From positions 5,146,001 through 5,210,000 of the forward strand of contig OZ234493.1 in the NCBI GenBank assembly GCA_965153455.1: a DNA stretch of 64,000 bases, read 5' to 3'. The stretch is from Sphagnum compactum (lineage: Eukaryota). Below the pieces are notes generated by a model. The model was not told the origin of the DNA and made no database searches. It saw nothing but the letters and a program-made list of their open reading frames with translations. This document shows, piece by piece, positions 1 to 64,000 of this stretch. The position numbers and the translations under genes were made by a program. Each line of letters starts with the position of its first letter. Position 1 is the stretch's first letter.

Positions 1-96
1 TACATAGGAAAAGATGAAAGAGATTTTCACCCCTCCTTGTGCTATTTGTAGAGCACTTGGGAATTCCAGAGTTGTTTCACTAGAAAACACGTTGAA

Positions 97-303
97 ATAA
101 AATGCAAGCTTTGACCTACAGTCAAATGTACAAGAATGACTTCCATTGTAAATTGATGGAGAATATACGCAAGAACAAAAAAAATGTGTCTTTTCATACA
201 ATTAGTCAAAGATGTGTTTTAAAAATGTGGCTTTGTTGAGATAAAATGCAAGCTCTAACCTACAGTCAAATGTACAAGAATGAAGTCCATTGTAAATTGA
301 TGA
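97..303. repeat. ~65-bp direct repeat (2 copies)
   Basis: ATAAAATGCAAGCT..ACCTACAGTCAAATGTACAAGAATGA.TCCATTGTAAATTGATG at ~98-159 and ~241-302. Confidence 0.85.
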
Positions 304-3300
304 AATGCGACTTCATTTGATTATACCAACACCATAATCACATATGTGATTACAATAGTCACATAATATATGATTACACACATTTACGACTAAAAAAACA
401 TGTAGGACTAACTTAATTGTAATCATAAAAGTGGTTGATTTGAACAATAGTTAAATCTATAGTTGTAACCATATGGTTGGAATGGAAAAGATTTCTTTTA
501 GTAAAGGCAAAACAAGTGAATTTAACATAGATAAGATCTTTGAGTTTTTTGGATAGCAAATAGTAATGAATATGAGATGCACACTCACATATGTTCAGTC
601 TATTAACACATAATGGAATCAATTTTTTTCCAAAGTTGAAATTGAATGTATCATGTTGATTTTTATGATCATTTAGTATTACATGGTGAAGTCTAGCTAA
701 AACTTAAATGAAACACCAATAAAGATTCAATAACCATCTTCATGAATTTTGCACTAGGATTGAACAAACATTTTGCAAGAAAACTTTTGAAGGACCTAAG
801 TGGAAATTAGTAATAATAAATCTAATCAATTTCTCTATAATTCCTTCTAGATATTAAACTAGAAATCAAGAAATTTAGAAATATTTTCAAGTCTACTATA
901 ATTTTTTGTCTTGTTTGAAGATTTTTAATTCAATCAATGGTTTTTTTTGGTAACTTTGTAAATTTGCCAAAATTTTAAAAGTAGATACTTCGAAACATTA
1001 GTGAATGCATTTTATGGAAGCTTTATATTCCCGATATAATTGATAATTGTATGGAAATTTTGATTCATTATCCCTAAAGGGTAAAAACGCACTAAACAAA
1101 GCCACAGTGGGCATGGACACCCTAAAAACAATGTGCCCCTACATCTTTGGAAAAAAACAATGGGAACACATTAACTTGGAATCTTCGTCTATTTTATAGC
1201 ACAAGTTTTATTATAATCAAAGTTTTAATTCAAAACATTTTAACCAAATCCAAGATGTTTCAAGAGTCTTTATGTATGATCAAAGGACTTTGAATAGTTT
1301 TGTGGACATGTAGTTATTTTTCTTGTCAAAAGTCCTTTTTCCTTACCAAATGTGTAGTAATAATGGGTACAAAATTGGAGAGGATGTTGATCTCAATATT
1401 TCAAATGGAAAAAATACATAAAAATTTTCGATTGAAATATTTATGTTTGTAATGTAATACCTTATTGTTGAAATTTGATGAAAGTGTTTTTTGCTTGGAA
1501 AAGAACAAATTTTGAAAATGTTCATTCACAAAACTTTTGCAAATTCCTGTGATAAACATGGAAACATCATATACAAAGGATTCATTAATTACAAAAATTC
1601 TAGAAGTTCCAATTTCATAGATGAAGAAAATAAATGGATGACATTGTTGAAAGTTGGATGGAAATGCCTATTGTTCGTTAGCCAAAATTGATTTTCAATG
1701 ATCGATATACCAAAAATTCAAATTATGAACCCTAGATAACCCCAAGCATTAGACTTAGATTCCTTTAATAATGCACTAGGACTACTGCTAGTTTGCTTCG
1801 ACATTAATGTTCGTGAGCTCCTGCCCATGGGGGCATTTGCTGCAATTGCCAGTGTTTACTCATCGTAGGCTTTTGCTTACACCTTTGCACTATTCGCCAC
1901 TTTGGGTGGTGATTTAATGTTGCAAATTCCTGCCTACAACTTTGTGCCATGGTGCACCTTGCAATGGAATGTCACAAGCTCATGCTCGTGTTTTTTCTCA
2001 AGCCGCTTGTTTGGGTGATGGTTGTTTCTCACAACCTCCAGGTTATAACTTTACAAAATGATCTTGCTTGCAATGGAACGTTATATTTTTTGAGGTCCAT
2101 CAAAGTATGTGCATGTAATAATTGATGCATTATATTAGCCTTTTTTGCAACTTTCTTTTGGAGATGCATTTTTTGTCTATTAGTGAAGGAGGTTGTAGAA
2201 GGGCAACAACAATGCAACATCCAAGGAACATAGTGTTTGTGCTTGGAACTTGTTTCGATGCATGTAATATCCTTTTGCAATCTACTATATAAAGGTAGCA
2301 AAGTTGTTGCATTTGTGATTTTCACCTATTTCCATCAGTTTGATTTTTTTTATCACAATGTTTAAGTTGTAATCAAACTAAGGTTCTTGTGACCTTGAGC
2401 TATTTCAATTTTGATCAGTGTGTGGGGTTTTGTGGGAAGTAGGTCTCTGATGGTTAACCACATGTTCATCTCCTATGTATAACACTATTCTTTGTGACCA
2501 TGAGGGAGTGCTTGAAAAAAACACAAAAAAAGGTCATTGTGGCCCTTTTTAGCATTATAAATCATGTGATGGTCATTTTGGCCAAAGCCAAGTGTGAAAT
2601 GACAATGGCAATCTTGGATCAACAAAAGTAGAATATTGACATAATGTAGTCAATGATTTTCATCTTGCTAAAAAGATGCTAACAATCTTGACCAAATGGT
2701 AGATGTTCATGGAGGTGATGATTTGGTAATGGTGCCAGTAGCTAGTACCTAAGGTCATGGTGTGTTGTAGGAAGGCGAGGATGAGATTTACTTGTAAAGG
2801 ACAAAAGAAGGACTTCTAAGAATATATGGTAGTAGAATTATAGATGTCATCAAGCAAAACTACAAGTAGAAGAAGAAGCATTTTTTCATATACACTAGGA
2901 AAATGCACATTAAAAGTACACTGGTGAAACTCATAAACAAGTCCAAATGCAAACTATAGTTTTGGCCAATAATATATCCATGTTCTTTAGTGATGCATTG
3001 AAAGGCTATCCATGTGCTTTCCAAGGTATAATTTTTTAGAATGTTATAAGCAATCCTTTGTTGCAAGATTGTATTCCAAGGTGAAAGCAAGAAAAAAAAA
3101 GTCAAGTAGTGTGTGGATAGTCTTTAGAAACTATTTTTTGAAAATTTGAAAAATCCCCATGGGAACATTATATATCAAAAAAATTGTTTTATTTTTTAAA
3201 AAAAATATTATACTTTTAAAGTTGCAAATACAAAATTTTCATGAAAATTCACCATGTTTCAAGAATCCTTTTATATGTTTAAAGCACTCAAGAAAAGCAA

Positions 3301-3749
3301 GTGGACAGGTGGGTTTTTTGTATCAAAAGTCCATTTCCTTTATCAAATGTTCATTAAATCATTTCAAAATTTTTGTGAATTTTAATATATTCCACAAGAA
3401 GGGATCCATGTGTTCAAAACATTCAAAAAATAAAAATACATATATTGTTTTAGATTTTAATACTCGAATGTCCTTTTACACTACTATAGTTTTGAATTTG
3501 TAATCATGGTTCAAAGTAAAGGTATAGATTTGATTATAATGTAAGGCTTGATGTAAAAACATTTGAGTTTTTATCATGTTATATGTCATATTTGGCCTTA
3601 AATTTGATATTTAGTTTTAAAATTATGTAAAAAACGTAATATAAACCAATAAAAAACTACCATGTAGAAAATATGGTCCTTAGAAAGGACTTTAACCTTG
3701 GCACAACTGGCTTTTTTTTTCATGCTTTCACGCTTTAGATTACTTACAA

Positions 3750-4175
3750 GATCCAATAAAACTTAAGGAGAACCAAATTATCGTATAAATTTTGAAATGT
3801 GGCTTGTCAGACCTTTGAAAGGCCAAAAGACCTCATCCTTTATCATGGCAAAGGACATTGTTTGTGCTTTGGCAACGTGTGATAAAAGTTGCAATTATAG
3901 AAAGGTTGCCCTAGTTTTAAAGGTAGATTGGAGAAACATAACAAAAACACTTGATAGAAGACATTTTCTAGACACCAACCAAGATGCATTTTGGGTTAAT
4001 AAGGTTCCAAATGAAACATGCTAATGGTTTGTGTGAAGTTACAATTAAGTAGATTGTGGCCTATTGGACTTTTGAAACCACAATTTTTCCAAATGAAAAA
4101 GACATCATTCAAAGGAGGATTGGAGTGAAACAATATGATGTGCATGCTACCCAACTACGTTCAAATATCCTAGGT
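3750..4175 (+). pseudogene. Degenerate DNA-transposase-like fragment (superfamily uncertain)
   Basis: Broken frames read ...KVALVLKVDWRNITKTLDRRHFLDTNQDAFW...VAYWTFETTIFPNEKDIIQRRIGVKQYDVHAT. This resembles, from memory, the N-terminal part of bryophyte transposase-like proteins. Stops and frameshifts are present and no catalytic motif was seen. Confidence 0.35.
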
Positions 4176-4539
4176 ACATTGATCCAATTAACTTTGAACT
4201 TTTTAGTGATTGTTCAAATTTGGGCATGAAATTTTCAATATTTTGGCTCTAAGGATAGGGTTGCAACTTATTTCATTGTTGTTGCATTCATCAATATGAG
4301 GATTTGCTTGAAGCTCATCTATTTTTTAATGTTCATTTTGTGGTTATATGATTAAAGTTTTCATGCCCTCTAAAGTTTCTAAGGTTGTTCAATGATTTAA
4401 AAAACCCTAAATAGGTGGTTTTGAAACATTTGTCCAAATATTGTAAGTGGTCAAGGGTCTTGAGTCATTTTTTAATTTATGTGAACATGTTTTAGAAAGT
4501 ATGTGGTAAAGTGAATATGTAAGTGTAGGTTCAAGGTTA

Positions 4540-5180
4540 GTATGCTTTATGATTAAGTTCTAAAAGGCTTCTTCAAAGAACAAGCTATTGACTGTAAAGG
4601 AAGATTTGTTTGGAAAACCTTTAACCTTTTAGCAAAAGGTAGAGGTAGTTCAAGATAATGACTCAAAATGCTTCTGGAAATGTTGTGTCATTTGAGTTCA
4701 AGGTTAATTTGCTATCAAGTTCTAAGTGGTCATCGATGTACAACTTGGTTAATTTCAAGGAAGGTTTGCTTGGGTAACCTTTAGCCCCTTAACAAGAGGT
4801 GGACGAAGTTCAACATAAGGACTCAAGTTCTTATGGAAATTTTGTGTCTTTAAGTTAAAAGTTAGTTTGCTTTGGGATCTAATTCTCAGTGGTTTTTAGT
4901 TCACAACTAGGTGAATGTCAAGGAAGTTTGCTTGGAAAACCTCTAACCCCTTAAAGCAAATGATAGAGGCAAAAATGTGTCCATTAAAAACTTTGTTGCC
5001 TATGACTTCAAGTCTATGTGCTTAACAATTAAATATTGAGTGTTAAGTAAAATTATTCAGTTATTAAAATTTAAGGAGGTTTTGTTTGGAAACCATGCAT
5101 TATAAAGACATGAAACATGTGGTAGAGGCAAAAACATTATTAGGACTCAACATCTAGTTGACTACCTTTCATGGTATAAG
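4540..5180. repeat. Degenerate ~160-bp tandem repeat (about 4 copies, further relic near 5400)
   Basis: Core AAGGAAG.TTTG.TTGGAAAACCT.TAACC recurs at ~4597, ~4757, ~4921 and ~5073. Confidence 0.7.
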
Positions 5181-8100
5181 TGGTTTTTTTTACATTTGTA
5201 ATTCTTAAATCCTTATGTAATTTTCTTGTCCACATTTGCTTCCTAAACATTTTTCATTTTCAGGGTTCTAAGTTTGAAAATTGTACACGTGATTTTGAAA
5301 TTTTTTTGAAAATTTTGTGTCTTTTTAATCAAGCACTATGTGCTTTGAATTTTTTTTTTGAATACTCTTAATAGTACACATATTGTTGAATATTAATAAA
5401 GAAAGTTTGGTTGGAAAATTTTCATATCTATTAGACAAGTGGCAAATGTACAAACTTAAGAACTTGTGAAGTCTTTTTGAAGGGGTGTGACTACATGAAT
5501 TCTAAGTCCTTATTGTTTTGGATCAATTATGGGTGCCATTTTAAAATTAATTGTTGCTGAAATTTAGTGAATCTTTGCTTTAGGAAAGCTTGTGACCTGG
5601 TGTTTGAATATGTGGTATAAGCACAAATTATATTGATTGGAAAATATTGATTGTGATCGAACCAAGTTATGTACAAATGCAAGTGAATTATATCTAAAAT
5701 CTAAAATTGAAATTTTGTGTCCATTGAATCAAAGGAATGTGTGGTAAAATTGGTTAGAAATGCTCCCAAAAAGCTAGAAGGAGGAAAAAAATGTATGCAA
5801 TAGAAACCAAGATAAGTGGTCATGGAACAAATGGGTCAAGTCCTATAATCTTTTGTCCACTTATTCAACATGTGCTTTGTGGAGCAATTCAAAATGTCTT
5901 CTTGAGCGTAAAAATTGTTAAATCAAGTACAATGGTCTTCAAGCTCCCATGGAATGAATGGGTTAGCCTACACTTGTGACACTTGTAAGTCCTTTTGAAT
6001 TTTTTTGTTTAGTAATCTAAAATTGTTGTATTGTGGTAGAAAATTCTAAAATGTTTTTAAAGCACATATGGTCCAAGTTTTTGTTTCAAAGTCTACTTGG
6101 ATATGCATTGGGTGGCCACCAAATGGTGAATTAATTGCATTCACAAAAAACTTTGTGTTTAGTGAGGTTAAGTTGTGGATTGAATTATTTTGGAATGCAT
6201 CAAGATGGAAACAATATTATTGAAACATGATTGCACTAAGTATACTTCCTGAAGATTAACTAGGGTTTTTTATATATGGTAAAAGTTTGAATTTGCTTTA
6301 AAAACGTTTTTTTGCCCATTCGGTTTGAATGTTGAAATGTACCTTTGTTTTGTATTGAGGTGAAGTCTTAGTGGTTTAAGTATGGGAATTATGGAAAACT
6401 TTGAAGGATTGGATAGAGAAACAATTATGGTTGTTTGACCATTTTTTATTGAAGCGAAGGTGTTTGTGGGTTCAATATGGGTTGTGGGAACAAATGATTA
6501 GGCCAAAACAATAATTTTGGTTGTTTATTGTTTTTTTTACCAACTATTAATTAATTCTTAGATCATTCAATTTAAGATTAATAAAATGTTGACATGTGGC
6601 ATCTGTGTAGATAAGTAAGTATGTAGGCCTAGGTTAATTAGGTAGGTTTCAATTAATCTTATTTTATTTTGGGTTTAACCTTTAGCGTTGAATCTTTTTG
6701 ATTGACTCATCCTTTGAATGATGCTTGCATTTTGAATAAAATTAATGCATCTAGTTATATTTTGCACACTAGAAGATGGTTCAAACAAAAGATTTGGGTT
6801 AAACATTTTAGTTGCAAATGTGATCAATTTAGTCAGAACATATTTGTAATTAATTTTTAACACCTTTTCTATATTAGCTTAGTTTACCTATTAATTATAC
6901 TAATTACAATATGTTAATCCTAAAACATTAAACAATGTTTTTACAATAGAAGACAAAGTTAATGGCATCAAAAATTAAAAAATTCAAAAAAATTGGCATG
7001 TGTTTTTTATAATGGTAGAAATTAAAATTTCATGAATTTTTTTTCAAAATTTTTGCACTTAATATGAGGGAGATATTGAATTTTAAGTGGTCATCTATAG
7101 TAGTACCAAGTTTGGCACTCAAGTACCAAATAATTATTTTACTTTTGAAAATCACTTTGGTAGTAAAAAAATTAAAAAAACAAAATTTCAGCTTTAAAAA
7201 TGGGCAGCTTCTTTGGTAGGCTCCTTAGACTTGAAGCCTATAATATAATGAGGTTAATTTTTGAAAAAATTCAAAATTTTCCTCCTTTTTAATTTTAAAA
7301 AGATTAGAAGTTCAATTAGATAAAATCTTTAAAATCAAATAGAATTTCCAAAAATAATCTAAGAATTGCCAAACCTAAAAAGGTATCATGGTTTTTGCAA
7401 AGTTGTATTATAGTCCCACAAAGTTGGGCCAAAGTTGCAACTTGTTGCACTACATTTCATCCATCCAATGTAATACATTATCATCCATCCACATGCTTCC
7501 AAAATTACCAAAGCAATTCAAATTTAGACATGATGTTGCCACATCACACAAGGAGGCATGACGATGGAAGACATCATTCAACATTTCAACTATAGGTCAA
7601 CCAAAGAGTTTGTTGATGCCAAAAATATTTCAAAGATGACTTTTTAATCAAAACTTGTTTTTAATTGTACACTAAATTAGTAGACGGATCAAATTATTTA
7701 GTAATCATCATTAATCTATTCTAATATTTAAAAATTTATAATTGAAATATAGTTGAAAACATGTAGTTGAAAACTTTTTGGTTAAAAAAGGGTCGTTTTC
7801 TGCTAGTGTATATTGGGTAGTTTTCCATCCTAAGAATGTTTTGAACTTAAGGGTGTCTATACCAAGATGGGCACACAACTTTTGCAAGTTATGGTTTGAC
7901 TGTAATTCACAAACTATCAGATCATGCATGGGGGGCAATTCAATCCCTGGCAACCACCCACCTTATGAGTTCTAGCAGACTTATTATCCAAACAAAACTA
8001 TTTGAACATAATTATCTTGACTTGCATCTTAGGTACATTATTTGCAATTGTCAAAACTATTGAGAAATTTTACTTACATAATTTGAGTGATTGATTTATT

Positions 8101-11100
8101 GTTAGGAACATGAACTAGATTTAAATGGGGAAATTTTATGAATCAGTTAGCAATTGATGTGGGGTGAATGGTGACACTTTCAATCATTAGTAACAATATA
8201 ATTTTAGATTTATTGTTAATTATTAATAAGAGGATTCAAAGTACTTCCAACGCCACCCCAATATATTCATGATGATGTAGTTTATAGTTCTTTATTTTAA
8301 TCTCATTCTAAAATACATATGTTTTGGAAACATGTTTTTATCAAGATTAAAGTTCAAGTTATGGAATAACACAAAAAATTGTATGACTTTTGAAAACCAG
8401 TAATCACCCCTAGTTTTACTACGGGAAATTGACATGACTTTTTTTTATTAAGAAAAGATGGATAGGTTCTGGGACAATTTGCAAAATGGGATAAAGTGAA
8501 AAAATGGAAATGGATCATGGTGATCAGACCCATCTCCCATCTGAGATTAATTCAACATATATCCCAGAAAACATATAAATTGGAATTCATACAATTAGGT
8601 AAGTTGTAGATGTATATGGTCATAATAATATATGCAATTTCACACATGCATAATTTCACAATACAGTATATTATTGACAAGACATACAACTAGAAACATA
8701 CAAATTAACATAAGTGAAGTAAGATGCCACTAGAAACGCGAACTTCAAAAATATTGGGCAAATGGAATATATGCCATACCTCTTTTTCTTTTGAACTTTC
8801 AAATTAATATGTTTTCATATGGCAATTAAGAGTTTCATGTAATACAAGGCATATGCCGAAGAAAGTTCACTATTTAATAGTCGGTTGTCAAGGGCATTAG
8901 CTCAAGGTTACTAGCCTACCCATGTTCAATTGTCATGAGTTGCTAGCCCCAGACATTACCATGAGTGAAAAACACAGAAATAGAAAGTGGGTCCTTGGAC
9001 AAATGTAGGTTTCTAACCCGCTATTGAGAACTTCTATCTCATCATGTGAGATGCAAAGCTTAGGACATGATGGGTCCACTTTCTCAACAATTATCTACTT
9101 ATTCTTCATGATTCATTTGAGCTTCCATCCTTTGTTTCTCAAAGTGTGCCATGACAAGCAAGATTAGACTCATTGGTTGTTATGTTGAGGTCATTATGGA
9201 AGCATTGGGGGCAAATTTCTTATGTTCACATGTGGTCATTGTGTCAATTGGGTGTTGATTTTTTTGGTTTGTTTTTCTGGGAGAGGGGAACTACTGAGTT
9301 GACATCCAATTCAATGAGGATGAAACCTGCGCATTGGTAGTTTGGCAACCAATTCTTTGAGGGTGGAACTGATAAGTTGGTAGCCACCTCAGTACTAGTT
9401 CAATGGACTTATGATAGTTTGTAGAACGAAAAGGTAATGACACAACTTCTTTCTTCATTTTGCTTGATAATGCAGCATGCAACCAACACCAGCCCAATAT
9501 ATTCCATAAGATTGCACATCAAATGTCACAACTTATAAAATTGCGCAAAAGAGGAGCTCCACCTTGATTCTACATCAGGCATGTCCATTGTTTCAATATT
9601 GAGATAGGCCCTCCTGTGTGCCTGTTAAGCTGTCTCCTTGGCTGCCTGAAAATTCTATTCCTAAAACTATTTGCCATCATTTTTGGGCTGGGCTAACACT
9701 CCTTCCTAAGAGCATGGGAACATATTGAGGAGAATTAATGTGGTCTCATTGTGATTTAATACTCAATATACATCCACACTTTTATTATTAGATGCGCCTC
9801 TAAATGAGAGACTAGTATGGAGAAACAGAGAGTTCATTTGGTCCCATGTTTTGTGCAATGTTCACTAGGTGTTATTGTGAACTCTGAGTTCACTTTTCAG
9901 GAACTTCTTGGAACGTTTCTTATTCTAACTCTTCCTGGGTTTGAATTTGCCATAACATGCAGAGCCATTATGTGATGACTGGCTTCTCCATTCAGTTTCT
10001 TTTGTCCCATATCAAGGATGGAACAATCATGCCTTCCTTTCTGTATTTGACTATTATTCCATCCTCTTTTCGCAAGGAACAATTTTTCTTCTGTCATGTA
10101 GGTTGTCCTAGTGCAATTAGGTGAAGACACCTCCACACTACCAACCGACCCCAAGCAAATGTTAGAATATGGTATCAGACAAAGAGAATTGGGTTTTACC
10201 TATGGTCCATGGAATACAAAAGCAACTGCCACTGTACCTTGGCGAATTCCACACTAATCATATTGTGTGTAATTTCCAAAAAAAATAATTCAAAGAACAA
10301 AATTTTGCAAAGGAAAATAATGAACCTTTAAATAAATTTAATAATACTCAATTTTCAACATGGAATCTTCAAAATTAATTCACTTTTCAACATTCATATG
10401 TTGAACCATACTATGGTATTTCTACAGTACATTCCAATAGGTTGAGGCTACTAAAGGAGGGGGAAAAGGGGTGGGGTTGATTTGGCCGTCCTTACAACGT
10501 GATTCTCCTGGTGGAACAGAGGAACCCGATTGTTTGGGGGAGTTCCACTGAGTCTAAATGTCAAGAGTTCCTTTGGCAGCGTTTCATCATTTGACTTTTA
10601 AAACCAGGAACCTGCTACTAATGCTATGGAATGGGCCCTTGGGAGGAATGCTAAACACTCCTTAAGGAGCTTTATCTGACACACTTTCAAGCTTGACTTT
10701 TGCACCTTGTGTGGTTTTGTGTTGAATTGCATTGCACAGTTTTTCATGTTTTGCATGTTCCGCAAAAAGAACCTTATTTTAAATTTGTTTTCACGTTTTG
10801 TTTTCCCAGGCTCAATTTGAACCCCATTCCTCTCTCAGTAGAGAGAAAGTACCAACCAGTAGAATACACTTGAGCATTAAAAAGGAGAATTTATATAGGT
10901 CAGAATTGTTGAACCTTATGACAAAAACCAAGCAGTTGAGCACTGTCGACCATTTTTTGTGTTGGATAGTGCTCATTAAGGGATGTTTAACGTCTTCTGG
11001 CGCTTGGTCAATGGTGGCAGACTCTGGCAAGCTCAGTCACCTGTCTCACACTCTCAGGCTTGCCTATTGACTGACCACTTTGCCTTGCAGACTCAGCCCC

Positions 11101-11639
11101 CAAGGGTCTGTTCTCTAGTACATAAATGACCATACCTGCGTTTTGACATGTAAGGTAGGATTCTAACTGAAAACCTGAAACTCGCAGAATTCTCTGTGGC
11201 GATCAATTCTGTGCCTATTGATGGTAATTTACACCAGGGAACACTGCCCCTAGGGAGCATTCTTTTTGTACAAAGGCTGTTTCCATTTACTATGAGCATT
11301 TTCCTTTTTCAGTATCCTTCACAGAAAGATAATGAAGTAGAAGACACTTGGTTGAGGCAACAAAAACTTTTCCTTACGTAAGTTAATTGGAGGAATTTCT
11401 ATATAAACTTCATGAAATGAGGCCCCAAATGTGGTGCATGGTGCCCTTGTTCTTGGGTGCGTTTAAAAGGCCAGAGTGAACCAGCAGCCACCAATGCACC
11501 AGTTGGCCGTTCTGTCCACTGGATGGGTTGCGTTTTTTCATTCGGCATCGGATGGGGTTCATCACAGTTCATTTCTTTTTGCTGCTAACCATTGTACTTT
11601 TTTCTTTTGGTTCTTGACCGTTTTTTCCTGGATCTGACC

Positions 11640-11895
11640 TCACACATAGCTACCCTGCTCACTTTTCTACCCTCATAAGTATTGCACCAACCTTGGTACT
11701 TTATTTATTATCCCCTACTGACATAGCTACCCTAATAACTAGTTATCCTGTTGACCTAGCTACTGTACTAACCACCTACCCTACTAACCTAGCTACCCTA
11801 TTAATTACATACCCTACTAACTTAACCACTATACTAACTACCTACCCTATTGACCTACCTACCTACCCTACATACACAACCATCCTATTGACATA
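11640..11895. repeat. 33-bp minisatellite in left subterminal region of the MULE
   Basis: Unit ~ACCTACCCTACTAACCTAGCTACCCTATTAATT repeated; produces the spurious TYPTNLATLLT ORF 11693-11896. Confidence 0.8.
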
Positions 11896-12697
11896 AGTGT
11901 TTTACAAACCTAGTCACCTTGATAAGGTAACTTGTTTCTTATGTACTAACTTGCCTATCTACCTAACTACCTATCTATCTATGCTTTTTAAAAATAGCCA
12001 AATACCTAATTAACTACCTACTCACTTTTTCCACCCCCACCCTAGCCCCCCCTCAATCCTACCTATCAATTTATTAAGATTTGCCCATATGTAAGTATTA
12101 CAAACAATTTATAGTGGAAACAATGCCATAATTGCATCCATTTTGGTTTAGTTAATGCATATTTTACTAAAATTTGTTTACCGAATTTATTATTGAATGG
12201 ACATTACAATACATATTTTCATGTAATTATTATAAGTATGTACTATTGGATTATGGTTTAGGTTTAGGGTTGAGACACATAAATTAATTAATAAAATTTT
12301 CACAAATGTATAGTAATTAATCTAAAATAGGCTAAATTTGGGGGGAAATTTTTAGGGTTTACACATATGTGAAGTAATACAATTGCATTTTACATCTTCT
12401 TCAAAAATAGTGGAAAAAATTAAGTTGGAGAGATCACACAAATGCAAAAGACATATCTTCTCTTTTGGTTTTGTATGAAATTTATTTGATTGTTTTTAAA
12501 GATTAACGTATTTTGCATTATATAATTTGTATAGTTTGTATAGTTTTTTGGTTTAGGGCATATATCACTAAGACTTTTTTTGTTAGGGTTTGTATAATTA
12601 GGGTTGTAATAAGGCTTATGGCAAAATATCATTTGGATTTTTAGGGTTATGTTTTATTATTTTGTGTATAGGAATTTGGTTCATATATTTCAGAATT

Positions 12698-13305
12698 TAA
12701 GGTTTATACTCTAAATTTTGCTCATTGTATTGGTTTTCGATCTTTTCACTTGTTTAGATCTATACCATAATTATGAATCTCCTTTGTTTCCATATGTTCC
12801 ATAGTTGCTAGAGTTTAATATTTTCTAACCCATTTTGTACGAGTTATGATTTTTTAGGGTTGCGTTTTCAATTGGGACTACAAACTTTGGTGGAACATTG
12901 TCATTTTTTATTCTTAAAGGTATGCATTTGTCTCTTGTTACTTCTTTGTTTTTTTGTTTATATTTTCACAATTCAACCTCTTTTCATTTCCTGGTTATTG
13001 CTAAGGTTTATACTTTAAATTTTGCTCATTGTATTGGTTTTTGATCTTTTCACTTGTTTAGATTTATACAATAATTATGAATCTCCTTTGTTTCCATATG
13101 TTCCATAGTTGCTAGAGTTTAATATTTTCTAACCCATTTTTGTACGAGTTATGATTTTTTAGGGTTGGGTTTTTAATTGGGATTACAAACTTTGGTGGAA
13201 CATTGTCATCTTTTATTCTTAAAAGTATGCATTTGTCTCTTGTTATTTCTTTTATTTTTTTGTTTATATTTTCACAATTCAACCTCTTTTCATTTCCTAG
13301 TTATT
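12698..13305. repeat. ~304-bp tandem duplication inside the MULE
   Basis: TAAGGTTTATACT.TAAATTTTGCTCATTGTATTGG... starts at 12698 and 13002; the copies are near-identical through ...CATTTCCT.GTTATT. Confidence 0.92.
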
Positions 13306-13446
13306 AGATATAGAAAGGGCGTCAAGTTTTATTAAGTATACAATCATAAATAAAGGTTTTATACTTTTACACGGATATTTCATATCCAATATCTCTTTGT
13401 AGTTTAGTTTTTCATACCCATATGCGAATAATGCATTGACTACCCA

Positions 13447-14266
13447 TGACGCGCTCCCAAGTCCCTTGTTGAACCCACTTGAGGGTCTAACTATGTGAAG
13501 TTGCGGAAAGTTGGGACTTGAGGGCCGCTCCCGACTTCCAGCACTAAAGAGGGGTAGAGGGGCGTGCTAGAAGTCCCGAGATTAGACTAGGAAGAGGGAC
13601 AAGCGTTTCACCTTCTCAAATCAGCATCAAAACCAACCCCAAGTTGGTTAGAACTCATTCTGCACCCTTTTGGTGTTGGGACAAGCCACGGGCTAACTCG
13701 GACTCACTTGACTCATCACGGCCCGGACTCGGGGGAAGCCACCACCTTCCCCCATATAGTATACTCTGCGTCTCACCGCGGAGGCTACATCCGAATGGCT
13801 CTTTTCCCCGGGACTCCCAAGTTGGAGTCCCGAAACTGTCGCGGGTTGGAGTCCTGGAACTTTGGGAGCTCGTATCTCTCGGCTCCAACCTCCGATTGGA
13901 GTGAGGTCTGAACAAAAGTTGTAGCCCTCTTTGAGAGCTTTCCAACGCCATGTCGCACTCCTTCAGGCAACTTCAGGAAAAGGTCGATTCCTGACTTTTA
14001 ATGGTCGGGAGTCAAACTGCCAGTTTGACTCCCGGCCCTTCTTTTGCCCATAACTTGGGCTGCAGATGTCCAAATTGCCAATGCGAGGGCATTTAAGACA
14101 TTTACACTTCAAGACCTTTCCATTAATATAAAAAAAACCCCAAGGCGAGGTGTTTTGACGCCCTGTAATCCCTTCTCTGTTTTTGAGAGTCTCAGAGGAC
14201 TCTAACTTCCCACTTTTAGGAGTGTGGGCTTCACCCTCACACTTAGCCCAAAGTGGGGTTGCGACA
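13447..14266. mobile_element. Solo LTR (820 bp) nested in the MULE
   Basis: TG...CA termini (TGACGCGCTCCC...GGGGTTGCGACA), 5-bp TSD ACCCA at 13442-13446 and 14267-14271, sharp GC rise over flanks, no internal gag/pol. Confidence 0.88.
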
Positions 14267-14289
14267 ACCCACAACCAGTGTGGGTTTTA

Positions 14290-14620
14290 TGGCTTAAAGC
14301 AGGTATTACATTTTGCACCTTTCAAACAATGTGCATTAATTATCATTATGTGGGTATTGCTACATGGGGTTTTCAGACATTATGGGTTTAAGGTATAATC
14401 CAGGTATTGCATATGTGAACATTTTCAATGATGGGAGGTTTAATAGCTCAATGTGGGTATTGCCAAAGTTTGTTTTGGTATATTGGTTCATAATGCAAGT
14501 ATTGTACGTTATGTACATTGGAACAATAGGTATTTTATATCATGATATTGGTGTTGGAATGGGAATTCCAAGTCACAACATTGATTTTAAAGGAGCCATG
14601 TATGTATTGCATTTTGGGTT
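14290..14620 (+). repeat. Array of RGTATTRCA-like motifs upstream of the transposase
   Basis: AGGTATTACA (~14301), GGGTATTGCT (~14352), AGGTATTGCA (~14402), GGGTATTGCC (~14455), AAGTATTGTA (~14497), TGTATTGCA (~14603); spacing ~50 bp. Confidence 0.7.
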
Positions 14621-14692
14621 TTTGTTCAATGATGAATGTTTATAGAATTATAAATTCTCTTGGTGCAGGAATTTGTCCTACTTCCTTCAATC

Positions 14693-17227
14693 ATGGGAAG
14701 GGTTCCATAGTCCCATTCCATTCATGTCCAAAACCCCACCAAATCCCCTTTCTCAAACAAAGATTTGGTGTCAACATCTGGGATATGCCATGGAGGGCAA
14801 AATAAAGTGACCATTCAATTTGCTTATGTTCCATATGCTCACATCTCGGAATTCTTGGAAGGTGAACAAGGGGATATGAGCACCTCTGTGGAATGGAATG
14901 TTTACAAAAACTTTCCAAGCCAAACGGATGTCAAGCAACCAACTATCAAAAACCACCTTGGGCATACATGGTAAACATTTATGGCATTAACCTTTTTAAT
15001 TTCTTTAATTCATATACCAAAGATGTAATCATTTACATTTTGAAAGTTTTTTGTTTTAGGTATCAATGCGGATATGGACCAGAGGACTATCGAGAAAATT
15101 CAACCCACACTCGATCTATTAAACGAGGATGCCTAACATCATTTTCAATCAAACGTTTATACACATGACCTGATGTGGCTAAGATCACAATTTATCATAA
15201 GGCCCACACACGAATTGATGATGGGTCATTCGCACATGGTGAACATGACCCGGAGTCCATTTCTCGTATGTCTCGTTATGCTCCACGCATGGCACAAGCA
15301 TTGAAGGACCACATATGGGCCCAACTAAGCTTAGGTTACATGACCAAATAAATATATGACAAGCATAAAGCAATTTGGTGGGAACGTGTGAATGGGGGTC
15401 AAAACATGACACGAGATGATTTCATTTGGCTTCAAGACATTGCATATTTGGATCGAAAACATAAGAAAGGGATTTGGCGTTTACACACCAACCTTGTAAT
15501 TTCAATTCGGTCTTGGGCTCTCAACATCCGGAAGATGTGTTCTTTTTCCAAGATGTTGATGAAATCAACGGGACTCAAGTCCCATTCACCATAGGTATTC
15601 AAACACCAACTCAATGTGAGTCCATGCTATCATATGGTCACAATGGTGCCATTTTTATGGATGCCACATTTGGCACAAATGATACGAAATTCCATCTATT
15701 CACCTTGATGGGGTTTGATGATCATCACACGAGTGTCCCTTAGCCTGGATCATTACAAGTAGGCAAACAGTTCAAGATTTGATCAAATGGTTGAAACCAT
15801 TAAAAGAAAAGATGTTATCACACATGCCACATTGGAAACCATCATGTTTTCTCGTTGATGATGCACTTCAAGAATTGAAGGCATTACGGTTAGTTCTATA
15901 CCTAGTATCGACTTTGTGTTTATTTCCTTAAATGTTTTTTAATATCTTTCATAAAGTTCTTGATTACTTCAAATGCATTTTATGTTGTACTAACCCCATC
16001 CACTCATGGAGATTTTATTGCATATGTGTCCTTATTAGGGTCGTATGGGGTATGGACAAGGTTCCCATTTACCTTTGTTGTCGGCATGTTCTCAAAGCAT
16101 GGCGCTTACGTGGTACTGAAAAAATCAAAGATGTGGAAGTGTGGGGTGGAATCCTCCAAGACCTTCATGATGTGATGTACATGTCCATCAATCATGGAGA
16201 AACAATTGATGACTTCAAAGAGCGTGGGAGGGTTGCTGTGAGAAAAAGCCTTCATAAACATAGGCCTGGTGATGTGTGGACAAATTATTTATGGACTTAT
16301 TACCATCAGTTTGGTAAGTGATAATATTTATCATGGTTTAACATTCAAAATTATTTTGTATAATGTTATTCATCCTTATGTATTGTGTTTATGTTTGCAA
16401 AATTATGGATGGTGGGTGTTCGAAGGGTGCCCCATTCCAACCAAGACACCCAAGCGAGCATTGAATCATATCATGGTGCGTTGAAACGTTGGCTTGCTCT
16501 GGACACAAAAGGCCTTAGAGGGTGTACGATTGACAACAACCATTGCACGCCACTACATGCACACATTGGAAATGAAAAAAAAGGGTTTCATAAAAAACAA
16601 GGTTATGGAGGCCATTATTACACGAAGTGTGGAAAAGGCACCCCTTATTCCATTCACCCATGTGTACCAACCAACCCTTGAAAGTGATGGAGCTTGGGCC
16701 GTATGGAACCAACGCCTTCCCAATGTTATTTACATGGTGAAATTCCCATTCACCGAAATGTTTTGTTGCACATGCAAATGGGCATTGCGAGGGAACATGT
16801 GTAAACACCAAAATTGCGGTCATTCTCACATGCATAGACATTTCTCAAGAAGATATCATTCATTACTGTGGAACATCGTGGAGGGTTGGGTCACATGTTT
16901 GCAGACCTGCGACATATTCCAGATGATATGGAGTCCAATGATGATGACGAAGATGATCATCTTGAAGGTGATGATGGGATCATGGAATTTGATGGGCTCA
17001 TGGACATGGAGCAAAATGATCTCCCTATGGGTGCCACTTCACACATGAGAGTATTGGCATGTAATATTCGTAACATACACCTCATAAAGGCAAATGCAAT
17101 TTCACACCCAGGATTGGTGTTACGCCATGTAGAAGATGGATTGGGAAATAGTGTCAAACGGCACAAAGATTGGCATGAAACAATGCTCAATCACACAAAT
17201 GTACGTACTAAACGATGTCACAAATAA
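14693..17227 (+). pseudogene. MULE transposase with SWIM zinc finger (spliced, disrupted)
   Basis: Motifs across frames: YQCGYGPEDYR; GAIFMDATFGTNDTKFHLFTLMGFD (first D); KPSCFLVDDA (second D); VPIYLCCRHVLKAW (CxxH); QASIESYHGALKRW (E); CCTCKWALRGNMCKHQ (SWIM); acidic tail. Introns ~14971-15059, ~15889-16038, ~16314-16400. Multiple stops and frameshifts. Confidence 0.9.
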
Positions 17228-17449
17228 ATGTCTCAATTACTAATCAAGATTGTTGCCATTAGCACTAAGAATTTTGTTTTTAGAATCAATTTTGTATGGA
17301 GGAAACCATATCCCAAATTCTTTGAACATCATGTATTCAACACGCACATGAAGTCTAATATGGCACAAAGGTTATTATTGTTTCCAAGTAATAAGCACAA
17401 AAAATGTGAAATGCAAAAAGACAAGGATAATGATAATATTAGTGTTAAA

Positions 17450-17955
17450 TGCAGGTATTGTAACTAGGCCCCAAAATCCTAGTTGGTAAAAGTAAGTACA
17501 AGTGCAAGTATTACAATTATGCCCCAAAATTCTAGTTGGTAAAGGTAAGTACGGATGTAGGTATTGCAATGAAACCCCAAAATTCCAGTTGGAAGAGGTA
17601 AGTATAAGTCCGAATATTGCAAGTTTAAATGAAAAAACAAGCCTAACTACAATACCCACGTTTCAAAAAAACCCATCTAAATGGGCTAGAGTGGATACCT
17701 TTAAGTGAAGACCTAGCCCTAAACACAATATGCACATGCAAAGTCACTTTGAAATAACCTTACCTTAAATGCAATACCTGCATTTTGGGCCATTTCGAAA
17801 GTACGCATGTGGGGTTTAAGCCTCTTTATACAAAGATCCTACCCTAAATGTAATACCTTCATTTTGGGTCATTCCGAAAGTACGCATGTGGGGTATAAGC
17901 CTCTTTAAATGAAGATCCTAACCTAAATGCAATACCTACATTTTGGGTCACTCCA
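17450..17955. repeat. Motif arrays downstream of the transposase (~53-bp units on +, then 79-bp units with the motif inverted)
   Basis: AGGTATTGTA / AAGTATTACA / AGGTATTGCA at ~17453, 17506, 17559; then ACC.TAAATGYAATACCT...GAAAGTACGCATGTGGGG units at ~17762, 17841, 17920. Confidence 0.85.
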
Positions 17956-20099
17956 AAATAATTAGTTAATTTCAAAATAATATGCTAACAAAGGTGTGTA
18001 TAAAGGTTGGGGTTGTTGATTAGGAGTTCCATGATTCTTACTTTGTTTCATGAATTTGAAAAGAGATTGTATTGTTTGTGGAACAAATAGTACAATGACA
18101 ATTGTGATCAAGTTTATCTTGGTGTAGGAATTTTTCATGAAAAAGCTGAACTTGCAATCTATAATGTGGAATAATTATCTTAAATAGTGATTTCAATAAC
18201 TTATTAAAACAAAAATATACTTGAGTTAATTAACCAAATATCAAATTAATCAATCTGATTTTTAGATCTAACTTTTTATTATCCAAGTAAATAAAGTTAC
18301 GCCAAATGATTAGTTAATTATTTTAAATAAATAAATGATTATCTAATTCTTGATAATTAATCATTTTAATTATCTGAAATAATGGTCTATTAATTATTTA
18401 ATTATATGACAAAATTTGTTGATAATTCATTAATTATCAGAAATATTTTATATTAAATTCGGGGGAAACTTTTAGGGTTTAGACATATGTGAAACAATAA
18501 AATTTCATTTTATATCTTCTTCAAAGAGATTGGGAAAATTAGGTTGGAGTTATCACACAAAGGTAAGAAGCAAACCCTATGTGAAAACCCAACCTTGAAT
18601 GCAATACAAAGTTTGTCGAGATCAAAAAATATAAAGTTCAAGCTTAAAATTTCTTCAAAGATGTTCATTTTTTTTTCCCCTTTTGTATACTCATTTAAGA
18701 AAACATAAATATAAAGTCTCTATTTAATAAGATTTTAAATTATGTTTAAAAAAAATTCAAAGCACATAATTTTCTACTGTTTTTTTTTGTGTTTCACATA
18801 ATAAAAAATGATTTCTCCCACATATTAATCCTATGTTTGATTAAAATTTTATTTTATTCTTTTCTGATATATAGTAAATAAGTTCATGGTTAAAATAATC
18901 ATATAGTGGGTCAAAAATATTTTATATTTTATACATATATAACACAAGTCCTTATGTAAACTTTATTTTTTATGATGTATAATATTAGTTTAAATATTGG
19001 TCCAAATATATGTTATTTATAACACATAATATATAAATAATGATATTATGGAATTATATTGTTGATCCATTTCAATACATATAATATTTTCATATTTATT
19101 TATAACATACATATATATATATATATAAACCTATGGTTATGTATATTGCAATTATTTTTAATGAACTTTGTTTTTAATGCGAATTTAAAAATTCCAAAAG
19201 ATTAATAGCTAAGTATGAAAATGTTCTTAAACGTCATGCCAGATTGTGTGGATTTTAAAAGCTTTGTGAGGGCCAAGTTGTTATGTAATGTTTTCGACAC
19301 CTTCAGAAGTTGAAAGATGACTTGACTATCCAAAAAACATAATAATATTCATAAAACAACAACCAAGAATCTATAGCCTTGACAACTTACTAGCTTCAAC
19401 AAAAGTTCAAACCTAAGGTTGTCAGATTGACTAAAGTGTCGACATTGACCAAATTAAACAACCTAACCTAAACATGAGTAATATGTTAGTAAGCTATTTG
19501 TTAAGTAACCTAATTAACTACCTAATAGGCTACCTACGTAATATAGGCCTATTATGTAATTTATTCATTAGTGTAGCCTTCTAGGTTAATATCTTAGATG
19601 GTCTATGTAGGTATTGAAGGTGGTTGAATTTATTAAGTAAACATACTAGTTATATAGGTAATATACTAGCCTAGGCCACGTAAGCCTAATAAGCATTTAT
19701 GACAATTTAATGTCTAATCCTTATTGTATTATAACATTTAAATTTGAACTAAAAAAATTTATTAAAAAGAAAGCACATTTTTCCATGTTATTATTCTAAG
19801 TATATATTAATTGAATATGATTCAAATTCAGAGTTTGGGAAACCCTAAATTAATTAACATTTTTTTTACAAGTTCATAGTAAATAAAATAAATCTACGGT
19901 GCATTATAGGGGGAATTTTATATGCAAAATAATGCAATACATATTTTTAAAGAAATTGAAAGAGATCAGCTTGGAGATTAACAAATGGGAAAAAATACCT
20001 TCTTTTGTGTTTTGTTACAAATTTTATTTAATTATTAAATAAATTAAAGCTAAATTTGTAAATGGTGAAAGTAAGTATGTGTGTGGATATTGCAAAATT

Positions 20100-20400
20100 A
20101 TATGAAACCTTAACCCTAAATGCAATAGCCATATTCAAGTTCATTTCAAAATAACCCATAGGTGAATAAGGTAAAACCTACAATGAAAGGACAACCTTAA
20201 ATGTAATACCCACATGTAAGGTCGTTTTGAAATACCCAATATGTAATTTGGGTGTGCCTTTGAATGAAGACCAAGGCCTATATGCACTACCTACATGTAG
20301 GTTCTACTGAAATAATCCATAGGTGATTGAGGCAAACCTTATGTGAAGACCCTAAACCCTAAATGCAATACCCGCATGTAATGTCATTTCAAAATAACTA
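20100..20400. repeat. ~81-bp tandem repeat (4 copies) related to the 79-bp unit
   Basis: CCTAAATGCAATAGCC / CCTTAAATGTAATACCC / CCTATATGCACTACCT / CCTAAATGCAATACCC at ~81-bp spacing. Confidence 0.75.
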
Positions 20401-20489
20401 ATAAGTGGTCTGGGTACCCAAAATATGTCTGTTTATACACCTAAATTAATTATTATTCTGAATTAATTTTATGACAAAATGTAAGTTTT

Positions 20490-21000
20490 GGAATGAATGT
20501 AAAAAACCAACAATTATTATGGGACCTATATGCAAGTATTATAAGAGATGTAAAAAACCAGCGGTTATTATGGGACCTATAGGTGGGTATTGCAAGGAAT
20601 GTAAAAAACCAGCGACTATTATGGGACCCATATGCGGGTATTGCAACGAATGTAAAATGACAGGGTCTACTATGGGGCCCATATGCGGGGGTTGCCACGA
20701 ATGTAAAATGCCGGCGACTATTATGGGACCCATATGTGGGTATTGCAACGAATGTAAAATGCCAGCGACTATTTGTGGCCCATATGCGGGTATTGCAATG
20801 AATGCAAAATGCCATCAGTTATTATAGGACTTATATGCGGGTATTGCAATGAATGCAAAATGCCATCAATTATTATAGGACTTATATGCGGGTATTGCAA
20901 TGAATGCAAAATGCCATCAGTTATTATAGGACTTATATGCGGGTATTGCAATGAATGCAAAATGCTAGCGGCTATTTTAGGACTTATATGCGGGTATTAC
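20490..21000. repeat. 51-bp minisatellite (~10 copies)
   Basis: Unit GGGTATTGCAATGAATGCAAAATGCCATCAGTTATTATAGGACTTATATGC; gives 17-aa periodic pseudo-ORFs (CGYCNECKMP...) on both strands. Confidence 0.93.
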
Positions 21001-21442
21001 ATATTTGAAAATGGCCTTATGGAATTTATAATAAAAAATGATGTAGGTATTATATGTTTTAAATGTGTGTATTGTTTTAAAAGTTTTCAGGTGATGTGAG
21101 TCCTATTACATTAGATATAAGTATTTGCAGACCCTAGACAAATTAATGTTACCTATTCATATGGGCCTATTTTAGGTTTGATTCTTACATTTCAAGTACT
21201 AAAAAAATTATGACAAAAAAGACATATATCATTAACCATATACCCATCAAACAAATGTGAGTAAAAGATACTATTATATTGATAAAAGATGTACAAAAAT
21301 GGGTGCATGAAAAATTACTAAAAAACCCAATGAAAAAAAAACATTGGTTCTCTGTAACATATCAAAGGATTGAAGTTCAAAAATTGGGTAGTCCAAAAAA
21401 TAAAAGGGCTAAAAAACCTAACTAATTATATAAAGTGGAACC

Positions 21443-22963
21443 CTAAACCATATCAGTATCAACAATCCTGTGTTTAGCTCGGTATGCAGCTGCTGCATTT
21501 GTAGCCTTTGCTGCATGACGAACAGTGTAAAAATGGTGACGTTACATCTCAATCTGAATTGCATTTGCAACAAACTCTTCCTTGTTTTGTCCTGAACCTT
21601 ATAAACACCCAAAAACCACCAAATTAAACGCTAACACACCTTGGATGGAATACAATAAAAAAATAATAAACATTGATTATTATTGTTTCTTACCTTCCAT
21701 GAATCATTCTAGTTTCATGAAAATCCAAGACATTTGCTAACTGTTTTGTTCGACTTGTTTTACTGGACTTTTGATCCCAATTTTTGACATCCCATGCCAT
21801 CTTTAGTTGTCGTGCACACACACAATGGGTGGATCGAATCATCCCTTGTAAATCTTCATCCTTCTCCATCCGTGATGTTGCATTTTGATGCACACTGTGC
21901 ACGCCCTAGGCATTGAAGCCCAACACCTTCAACAATTGCTTTGAAGCTAATTTGACCAAAGCTGGTTTTGGGATTGACACTGTTTTGCAACAACTACCAA
22001 GTTATTCCACTCGCGCTGTGCTTTGGCACGAGCGCGACTAGCAACCTTTTGATCATTTCACCTTTGTATGGCCATGGCATTTCCCAAGATGCGAGCATTC
22101 ATTTTGGCATGGTCTTGATGTCGAGGACTTCTTGCAGAAGTTAAAGGCCTCCTAGGTTTGGCCTTTTCTGTCACTAACCCATGCACCTCTTTCAAATGCT
22201 TGGTCAACAACCATTTGGCACAATATGCGACAATGCAAGTGCTAACTTTGCATTTCCATTTCGACCCAACCTTCGTCCATTCTTTGTCCTTCCGAGCCAA
22301 ATTAGGTGGACAAGCAGGTGCTAGTGGCTGAGAAGCCTGGTTAGTTTCAAGTTCCGGACCTAAACCAAAAAATGAGAGTTAAAAAAACAGAATGCAGGTA
22401 TTACAAAACATAAAATCACACAGTCACATACTATTCCTATAAACATTAACTGTTTTCAAGTATTACAATAGAGAAATTTTGACAAAAAAATCCCGCACCT
22501 TCCAACAAATGATGGAAGGTGCGGATATAATTAAACTTCAAAAAACTTGTACAATTTCTCTAATCTGTATTTAATCTAATGTCCATAAATTCTAGAACAA
22601 TCTATATTACAAACTGTCATCCTTGTGTTTCAATTATGATAGAGCACCATTTTGCTCACCAATTGATTGATATGATGCAACAACATTTTGGTCACCAATT
22701 GCCTCATATGATGCAGCAACATTTTGTTGAACAATTGCTTCATCCGATGCAGCAACATTTTGCTTAACAATTGTCGCATCTGATGCAGCAACATTTTGCT
22801 CAACAATTGCCGCATCTAATGCAACAACATTTGGCTCAGCAATTGCCTCATCTACTGCAGCAACATTTGGCCCAACAATTGCCTCTTCTGACGCAACAAC
22901 ATTTTGCTTATGAACTTCCAATTCACCACCACCACTTTTCTTTAATCTCTTTCCCCTAGCCAT
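21443..22963 (-). pseudogene. MULE accessory gene: acidic 12-aa repeats + C2H2 zinc finger + unknown domain (spliced, disrupted)
   Basis: ATG at 22963: MARGKRLKKSGGGELEVHKQNVVASEEAIV... with ~8 repeats of (E/Q)QNVAASD(E/A)AIV. Acceptor near 22360, then PELETNQASQP...WKCKVSTCIVAYCAKWLLTKHLKEVH (C-x4-C-x12-H-x4-H). GTAAG donor near 21693. Last exon ...GSGQNKEEFVANAIQIEM.RHHFYTVRHAAKATNAAAAYRAKHRIVDTDMV* ends at 21443. Several internal stops. Confidence 0.7.
22640..22915 (-). repeat. 36-bp coding tandem repeat (~8 copies)
   Basis: Unit ~TGATGCAGCAACATTTTGCTCAACAATTGCCGCATC; 12-aa periodicity in both strand translations. Confidence 0.9.
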
Positions 22964-23064
22964 TACAACCTTCGACCCTAAACAAAAAACCACCATTTCT
23001 TTATTAATTGTTAATCTTAATGAACTAAACCATAAGCACCAACAAAGAAAATAAAATAAAATCG

Positions 23065-23945
23065 CCACCATAGAAGAAGGCGACGACATTGCTGCCGTCA
23101 TCTTCTTCGCAACAAACCACCAAAAAAAGGCAAAGGTTGCCATTTCCTTGCAGCAAAGCCATCGAAGCAGGTGACGGAAGTTGTCATCTTCTTCTTCTTC
23201 AATACAATGAAACCACAAAAGAGTAGGTTGAAGGTGCGCAGAAAGTGTTGCACAGTGCACTAAAAAAAAAGAAAAAAGGCGACAAAGCTGCCGTCGCCTT
23301 CTGGGCTGTAAAGCTGCCGTCACCTTTTGGGCTGCATAGCTATCCTCGCCTTCTTCGCTGCATTGCGACAAAAAAAGAAGAAGAAGGCGACAACAACAAC
23401 ACTACCATCGCCTTCTTCGTTGCACAACAAGAAAAGAAAAAGAAGAAGGTGACGGCGTTGCTGCCGTCGCCTTTTTCGCTGCGCTGGAACAAAAAGAAGA
23501 AGAAGAAGGCATGGCAGCATTGCTGCCGTCGCCTTCTTCACTGCGCTACAACAAAAAAAAAAAGCGACTGTTGTCGCCTTTTTTGCTATGCTGCAAGAAA
23601 AAAAAAGAGGCAATGGCAGCTTTGCTACTGTTGCCTTCTTTAATGAGTTGCACCAAAACAAAAACAAGAAGGGGCCTTGTGACGACTGCAACAAAAAAGA
23701 AGAAGAAGGTGATGACAGTTGTTGCCGTCTCCTTCTTCACTACACTGCAACAAAAAAAGAAGAAGGCGACGACGTTGCTACCGTCGCCTGCTGTGTTGCA
23801 ACAAAACGAAAAAAGAAGGCGACGGCAGCGTTGCTGCCGTCGCCTTCTACGCTGCAACAATAAAAAAGAAGGTGCTTTCTTCACTACGCCTTCTTCATTG
23901 CACTGCAACAACAACAACCAAAAAAAAAGGCGACAGCAGCAAAGT
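23065..23945. repeat. Array of ~13 GC-rich hairpin (palindromic) units separated by A-tracts
   Basis: Consensus GAAGAAGGCGACGGCAGC-N-GCTGCCGTCGCCTTCTTC (best copy ~23813-23848), ~55-60-bp period, in the right subterminal region of the MULE. Confidence 0.88.
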
Positions 23946-24332
23946 AGGAGGGGAAAATTTTGGGGCAGAGAAGAGGTGGAAAAAAACAATACCTGCGGGC
24001 AGGGAGGATGGGTTTTTGGTTCATCCCCAAAACAGCTTCAACGGGCTCATCCTCAACTGGTTCATTGGTAGCTGCTGGTTCACTCCAGCCCGTTTAAAAG
24101 AGGGATGGATAGATTCAGGTTCCACTGCTGCAGCATTGAGAGCGAGAATCAGCGCCATGACTGGAATGGGCAAAAAGTGCCGATTCTGCATGTATATTGT
24201 AGTTTCATGGCAGTGAAGCAACTCTTCATTGCCAATTCTGGGGCAAGGGTTACATGGCAGAATCATTTGCAGAAGGTCAATTCTTTTGTACCTAATGGGT
24301 TTTGATGTCTCATTCAAGTACTAGGTTTTGTT

Positions 24333-24678
24333 TAGTGTTGTGTAGTTATTTGATTTCTTACATAACCAGCTGTTTCAGTTCTTTAAAATTTTCAGAATCA
24401 AAGAACAGCCCATTCCAGTTTTTAGGAAAAACAGTCAGAATCAGATAACTGCCAGTTCTGGTTATTTCAGAAATATCAAAGAACTGACAGATTTCATGAA
24501 AGAGACGATAAAGAATTGGTGGTTAGAAATGTGGGGCCTTGAGAAATTCGGAAAATTTGAGAAGCAAGTTTCTATATCAAAAGCAGTCTTTTAATTTTTC
24601 ACCCCCAGGTAAGTTGGTAAATAACCAGGTTGTAATTGATGGGTATCTTTAGCAGATCCTAATAACCTCACAACACTG
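24333..24678. mobile_element. Putative hAT-type MITE (~346 bp)
   Basis: Ends TAGTGTTG...CAACACTG; 8-bp flanks GTTTTGTT/GTTTTTTC (6/8); internal similarity and equal length to the copy at 45972-46318. Confidence 0.6.
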
Positions 24679-25749
24679 GTTTTTTCCTAGGTGGGACAAT
24701 GGTTCCACATCTGGTGCTGCCAGTTTCACTTGCAATGTCAGTCAACAGAAGGAATAATCAGGTACAAATTGGAATGGTCCTGGTAGAACACATTATCTCA
24801 CTTGGAGGAACAGCCTGTCACCCTACCAGACTCAACTGATTCCTAGGTGGAATTCTTGACTTGGATAGCTTCCCAAAATTTATGGCATGCCTGAGTGCAT
24901 CTCCATAATGCGGAAAAGTACTATGCAGAGTTGTCACAATGTAACATTAGGAGGCCGGATTCTGCAAGACCAAACTTAAATTATTGTAACTAAATGATAA
25001 AAGATCCAATAAAAACTGATGGCCAGAACCATCACACAGAAGACAAAAGGGAAGGCTGAAAAAATGCCAAAAGATGCGCAGCCCACAGAACCCAAGAAAG
25101 GTTCGAGCTAGACCCTCTCATGGTAAAAAGCTATTTCACACACACAACCCCTCTAATGTCACTTGCATGCAAATTGTGGATCTAATAACAATAAGAGGTC
25201 TTAAACAAGCATCTCCTGCCAAAGCAATCTTTCTCTCTATAACAGAGGCTAAAGCACTTTGAAAAGTAATATTACATGCTATGTGAAAAACTAAATGCAA
25301 AAAGACAAAGATAAAATAGATTATTGCAAATAGGTATCTTTGCAACATTCGTAACCTGGAATGATGGAACCTTGCCCATTCCGCAGGGCTCATCCACTCC
25401 ATTAATCAGATTTTTCGAGAGGCTGAATCTACCCATGAAATCATCCGAATTCCACTGACACGTAATCCTACATAACCAATTATAAAATGTAATTCTCCAA
25501 ATAAGGTGATTACCAAAATAAGTTCCGCCATATACTTGAATTGTAAAGAAATGGCAGAATCGGCCTCCAGCGCAGTCTTAAGTTCGTAGGAGTGCGCATT
25601 TCTCACGAAACACGAAACCCTAATGAGGGTTCGTGTGGAAGAAAGGAAGGGATTTCATGACAACCGCGTCTTCACTAAATTTCTGTTGCTGCTGAAGGAG
25701 GAGGAGGAGCGAGTTGAGCACCCGCAGATCGAACACGAGCGACGTCAAA

Positions 25750-26948
25750 ATGAACGCTCCGGATCGATATGAGCGGTTCGTGGTTCCTGAGGGTATGAAA
25801 AAGTAAGTATCTGTTGCGGCTTTGCTTTTGCATCTTGCACTAATTGTCTGTGCTTAGACTCGATCAATTAATTTGTGGCTCTGGAGACCTCGGATACCAT
25901 TCTCAGCGCTTTGATCAACCGGAAGCTGAAGAGAGGAAGACGATGATGATGATTGTGGTGCTCTGCTGGTGATATTGATGGCAGGGTGGCTTACGAGAGA
26001 GACATGAAGATTATGAACGCGGCGACCTTTACTGTGCAACGTGAGGACCATACAGTTGGGAATGTCCTTCGCATGTATGGAGTTTCTCCACCTTGCATCC
26101 TTCCATTGTATTTTTTGTTCGCAACCTTCTGAGAACCCGACTAGGCTAAGCAACAGTCTTGTCGTACTACTCTTTGCTTCTGATAGCCTGGCCTTCCAAT
26201 TTCTTAGATTCTCGGAATTCCCTCGTCCAGGCTTTAGGGTCTAGGGTTTGAGGCTCATGTTCATCTCCGTTGGTTGGTTCTCTGCTTGCTTTGATAAGGG
26301 CATCGCCTCCATTGCACAGTTATACTTACATTGAAGCTACTTACTACAAAATTGGCCAATGCTTCACAGAGGCTGCACTTCTGGAAATTCGGAATCCATA
26401 AAGAGTAGAATAAATACTTATTTTGGATGGATATGATTGCAGGCAACTTCATCGGGATCCAAGTGTTCTGTTTGCAGGTTACAAGCTGCCACACCCACTG
26501 CAGTACAAAATGGTGGTGAAGGTCAGGTCTTCCTTATTTTTCTTGGCCATTATTGTTGCTGCTGATATGGCGAAGAACAGCAAAGAACAGGCCATCACTT
26601 CTACTTCTCCTGTTGTTATTGTTGTTGACTGTGGAATTACTCATTCTTTTCTTAGGAGGTTATGTCCACAGATTCAAACCACCAGTCAGTCCACACCAAT
26701 GCAGGCATACAATTTGGCCATCACTGATCTGACCAAGGAGCTTGACCACTTGAAGGTGGCATTTGAGGTATGCGCATTAATCCTTTGATTGAATTAATAG
26801 AAAAAAATAGTGGAAACAACATGCCTTGTTATTGATTGTCAAATTCATATGGTTGTGCCATCCTCTTCAGGGCTGTTTTAGTACTCATGTTGTCATGATG
26901 GTGTGGTTGCAGCAAGAGATGGCACAGAAGCAGGCAGATTACTACTAG
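25750..26948 (+). CDS. NRPB11: DNA-directed RNA polymerases II/IV/V subunit 11 (117 aa, 5 exons)
   Basis: Exons 25750-25802, 25985-26074, 26443-26521, 26672-26767, 26913-26948, all GT-AG, total 354 nt: [117 protein letters not shown]. Contains the RPB11 signatures EDHTxGN and FAGYKxPHPL. Confidence 0.97.
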
Positions 26949-27322
26949 GCTGTGAAAGCATGGATGCTTGAGAACAAACTGGGAAATGGAGATCATAAGG
27001 AGATGAGTTTGCTCTTGATGTTTTCTTAAGGACAGCTTTCATGCAGGTCTTGATTGCCAGTTTTTCAGCAAGTTTCTCCTTGGGTACCAACAACAAATGT
27101 GGAAATGAGCCAAAAAAAGGCATTGTACATAACTGAAGCTTTAGCAGTAGCTTTGATCAAATTTTTTGACCATAGTGGACTAGAGAATGTGGCAATAGTT
27201 TGTGAAAGATGTGTACCAATTTCTTCTAGCTTTACAGCAAGTTTGGTGGGTATGTTAAGAAATTGGAAGATTCCTAGTTTCATGTTATCAAGCAAGATTT
27301 GAAACCTCTAAAAGAAAGCATG

Positions 27323-27353
<31 letters not shown>
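27323..27353. repeat. (GAT)n microsatellite
   Basis: ~10 GAT units. Confidence 0.95.
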
Positions 27354-28169
27354 CTGAAGGCCTTTCTACTCCAGAGGAGCCCCATGGGTGGTATGAAGGG
27401 ATTCTGACTAGCTTGCAAGAATCCACACAAATGTGTGCACTTGGACAGATCATGCATGCCTCTACAAATTCTGTTTGCCAGCAAGAAATTTTGGTGATGA
27501 GGGTTCAGAATATGCGCATCCTCCCACCCCCCCCAAAAGCCAGGGTTGCCAAAGCTTGGCCATCTAGAATAAGGCAAAGGCTCACAGCATGCTGCTGTCT
27601 TGACAAACATGTTTCAACAAATAGATTACCAGGGGTATCTTCAACATAAGTTGCTGTTCCAAAAGGAAACAGGAAGGATTCAGGCATGGTTTCCTGAAGC
27701 AGTTTTGCAACACTCCTCAGAAAAGAATCCAGCCATGTTACTGCTCAGCATTTGCTTCTCATCGCTCTCAGAGCTCCACTCCTCTATCAAAGCTGGATTG
27801 TGTCTCTCTTTTCCTGTCTCATTGTTGTCCCTACTTTTTGTCCCTGTTCAATCCTGGTGTACATCCAAAGGTGACTGGTGTCTGCATGCAGGTCTTTTGC
27901 AGATTTTGCCAGAACCTTAGCTCTCAGATACAATCAAATCTTTGGAACCAGCAGCCTGCATCCTCCGTCCTGCATGCTGCCAGCCATTATGTGATTGATC
28001 CATGCAGAATCGGTAAGATGTCGAAACCATCGCGCTGTTGAATGGAGGAGAGCGTATACAATGGTTTCGCTGCTGGCCAGTCACGTCGTGTGCACCTCCA
28101 TACGACATGCAGACAGGGAGAAGAGGTGCACTGGAAATCTTGATTACGTCCAGAAACTTAGCACGTGCT

Positions 28170-28315
28170 CATGTATTTACAAAGAAGACCTTAGCATCAT
28201 ACAGCAGCAGTGACATGCTCATATTTACAAAGAAACCTAGCATCATACGCCGGTGGCGGCGTGCCCATATTTACAAGAAAATCTTAGCATCATACGCCAG
28301 CGACGACATGCTGCG
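28170..28315. repeat. ~46-bp tandem repeat (3 copies) downstream of the MAKR stop
   Basis: ATTTACAA(A)GAA.A.CTTAGCATCATAC...ATGCT at ~28176, 28223, 28269. Confidence 0.8.
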
Positions 28316-28421
28316 AACAAATTAGTCGTGTTAGACTCCGATGATCTATCTTGTTCACCTTGTTACAGTGCCTGACGAGGTTTTGCGGACGATAGGTATT
28401 CACGAAGAAGGCGTAAGGAGG

Positions 28422-30071
28422 CTATGGCTTGCTGATTTGCGATTCTTTACAGTGTGCAATTGCACCTTGGATTGCACCGTGAAGCTCCGACACGGAGTTG
28501 CATGGCAACGGCGGCGTACCGACGCTACTACTGCGCATAACTGGAGATCGGCGTGGAGTGAGGAGAATATTTGTTGCTGGAGCGAATCTGGAGCTACGCG
28601 AGAACGATGGCAAGCTTCTGGAGCTTGACGTAGCCCGTAATGATCGTTTCTCGAAAGCCAAGAAAGGCGCCGCGGGCTGCCGATTGCAGGTATACGTGAC
28701 CTTGCAACTCCGCCCTGCTTTGCTCGACTCTTGATCGGCTGCTGCATCGGCCTTCGCATCTCTCTTGACATTCAGAGGCTTCAGGATCTTCATGTATTTC
28801 TGAATGTACTCCAGTGCTTTTGCCAAGCCTCTTTGGTCCCTCTCTCTTAGATGATCTGCATGAGCGTCTGCCTGCAGAATTGCACGCTCAAATGCTCTGG
28901 CAGCTTTCCCTATATCTCCAGAGTATGATAACTCGCCGCTGCAATCACTGAAGTATCTCTCCGAGAGATCACGAGGATCGAAGCAATCGGGGTTTGAAGC
29001 CTCGAGTATGAAGTTGTCATCGACGACTCGACGACTGACCGGACGCCGTTGCTGCTGCTGACCTCCTTTCTCTTCCGTCGCGACCGCCTTCGACATCGAC
29101 TTCTTGGCTCCGAACAACAAGAGCTGCTTCCACTTGAAAGTAGGTCTCATCCACGCGGAGAGGTTTGATGTATGGGAGCTGCAGCTTTGGGTATTGAAAA
29201 CCTCGACTCGGTTCATGTGCAAAGACGCTTTGTTTCCGCTAGCCGATGCTGCAGTCGTCCGCAATTCCAGCTTGCCGCTGCTGCTGCTGAAGCACGAATC
29301 CTGTGAGCTGCCGCTGGAGTCCCGCGAGCTGCTGCTCTCTCTGCTGGACGAGTCTCTGTCCGTTAACGAATCCCTTGAATCTCTCGGATCCTGCAACCAA
29401 CTGTTCCTTGATCGGGAGTAATTTCTTCCAGGACTTGGAGAGCAACCGTTTGAATGACTAGCTGTGCTTGCAGTCGAGAAGGAAGGAGCGACGTCGTTAC
29501 TGACCTGCACCGTGCTGCAGGACGTGAAGGCCTTCTGTTGCAGAAGTACTACTGGATCCGGTAGCTTGAGTGGAGGTATGATTTTCGAGAGACATCGTTG
29601 TTTACGCTCACTCTCCTGCTGTTTCTCAGAGGAAAGTTTGAGCACCATTTGCAGACGAGGGGGAAGATGGAGGGGAAGAAGCTGTCCTCTGAAGAAAAGC
29701 TCATCAGCAGGGGAATCTGTGGCCGAATATGGAAAGCTGCTGCTGCGCTCCACGAAGGAAGAAGAAATGTTGAACTCGAACTCTTGTGCAGCATTAGAGG
29801 GAAAGACCGAGCGATCTCCTGTCGACATCATCGAACCGCCAGATGGGTCCAAGCTAGTGTTGTCGTTTACGAACTGTATGGCTTGCTCGTGCAAATTATT
29901 GTCAATGCCGTCGTCATGATCTTCATCTGCTGCACCAGCTGCTGCTTCCGATGCCCAAAATAATGAGAAGCGCTTCTCCCACTCACCACACTCGGAACTG
30001 GCCCCACCTTCAGGTCTACGAAATTTTATGCCTGACAGATCTCGACAACTCCAATTGTCGGACTCTTCCAT
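28422..30071 (-). CDS. BKI1/MAKR-family membrane-associated kinase regulator (~549 aa, single exon)
   Basis: Family motifs EFEF...SPADELFFRGQLLPLH(LPPRLQMV), YIQKYMKILKPL, and C-terminal ELHGAIQGAIAHCKES; Ser-rich linker. First in-frame ATG at 30071 (the ORF track starts at GTG 30077), with an in-frame stop upstream. Confidence 0.9.
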   Translation of the reverse strand: MEESDNWSCRDLSGIKFRRPEGGASSECGEWEKRFSLFWASEAAAGAADEDHDDGIDNNLHEQAIQFVNDNTSLDPSGGSMMSTGDRSVFPSNAAQEFEFNISSSFVERSSSFPYSATDSPADELFFRGQLLPLHLPPRLQMVLKLSSEKQQESERKQRCLSKIIPPLKLPDPVVLLQQKAFTSCSTVQVSNDVAPSFSTASTASHSNGCSPSPGRNYSRSRNSWLQDPRDSRDSLTDRDSSSRESSSSRDSSGSSQDSCFSSSSGKLELRTTAASASGNKASLHMNRVEVFNTQSCSSHTSNLSAWMRPTFKWKQLLLFGAKKSMSKAVATEEKGGQQQQRRPVSRRVVDDNFILEASNPDCFDPRDLSERYFSDCSGELSYSGDIGKAARAFERAILQADAHADHLRERDQRGLAKALEYIQKYMKILKPLNVKRDAKADAAADQESSKAGRSCKVTYTCNRQPAAPFLAFEKRSLRATSSSRSLPSFSRSSRFAPATNILLTPRRSPVMRSSSVGTPPLPCNSVSELHGAIQGAIAHCKESQISKP

Positions 30072-30310
30072 CTCCACCGATACAGTCTTAAGGTCCTGGC
30101 AAGAAACCTTAGTCTATATCCCTTGTCAAATCGAAATCTTGCAGCAAGTGATCCAGAGTTTTCCACTGCTCCCACAGCTTCCCAGTTCGACGTGATCTCT
30201 ATCCGGTATACATTCTGCTCCGGATGCTCTTCAATTGATTTTTTGATGCTTCTGCGGCAGCGTATACCCAATGTCTTGATTTCGCCTTCTTCCAACTCGT
30301 GAGCTTTGCT

Positions 30311-30451
30311 CTATCTCCGTGCTGAAGTAGGCCGGGAGTGACTAAAAGCAGCCATGACTAAGAAGCTGCGAACGTGGACAGAATATTTTGATGAGAGCAT
30401 ATATCCCGATTCTCGGAGTTGCAACTATTTGTTTGCGATAGCTTCCACCAT
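30311..30451 (-). promoter_or_regulatory. Two candidate upstream ORFs of the MAKR gene
   Basis: 30451-30425 MVEAIANK* (ACCATGG context) and 30400-30311 MLSSKYSVHVRSFLVMAAFSHSRPTSARR*; TSS not known. Confidence 0.4.
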
Positions 30452-33400
30452 GGTACTAGTGATCAGCTCATCAAGCTCGCCAATCCGTTGTTGTTGTTGT
30501 TTGCACTTTACACCCCCAAAAGAATAAGCGCAGCTGAAAATAATCTAACCGGAAAAACAAGAGCCAAAAAAAAAATAAAAATTTGCTAGCTAGCTAGCTT
30601 GTAGCTGTGCAGCTTGCTTCCAAATTTGCTCCACGGATCGATCTCACGGTTCTAGACCTTTCATTCTCCCCCCGCGGAAAAAGTTCAACCCAAATTGAAA
30701 GAAAGAAAGAAAGAAAGAAAGCTCATAGAGGATGCAATATTCAAAGAGTTTGGAAAACACCCATTTTACTTATGTTGATGATGCAAACAGAATGGCGGCG
30801 TCAGACAACGACTGTGAGACAGACACACAGAAAGAGAGAGAGAAGAGCGCGGCGCACAGACGGAGACGTGTTCTGATGATCGGTACTTAGCTCAAAACCA
30901 CATTACGTATTTGTGGTATGTTTGTGTGTGACAAATTACCTGGGCAGTTTGGTTTGGTATTCTTTTTATTCTTTTGGGTGTTTCCTAGAGCTAAACGAGG
31001 GGCACGCTGGTTTCTCACTACCGTAGTACCTTGGCGCTAGCAGCAGTTTTGATACTAAATTATGTTACTTGTAGAAGTGTTGAAATTTGTCGAAGAAGAA
31101 AAATTTGTGAAGTTGAAATAGAGAATCGTTTGGAATACTTATTATGGAATATTTCATTTTTTGGCATGGAATCTTCAAAAATTAAATACGTATTCGACAT
31201 TGAAATGTTGAACTTGCCACGTTAGTACCCCTAGTAGTAGTAGTACACGGACTGCTTCAACACTTCTGTTAATAAGTTAATTTTGAAGATTCCATGTCAC
31301 AAACTACAATATTCCACAAGATATATTCCAAAAGGTTCTTTACTTTCCTTTACAAAATTCTGTTCTTTGAATTTTTATTTATTTTTAAATTTCAACATTT
31401 CTACAAATAATACAATTGGTGTTAAAGCTGCTGCCAAGGAACTACAATATTTGTTTCTCCTTGGAAGTCAAGACATTTCCTGATGGTAAATGGGGGGTTT
31501 GTTAATTCTTGGATTCTTCAAAGTATGATTCCAATAAAAATCTGACATTAATTAAAAACCCCTTCAAATATTTTTATACGTCTGGTACTTTAGCTCAATT
31601 TGTGAATGAACGTAATTATGTGCTGCATATGAAACGCATTGCATATTTGTGTTTTGGTTGTGTCTGCCAAATTACATGCATGGTTTGGTTTTTTATCAGC
31701 CTTGGAAAAGGCACATTGTTCTGACTCATTGGTAGATTTGAAGTTCTTGGTGAAAGGGATTTTTTTTTCTTGGAATCTGGTAGCTTCCATTCATTCAAAA
31801 ATAGGAAACCAATAAAACTTGACTATCATCCTAAAAGAATCAAACTAAATTTCTTTTTAAATTAATCTTTAAAAATCAACAAGTAATTTATAAAGACCAT
31901 ATTCAAATAAAATTATACCATGTTTTTGAGATATAAATTAGCCCCACATTGAATAGGGTTTTCAATTTTTGGAATTTGATCTTATGGTCGAGTTCTTTTT
32001 GGACATTAGCACAAATGAATGAAAAAATCGGTTAAATGTGACCTTGGCATGTCACCAATCACAACCGTGAAGTATGCAATTCCCTCTTGATCCACCCCAT
32101 TGTAAACATGCCTGAATGTGTTTGAACCAAAGTGATTTATGAGTGAGCTCCAACTTGATGAAATATTTTAGAATCGCTGATAGTCTTCAACACCTTTTAA
32201 ATGGGTCATTGTCAAGTGGCTTTGCATAATGCAATAACATTTTTTAAATGAATAATGTGTAAACAACCAATTCTACTATATTTAAGCTTATGTAATGATC
32301 AAAGATACTAGAAATTTGTATATTATGTAGTAGGTTCTTTGTGCATGCAATTGCCAAGTGAAATGGTTGAGATTAGGTACATTTAAAGTTTAACCTAATC
32401 ACACAAAAGGAGATTATATTACATAAGCTTATAATATTAATCACAGAAACATGCGCTCAAAAATTCAAGTGTTCTGTCCTTTTCTTTTCCATGGAGAGAT
32501 GTATTGAAACTTGGTGAAATTTCTTAATCTAGACACCAAAGTTTAAAATAAAGGTGGACATAATGACTTGTCAGAGATCACCCAGTGTATTGGGAGGCCA
32601 CCTTAAATCCATAAGATTCCCTCTTGAGAGGGAAGCTTTTCTTATGTTTTTGGGTGGGCTCTTATGCATTTCTTAAGGGCCTGTCACTTTTTCTTCACAT
32701 GCGTGACAAGTCATTGCACACAATAAAGCCCTTGGACAGGGGCGGTACTAGAATAAGGTGCCCGCCCGTCCACAGGCTGTACCTACCACTTAAGCATATT
32801 CTACTCCCGAAAAGTTTTCTAACATGGAGGACAGTTTTGCTCACAAATATCTCCCATTTTTTGATTTCAAGACTTTTGAGAATGGAGCAAGCTTGGTGTA
32901 TGATGCAAGCATCCATGAAAATTGCAACTAGGTGAACTTAGGCACTGAATACTAAGTTAGGTCATGCTTCAAACTTGGGTATCGAAAGACCTAATTAATT
33001 TAACAGGCTAGGATGAGTGGCTTTCCACCCTAACTTCAGACCTGCAACAATTGTCCCCCCTTGATTGTTCCTTAATCAACTTTATAATTAGATGCGTTTC
33101 TGGAGCATGATGAAGTTTAAGACAAGTGTAGGTGTGGGGTGGGTGGATGCATTAGTCAGGAGTGGTTGCTTAGGGCCTTGAAATATGGAGATCATTAGAG
33201 GATTTGGAGGTGGTGGGGGCTGGTCGGTCATTATAAGTGAACCAAAAACAAAACGCATGGCTCTGTGCACACAGAGGAATGTGTGAATGTGTGCCCCTTT
33301 TCTGTTGTGGGATTGGACATGGAGAGCTTCTTCTTCTAAGCCCTGCTGCCATTGTCCACAAAGTATCTAGCCATGTCTGTATGCTCAAAGGAATGTGTGC

Positions 33401-36400
33401 CCTTTTTGTTGTTTCCAAGTGCAGTCGCCTTCTAGACGCTGCCATATCTACCAAATACCAACCAACTACAGACCGTGAGAGGGCTGGAAAACCAATGAAC
33501 TAAGAATTGGGTGGGTAACAATCAAGGAACTGCATGGACTACAAGATGAAAAATGTCTCAGGTTCGAAAACCAACGAAATAAAAAGGGTGTTCAACAGAA
33601 GTTTCTGCAGAGCCCACCTAGTCATAACAATGAACTCTAAAGAAACTGTACAGCTTTAGAGCATCTCCACCCCCAGCAGTAAAACGACCTGTACACATTA
33701 CTTTTGATGAAGTATAGCAATCTAATAGTGTGAAACTCAGTTCAGGCTTGCAAACATGCTCAGAATACAGTGCCTTCCAAGAGGGCCAGTAGCAGCGAAA
33801 TGAATGTTTTTTATTGGCCAGCCATACTGATCTGCTCAAGTGGGGACATCTCTCAATTATATTGTCCACATTTTCATATTTATGGGTGGGAATGGGGGAT
33901 AATTAACACAGTTTTTTGGATGTGGTAAATACTGATAGAGACCCAAAGGGGGTGGGGGTCGAGATGTTCTTAATTATAACATGAAAAACTGTTTTGGATG
34001 TGAATGTAATTTGGTTTATCTTTTGGCATGCAACACTCTGCCATCTTCCTGAGTGTTTTAACACGCTGAGGACAACAACTTTTGAATCATAGCATAAAAT
34101 GGACTATAGAAAGTTAATTCCTTAAGGTTCTTAATTAAGATATTGGAATTTCAATTTTTTCTTTTTTGGACAAACTGAAAAGTCACAGTTCTGTAGTTTA
34201 AAGTCCCCTTGAGTTGCTAGATGGACTAAGTTTAGGGACACACCAAATAAAATAAGTGAGTAAATATTCTACCTACATGAATTTAAAAACTCCTTGATCC
34301 AACAATTGCAAATGTTGCAATTCAGCAATTTATACACTTGACAAGGTGCCATGCAGAAAGGAAGTTGGGGACAGGATTGGGGAATCTATATCATGTTAGC
34401 AACTAATCTCCCAAGAAAAAAAAAGTTAAAATTCAGGGTAAAAGAAGGTGAAGTAAAAAAATTGAGGCTTAAAAGGGGTTTATCTTCCACTTTTCTCTTT
34501 ACAATGAATATAATTACAATAAGGATTGGTACTTGAGAAAATGCAATTTTCAATTCATGAACTACATAGCAAGCAGCAGAATACCTAACTTGTAAGCTAT
34601 TTATGCCTATGCTATTTAGTAGATTATGTAAGTATCTATTAGTCTATTAATAGACTTAACCTAAACATATTAGGTAAATAGTCTAGCTTATTAGGTAGGT
34701 TTAAACCCTGGTTACCTACCTAATAGGCTAAGCTACCTACCTAGTATGCCTAGGTGACCTAACTTAAGTTTTACATACTTAATAAGTTTAGGTAGCCTAG
34801 GTTAGGCTATGTACCTACCTAGTAGGCTTAAGTGGTTTATACTACATAGTTATGAAGTAGACCTCAATAGTTTCTAGGTTAGGCTACCTACTTAATAAAC
34901 TTAAGTGACCTAGACTATTTACATAACTAGTAGGATAGACTACATACTTACTAAGTGTATATAAGAAACCAACTCAAAATTGAGCTTTGCATACATGTTT
35001 ATCATAGGTGCACTGTAGTTTGTTACAATGTCCAATTACTTACTGTTTGGAAGAATATAGGGTAAAATTGCCTATCATCAAACACATACTTATCATCAAA
35101 CATTTTTCAATATTTTCCTCATCCTTTCATCAAATTGAATGATTTTTGTGTCGTTGGACTTGCAAACTAGAGGGTCACAAATGTTCTTTGAACATTAGAG
35201 GTAAAGGAGCAACAAAGGAAGATGAAGTGATAGTTTGCTTCAATTTTTTTGAAAAATAAATGTAGACCTCTCTCTACTTTCAACCTCATATCTTCCTCAA
35301 AAGGGATTAAAAACCTGATGAGTGTGTCAACTAAGGCTTTTCAAAACTCAAAATCTTAATCTGTTTTTAATTCACCCATCATCGAACACTGAACCCCCTA
35401 ACATCAAACATCGATATTTTTCTCATTCCTTTATTGAATTGAGCAATTTGTGCAGCATTGGAAGCACTAGGTGGACAATTATTAATATTCTTTGAGCTTC
35501 AAAAGTAAAGGAACAATGTGTGACAGTTTGACCTCCTTGGAGTTCTTTAAATGTTCATTCATCAACCTATCTACCTTAGACTCTTAACACTTTGAAATAT
35601 CATCACTTATGTTCTTTTATCATATAATCATAGCAATCTGTTTGACAGGGTTAAAAGCAGTGTTGTGGAGTTCTTCTTGAGAGAACCTTTGATTTGATTT
35701 TAAGATTTATGTAAAGGTTCTCTGTGTAGGGGCTACATACATATATTTTTTCAGGATTCATCCAAATCTAGAAAAACATTTTCTCCAGGTTCAGTTCTTG
35801 TATCGGTTCCAACAAAATGATGTCAACTCAGGTCCAGGTCACAAGAATAAGCAGTCCACAAGCAATTCGAAGCAATCCTGCGTGCTTGGGAGAATTGCAA
35901 GAAGGGTGATGCAATATTATAATGAGAAATATCATGAAAGAATCGCAAGCATTATATAAGTAGCTCCCATCAGGGATAACTGTAGTGAACTGAGGAGTGA
36001 ACAACCCACCTGGGGATCATTTTCTCATGATCATGGGGGACAGATGGCGCATTCAAATGCATGCTGAACACGGAATAAAAAGATGACATCCTCATGATAC
36101 TTTCCATTTGGGCCCTGCCTTTGTCAGTTCTTCTTTCCAGGCATTTTCTCTTTGCAACCCAAGAATTCATTTTCCCCTTGAAGCGTCTACACTCAACAGT
36201 TTGATCTCTCCTTTGGAAGAAGCAACATTCTGACAGCCAGAGTGAACCAGCACCAACCGGCACACCCTACAGGATGGATGTTCTGTGTAGGGTAATGCCC
36301 GAGGCTGTGGGCATTTTCGGAATCAGTGCCCGTGTGAAGCAAAGGTGGGCCTGATTCCAGTAATGCCTGCAACCTTGGGTATTACATGGCGTAAAAATTA

Positions 36401-39400
36401 ATGCATCATTTTACTTGTTTTAATCCATGATACCTGGTGGGTATCATGATAAAAGTAGCATGGGCATTTTGAAAAGTAAAATGCCCACTCGTTGCCGATG
36501 CCTGATAATGGCATGTTAGGGCATCCTAAATTTACACTGCCAAAAAGTGATAGAAGTTTTTACATGGACAGGAAAATGCTTTTTTAAAGTATTCCTGTCC
36601 CATAACTAACCCTGGTGGTTAGGTATGTACTAACCCATTCACATTGGATCTACCTTCCAATTGCCCAACCTACCTTCCTATCTACATAGTAACCACTTAA
36701 TAATGCAGCTCAGTTTTGTATATACATGATTAAGAAACAAAGTGTCCAAAAAAATCATAGTTATGTATGTGCAAATGGATGAAAATAATTTGTATCAACA
36801 ATGAGTAAGTTTGTGAAAATTTCAAAAATTTGTTGAAACTACAAATTGAGGCTGGGAATGCAAGACCTTTCCCAGTTTGAACTTTGGAGCTTATTAGTAC
36901 TGGCCTTTTTTTTCATTCTCTAACATTTTTTGTTAACATGTGTTGGATATTTTAAACTTAACCTCAACCCAACCCTCCACTTTGATGACCACCCTCCCTA
37001 TACACTCTCATTTGTTGACATTTATTTGGTTGGAGGCAACTATTGCCAATTGTCAATAAAGAGTGGAAAAGCTATGAAGGAGAAAGAGTGGAAAAATTCT
37101 CACCAGCATTTGCCAAAAACTCTAACCACTTCCTCTCAAGTGTTGAGAGCAACCCAGTTCAAAAAAAAACTATTTCAGTGTGGAATCAGACCTGAACACA
37201 GGGTATTTATTACTTACCTACTTATGATACTTAGCCATTTACATTGGTAGTTACCGCTGGTGGGCATTTAAAAAAAATTATAACCTCCCAAGTCAGGTAT
37301 AGTATTTGCAAATTTTCAAAATCAAAGAACCCCAGTTCCAGCTTCTTTTTCTGATTTTCAAAACAAAACAACTGTTGGATTAGGGTTTTGAAACTTGCAA
37401 AGAATTGACAGGTTTCTTAAAAGAACTGGAAAAGAACCAGTGGTTCAGGGTAGGTTCCTTGATAAATTCTTTGATTTCTTTCAAAACAGTGGTAAAATGG
37501 TTTTTTGATTTTTGACAACCATCAATTGGGGATCCATAAACTTGACCCCTTACCAATTGGTTCTTTCTTTGAAAACTGCCCAACATGCATAGTTACCTAA
37601 TAGTGGGAGGTGGAAGTAGGGAGTCTTACATGATAAGTTGGTAACAGCTGTGGTCCATACAACTCAGACATAAGGGGTTACCAACGGATGGTGCACTAGT
37701 GGTTGCTGGAATCCCATCCACCCACCTGCGTCTCAATTCACTTGCTTTGCAGACCTTGGCCATCAAACTCATTTTGATTTTATCACAATGATCATCTTAA
37801 ATTCAAAGCCTATTGCATAAGATTACCCCAACCCTTTTGGAGACCTCCATCAACCTAAATGTGAAAAGGCTGGTCATCAGTTGGAAAGTCGTCCCTGGAA
37901 AATGAACAAAATACCTTGTTGCCTCATCCTTAACAGATGGACAGCTTTAAGGGCAAGAACATTCTCCAATGACTCAGAAGCACCCAGTTTCCCATGCTTT
38001 GAAGTAACTTATGAGGGGATCTAGTGATAACAATTGCATGGTTGTGGTTAGCTATTTCTTCTTTGAAAAGACCTTAGATGGTTCCAAGAAGAATAATGAG
38101 TTATTTCATTCATTCCATTGAGTGTAGAATGTAGTATGTAGAATGGTAGATTGGAAGGAGATAAATCCAACAATCAAAATCCAATAAACAAAGAGTTTAG
38201 AAATTATGTATGTAAGAAAATTCTATCAAGAAGCATGAAGCAAACACTCACCATATATCATGATTTGTTTGTGAATATCACATGTTAGCCAAATAGAACA
38301 AAGGTCTCCTTCAAACTTGAAAAGGAACATATTTCTAACCATAGTAAGAAATAGAGCAAACATGGATTGCTTTTTGTTGCTCTAGTTCAAACTACCTCAC
38401 CAACATAAATGTTGAGCCAAATGTACAATGCCTAGCTTCGAATTATCAACCAAAGTTGCTTCACAAGAATCATTATTGTATGCTACTAAACTAGTGTTCA
38501 ATGCTATCAAAATTTAACAAAGTCCACCCAATAAAACATATACACAAATATGCACCTTGACACTTGGATTTTCACATTGCAGGTGAATTATACTTTGGTT
38601 AGTGATGAGATCCAGAGACGCTCCCTAGGGATAACACAAATATGGAAAGCTTGGAAGCTGTTCACATTGAATTAAGTTCTAGCAACAAAATAAAACACGC
38701 AAACATTTATACTTAACATCATTTACTTTTGAGTTGTTACAAACATTTGTCTTGATTCATTGAAGGATGCTAGGCACATATCAATAATGCTTTCATAAAA
38801 GTGATGGTTTTGGTATTTAATTGTCTTGAAATACATTCATCCATTTTGATAATGTTTCCACTAAATTCATGGTTTTTTGAAATAGAGATTCTCACACTAA
38901 CATTGTGATTGTTGTTTATAAAGCACGAATTAAATTCAATTGTGTTTTGGGTCAAAACGTGTAGCAAGGAGCCAAAAAGGGTGTCAAATATTAGACATAA
39001 TCAGTCAAAACTAAACATTTATTTTTTATTACCATTTGAAACCATAGTTAGTCCTTTTTTCTTCATATGAATGTCAAAGAACTTAAAATAAAAATTCATT
39101 TGATACAAATTAAAATTTTTGTTTAATTTAAAGCATCTAAAAATGTACACCTTATAATTCAAAAGGACTCATTTAATAAAAGAATTTTCATTAAAAGATA
39201 AAACAATAAGAACATATTAACCACACTAAAAAAACACTCATAATTTTTAAAATATGAAATTCTAAAACTTTAAAAATTCAAAAAATGTTTCAAAATTGCT
39301 TCAAATTTTTAGAGTTTCAAAAGTCTTTTACCACATATAAATGGGTTAAAATGTACATAATGTTTAAGAGAAGTCATATCTTAAAGTATAATAAAATTAA

Positions 39401-42400
39401 AGAATGTGAAAATTTAATTTTTGGTGATGATTTTAAATTTTGATCTTTTTCAGATGAAACATTGAATCTGTAAGGAACCTATACAATTTTAAAATTTTAG
39501 ATTTATTCAATAATGATTTTTTTTAAAATGATGCATTAGGGAGAATTTTAATATTTAAAAAAAAAGTTATAAAAAAATTCATTCAAAAATTCATTTGCAT
39601 GTAAAAGTTATATTTAAGAAAAAAGACTTGTAGTCCTTTTCCAAATTAGTCCATTTGGCTCCTTATTAAATGATTTGACCCTTTTGTTTGATAATGTCCA
39701 TCTATGGGAAAAGGTTGTAATGATGTTTGTTGTACATACACTTATTACAAAATTCATGACATAATCATGATTCAAATCCTTGGTTTCAACAAGAGTATTT
39801 GACATGATTGTTGTACCATTATCCCAACATGATTGTTGTACTTTGTATCAAGACACGTCCAATTTGTTTTTTTATCATTTTTTCTTAGAACCCAATTCAA
39901 ATGAATGGTGTTTTAGTTAATTTGTTGCCTTGGTAAGCTAAGGAATGGGATGGAAGCATACTATTGGGTAATTTTCTTTCAAATAAGATTCTTTCATTTG
40001 AAGACACAATGTAAAAACAATAAAAAATCCAATCCAAACAAGCAAAGCAAACACATGAAATGGAAATAATGAAATAATACACATCCTCATATTTGTATAC
40101 ATGAATGTTTTTGAAGTTTCACATGTTCTTTGGTTGCTTCTACTTCCTATGTTTGTTTAATTATGATTTTAATTTTTTGTAGTGTGCATTGAATAGTAAC
40201 ATGGTAATCAACCATGTTGAATTTGGTCAAATCTCATTCATAAGAGCCAATAGCATTATTGTATCCAAAAATTTCAAGACTTAATTTTGTCTTGTATATA
40301 GCCTTGTTATATTTTTGCTTAGAAAGAATTTTTAAATGAATTATTTTGCAATTTGTTAAATATGGTGGGCATTGACCTAATACCCCACCATTTGTGTCAT
40401 AATTTATGTGGAAAAATGATTGAGTTTTGAAACTATAGATGTTTCCATGTTTCGTTTTGAAAAACAAGACAAATTTTAATTCATACCAAAATATATTCAC
40501 TATTTCATGATTCATTTTTTTATATTACAAGTTATACCTCATTGACATGTGGTAAAAAATTATTAAATTTCATCCATATTGAAAACTAAACTTATATGCC
40601 TTTAAATTATGCATTTTTTTAATAACATTATTTTTTTAGATGTCATTTGTGATATCCTATCACCCATTATCATTTTACCATCAAAAATATATATTGCCAC
40701 AATTTCATTAGAAGCCTTTTTTATTTGGTCACAAGATTTATTCTTTACATTGAAACTTACTTGTAAACATTCCACTGATTCCATTCATATTAGCTCGGGG
40801 TAGCACATATAATGAAGGGATGGTGGAGCATTGATCATATATTTAGTATTCTATGACCATGTGTGTGTGATGGTGAGTGAACATGCATACATCTAGTGAA
40901 TGAACATTAAAAATAGTAATAAGAAATAAGCTTCCATACAACTTAATGAAGTTTTGATGAATATGAATTGGACTAATGACTAGATACTATTATCTAGAAA
41001 CTTTTTTTCTTAAACCAATTTTTAAACTCTAAATACCAATTTCATGTAAGGTTGCTTTTCATTGTTGTTTAGGTGATTAACTCCAGATGAAAAAATATAT
41101 ATCTGGACTTTTGATCATTAGTCGCTTTACATACATAACTCCATGGAAACTATCAATTCTATTAGAAAAAGGTTTTTTTTCATTAAGTACATAATTGAGT
41201 TGTCAACATTCAATCCTATGTGAGAAAACATCACCTACCCATGGCATACAAAGAGTGCAACACCATAGATACTTATGGACAATTGGATCGAGCATTTTTT
41301 TTGAAGGACTATATATTGCTAGAAAGAAAAATTAAAAATTAAATGTGATAAAAGTAGGTGTTTTTTAGGATTTTCAATATCTAGAATTCAACCAAAAGTT
41401 AAGAAAAATCATTAGATTTTTATACTTGGTTCAAGTAGGTGACCAAAAATATAGAAGGATGTTTTCAATATTTTTATTTTATATTTATCTTATAGCCAAA
41501 TTTGGCTAAACTTCCTATGGATGATCACCACTTGATAAAATTGACATTGGTGAGGTCTAGTATTTATTTTTCTCCATGAATTTTGTCAAATTTTTCGATT
41601 TTTTAAAGTGTGAATTCGACTTTTTAAAAAAAATCCAAAAAAATTCGAGAACAAAAAAAAAGAAATTTACTCTTTATTCTATTTTATTCTTAAAACTAAA
41701 AACCCTGGTCAGATGATTAGATTTTCCCTTTGGTAGAGTCTTTTGGGGAGTAGGTGTAAATTGTTAAAATGGAAATGGAGGAGAGTAAAAGCATGAGAAC
41801 TTGTTTGTGATGTGACTCCTGCCTTTGCTATCCATGTTATGTCCAAAAAGCAGGTAACTATGGAGGCTATGGGACACTTGTCTATTTAAAGCCTGTAAAT
41901 AACACAACCGATTTTCCATAATAAAAAAGACCAATGGACAAGAGCGAACAAGACAAATGAGTGGCTGAGATAAAATCTGTATGACTTGATGAACCTGCCT
42001 CAGAGAGCGAGAACTTTAGAAAGCACAAGAACCTTCTTTGAAATGAAATATACTGGTTTCCCTAGTGTGAAGGTAAATTAAGCCAGATTAGACACACGCC
42101 TCCATTGCACACCGCAAGATTTCCCCCAGTGCTTTACAGGTTAGTACTCTTTGTGAATCTCATGATTGCTGGTCCCACAGGATCAACACACTAAGTACTT
42201 ACCTGTTCAACGTGTCTTATAGTCTGTAAACGACCCACCCACTTGGGGTTTGTATTTCGTACTATTTTGAATGTGATGATTGCTGATTTTGCAAGAGGGA
42301 ATAAACAATAGACCTAGGCAAGTTCAACTTCCAGAAAAGACTTTGTAGCTTCAAAGCAAGCACATGCAAACCCGAAAAGAAAGGAATTACCATGATCCAG

Positions 42401-45360
42401 ACCTTGGTGACTGGTTGTACATTTAGTTGTTTACACAAACAAGCTAAATTTAAGTGTTTGTGTCGACAAAGCTTTAGATACCAAAGGTCCCAAGGGTTGC
42501 CACTCTCAATTTTGATCACTTGGAAGGCCATTAATTCCCTTCGGTCCACCCGGGACCCTAGTATTCAAGATAGGATTGAGCAAGCCTTTAAGGCGGAATG
42601 GTGCCACTTAGGCATCTTTGGGGTTGATTGCGTCACCATCGTGTGGTGCTTCTTGCCCCCTTGTATTTCTTGGATTTCTTTAATGTTTGATGGGGCTGCT
42701 GCCTCCCTCCCCTTCTCGGGGTTTCTTCTCAATTGGGATGACTTTCTTCTTACAATGAATCTTCATAGCACTTCAAAAGATACCAACATTGTCAATTTTG
42801 AATCAAGGGACCACTTTGGACTGAGCCACCTCTTAACTTCCACCCTTCCCCCATTTTCACTTCTCATTTATCACTTGCTGGTGGTAGTTGATTGATTTAA
42901 CATGCTTGGTTCCGAAACAAGCAATTTAGCAGGTAATTTAGCGGGGATGGAATAAAGTATGGCAGTTGTTTATCATTTGAGCATTCCCATCGGCTTTCAA
43001 TTTACTGTAAGGGTCATGGGTTTATGAGCCCCTCAAACCTTGTTCTAATGTATCAGCACCTATATACACACCTCCTATTTGGGCCTCAGTAAACGATAAA
43101 CATGACCAACGTAGAGTGTTGATTATTCCCATTCTCATATCCATAAACATGAAAAAGTGGATAGTGTTAGTGGGAGACTGTTTAAAGCCTCACCACCTGG
43201 GCCTATCATTATAGTTCACTGATCAAAGATAGTCCTTTCCTTATACTAACCTGCATGGAGGGCACTGTAATGTTGACACATTTACAGGCCCAAACTGAGT
43301 TTCTCACAATTCAACTGTTACATAGTGTTCAAAGTATAGTGTGCAGGCCATTTCACCACTATGGGTGCAGACGATAATAGTGAGCCTTGGAAGAAGGTTG
43401 ATGGGGGTTAAATGTATGGTTGCATATTGTGGATGCCTTTTTCACCTAATTATACCATATTTCAAATTCATTTGTGTTTTGTATTTTACGACTCATCATT
43501 AAATGATATTTGGGGTTTAGGTTCTCTCCCTAGTAAACATTATTTCAATGCCCAATATTAGCAACTGAGAAACAGATTAAGAGAATTCTCAGAAATTTCA
43601 TGAATTTTTTCAATGAATTATACAAATATTTGTAATCCAGATTGATGGAATTTTCAAAAGTTTCAAATTGGAGAAAAAATGTGAAAATTGGTTCATGTTG
43701 CCCTAATGTGAGTTATGGCTCACATTTCATAAGAGGAGAAAGGAATTGTTGTAACTAAAAAAGAATAAAGACAAAATCTAATCCAAATTTAGGATTATAG
43801 CTCAATCATAGCGTTACACTTGAACAGTAATCCTAATCTCAAGATATCTTTATGGTGCAATTATAATAAGGAAAAAGTAAGAGACATATGTATATAATGA
43901 AAACTGACTCTGCAGAACCTTAAAAACTCTAATTCAAGCTCAAGTGAGCTTGTAGCCTAAATTAATTGATTTTGACACTTGCATACCAAAACTGACCATC
44001 CCTGGCTTCATATCCTTGAAACCTTTCAATCTGTGCGACCATTTGTTCCAATGGGCATTTGGAATGCCCTTGCCTGTATTATTACAAGTCCAAAGGTTTC
44101 TTTAATTTAGATATGGTATTAGAGAAAAAGAAAGGATCTAGGAATATGAACCCCCATTCTCCTTCCCAATGAATTTAAAGTGATGTGCCCTTAAGCTATG
44201 TGATAATTGCGGGAGCAGACAATTGGTGACTCATAGGTAGTTTGATGACATAAGCAAAAGCTCTGGCAAGTCGGTTCAAGATTGAGAATATTTGCGTCCA
44301 CTCTAAAAGAGAGAGTCAAGGCCTGGCTCTCAGGATTCCACGTCACTTGGAAAATAGGTTGGACTCATCCAGGGAAGCACTAGTTCACCAAACATGATGC
44401 CCACCTTTTGGCTTGTCATGGAACAAAAGTGGATAATGTCAGTGAAGAAGCTGGTGTGCTTGGGGAAGTGTTTTTTTTTTGGAATTTTTGTCTGTAGCCA
44501 AAGTGGCTATCATCCCTAGGAAGATTTAGCCAAATCTGGATCTTAACCAAAAATGAAGTACAAATCTTTATCATCCTTGTATATTTTTGGCTATACCCAT
44601 GAAACCAAATATATGAATCTGGATATTTTTCCTTCTTTTTTTTCTCACTTGTGGCAACTGAAAACCTTCAAAATCACTTCTTTTTCAATGTTTTATTCTA
44701 ATTTCGTCAGAAAAAAAGAAAAAAAAACACTGCTTCGAAAGTGAACTAGAGTGGGAAAATTTGAGCGCATGGGTGATATGGGGCCACACAATATTTGATG
44801 TAAACTTGGCCACTCTTTACTGCATGAGAACAGAAGGAAGAAATGGAAATGAAACAAAAAGGACCTAAGAGTTAGCTCAATTGCCAATATAAGCTAATAT
44901 GAGGTGAAGAGATTAAGGTCTGGAGCAAGAGCTAAAGGTACAGATCAAATGAGGAATTTGCTGAAGTCAGAGTGTCCTGCTAGTGATGACTGATAACACT
45001 GTAGCTAAGGTGTTCATAATCAACAATTTCTCTTGCAACCTCCGCTACCACAGTACTGGGGACTCTAGATTCCACAAAAGATCGCATAGCATGTGAGCTG
45101 AGAATGAGATTGAACAAGAGAATCTCCACTTACACCCTACTTGGCCCTCTACCCCATGTTTACCATCTAACATATAATGTTTAATTATTTCTGGATCCAT
45201 GCCCATAAACATGAAAACTTGGACAATATACCCCAAAATAATAATAATAATAATAATAAATTTTGGGACAATATACAAAGTGGACAACTTAAATGCTACC
45301 ACCTGGCCCAATCAATTTTCTTTTTCTTACTTTTTAAATTCACTATCCTGTGCATATCTA

Positions 45361-45964
45361 CTAGGGTAGAACAGCCCATGAGCGATCACTTAAGGTAGGA
45401 TTTGCTCGTTGTTTTTGCAGGAGGGCCCATTGTTTATAGTGTCCAAAGAGTAGATGAAGCCCTCCTCTTGGCGCATCTAGCGCACTAAAAATTGGCAAAA
45501 ATGAGCTGGAGGCGAGAAAGTTACGGCCCCCTGAAGTAAGGGGGATCAATTCATAAAAAAAACCAGACCTAACAGCTCATAGCCTATTTCCGATCCCCTT
45601 AAAAAATCCTTAAATATTACTTTGTTGCTTTTAGAGTTAGAAGATTATTTGTAGAGCTTAAGATGGCAATTTCAAAGCTGTTTAAATCGCTCAATTTGAA
45701 CAAAAAAATAGAGAAAGTTATGAAGTAGGAGGGTTCAAAATGAAGAAAATTGAAAAAAACTCGTTTTGTAATTCGAAAAAATGTATTTTCTTTACTGCTG
45801 TTTTTTGGCTGCTCCTTTGGCTTTGCATTTGGAAGATGATTTGTAGAGCTTGAGAAAGCAATCCTATAACATTTTAAATCACTCAAAATGGTGAAGAATT
45901 GATAAAGATTTGCCAAAGTGATTGGTGATAGGCTAGTGATCGGTGATGGGCCGCTCTACCCTAG
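45361..45964. mobile_element. MITE / non-autonomous TIR element (~600 bp)
   Basis: 30-bp TIRs CTAGGGTAGAACAGCCCATGAGCGATCACT vs revcomp of 45935-45964 CTAGGGTAGAGCGGCCCATCACCGATCACT (26/30); TSD ambiguous (TA or CTAG). Confidence 0.8.
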
Positions 45965-45971
45965 TCCAAAC

Positions 45972-46318
45972 CAGTGTTGTGCAATTATATGATGTTTTTA
46001 GTAACCTTCAGTTCCTGTTTTTAAAAATTTTGAAAATTAAAAACCTTCTGATTCCATTTTTAAAAAGAAATTCAGAACCAACAAACCTCCAGTTTATGTT
46101 TTTTTGAAAATTTCCAGAATCAAACTGCCATTATATATCAGAGTCAGTTCTCAGATTTTGAGAAACACAGTTATATAGAACTGGTCATGTTAATTTTAGA
46201 GAATTGCAATTATGTATCAGAACTGGTCCGTTTGAATTTTACAGAATGACAGTTATATATCTTGGAGAACCGCCACTTCTGATTATCAGTTTCCATTTCT
46301 GATAATGGCCCAACACTG
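45972..46318. mobile_element. Putative hAT-type MITE (~347 bp)
   Basis: Ends CAGTGTTG...CAACACTG; 8-bp flanks GTCCAAAC/TTCTAAAC (6/8); same family as 24333-24678. Confidence 0.65.
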
Positions 46319-46516
46319 TTCTAAACTCAGTTTCATACTTGAATTAGCACAGGGAGGGTCATGGAATCATTAAACTAAACAACCCACAACAATGTTGAGA
46401 ATGTAAGATACAGTAGTCAAAAACCTCGTCAAGCCATACCTACCTACTTTGCAAGAAAAGTTCTAACTAGTTTTTTGTTGTGTTTGCCAATGTGTTGTCT
46501 TTTAACACGTTTGACA

Positions 46517-46758
46517 GAAGGGGTCCCTGACAGTGTGATTGATATTGGGAACCCCAAAAGAAACAAAAATGGAGGCAAATTTTGTGGGGGAAGACTGCTG
46601 TCTCAAAGGGGTCGGTCCTTTACAACTTGCAAGAAATGCTTATGTTACAACTGTCCTGTGATGCTGGCGTAAGGATCCCCATGCCAGATCGGTGTGCGTA
46701 GACCAGGAGCTTCGGCTAAGAACTAAGAACCCAACACGACTGTCAGGAGGACCCCTTC
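46517..46758. mobile_element. Small inverted-repeat-bounded element
   Basis: GAAGGGGTCCCTGACAGT (46517-46534) vs revcomp of 46739-46758 GAAGGGGTCCTCCTGACAGT; no clear TSD. Confidence 0.5.
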
Positions 46759-47975
46759 AGATCTAAAACATAGGATCAGTTGAACTCACAGCTCAGCTCT
46801 GGCAAACTGTCAAAATTTATCTATTTCACTATTTTCTAGCTCTTATTAATAGTAGGTCCACGCACACCCCATATTGGGGCCCCTAATAGTGTTTATCAAA
46901 TGCAAAACAGAATGTTAATTGTTTCAACAGTCCCACCCATAAACGTGAAAGATTGGACAATAGAAGGTGAGAGACTACTTAAATGCAATCACTAGGGCCA
47001 ATCATTATGGCTAACCAATCAAAAGCAGTAATTTCTTTTTATCGGGCCTTTTGGAGACAATTATATCATGTACAAATTTGCATGTCCAAATGAGTGTTGT
47101 GCATATATTTGGCTCTAGACATACCCACAGCATAAGTAGGGAACTTGTTTACACACTGCATAAGTATAAAAACTCTCATCCAATATAAAACTTCTCATCC
47201 ACATCCATGTAAATGTAATTACCTAACTTAGGATGTGTAAGTGTAAAATCATGTAAATCTATTTTAAGTTGTATAAAATGGTGTAAGTATAAATCATTTA
47301 CACTTGTCGTGTAAATCTATGCTAATATATATAAATTCATGTGAAAAAGAAAATGAAAAATTTCATGCAAATACGTTAACATTGGCTTTTTGCGATATCA
47401 AATAATGAACAAGGCAATGTCAACCATGATCTCAAACAAGGTGATGATGTCCAAATTGTTGCATGTTGTTGCTATAGACATGAACACAATGACAACAATA
47501 ATGACATTCATGCCATGGTTGTCACTGCTAATGAAACAAATGTGACAAGGATGATGACAATCACAACAAGGACCATGATGTTGAGGAGTGCAAACAAGAA
47601 TGAAAAGCAAGACCAAAAGGAGGTGGGTGTTTTGGACCTCACCTAAAGTATCATCCAACAAAAATGACAACCACAACAATGAGCTACTTAGTGTTTGCAA
47701 CTTGTCACAAATCATGAAAATTTGAAAACATTCCAACTCATCACCACAGGAAAAAACAAAACAAAAAGATGTAAAGATGACTACTAAGAGTGGGGTCTGA
47801 GCTCACCCACATTCTTGGAGCTAAAAATGGCAATGACAAAAACCACAAAGAAAAATTGTTGGACTTCATTCACAAAACCTAGTTCATTTAGTCCTACTTT
47901 GCCAAAAACATTTACACAAAGTCATGTAAATGTATATGAAAATCTTTTACACTTCCTCTAAGTTAGTGTAAAAAA

Positions 47976-50900
47976 CACTACTAGAAAAACAGCATTTCAT
48001 GATTAGGCCATTTAGGACTAGGGTCCAAACCCAGTCATGTAGTCATATACAAACTCTAGTCACTATCATTTTAGCGACTATAGTCATGTAATAGACTACA
48101 TGACTAATGTCATGAGTAGAGGATTTAGAGCTTATTTTGCGCAAGTGACACGTATTACTTCCTCTCCAATTCTTGGCGGGAACCCCGTTCGTTGGCAAGA
48201 TCATAGGCCGTTGTTTAGAAGCTTCGTCACTTTTTGGGAAAACTTTTTCAACAATGTCTCAACACATGTGTGTACACAAGTTTGGTTTTGACTGAATACA
48301 CATCGATCGATCGTGATTAAGGGAGAGGCTGCAACCATTCTTCATGACTTGATTCAGTACATTCATTCTAAGTTGCGGGCGAGGTTCTGATGCCATTTTC
48401 TCCAATACAAATGTTCTTCATTCTACTACAGTTTAGGGTCCAAATCGGTGATGGAGCTAGCATGTGCTATTTCGAACTGATGTCAGAGCTGTGTACTCGA
48501 GAAAAGAGGTGCACCCCATGGAGCCACGGAAGTTGACCCATAGGTCTTGCTTGCTCTGGGAGAAATGACTGTCACAACCACCGCACCATGATGGAGCCAC
48601 GGAACAAGGTTTCATCATCATATTTTTATCCAGTTTGTTTTGTGTAGGCTTGCTTTTCGAAAATCAATGTTTGACCAAATTGCCTGCAGAATGTTAGCGC
48701 TGCGCATTTGCCGCTTCCAATGCAATCTTTTACCCACCGTCACCAACAATCTGGTATAATATTCGCCCTTTGATTTTTTATTCATGTTTTGTTTCGTATT
48801 GTTTTGCGTTTGCTCCAATTTTTTATTTCGTTTTCTTTAGTCTTGTTCTCATTTCGCTTCTTTGATTTTCTTTTCCTCTTCGTGCAGGAGTCGTGTTTTT
48901 TCTTCAACAATTTTCCTGCATGAATAATGACAACAGGACCTTGTGTGGGTTCCTTCACTTCCAAACCCTATCTTCACTCGACTACTATAATTTCAAATTC
49001 ATATGCATAATCAGAAACAACATCTACTGCCATAGACGTATATTGTTCTCAGAAGGGAGTTGAACATGAAGATCCTGTTGGAGGGTCCACCAAACAAGCA
49101 ACTGAACATAACATTCATCAACTAACATCTTTTGTACTTATGCAGGTGAAGCAGGTTCTGAAAGTCAAACAAAGGGCACTTTCATCTGGGTGAAACCTTA
49201 TTCATGAAATTCAAGTACGTAATCAATTATTGTTGGAAAACTGGTGTGGTTTGAGACAAGCCTTTCAGTATGAGAATTTGTTGTGAACTTTTGCTGTAAT
49301 CGAAGTGGCTGTGATGAAGTTTTCACTCAAGCAGAATGTACAGCTTCCTCGACATGAATCTGCAAAGTGTAATTAGCACAGGTAAAATCCAAGAATCCAA
49401 GGACCATGTGCAGGACATGCATCCAACCTCTCAGGTGAACCGATTTTGACTTCAATCAGCAGGATGGTGATCAATGGGCTCAGCAATTTCAACATCTTAC
49501 TTTTCACATTTGAGCAATGTCAATGGTGAAGAAGTTAGGCAGCACGTGAGGAGTGGGTCGTTTGTCTTTTGTATTATTAGAAGCAAATTTGGTAGGTCTA
49601 CCCTACTAGACAAGATTAGATAAAAGCAAAAGCATTGTGAGGATTTCTGGGAACTAACATACTTCTGTTGGGACAAGTTTCAGCAACAAGGCTAGATGGC
49701 AACAAGGGGCCAACTGAATTGTGGGGAAATGGGCAATTTGGGTGCAATGGAGCAGGTCCACGTGCTCTTGTTCAAACTCTCTCTCAGAATCAGGATCCGA
49801 AGTTTCAGGTTGGTCTTCATGACACTTTCGTTGTTAAGGAATACCCTTGCAGGACCTGATCTTTGCGTCCAATTTGATTTATTTTTTCTGTGTTAGGAGA
49901 AACAAAATTAGCAATACCCTTTGATAACCTCAATAGTATGGAAGGCCTGGTTCCTTGCACCATTCACTGTAATGTGTTTCCTTGAAACATAATTCCAAAT
50001 TTGTACACTCTGTGTCAAAGATGAGCAGAGGGGAACTTATAGTGGATGACAACCAGGTGAAACCTGGTGTTACAAACTCTATTTTTGATAATTGGGTTGA
50101 TGAATTTCAACAGCAACATCTGGCTCCACCAGAAACTTGGGCTTCTGAATTCACAGCTAGAGAAGTTTCATTTTTCATGTCTACTTAGTGAAATTTACAT
50201 AGTTTCAGTTTCTATTGCTTGTGCTTATGATTGTTGTAGGTGCCAAACAAGTTTTTGGTATCTGAGTTTCACAGTTTGCACTTGACTTCATTGATGACTC
50301 TGGCGTTTTGAGTATAGCATCTGGTCTGACTGGTTGTTCAATGAGTGAAAAACTACATGGTTTCCTCTTTGATTTGAACAAAAGGATGTTTATAAAGACT
50401 TTATGGTCTACTTGCATAGCATATGCATTGTGGGGATAAATGGGCTGAGGATTTTACAAGGATAAAGCATGAAGTTGCATCAACCAGTTATTGGGTTGAT
50501 GAGTTCTCTAAACTGGGATTGAAAGACTGGGCTGATGAATTTGGGGATCAAATGGCTAAGGGCTCCTTTGATGATGAATCAAATTCTAGTTGGTTAGACT
50601 TGTATGACAAGTAGGGTCCTCTCTCCTAATTCAATCGCACATCACTTAGTTGAATTTGGTGAATTATTGTTATTCATTCAAATGTTCTCATGAGATCCAC
50701 TGTTCCTTTTGAAGTTTCATTCAATTGTTAACAAGTCAAAGTTGTTGGTTTAGGGTAGGGCTGCTCTTGTACAATTGGTGCAGAATTGGTTGTTGATTTG
50801 AAATCTGAGGAGCTTTGCTTCACTTGGTGTTTCAAAACTACTTCAGTTCCCTGCAGGGGGCCCAAGTACTAATAGTTTTCTGGTGATGCAGATTTGTGGA

Positions 50901-52566
50901 GGAGCAAGTGAGGGGAGAGTAGAGGGTAGTCATGTCATCCAGGTTTGTGTACCAATTTGCATATCACAATCCACATGTGGGTCATCCTCATCCTCCAAAG
51001 GAAGGCCAGGAATTATTTAGGAGAGGATTGATAAGTCAAGCTGTTCTGGCGTTGGAAGTTGAGGTGCTGAAGTCTTGACAATTCTGAATGCTGGCACTTA
51101 CTGGGCATTACCCATGCAAAAACTGATGATGATCGACAGGTGTGTTGCCATCAGTATTCTATTTTGCTCTCTAGTTTATTTATCTGCTTATTATGAAAGG
51201 ATGTCGTATGGATACGACAGTTTCTTCTCTCTACTTGAGGATTACAAAGTCACTGACAGTAGTGATTGAGGCTTCTACTCAAAGCCACAATATGAGGAAA
51301 TGCATGGACATTTCCAGTTTCCATGAACCACTATTACAATTGGAAGGAGGGCTTTGTTTACAAATTTTATGTTTCTGAGCATTTTTGAATGTGAAATACT
51401 CCTGATTCATTGGGTTTTTGTGGGGTCTAGGCAATTGCATCCATGGTAAAAGCAAGGGATGATGATCTGTCAAACTTGGAAGTCCTGCTTGTCCTTGGTG
51501 TCAGCCACACCAATGGTTTGTCTCATCCTTCTCTCTCCTCCCCTCAGTTGGCTGGCTATACTAGTTAGGAGGCTTGAGGCTTTTGCAATGAACAAGATTC
51601 ATGGATATAGATTTCACCATAATGATGATCATGAAGAACAATAGAGAGGGAGGCATTCAGAAGGGGAGGAAGGAGGTGTCATCTGGCTGAACCCTATCAA
51701 TTAACACAGAAAACAATGGCATGTTTCTTGGGTTTTTTCTTTGTGTTTTTCACAAGTTCTATTATGATGCAGACATTGTTTTAAATGCGAAGGAAGCCCT
51801 CCAAATATGCATTGGATGTCCAGGACCTACCTTGTCATTATTATTCTTCTTTTATTCTATTGTTGTTTGGTTTCCCTATTTCCTTTCTCTTATTGGGCTT
51901 GAATTGCTCATGCTACCCATGAAACCCTAATCCTCGAAGTTCATAGTGGAAGGCCAATGTTCTACATTGTTTATGATTTCCTTCATTTGGTCTTAAGGTT
52001 GTTTCAATTGTAGTTTCAATCTGGAGAGATCAAATGGGCAGGTGTGCCTTGGGAACATCAGGGACAATATAACAGGCAGCAAAAACACCATCAACTTACC
52101 ATTTGCAAAGGATATCACCCACAAAGAAAGTGGCAGGTTGCTGATGTTCACTCTATGCCAGTCATCGAAAAATTTATTCTTCAATTGGACAGGCTGATGT
52201 GCATTCTACGGATGTAATTTGAACCAAACGTTGACCTTTATTTCATAAAGGGTATGTCTTCCACTTGGCTCATTTCTAAATTCTTCCAATTTTTTTCTGA
52301 AATTTTGTGGATTGCATGCCTTCAAAAGTCATGTCAAAGACTCCTTGAAAATATAATCTCAATCATCTTGCAATCTTTCTATAGAACAGTGTCAGTTCAT
52401 TCTCAAGTAGAAACTAAAATCCTGTTTTGGAACCTAAACATCACAATCAATGAAAAGAATAAAGTGGGTGAAAGTATGTCTCTTTTTGGCTTTTGATTTT
52501 CAGCTTTTGCTTTACTGCAAATTGAGGAACGTATGTGTAACCTGTACAATCATTTTTCTAGTAGTG
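47976..52566. mobile_element. Candidate Pack-CACTA element carrying a PEX5 fragment
   Basis: Perfect 14-bp TIRs CACTACTAGAAAAA (47976-47989) / TTTTTCTAGTAGTG (52553-52566); left subterminal TAGTC/GACTA repeats; the 3-bp flanks AAA/TCA do not match. Confidence 0.6.
49145..51514 (+). pseudogene. PEX5: PEX5 (PTS1 receptor) partial, intron-containing pseudogene
   Basis: WxxxF motifs (DQWAQQF, NWVDEF, TWASEF, KWAEDF, YWVDEF, DWADEF); RALVQTLSQNQDPKFQ-NSKFVHSVSKMSRGELIVDDNQVK; first TPRs EGQELFRRGLISQAVLALEVEV...WHLLGITHAKTDDDRQ-AIASMVKA...NLEVLLVLGVSHTN. Stops, frameshifts and damaged acceptors; the remaining TPR exons are absent. Confidence 0.92.
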
Positions 52567-52611
52567 TCAAAAAATCAGTCTTTTCTAGTCACAAGTCTTT
52601 CATGACAGCCA

Positions 52612-53834
52612 TGTAAAATAAAGCAGAGATCAATTTGTTTGAAAATCTTCATAGCTTCAAAGTTGCAGAGGCTTCAGATTTGATCTCTTGGCTGGATTTC
52701 TTATTAGACAATTGTTTCTTTGTTTTGGCCAGGGTGTTTATAGACAATGCATTGGTATCCCCATGGGTACAAATTGTGCGGTCTATTTGGCTAATTTCTA
52801 TCTCTTCACCTATGAGTTTGATTTCATTAAGCGTCTCTTGAAGAGTAACACATGTCCTGTTGTGCTTCATAGTTTGTCCTTGGTTCGTAGGTTTGTGGAT
52901 GATCTTTTTGTTCCAGATTTTCCAGATTTTGAGAACTTCATGTACCTTAACCAAGACTCTTTTGGCGGCGGCATATACCCAAAAACCTCTTGCGAGTTGA
53001 ATTGTACATCTAAAGGCTTCTCTTGTAATTTCTTGGATCTAACTGTGAGCCAGAGTCCTCAAGGTTTATCCTGTGACATTTTTGACAAACGCTCTCAACC
53101 AGAGTATGCAGGTATTGAAATGATTAGAATGCCACACATTCATTCCAATATCTCAATGACTGCGAAGCTCGGGGTTATCAATAGTCAATTTTACAGGTTC
53201 TTGAGACTTTGTAGTTGCAAGAAGTTTTTTGTCTTCCAGATGGTCAGTCTTATCGTCTTTCTGAAGGCAAAAGGCTACCCTTTTAAAGTTCTTCTAAAGA
53301 GAACTAGAGGGTTGGTTCTTGAAGAAAAATTCCTCTTTGGAATTTCAGCTTTTGGCATTTTCAGAATGATTTTGCTTCGGGTCATGTAAGTGGGGAGCTT
53401 TCTGTAAGCCCACTTGTTCTTTGTCTTTCCCTGTCCTTTCCCTTTCTGTCTTTCTTCGTTTCTTTGTCTGGTCTTTGTTGTGGTGTCTGTTGCTAGCCAG
53501 TAGTATGGCTGAGTCTTCCCGTTGCTTCCGGAATTGCAGCAGAAACTCAGTTCGCAGGTTGGTGCTTGTCACTGGCCTTTACCCACTGTAGGGAGCTGAT
53601 GAAGTCAGTGGGGAAGTTGTGATAGTTAAGTCACTATCATACATACTACTGTTGATGGTCCCTGAACAGGTGTGAGACTGGCACTTTTGTTCATACCGCT
53701 GTGTGTTTTTTGTTTTTTGTTTTGTTTCTTGTCTTCCCTTGTTTGGTTCTTTCTGTGGCTTCCTGAAGAAGTGTTAGCCTTGCTGTTTCTTCTTCATCGT
53801 GAGAACGGAGATTTCTCTATTCTCATGAAAGATA
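52612..53834 (+). mobile_element. 5'-truncated Penelope-like retroelement (PLE) insertion
   Basis: 16-bp direct repeat TCTTTCATGACAGCCA at 52596-52611 and 53835-53850 (TSD) flanks an RT remnant plus a ~445-nt 3' tail. Confidence 0.85.
52635..53389 (+). pseudogene. PLE-type reverse transcriptase, C-terminal half and thumb
   Basis: LISWLDFLLDNCF (frameshift) CFGQGVYRQCIGIPMGTNCAVYLANFYL...RRFVDDLF...IYPK...NFLDL...FDKR...SNIS..AKLGVINSQFYRFLRLCS...KGYP; stop at 53389 with no GIY-YIG domain following. Confidence 0.88.
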
Positions 53835-53844
53835 TCTTTCATGA
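53388..53844 (+). other. Densely base-paired 3' region of the PLE (candidate structured RNA)
   Basis: Stems: 53498-53507/53642-53651 (10 bp perfect), 53509-53514/53545-53550, 53570-53576/53604-53610, 53620-53626/53633-53639, 53663-53668/53688-53693, 53764-53771/53789-53796, 53800-53805/53820-53825. Confidence 0.6.
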
Positions 53845-56800
53845 CAGCCAAATTGACAACTAAAGGTTAATATTGTGGTATAGGTATGTGAAGGAACAGT
53901 GCCCATGGTGTACTCTGTACTAGAGCTGCCAGCAGTTTGCATCTTGTGTGGGGTTTTTTCATTAGCAGTTTATTAACATCTTTGTTGCAATCACCTTTGG
54001 TTCATTAAGTATGGCAGAATTTGTTTACACAATTCATCTCGATAGCCAAAGAATATTTAGATTCCAATGGGGACTCTTGGATAATAACCAACAGTACTTG
54101 TAAATATTTTGGTTTTGCTATTGTTGGATTTAAGATCCATGATTATCGTATTATGTCAATTGGTTTTAAGGTCCTTTTAGAATGCCTAAATTGTTTACTT
54201 GTTTGCAGCTGTGATGTCTTTGTATTGTTATTGATTGGTTTAGGCCTCACAGAATATGGCATGATATTAGATGCAAGATGGTGTGATCTCATAACCCTGC
54301 ACATGAGATCTTCCATATCCAGAGGAATATTTCCCATGTAGTTGGCAAGGACTTCATTGTTTACCCCACTGCACTTCTCACATGTGTGGTGGGCATGGGA
54401 ACCTAGCCATGGGATTTCCCATACTTGACTTAGCTTTCCATTTGTGGTTGGTAGGGGTTTAAGGGCATCCTGTTTACAGTATATACCATCTGCAAACCAC
54501 ATGTGTGTTATATAAGAACCTTGGACATCAATGTGGGTATTCAGTTTGTGGATTTCATGGTTAAAACTGTTGAAGCCAATGTGCATACAATACTGTCTGT
54601 TTATTAACTGGGAGGTGGGTTGGAGATTAGGTTTTCCCTAGATCCTTGAAGTATTTTGCCAGAACTGGCATTGCAGGGTTTTGGTTGAACAAGGTACTTT
54701 ATTGTGCAGAGTGCTAGGGTTTAGGGTACACACTCTCAAATAGTTTTCTGCTTGGAACTTACAGTGCAAATGAGTGGGCATATAAGGCTGCACTATTGTG
54801 AGTTAAACCCAAGTCTTCTTAGTTCAAGATGTTATGGCTCTCAACTTGCCTCCTTTCACTGATGAATTGTTTAGGACCATATAGCTTTCCTTTTTGTTGC
54901 CTTGGTGCTTGACAACATGTTTCTTATACATAGATAGTGGTATAAGGTGGGAATTAACAAACTTGTTCATGTGTGTGCAATTTGGAGTTGAGATCAATTG
55001 ATTGTTTGATTTCTGCTTGTTGTGGATTTCCAGGCTATTCCCTCAACACATATGGATGGGTTGGGTGGGTTTTGGCACTCAGTCAACAAATCCATGATCT
55101 GTTTATGGAATAGTCATGAATTCCACAACCAGTGAGTCAGTTTGGCTGTGCAGACATTATTTAGGGATACACAAAGCTGGTTGACTTAACTCGATCTACC
55201 TTCGACAATAGGGTCCTTCCTGTGAATTTGAAGTTAGCATTCTCCCCTGATCTGTTGAGGTGTATCATCATATGTGCTTACAGCACATGAATGACAATCT
55301 TACTGGCTTGCAATTTTTGCAGACCATTACTTTATAAGCTTTATTGCATATTCTTTTGGCAATTTGCTTGATTGGGATGTCTTTTGTTGTATGAAGGTGC
55401 TTCATAGCTTCTGTAGATTGTTGCAATGGCATGTTTCATGGATGTGGACTTGTTTTGCAGGAAGATGCTTGTGAAAATGTCAAAAGGTAGCATACTGGCC
55501 TACTTGAAAAGTTTGGTGTTCCCAATATGCATGAGCTTTTGCATGTTTCCTCTTGCTTCTGGTTGTGCATAACTCTTCAGAGCGAAGTGTGCATTGATTA
55601 TGGGTGTAAAGCTTGCAGTGCAGGATGATGGCCACTGGGCATGGCAAATGAAGAAACCTGGTAGGGCCTTAGTGAACTCACAACAGATCCAGTCTATTGT
55701 CACACTGTCATAGTTGTCTTCTGTTGTGGGGAGGTGTGTCATGGTTATAACTTCCTATCTGTACCCAACATTGGCAGCTGATGAACTCATGGGAACTTGT
55801 CACTACTGCCCAGCATTTGTTTTGGTGATGGTCTAATGCAGTGTGATCAACTCTTATAAGGTTGTGACCACACTCATATCCATATAGAATCTAAAATGTT
55901 GTGGATATCTTTACAATTTTATTGGTATGGGTCTTCACCAATGGATTTGCACATAGGTTAGGTGGTTGATGACCTTCAAATTAGCTTGATCAATCCAAGT
56001 TATGTTGATTGATGTTTATGTACTCTGCTTAACAAGTGGGCCACATGTATGGATCATGTGCAAGTCCACATAAACTCTCTTCTGCTCACAGGCCATTAAG
56101 CTTATAATATGAGCATCATGAATGTCCACACCTGGGTTTTCTGCACAATTCCAACATGTGTGTGTGATAATCTAGTTCAACACATTGCACAAAGCTGCCC
56201 ATAACATCAGCTTGCAATTTTTGGTCACATGCACACTCTATAATTTTCCTAATCTAGTTAAGAAAACTTGTGGTCATGAGAATATCTTCATCCAACAAAT
56301 GTGCACACTACAATATCCATAAAACATAGTTGCACATTCAACCATTACACAGGGCCCCGGTTTGGAGGTTTTCAATGGCCATAAACTACAGAAAAAATTA
56401 TTGCAAGATAGCCAAATTTCTACACTAGATTGTACGTGTGTAGCCAAAATGACAATGTGTAATCAATACATTTGTACTTCGTATTGGGTTTATAGTTGTA
56501 TTTGCCTAAATCTCCCTACATATGCATGCCATTTTTTCTATTCCCACTTATAGTTATAGCCACTACAAACAAATGACTTGCAAGAAAACACTAGTTCCAA
56601 CAACATTTAGGCTTCTGGAATCAATTCATGGACAAAGTGGTTGTGGCCCCTGTGGAGAAAATGTCACCATAGTTGGCACAATCTTCTTAATTTCTGGCCA
56701 CGCATTAAGGAGTGACATAGAAAGGTTTGGCCATTTTGGGCCTTCTGCACTCAGAAAGGGATGGAAGAAAATACTTCTAATGAAAATTCCAACAGTCATC

Positions 56801-58393
56801 CATGAACTTTATCAAGGCTAGACATACAGGTTTGGTAATTAGGGTTCCAAACAAGATTTAGGATTAGGTGACTTAACCCTTGTTGGTGCCCTTGTGGACG
56901 TTGCACATGTTGAGCCTTTTGAAGTCTAGTGACCTTCTCCTCAAATGTCCGTCATCACTTGAGCGCTTTCGTGAACTATGGGCGTTTGCATTGTCCACTG
57001 GGCACTTACAGGCCCTACTACGGTGCAAACCAATTCGCATTTATTCATATTACAAGTCTTGGGATTTGTGTGCAAGCTGGTTCTGACAATGGCCAATAGT
57101 AGGTGTCTGTCAAAGCTATGGAAGCATCCCGCCAAGATTTTGGAAGTAAATTCCAGCGAGCAATCACAATGTGTATTATACAATCTTCTTGCAACTCGAA
57201 ACACTGTTATATTCATCCTGGAGTCCTATGGTTCCTTCTTCTCTCAATCGGTGAATTCCAACAAGTAAGGCTTTCACTTATCTTCTTGGTCATGTTTTTG
57301 ATCCAGGAAGTAGATTTTCTTCTGCCATTGAACATTTAACGTATAGGTAATTGAGCCTAGTATGTGCATTGTGTTTGTATCATGGGTTGCCTCTAACGCT
57401 AATGGCTTGGTACGTTCTGAATTGCAAGACAAGACAGGTTAGAAACGAGTGGCAAAGTAGAGTGCTGCTGATAACATCAAATCATGAATTGTCAAAAACC
57501 CTCTTGTGTGACCATGCATGGAATACACACATGCAAAATGCCAAGGCTTTGGAGAAGGTCATGTCTATCAACTTTTTTTGTGATTCTCTTTTTGCATTCG
57601 ATTTTTGTAGGTGTTAATTTTTTCCAATGCCCTTTGGCTCTATGGCATCTACTAGTGCTAAGTAGGTTGATGGTTAGAAATTTGGTGCATCTACCTGCTA
57701 TTAGGTGAGTTTAGATTCACAGGAGTTCCGCACCCCAGTGTGGTTGCAAGATGTGCATCAAGTGCAAACAACATGGACTACGCATATTGGAGGATCTCAC
57801 ATACTTCAACCACACCTGCAACAATGTTCATGTGTTAATTGCGCATTTCTAAGGTGGGTGCATTCCTCCAAATGTGACCAAGTCATTTGTACTTGAAGGG
57901 TTTATGTCAAGCACAAAAATATGGACCACAACTACATAATTTTGAGTTCTGTGGGGCCTCAATGTTATGGGTGAACATGTAATTGTCTACATGGTGTGCA
58001 TATTGTCAGTCTCAACTACTATTTAATTCTTAGTTGATTGATGGAGGATAATAATTGGATCACCCATTGGAATTTGGACTATGGTGGACTGGGTTTGGAA
58101 TCTAGCCTTTAAGATCAGCAGGTTTGTAATCCTACCATTGCATTTATAGTTATGATTCATTACCATCATGTGCTACAAGATTCCATGTACAACAATTAGG
58201 GTCAAGTTCAATCTTCTAGGCTGTGTTGTTAATAATGTACATATTATTTTTTCCCTCATTGTTTATAGTTGCCTGGATATCAAAACAACACATCTTGGGT
58301 TTTACAACTAGTTAATAAAATGACTATTATCTTTTTTTACTACAATTGTAACTACAAGTTCATATTAATGATTATGTAGTTGTAAAAGACATT

Positions 58394-58547
58394 CACTATT
58401 ACGAAATGTGCGTGCAGTTCACTAGTCCCTGTTCACTAGATTAGTGAATTCAGTGCTTCCCCACTAGGTTTCATTCACTACAACTAGTGAATTCACTCAC
58501 AATTTAGTGAAATCATTTGGCATATAGGGACGTGTTTTGTTGTAATG
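58394..58547. mobile_element. Miniature degenerate CACTA element (154 bp)
   Basis: Ends CACTATTACGAAA / TTTTGTTGTAATG (9/13), 3-bp TSD ATT on both sides, internal TTCACTA/TAGTGAA repeats. Confidence 0.5.
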
Positions 58548-58671
58548 ATTGTGGTGCCATGTGGCATTATGGTTTTGTGACTAGAATCGATATCACAACT
58601 TGATGGTTTTACACAAATTTCAAAAATTTCAAAAATATATTTTTAATCTATTTTTAATTATCCAAAATTAA

Positions 58672-59378
58672 AGGTCTTGGCATACTAAAGTGTCCATTTT
58701 TTGGTGTCACAAAGGCGATTTTGGGGGGGTACATTTAATTTTGGTACAATATGTGTTGGAATATGATTGAAAATTATAAAAGGGACTCATTTAACTAATA
58801 TATAACATTTGTAATCAAATTTGAAAATTTGAAAGTAAAATACCATCATTTCATTACAAGGTGGACTTTTAAAACAATGTAACATCTTCTGTCATTGTCC
58901 ATAAAAAATATTTATGGACTTTTATTACATAATAAACATTTGTGAAACGTTAATTTTTTTTCCTAATATGATTGTGAAGGTACTGTAATGTTAAAATAAG
59001 GGCTTACAAGTAAGTTCAATATTTTAATTTATCAAGATTTCGTAAAATAACCAATAGTTTGTAAATTCCATGATTTATTAAAATGGAAAATTTGAATATT
59101 TAAAAGGACATTTTTTACTTTAAATAACAATGGCCAATAATAAAAAGTTAAACCCATGTTTTTGCTTTTAACTTTTCCCCTAGTGGATCAAATCGAAACA
59201 TGTGTCACAATATAGAAACTTGTAAGTTTAAGTTTTAAGTATTCCATTTGCCTCCTATTTTCAAATGGACAATTTTACATTGTCAAAACATTGAACATTT
59301 GAATTAAGAATTTAAAAAAAGTAAAATTGTGGACTCCACATGTGCCACTTTTGATACCACCTTAATGTGCCAAGACCT
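58672..59378. mobile_element. TTAA-flanked non-autonomous TIR element (707 bp), Kolobok-like ends
   Basis: TTAA|AGGTCTTGGCATACTAAAGTG ... CACCTTAATGTGCCAAGACCT|TTAA; TIRs 18/21 identical; TTAA at 58668-58671 and 59379-59382. Confidence 0.7.
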
Positions 59379-62300
59379 TTAAGTAATAACAAAATTCCAT
59401 TGATTCTTGCAAATTTTGGTGAATAATAACAACTTATGGTTGTGTGATACTAACATGGCATGCCACATGCCAACAAGGTTGAGTAATAGTCACAACACCT
59501 CATGACTTATGACATTAACTTCACATCATGATTCATATCATTGATTTGATGAATTAATCTCATTTATTAGTTGGTTGAAAATATTGTTGTCCTTTGTGAT
59601 TAATAACAACTTGATCTTCCATGTGATGATGACATGGCATGCCATTTGGCAACAAGAGTGTCACAAAATTTCATGGCAATCCACATTTTTTTGTAACACC
59701 ATAAGTTTTTGTATGTCTTCAATTTATGGCACCAATATTTGTCATGGCATGCCATAATTTTATGTGCCATAAGATTTTTGAAGTCATGAATTCACATGCA
59801 TGTGTATGTGTACGTACTAAACAATCTATTGTTAACTTGTAATTATGACTATAATATTTATAGTCATTTTTTAAAAGGTGACACATAACTCCTTGACTTT
59901 TTAACTACTTAACACATTAGCTTAGGTTAACGTACCTATTAAGGTAACCTATGTATATAGGTTACTTAATAAAACTTATTTCGTAATATAGGCTACTTTA
60001 TAAGTTACTTAACTAAATATTATTAATTGACTACATCTAATATGTTTAAATATACTTAAAATAAGTTACCCTACTAATAGGTTAACCTAGGTAAGCTTAC
60101 CTAAGTTCCTAACTTTAGGTTTTTTGCCAAATCAACCTAGGTAGCTTCATTACTTGAAATATTTTATCAAGTTTGTAACCACCTCAAATTTGTGCAAGCA
60201 AGTTGGAGATGGCACATGAACAAAGGAAGAGTCTAAACCTAGTTGGTGTCAAGAAAAGACTAAAAGATTATGAACCAATGTTGTAGTATTATACCTTGAT
60301 GAGGATGAAGAATAAGATGAAGGAAGGCTAAATATGAAGAATGGTGGGAGGTTGCATAAGAATATTTTACAAAAGAGTTGGAAAAGAATTTGGTTCAGCA
60401 TAAAGCTAATGAAAGAATTTTGAAATACAAGTTGGAAACTTAGTTTTAAAAAAAATTTAAATTTATCCAATGGTAGTCCAACAAATATAGAAGTATATGC
60501 AAGTAACTTGGTTAATGACTTGTATACGTATATTTTGGGTCTTTTCCCCAAGTGTATAGCAAATGTGGAAGTTCTTCATGACTCTATAACAAGGTTCAAG
60601 AGAATAAGAAAAACCCATTTCCCCACGATGGGGATAACTGAATTTTTCAAAACCTTCTTCACATTGATAAAAACAATTAAATGGCCAGTTATACAATGTG
60701 GTTTCATGAAAATACATTGCATAATCTTAAACAACCCGTAATTTTGTTTAAAGTTTCTAGAAATGATATTGCACTGTCTCTAATATTTGCAAATGGGCTT
60801 TTAAATAGGAATGCATTTTCTTGAGGTAAGATCCATGTTGGTGGGGAGTTTGTTTTTCCAGAGTATTGAGTATTTTTTCGGCCCCAACATGGTACTCTTT
60901 TGTGTATATACTCAAGTGAGGTTTATCATGGGACGCATAGAAACATTGGGTACATTCAGGTTGGGATCAAGGATTAAATGTCATTTCTTCAACTTGTCAT
61001 GACTTGGTGAAATTTCCATTCAAATGCCAATGATAAAAGGGAGTTGAAAAAGAATATCATGTGGAGTTTGATATGTGTGTATTTCATTTACAATGAGCCC
61101 ATGGGTTATGGGAGATTGGAATGTGAGGTAGAATGCCTAGGGGTATATGCATTGAGATACACCTTTGGTTGGGTTGTTTAGTAGTAATGCAAGCTAGATG
61201 GATGTAATAATAAACCCTACTTCTAATATCATCAAATCTATTCATTCCCACTTTTCATTATGAAAATTATCTATGAAGATCATCCTTAATCCATTCAATT
61301 ATTAATTAAACCTTGAGCCTTGAGTTGGGATGAAAAATATATATCATCTATGAATTTACCTTTTTTTATAGATTTTTAAAATATTCCATCCATTTTGGAT
61401 GAGTTTTTTTAAATTTCATCTAAACTCAAGGCTCAAAGCTCACCGCTCAAGGCTCACTGCTCAATGCATTCCTACGGTCTACCAAGTTAATCCCAAGGAT
61501 GGTCACCAAATCATAAATACTAATTTCTACAATTTGTTGTATTAAATATTTGGGTCACATATTTTATGTTTGATTTCTGTATTTTGAATTTTATAGATTG
61601 GACACATAATTGCACAAAATGGTGTGTACAACATGTGTTCTATAGTTTTTGTGCCTAATTGGGTTTCAAAACATATAACAAGTTGGCATCAACATTCTTC
61701 TTCCTTCCAAAACATAAAATGATATGCATCAATAAACAAAATAAAAACTCTAAAAGTTCAAAACAATTCTATGATATTTTTTGCTGATCTCTACATCTCC
61801 TTTAAACATCCCCATACAATAATTCTTCCCAAGTTTTTCATGAAAGGCTTTCAAATATTCCCACCCAAAAAGATAATTCAAATATACTATTATGTCATAA
61901 TTTGCTCATCTAACCGAATTTGCCGTTTAACACACAATGTGAAATGTGTAATGAAACGATCCTTAAAACAACTTTTGATGTTTCCAAATTCTAAAATGAC
62001 CTCCAAAACTATCAGTGAATGATGTGAAAGGTCAACTCACACATAGGGAAGGTGTGCATATATATGCAAAAAAGTGGTTGAAGTCTTGTAATTTAGATTT
62101 ATTATAGTTGAATGTGGTGTTGCTTGAACTTCTACTACACATATGTCATATCATATTCACATGGGTGAGTTTTCTTACAATTCCCATCTCCTTGTTGAAT
62201 CTATACCTCAATGAAAAATAAGTGGGAAATTGTCACCTTGTGAATCTGTTTGAATAATGTAGGTTTACATCATAAGCCCATCATGTTTTGCATCACTATA

Positions 62301-63037
62301 GTTACATTCTTGAAATATGCATGTTTTAGCTTTTGTAGCAGCAAATGTAAATTAATTAGTTTTCCTTGCAATTAGTGGAGTTACATATGTATATTACCTT
62401 GCAAGTAATGGGGTTGCATTTATATCACTACCTTGCAACTAATGTAATAAAAAATGTGTCATTGTAATCAACTAATCTATTCACATGTAACATGAACCTT
62501 GTAATTATTTCAAGCGCATATGTAGGAGGCAAGTTGTTGCATGAGTTTAGAACCTGAGCTTAAAGCCTAAAGTTGGAACTTGGGTGGTAAACTGTCTTTT
62601 CCCCTAAACACATGCAAGTGAAACCCAAAAATTTAACCACAAAATGAATGTTATATAGGTAAACCTATAAACAAACATGAGGATGAATGTAAGCATTCAT
62701 ATTCATTATGGATGAATGATTTTTTTCATTCATCTAATGTATGGATGAAAAAAGTTAATTGAATTTGCATTTTTTATTATATAAAACTTCAATCAAAATT
62801 ATGGATGAATGTTTTATTTTATCATTCAATTTTTATCAACGAATTTTTTCCTGCTAGTTTTAATTAACTAGAGTTTCATGAAACACAATTCAATAATATA
62901 TGATATAACATTTGTCGAATAATATGTAAATTCCATTATAAACATATTTGATAGTTATGGTGTTAAATGTCAATTTTTTCAATGTTTTAATAATTATCAT
63001 GCTTACATCCACCTTGTGGTTTTTGTTTCAAAATAAT

Positions 63038-63082
<45 letters not shown>
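63038..63082. repeat. (TA)n microsatellite
   Basis: ~20 TA units with one interruption. Confidence 0.95.
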
Positions 63083-63085
<3 letters not shown>

Positions 63086-64000
63086 CAAATTGACCCAATT
63101 TCGTTGACGATAATGGGGTTTTTCTTTTCCTCTCCAAAAATGCCACAACTTCCTTCAAACACATTTATAAGCATCGTGGACAACAATGGGGGACTTTTTT
63201 CATTCTTTTAATTTGAGGGTGCCACAACTTTCATCAAATCTAACTAATGTTGTTAACAACGATGGGTTTTGAATGCTTAAGATATTTTTAAACTACTTAT
63301 TGTCATTGATGACAATGGGTTTTTGAAATAAACTAAAATTCAATTTCAAACACCTTAATTAGCTCCTTCAAATAACATATTATCATACATAATAATGGGG
63401 TTTTTCTAATAATAATTCATTTTCAAGGTGCCTTAATTTTTCACATAGTACATATATTATGTTGTTGACAACAATGGGGGGCGGGGGTTAACACTCATCC
63501 CATGACAACCTTTTTTTTAATATTTAACATTGTTGATGAAATGATTTTTTAAACAAAATTTAGAAAATTATTTTGGTCCCATCATCATATTTTCCATTAT
63601 AGTCACATTATCCATCATTATTAAATGACATTCAAGTTTGAAATATTGATACTTGCACATCAAATGAAGATGGATATAAATAAATTTTTATTTATTTATC
63701 TTCCAATCATGGATGAATTTCATATAATGATTTATTTATTTAATCCAATTCATAAATGACATTCATCTATGGACACATTCATCCATGTAGATGGATTAAA
63801 ATTGCAATAAATTTTAAGCTACAAGTTCAAAGCTCCATGCACAAACCATCTTCGCACATGTAATTACATTGTTGGCATACTATGCAATTACCATAGTCAC
63901 ACATATGTTTCCCATGTAGTTGCGTGTAAATGGCATCATGATAATCATAATATCTTCAATTTTAAAAGGTAAATTTCTAAATTATTGTTCACTACCACAT

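Follow-up and report, generated by a model that had tools for sequence, protein, structure and literature searches.

A decayed two-gene Mutator-like element of Sphagnum carries family-specific short-motif arrays, possibly binding sites for an element-encoded protein

The window, meaning the whole 64,000-nt stretch of Sphagnum compactum DNA analysed here (contig OZ234493.1, positions 5,146,001 to 5,210,000), contains at 11470-24090 what is best read as a decayed, autonomous-type copy of a multicopy Sphagnum-type Mutator-like element (MULE), with a transposase gene and a family-specific second gene, hereafter the accessory gene. Its features, in window coordinates, are as follows.

11460/61-11469: left target-site duplication, (C)GTTTAAAAG, 9 or 10 bp, identical to the string at the right end
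11470-11505, + strand: left terminal inverted repeat (inverted-repeat pair I1, 84% complementary)
11713-11863, + strand: left subterminal repeats with 17/33-bp periods, CCCTACTAACCTA type (TRF; 4/4 window matches lie here)
12698-13305, + strand: tandem duplication, 304 bp, 95% identical (self-BLAST)
13447-14266: nested solo LTR (TG...CA), 820 bp, not the MULE's own, with a 5-bp target duplication ACCCA
14297-14611, + strand: array A, five motif sites with at most one mismatch at ~50-bp spacing (motif positions)
14866-17227, + strand: MURA-type transposase pseudogene (ORF pieces, Pfam, homologues)
17449-17620, + strand: array B, 53-bp units, motif on the + strand (TRF, 17450-17609, and motif scan)
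17761-17958, - strand: array C, units of 79 bp in which TTTAGGG follows a motif on the - strand (TRF and motif scan)
18911-20093: AT-rich segment, 1.18 kb, missing from many copies (DNA joint 18911->20093, 25 reads)
20093-20400, - strand: array D, 81-bp units related to array C (motif positions 20121, 20202, 20283 and 20364, unit reading, self-BLAST)
20485-21054, + strand: array E, 51-bp units, eight sites with at most one mismatch in the GGTATTGCA scan (TRF, 20495-20998, and scan)
21440-21591, - strand: last accessory exon, limits and splice phase approximate (reading against P0218; in-frame TAA at 21542-21544)
21694-22359, - strand: accessory exon 2, C2H2-like finger, GRP-containing basic linker and long helix (ORFs and translation reading)
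22360-22659, - strand: accessory intron, two motif sites and a hairpin (70 copies; annotated Sphagnum proteins join exons here, P0208)
22660-22963, - strand: accessory exon 1, basic N-terminus, then about eight acidic 12-residue repeats with a 36-bp period (TRF and translation reading)
23074-23936: right subterminal region and accessory 5' region, AAGAAGGCGACGG repeats, often as palindromic pairs (17/18 window matches; inverted pair I2)
24054-24090, - strand: right terminal inverted repeat (pair I1 and loose read ends at 24090/24091)
24091/92-24100: right target-site duplication, (C)GTTTAAAAG, matching the left string

The duplication (C)GTTTAAAAG found at both ends falls within the 9-11 bp typical of MULEs, and the terminal inverted repeats (TIRs) are imperfect and ~40 bp long, the inverted-repeat arms measuring 44 nt (11462-11505 and 24054-24097, complementarity 84%). 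DNA reads and polyA RNA came from a genome with the same species label as the window. Loose ends of DNA reads accumulated at both boundaries (311 reads at 11469, 243 and 226 at 24090 and 24091), and their flanks agreed poorly with one another (0.35-0.37), which indicates many insertion sites. A preliminary description of this DNA as a two-gene MULE bounded by TIRs and a target-site duplication is confirmed by the duplication, the TIRs, the transposase on the + strand, the convergent accessory gene on the - strand and the read breaks at the element ends. The solo LTR is found at other positions in the related loci L012, L030 and L027, and a DNA joint at 13441->14267 (61 reads) represents copies without it. 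The AT-rich segment is likewise missing in L034, L012, L020 and L021.

The transposase consists of a FAR1/WRKY-GCM1-like N-terminal segment (read by eye), a MULE core and a C-terminal CxC...CxH string. Pfam searches of the window piece gave weak matches to MULE and ZSWIM RNaseH-like domains, below threshold (E 0.0019). Its assignment to the MURA type comes from close homologues, 56-92% identical, that bear PF10551 and PF21056; many of the 51 homologues retrieved carry one or the other domain. Compared with these homologues, the stretch 15139-15740 contains at least two in-frame stops and at least two frame changes. The accessory gene is also broken: exon 2 has a TGA at 22058-22060, a 4-base gap after 21977, defined against the majority of 68 copies, and a TAG at 21906-21908, while other copies keep intact ORFs of 241-250 aa. 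Both genes of the window copy are, thus, pseudogenes. The family is transcribed in sense at a low level. PolyA RNA reached a depth of 4-8 over the accessory gene, with first mates on the + strand only, which in most stranded libraries denotes - strand RNA, that is, sense for this gene; it reached 1-2.7, in sense, over the transposase and 0 over the arrays.

The accessory protein is best read, from its translated sequence, as built like a transcription factor, with a basic N-terminus, acidic repeats, a finger, a linker and a helix. The earlier claim of a convergent C2H2 zinc-finger gene holds for the strand and for the presence of a finger, with the amendment that there is a single C2H2-like finger, below the Pfam threshold, in a pseudogene. 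The finger cysteines and histidines and a PST..GP..QDH..MN block persist even at 30-40% identity. The peptide-repeat region of exon 1 ranges from 180 to 535 bp among 60 other copies. Pfam searches with six family proteins identified no family, only weak C2H2 matches (E up to 1), and a profile search against PDB sequences returned only TFIIIA (E 0.14). A structural model of modest quality (pLDDT 68.5, pTM 0.32) had no Foldseek match in the PDB at E<=0.001, and VIA-align found generic helices only (Z<=5.8). VANC, the accessory protein of Arabidopsis VANDAL elements, was not among the matches in the Pfam, PDB sequence-profile and fold searches. Stops were found in 64 of 72 gene copies, and dN/dS among copies was 0.39 vs 0.54 and 0.72 in the wrong frames, a weak indication of selection on the protein.

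The family comprises tens of copies, and the transposase is missing from many of them; all 80 of the 80 related loci align to the window around the accessory gene. Hundreds of copies of this gene exist, 483 of 599 pattern matches encoding a relative of its product. L034 and L012 arose by deletion; between the same two ends of the element they retain the accessory gene together with arrays B-E. The accessory gene, whose absence from other copies had been named as a possible objection, is therefore a conserved, multicopy component of the family, and annotated Sphagnum proteins give it its own start and N-terminal exon. Host-gene capture of the Pack-MULE type was considered and rejected: position, orientation and intron are the same in two subfamilies ~40% identical, and there are hundreds of copies. 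No single-copy host homologue was identified, in a search that did not extend to host genomes.

The non-coding DNA of the element is rich in one motif, originally reported as RGTATTRCA, whose full form is longer, 14 nt (ATGNRGGTATTRCA). The density first noted for RGTATTRCA was reproduced, with 24 occurrences in the window (3.0 expected), 21 of them inside the element. Allowing at most one mismatch, ATGNRGGTATTRCA has 26 sites in the window, 25 inside the element; the expectation over the full window is 0.52, and none of 100 shuffled windows gave more than 2. Exact GGTATTGCA occurs 12 times, always inside. Sites with at most one mismatch were found neither in the transposase coding stretch (14866-17227) nor in the accessory exons, and the motif does not occur in the TIRs. 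Across family and neighbouring DNA drawn from the same 80 related loci, exact GGTATTGCA reaches 1.11/kb over 214 kb of family DNA vs 0.022/kb over 179 kb beside it. This ~50-fold enrichment answers the question, raised at the outset, of whether the motif is more frequent inside the family than around it. As in VANDAL elements with VANC, the motif forms dense tandem arrays in family-only non-coding DNA. Four exact GGTATTGCA matches lie outside family DNA, 2/4 in a divergent relative. The element has two further motif classes besides that of the arrays, and the telomere-repeat-like AACCCTAAA is enriched too (10/11 window sites inside the element, 0.98 expected).

The units that surround the motif are of at least four unrelated kinds (A, B, C/D and E). 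Array A precedes the first transposase ORF piece by ~250 bp; its motif positions include 14302, 14353, 14403 and 14456, the spacers are unalike so that only the motif recurs, and TRF makes no repeat call over 14290-14620. Of the five tandem units initially listed, those of 53, 79 and 51 bp are called by TRF, while the 81- and ~50-bp spacings are visible in motif positions only, and the 79-bp (C) and 81-bp (D) units are versions of one unit rather than separate ones. Arrays change length in unit steps between copies, with an overall range of 235 to 530 bp; array E measures 235-480 bp in 31 other copies, and in the window copy it has one extra, degenerate site at 21041. All arrays of the window copy are internal, no closer than 2.8 kb to either end, and many copies have a 79-bp array ~350 bp from the left end (joint 11817->17756, 81 reads). 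The sites previously noticed in the accessory intron lie at 22397-22405 and 22459-22467, the majority of 70 copies having exact GGTATTGCA at both; the intron hairpin has a 12-bp stem (22492-22524, z -5.65). A 13-mer of the right subterminal region occurs ~250 times across 52/80 loci.

A divergent subfamily, represented by L027, encodes an accessory protein ~40% identical to that of the window, and BLAST found no DNA match between the two elements apart from the nested LTR. L027 keeps the array motif (ATGNGGGTATTRCA), conserved rather than changed, with four sites in a 73-bp array in the same accessory intron and orientation and four more in the 3' flank. The subterminal palindromic repeats differ, being of the AAGACGATGA type in L027 vs AAGAAGGCGACGG in the window.

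We infer that the motif is a protein-binding site. Its being the only sequence that recurs in array A, its presence in at least four unrelated unit contexts and its retention in L027 are counted as signs of selection on the motif; the copies are ~90% identical, and comparison between them gives no extra conservation of it. We propose, tentatively and as somewhat less than probable, that an element-encoded regulator binds the ATGNRGGTATTRCA arrays. The arrays, whether 5' of the transposase gene, between the 3' ends of the two genes or within the accessory intron, would then be clusters of its binding sites, with the accessory protein as the prime candidate binder of the array motif (ATGCGGGTATTGCA). 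Binding to the arrays would allow the family to identify its own copies and maintain their competence for transcription, through activation, by counteracting silencing, or both, and the effect would reach transposase-less derivatives in trans. Several observations count against this reading: the predicted recognition positions of the finger, read from sequence as A, W, L and K, are for the most part hydrophobic, an unusual property for residues that contact bases; the modest model of the accessory protein matches no known DNA-binding fold; selection on this protein among copies is only weakly indicated; and the transposase has an N-terminal DNA-binding-type segment of its own.

That segment leads to an alternative we consider unlikely, in which the transposase binds the arrays through its N-terminal domain, for transposition or self-activation, and the accessory protein has a different role. 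Acting alone, the AtMu1c transposase binds cognate copies and activates them, according to a preprint (bioRxiv 10.64898/2026.08.24.746577); arrays on both sides of the transposase gene, the many copies with a 79-bp array near the left end and the retention of arrays by transposase-less derivatives, as expected if they were needed for mobilisation in trans, would agree with such a role. However, the motif is missing from the TIRs, where the preprint places the AtMu1c binding peaks, the arrays of the window copy are internal, and the motif is retained in the accessory intron of two subfamilies. Rather less likely, in our view, are enhancer-like clusters for a host transcription factor giving stage- or stress-specific expression. 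A short, dense motif close to both genes, conserved across subfamilies rather than co-varying with them, and the enrichment of a second host-type motif, AACCCTAAA, would suit this idea, but near-absence outside the family is unexpected for a widely used host site: the array motif is nearly missing from the 179 kb beside family DNA and from the window's remaining 51 kb, in which promoters were not specifically sampled. Least likely of all, arrays generated by slippage or unequal exchange of one ancestral unit, with no sequence-specific function, would account for the related C and D units, the unit-step length changes and the lack of extra motif conservation among ~90% identical copies, but not for a motif that is the sole survivor within array A and across unit types, is still present in a relative where BLAST fails to align the DNA around it, and avoids coding DNA.

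Binding of the arrays by an element-encoded regulator is directly testable, given a well-defined motif and intact zinc-finger-exon ORFs in other copies. Sequence-specific regulators encoded by transposons have been described for few systems, namely VANC, TnpA and, in a 2026 preprint, the AtMu1 transposase, as far as the accessible texts go. Our literature search, which did not cover subscription journals and supplements, found no description of Sphagnum MULEs or of such an accessory gene. If correct, the proposal would add an independent bryophyte case with an unrelated protein, hence convergence on dense short-motif arrays paired with a cognate protein, and would offer a second and simpler setting in which to study how transposons label copies of themselves.

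Among known systems, maize MuDR carries mudrB (MURB), a second, convergently transcribed Mutator gene with no known domain. The accessory gene is likened to it by description alone, as a convergent second gene without a known domain; to our knowledge, MURB has no target arrays. Maize En/Spm encodes TnpA, a non-catalytic protein that regulates its own element, which has many 12-bp subterminal motifs in both orientations. The moss element would resemble it in its many short motifs in both orientations and in having an element-encoded non-catalytic protein as candidate binder. It differs in that En/Spm belongs to the CACTA superfamily and TnpA motifs are subterminal, whereas the arrays of the window copy are internal. 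TnpA is a regulator that evolved from a transposase, as stated in the preprint (bioRxiv 10.64898/2026.08.24.746577); the moss accessory protein gives no sign of such an origin. The same preprint describes sequence-specific self-activation by the AtMu1 transposase of cognate copies, including non-autonomous relatives. AtMu1 is also a MULE, but it lacks an accessory gene and is bound within its TIRs, while the moss element has a second gene and a motif outside them.

The closest layout is that of VANDAL21 (Hiun) with VANC21, like the moss element a MULE with a transposase and an accessory gene; in both, a motif of 9-14 nt forms tandem arrays in non-coding DNA. In VANDAL21, arrays are found 5' of the transposase gene and within the intron of the accessory gene, they expand and contract, and the protein has a variable tandem-peptide region (Hosaka et al. 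2017, PMC5735166). The moss element matches each of these points, with array A, the intron sites, arrays that gain and lose units and an accessory protein with a variable tandem-peptide region. The proposed analogy with VANC, thus, stands for the layout and for a family-specific, non-coding motif. The searches gave no sign of homology: VANC is reported to have a MAIN-like fold and to be dicot-specific (PMC13547354), whereas the moss protein is a C2H2-like finger with helices and has no Pfam or PDB match, so that the resemblance, as far as these searches go, is one of architecture only. The likeness of the GTATT core to YAGTATTAY, also put forward at first, is a mere resemblance without further support. 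Unlike VANDAL21, the moss element has clear TIRs and, unlike the fast target turnover of VANC, by which target motifs differ between related families, its motif is conserved in L027, the sole divergent subfamily examined. By analogy, and with considerable doubt, mosses may have arrived at a VANC-like system of their own that is based on an unrelated protein, in which case self-recognition by protein plus array would be a solution reached repeatedly by the Mutator elements of land plants. A MULE-encoded C2H2-finger/acidic-repeat protein would, on this view, bind ATGNRGGTATTRCA arrays and reactivate cognate copies or protect them from silencing.

The element occupying positions 11470-24090 of the window is a MULE bounded by terminal inverted repeats (TIRs) and a flanking direct repeat, with a transposase and a convergent accessory gene. 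Its features are listed below.

Features of the element in the window, with strand where assigned
11462-11505 and 24054-24097: TIR arms, imperfect inverted repeats, 84% complementary
Both ends of 11470-24090: flanking direct repeat (C)GTTTAAAAG
13447-14266: nested solo LTR, 820 bp, TG...CA, target duplication ACCCA
14297-14611: array A, ~50-bp spacing, spacers unalike
14866-17227, +: transposase ORF pieces, weak Pfam matches to MULE and a ZSWIM RNaseH-like domain
Array B: 53-bp units
Arrays C and D: 79- and 81-bp units, orientation opposite to the other arrays
Array E: 51-bp units
Accessory exon 2, -: single C2H2-like finger, C-x4-C-x12-H-x4-H
Accessory intron, -: 300 bp between exons 1 and 2, two motif sites
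Accessory exon 1, -: ATG at 22963, basic N-terminus followed by ~8 acidic 12-residue repeats with a 36-bp period
12263-13166, 18471, 19841, 20112, 20355 and 21439: sites of the telomere-repeat-like AACCCTAAA

Raw DNA reads from a Hi-C library, taken from a genome bearing the same species label, were mapped at 85% likeness. Loose read ends accumulated at the element limits (311 reads at 11469, and 243 and 226 reads at 24090 and 24091), and their flanks agreed poorly (0.35-0.37). Summed read depth was 37-304 within the element; of the five flank bins, four had 0-5 and one (24928-25478) ~15. The depth and the loose ends identify the element as a member of a family numbering tens of copies, a rough estimate given the very low flank depth and the Hi-C library. 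The nested solo LTR is very abundant among the DNA reads, polyA RNA is rich in related sequence (depth 60-100), and further insertions lie at other places in the related metagenome loci L012, L030 and L027.

The non-coding DNA of the element contains clusters of one internal 14-nt motif. The motif RGTATTRCA, named in the preliminary description, is real and enriched (24 exact occurrences in the window, 21 of them in the element, 3.0 expected), but it is only the core of the longer motif ATGNRGGTATTRCA. Allowing at most one mismatch, the 14-mer occurs 26 times in the window and 25 times in the element, with 0.52 expected, and all 12 exact copies of GGTATTGCA in the window fall within the element. 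No motif sites were found in its coding stretches. Array A was not called by TRF because its spacers are unalike, and the units of arrays C and D are versions of one unit. Several frames on each strand are open across the array E region (20462-21099), giving ORFs of 113-121 residues; the unit length of 17 codons accounts for them, and they are no evidence of a gene. The window holds 11 telomere-repeat-like AACCCTAAA sites, of which 10 fall inside the element (0.98 expected); those in arrays C and D adjoin the main motif. Plant telobox sites recruit host Myb-type factors.

Related copies were collected through one metagenome scan using a pattern from the closer alignment, which retrieved 80 loci and left out most of the divergent subfamilies and the transposase-bearing copies. 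Among the pattern matches listed, 483 out of 599 encode a relative. Of all non-simple 9-mers in the loci, exact GGTATTGCA ranks first: it occurs 242 times, spread over 68 of the 80. The preliminary description had proposed counting the motif inside and outside the family; across the 80 loci, the exact form reaches 1.11/kb in family-homologous DNA, compared with 0.022/kb in the remaining 179 kb. The intron motif is exact at both sites in the majority of 70 copies, and both are mutated in the window copy. Array E varies from 235 to 480 bp and from 4 to 8 sites, all in one orientation (31 loci), while the peptide-repeat region spans 180-535 bp (60 loci). Conservation of motif and spacer showed no contrast between copies, which are ~90% identical throughout.

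None of the 80 loci reaches the transposase, and only L034 and L012 are long enough to do so. Both are deletion derivatives in which window position 17223 is joined to 12695 through 17 filler bases (L034 5469-5485; L012 14462-14478). They have lost the transposase and array A, retain the accessory gene and arrays B-E, and carry an additional 79-bp array ~350 bp from the left end, whose junction is frequent in the DNA reads (81 reads). The identical deletion junction in two independent loci shows that a derivative without transposase, but bearing the accessory gene, was itself mobilised.

Searches with accessory exon 2 retrieved 139 cluster representatives at E<=0.001, including 36 at E<=1e-10, although some weak, long matches are generic multi-finger proteins. 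A second homologue search yielded 80 longer proteins. Homologues with species names come from Sphagnum balticum and S. jensenii, and all others are metagenomic. Intact copies encode one ORF of 241-250 residues, and the annotated Sphagnum proteins P0208 and P0218 join exons 1 and 2 at the inferred site. The finger helix differs between subfamilies, AKWLL and TKYNL types both occurring. Relative to intact copies, the window gene has a TGA at 22058-22060, a 4-base gap after 21977 and a TAG at 21906-21908; its last exon has a TAA at 21542-21544. Across the family, stops occur in 64 out of 72 ungapped exon-2 copies, so most copies are decayed. Pairwise dN/dS for exon 2 is 0.39, and the wrong frames give 0.54 and 0.72; this is weak evidence of constraint on the accessory protein.

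For the transposase, 51 homologues match a 92-residue piece, and many of them carry PF10551/PF21056. Compared with these, the stretch 15139-15740 of the window copy is interrupted by at least two in-frame stops and shows two or more frame changes, which mark the transposase gene as a pseudogene; the accessory gene of this copy is one as well. The element described earlier as a two-gene MULE does contain a transposase and an accessory zinc-finger gene, but neither is intact here.

A Pfam scan of six family proteins assigned no family, the sole matches being sub-threshold C2H2. The AlphaFold model of the accessory protein (pLDDT 68.5, pTM 0.32) comprises a beta-beta-alpha finger (45-77), a KPGRPST-containing loop, a 44-residue helix (101-144, pLDDT 84-94) and more helices. 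Comparison with the PDB was uninformative: Foldseek returned nothing at E<=0.001, and the wide VIA-align search produced only helical hairpins or long helices (Z<=5.8), among them an NFIL3 bZIP helix that is not counted as evidence. A DUF6589 identity was rejected, as the protein atlas clusters at 0.92 lie within the shuffled-sequence range and Pfam gives no support. We also considered the basic helix as bZIP-like, with ATTGC/ATTAC resembling C/EBP/PAR half-sites, a reading dropped because the residue register misfits. The accessory intron, conserved at least as well as exon 1, contains a hairpin whose 12-bp stem is perfect, and after it a T-run (22492-22524; -25.4 kcal/mol, z -5.65); the hairpin is kept across 70 aligned copies.

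In polyA RNA of the same species label, reads cover the accessory gene (21071-22723) to a depth of 4-8, and their first mates all map to the + strand. Such mates denote RNA from the - strand in most stranded libraries, and by this usual convention the accessory-gene RNA is sense. Sense depth over the transposase is 1-2.7, and the arrays have essentially none. Most RNA reads are less than 95% alike and hence derive from other copies.

Locus L027 also carries an accessory homologue, of another subfamily (~39% identical to window exon 2 and 60% to the homologous protein P0040). BLAST otherwise aligns this part of L027 with the window element only at the nested LTR. The intron preceding the finger exon of this homologue nevertheless contains a 73-bp array, in which four ATGAGGGTATTRCA-type sites keep the same gene-relative orientation, and four more motif sites lie in the 3' flank. 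In the window, AAGAAGGCGACGG repeats, often in palindromic pairs, fill the accessory 5' region beside the right TIR (23074-23936), which holds 17 of the 18 AAGAAGGCGACGG matches. The equivalent place in L027 (4883-7020) has a palindromic repeat of AAGACGATGA type, as opposed to AAGAAGGCGACGG in the main family. Judging from this one relative, the internal motif is deeply conserved alongside the accessory gene while the subterminal repeats change.

As the likeliest reading, though a tentative one, we regard the arrays as putative binding-site clusters for an element-encoded regulator, with the transcription-factor-like accessory protein as the first candidate to bind them. The subfamily-specific palindromic repeats, AAGAAGGCGACGG and AAGACGATGA, are a candidate alternative target of an element protein. 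Alternatively, the transposase itself may be the regulator that binds the arrays, a role of the kind shown for the self-activating AtMu1 transposase (bioRxiv 10.64898/2026.08.24.746577). A host factor might also bind them, or they might be without function.

The proposal that an element-encoded protein acts on its own arrays had been framed as a VANC-like system, and the likeness extends to the layout. Arabidopsis VANDAL21 is described (PMC5735166) as having a dense and oriented motif, whose arrays lie ahead of the transposase gene as well as within the accessory intron and change in their number of units, and a protein with tandem peptide repeats. No sign of kinship was seen between the moss accessory protein and VANC, which is reported to be MAIN-like and dicot-specific (PMC13547354). 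We therefore class the moss element as an architectural analogue of VANDAL/VANC rather than a member, resembling VANDAL21 in array positions, dense oriented motif, variable unit number and tandem peptide repeats.
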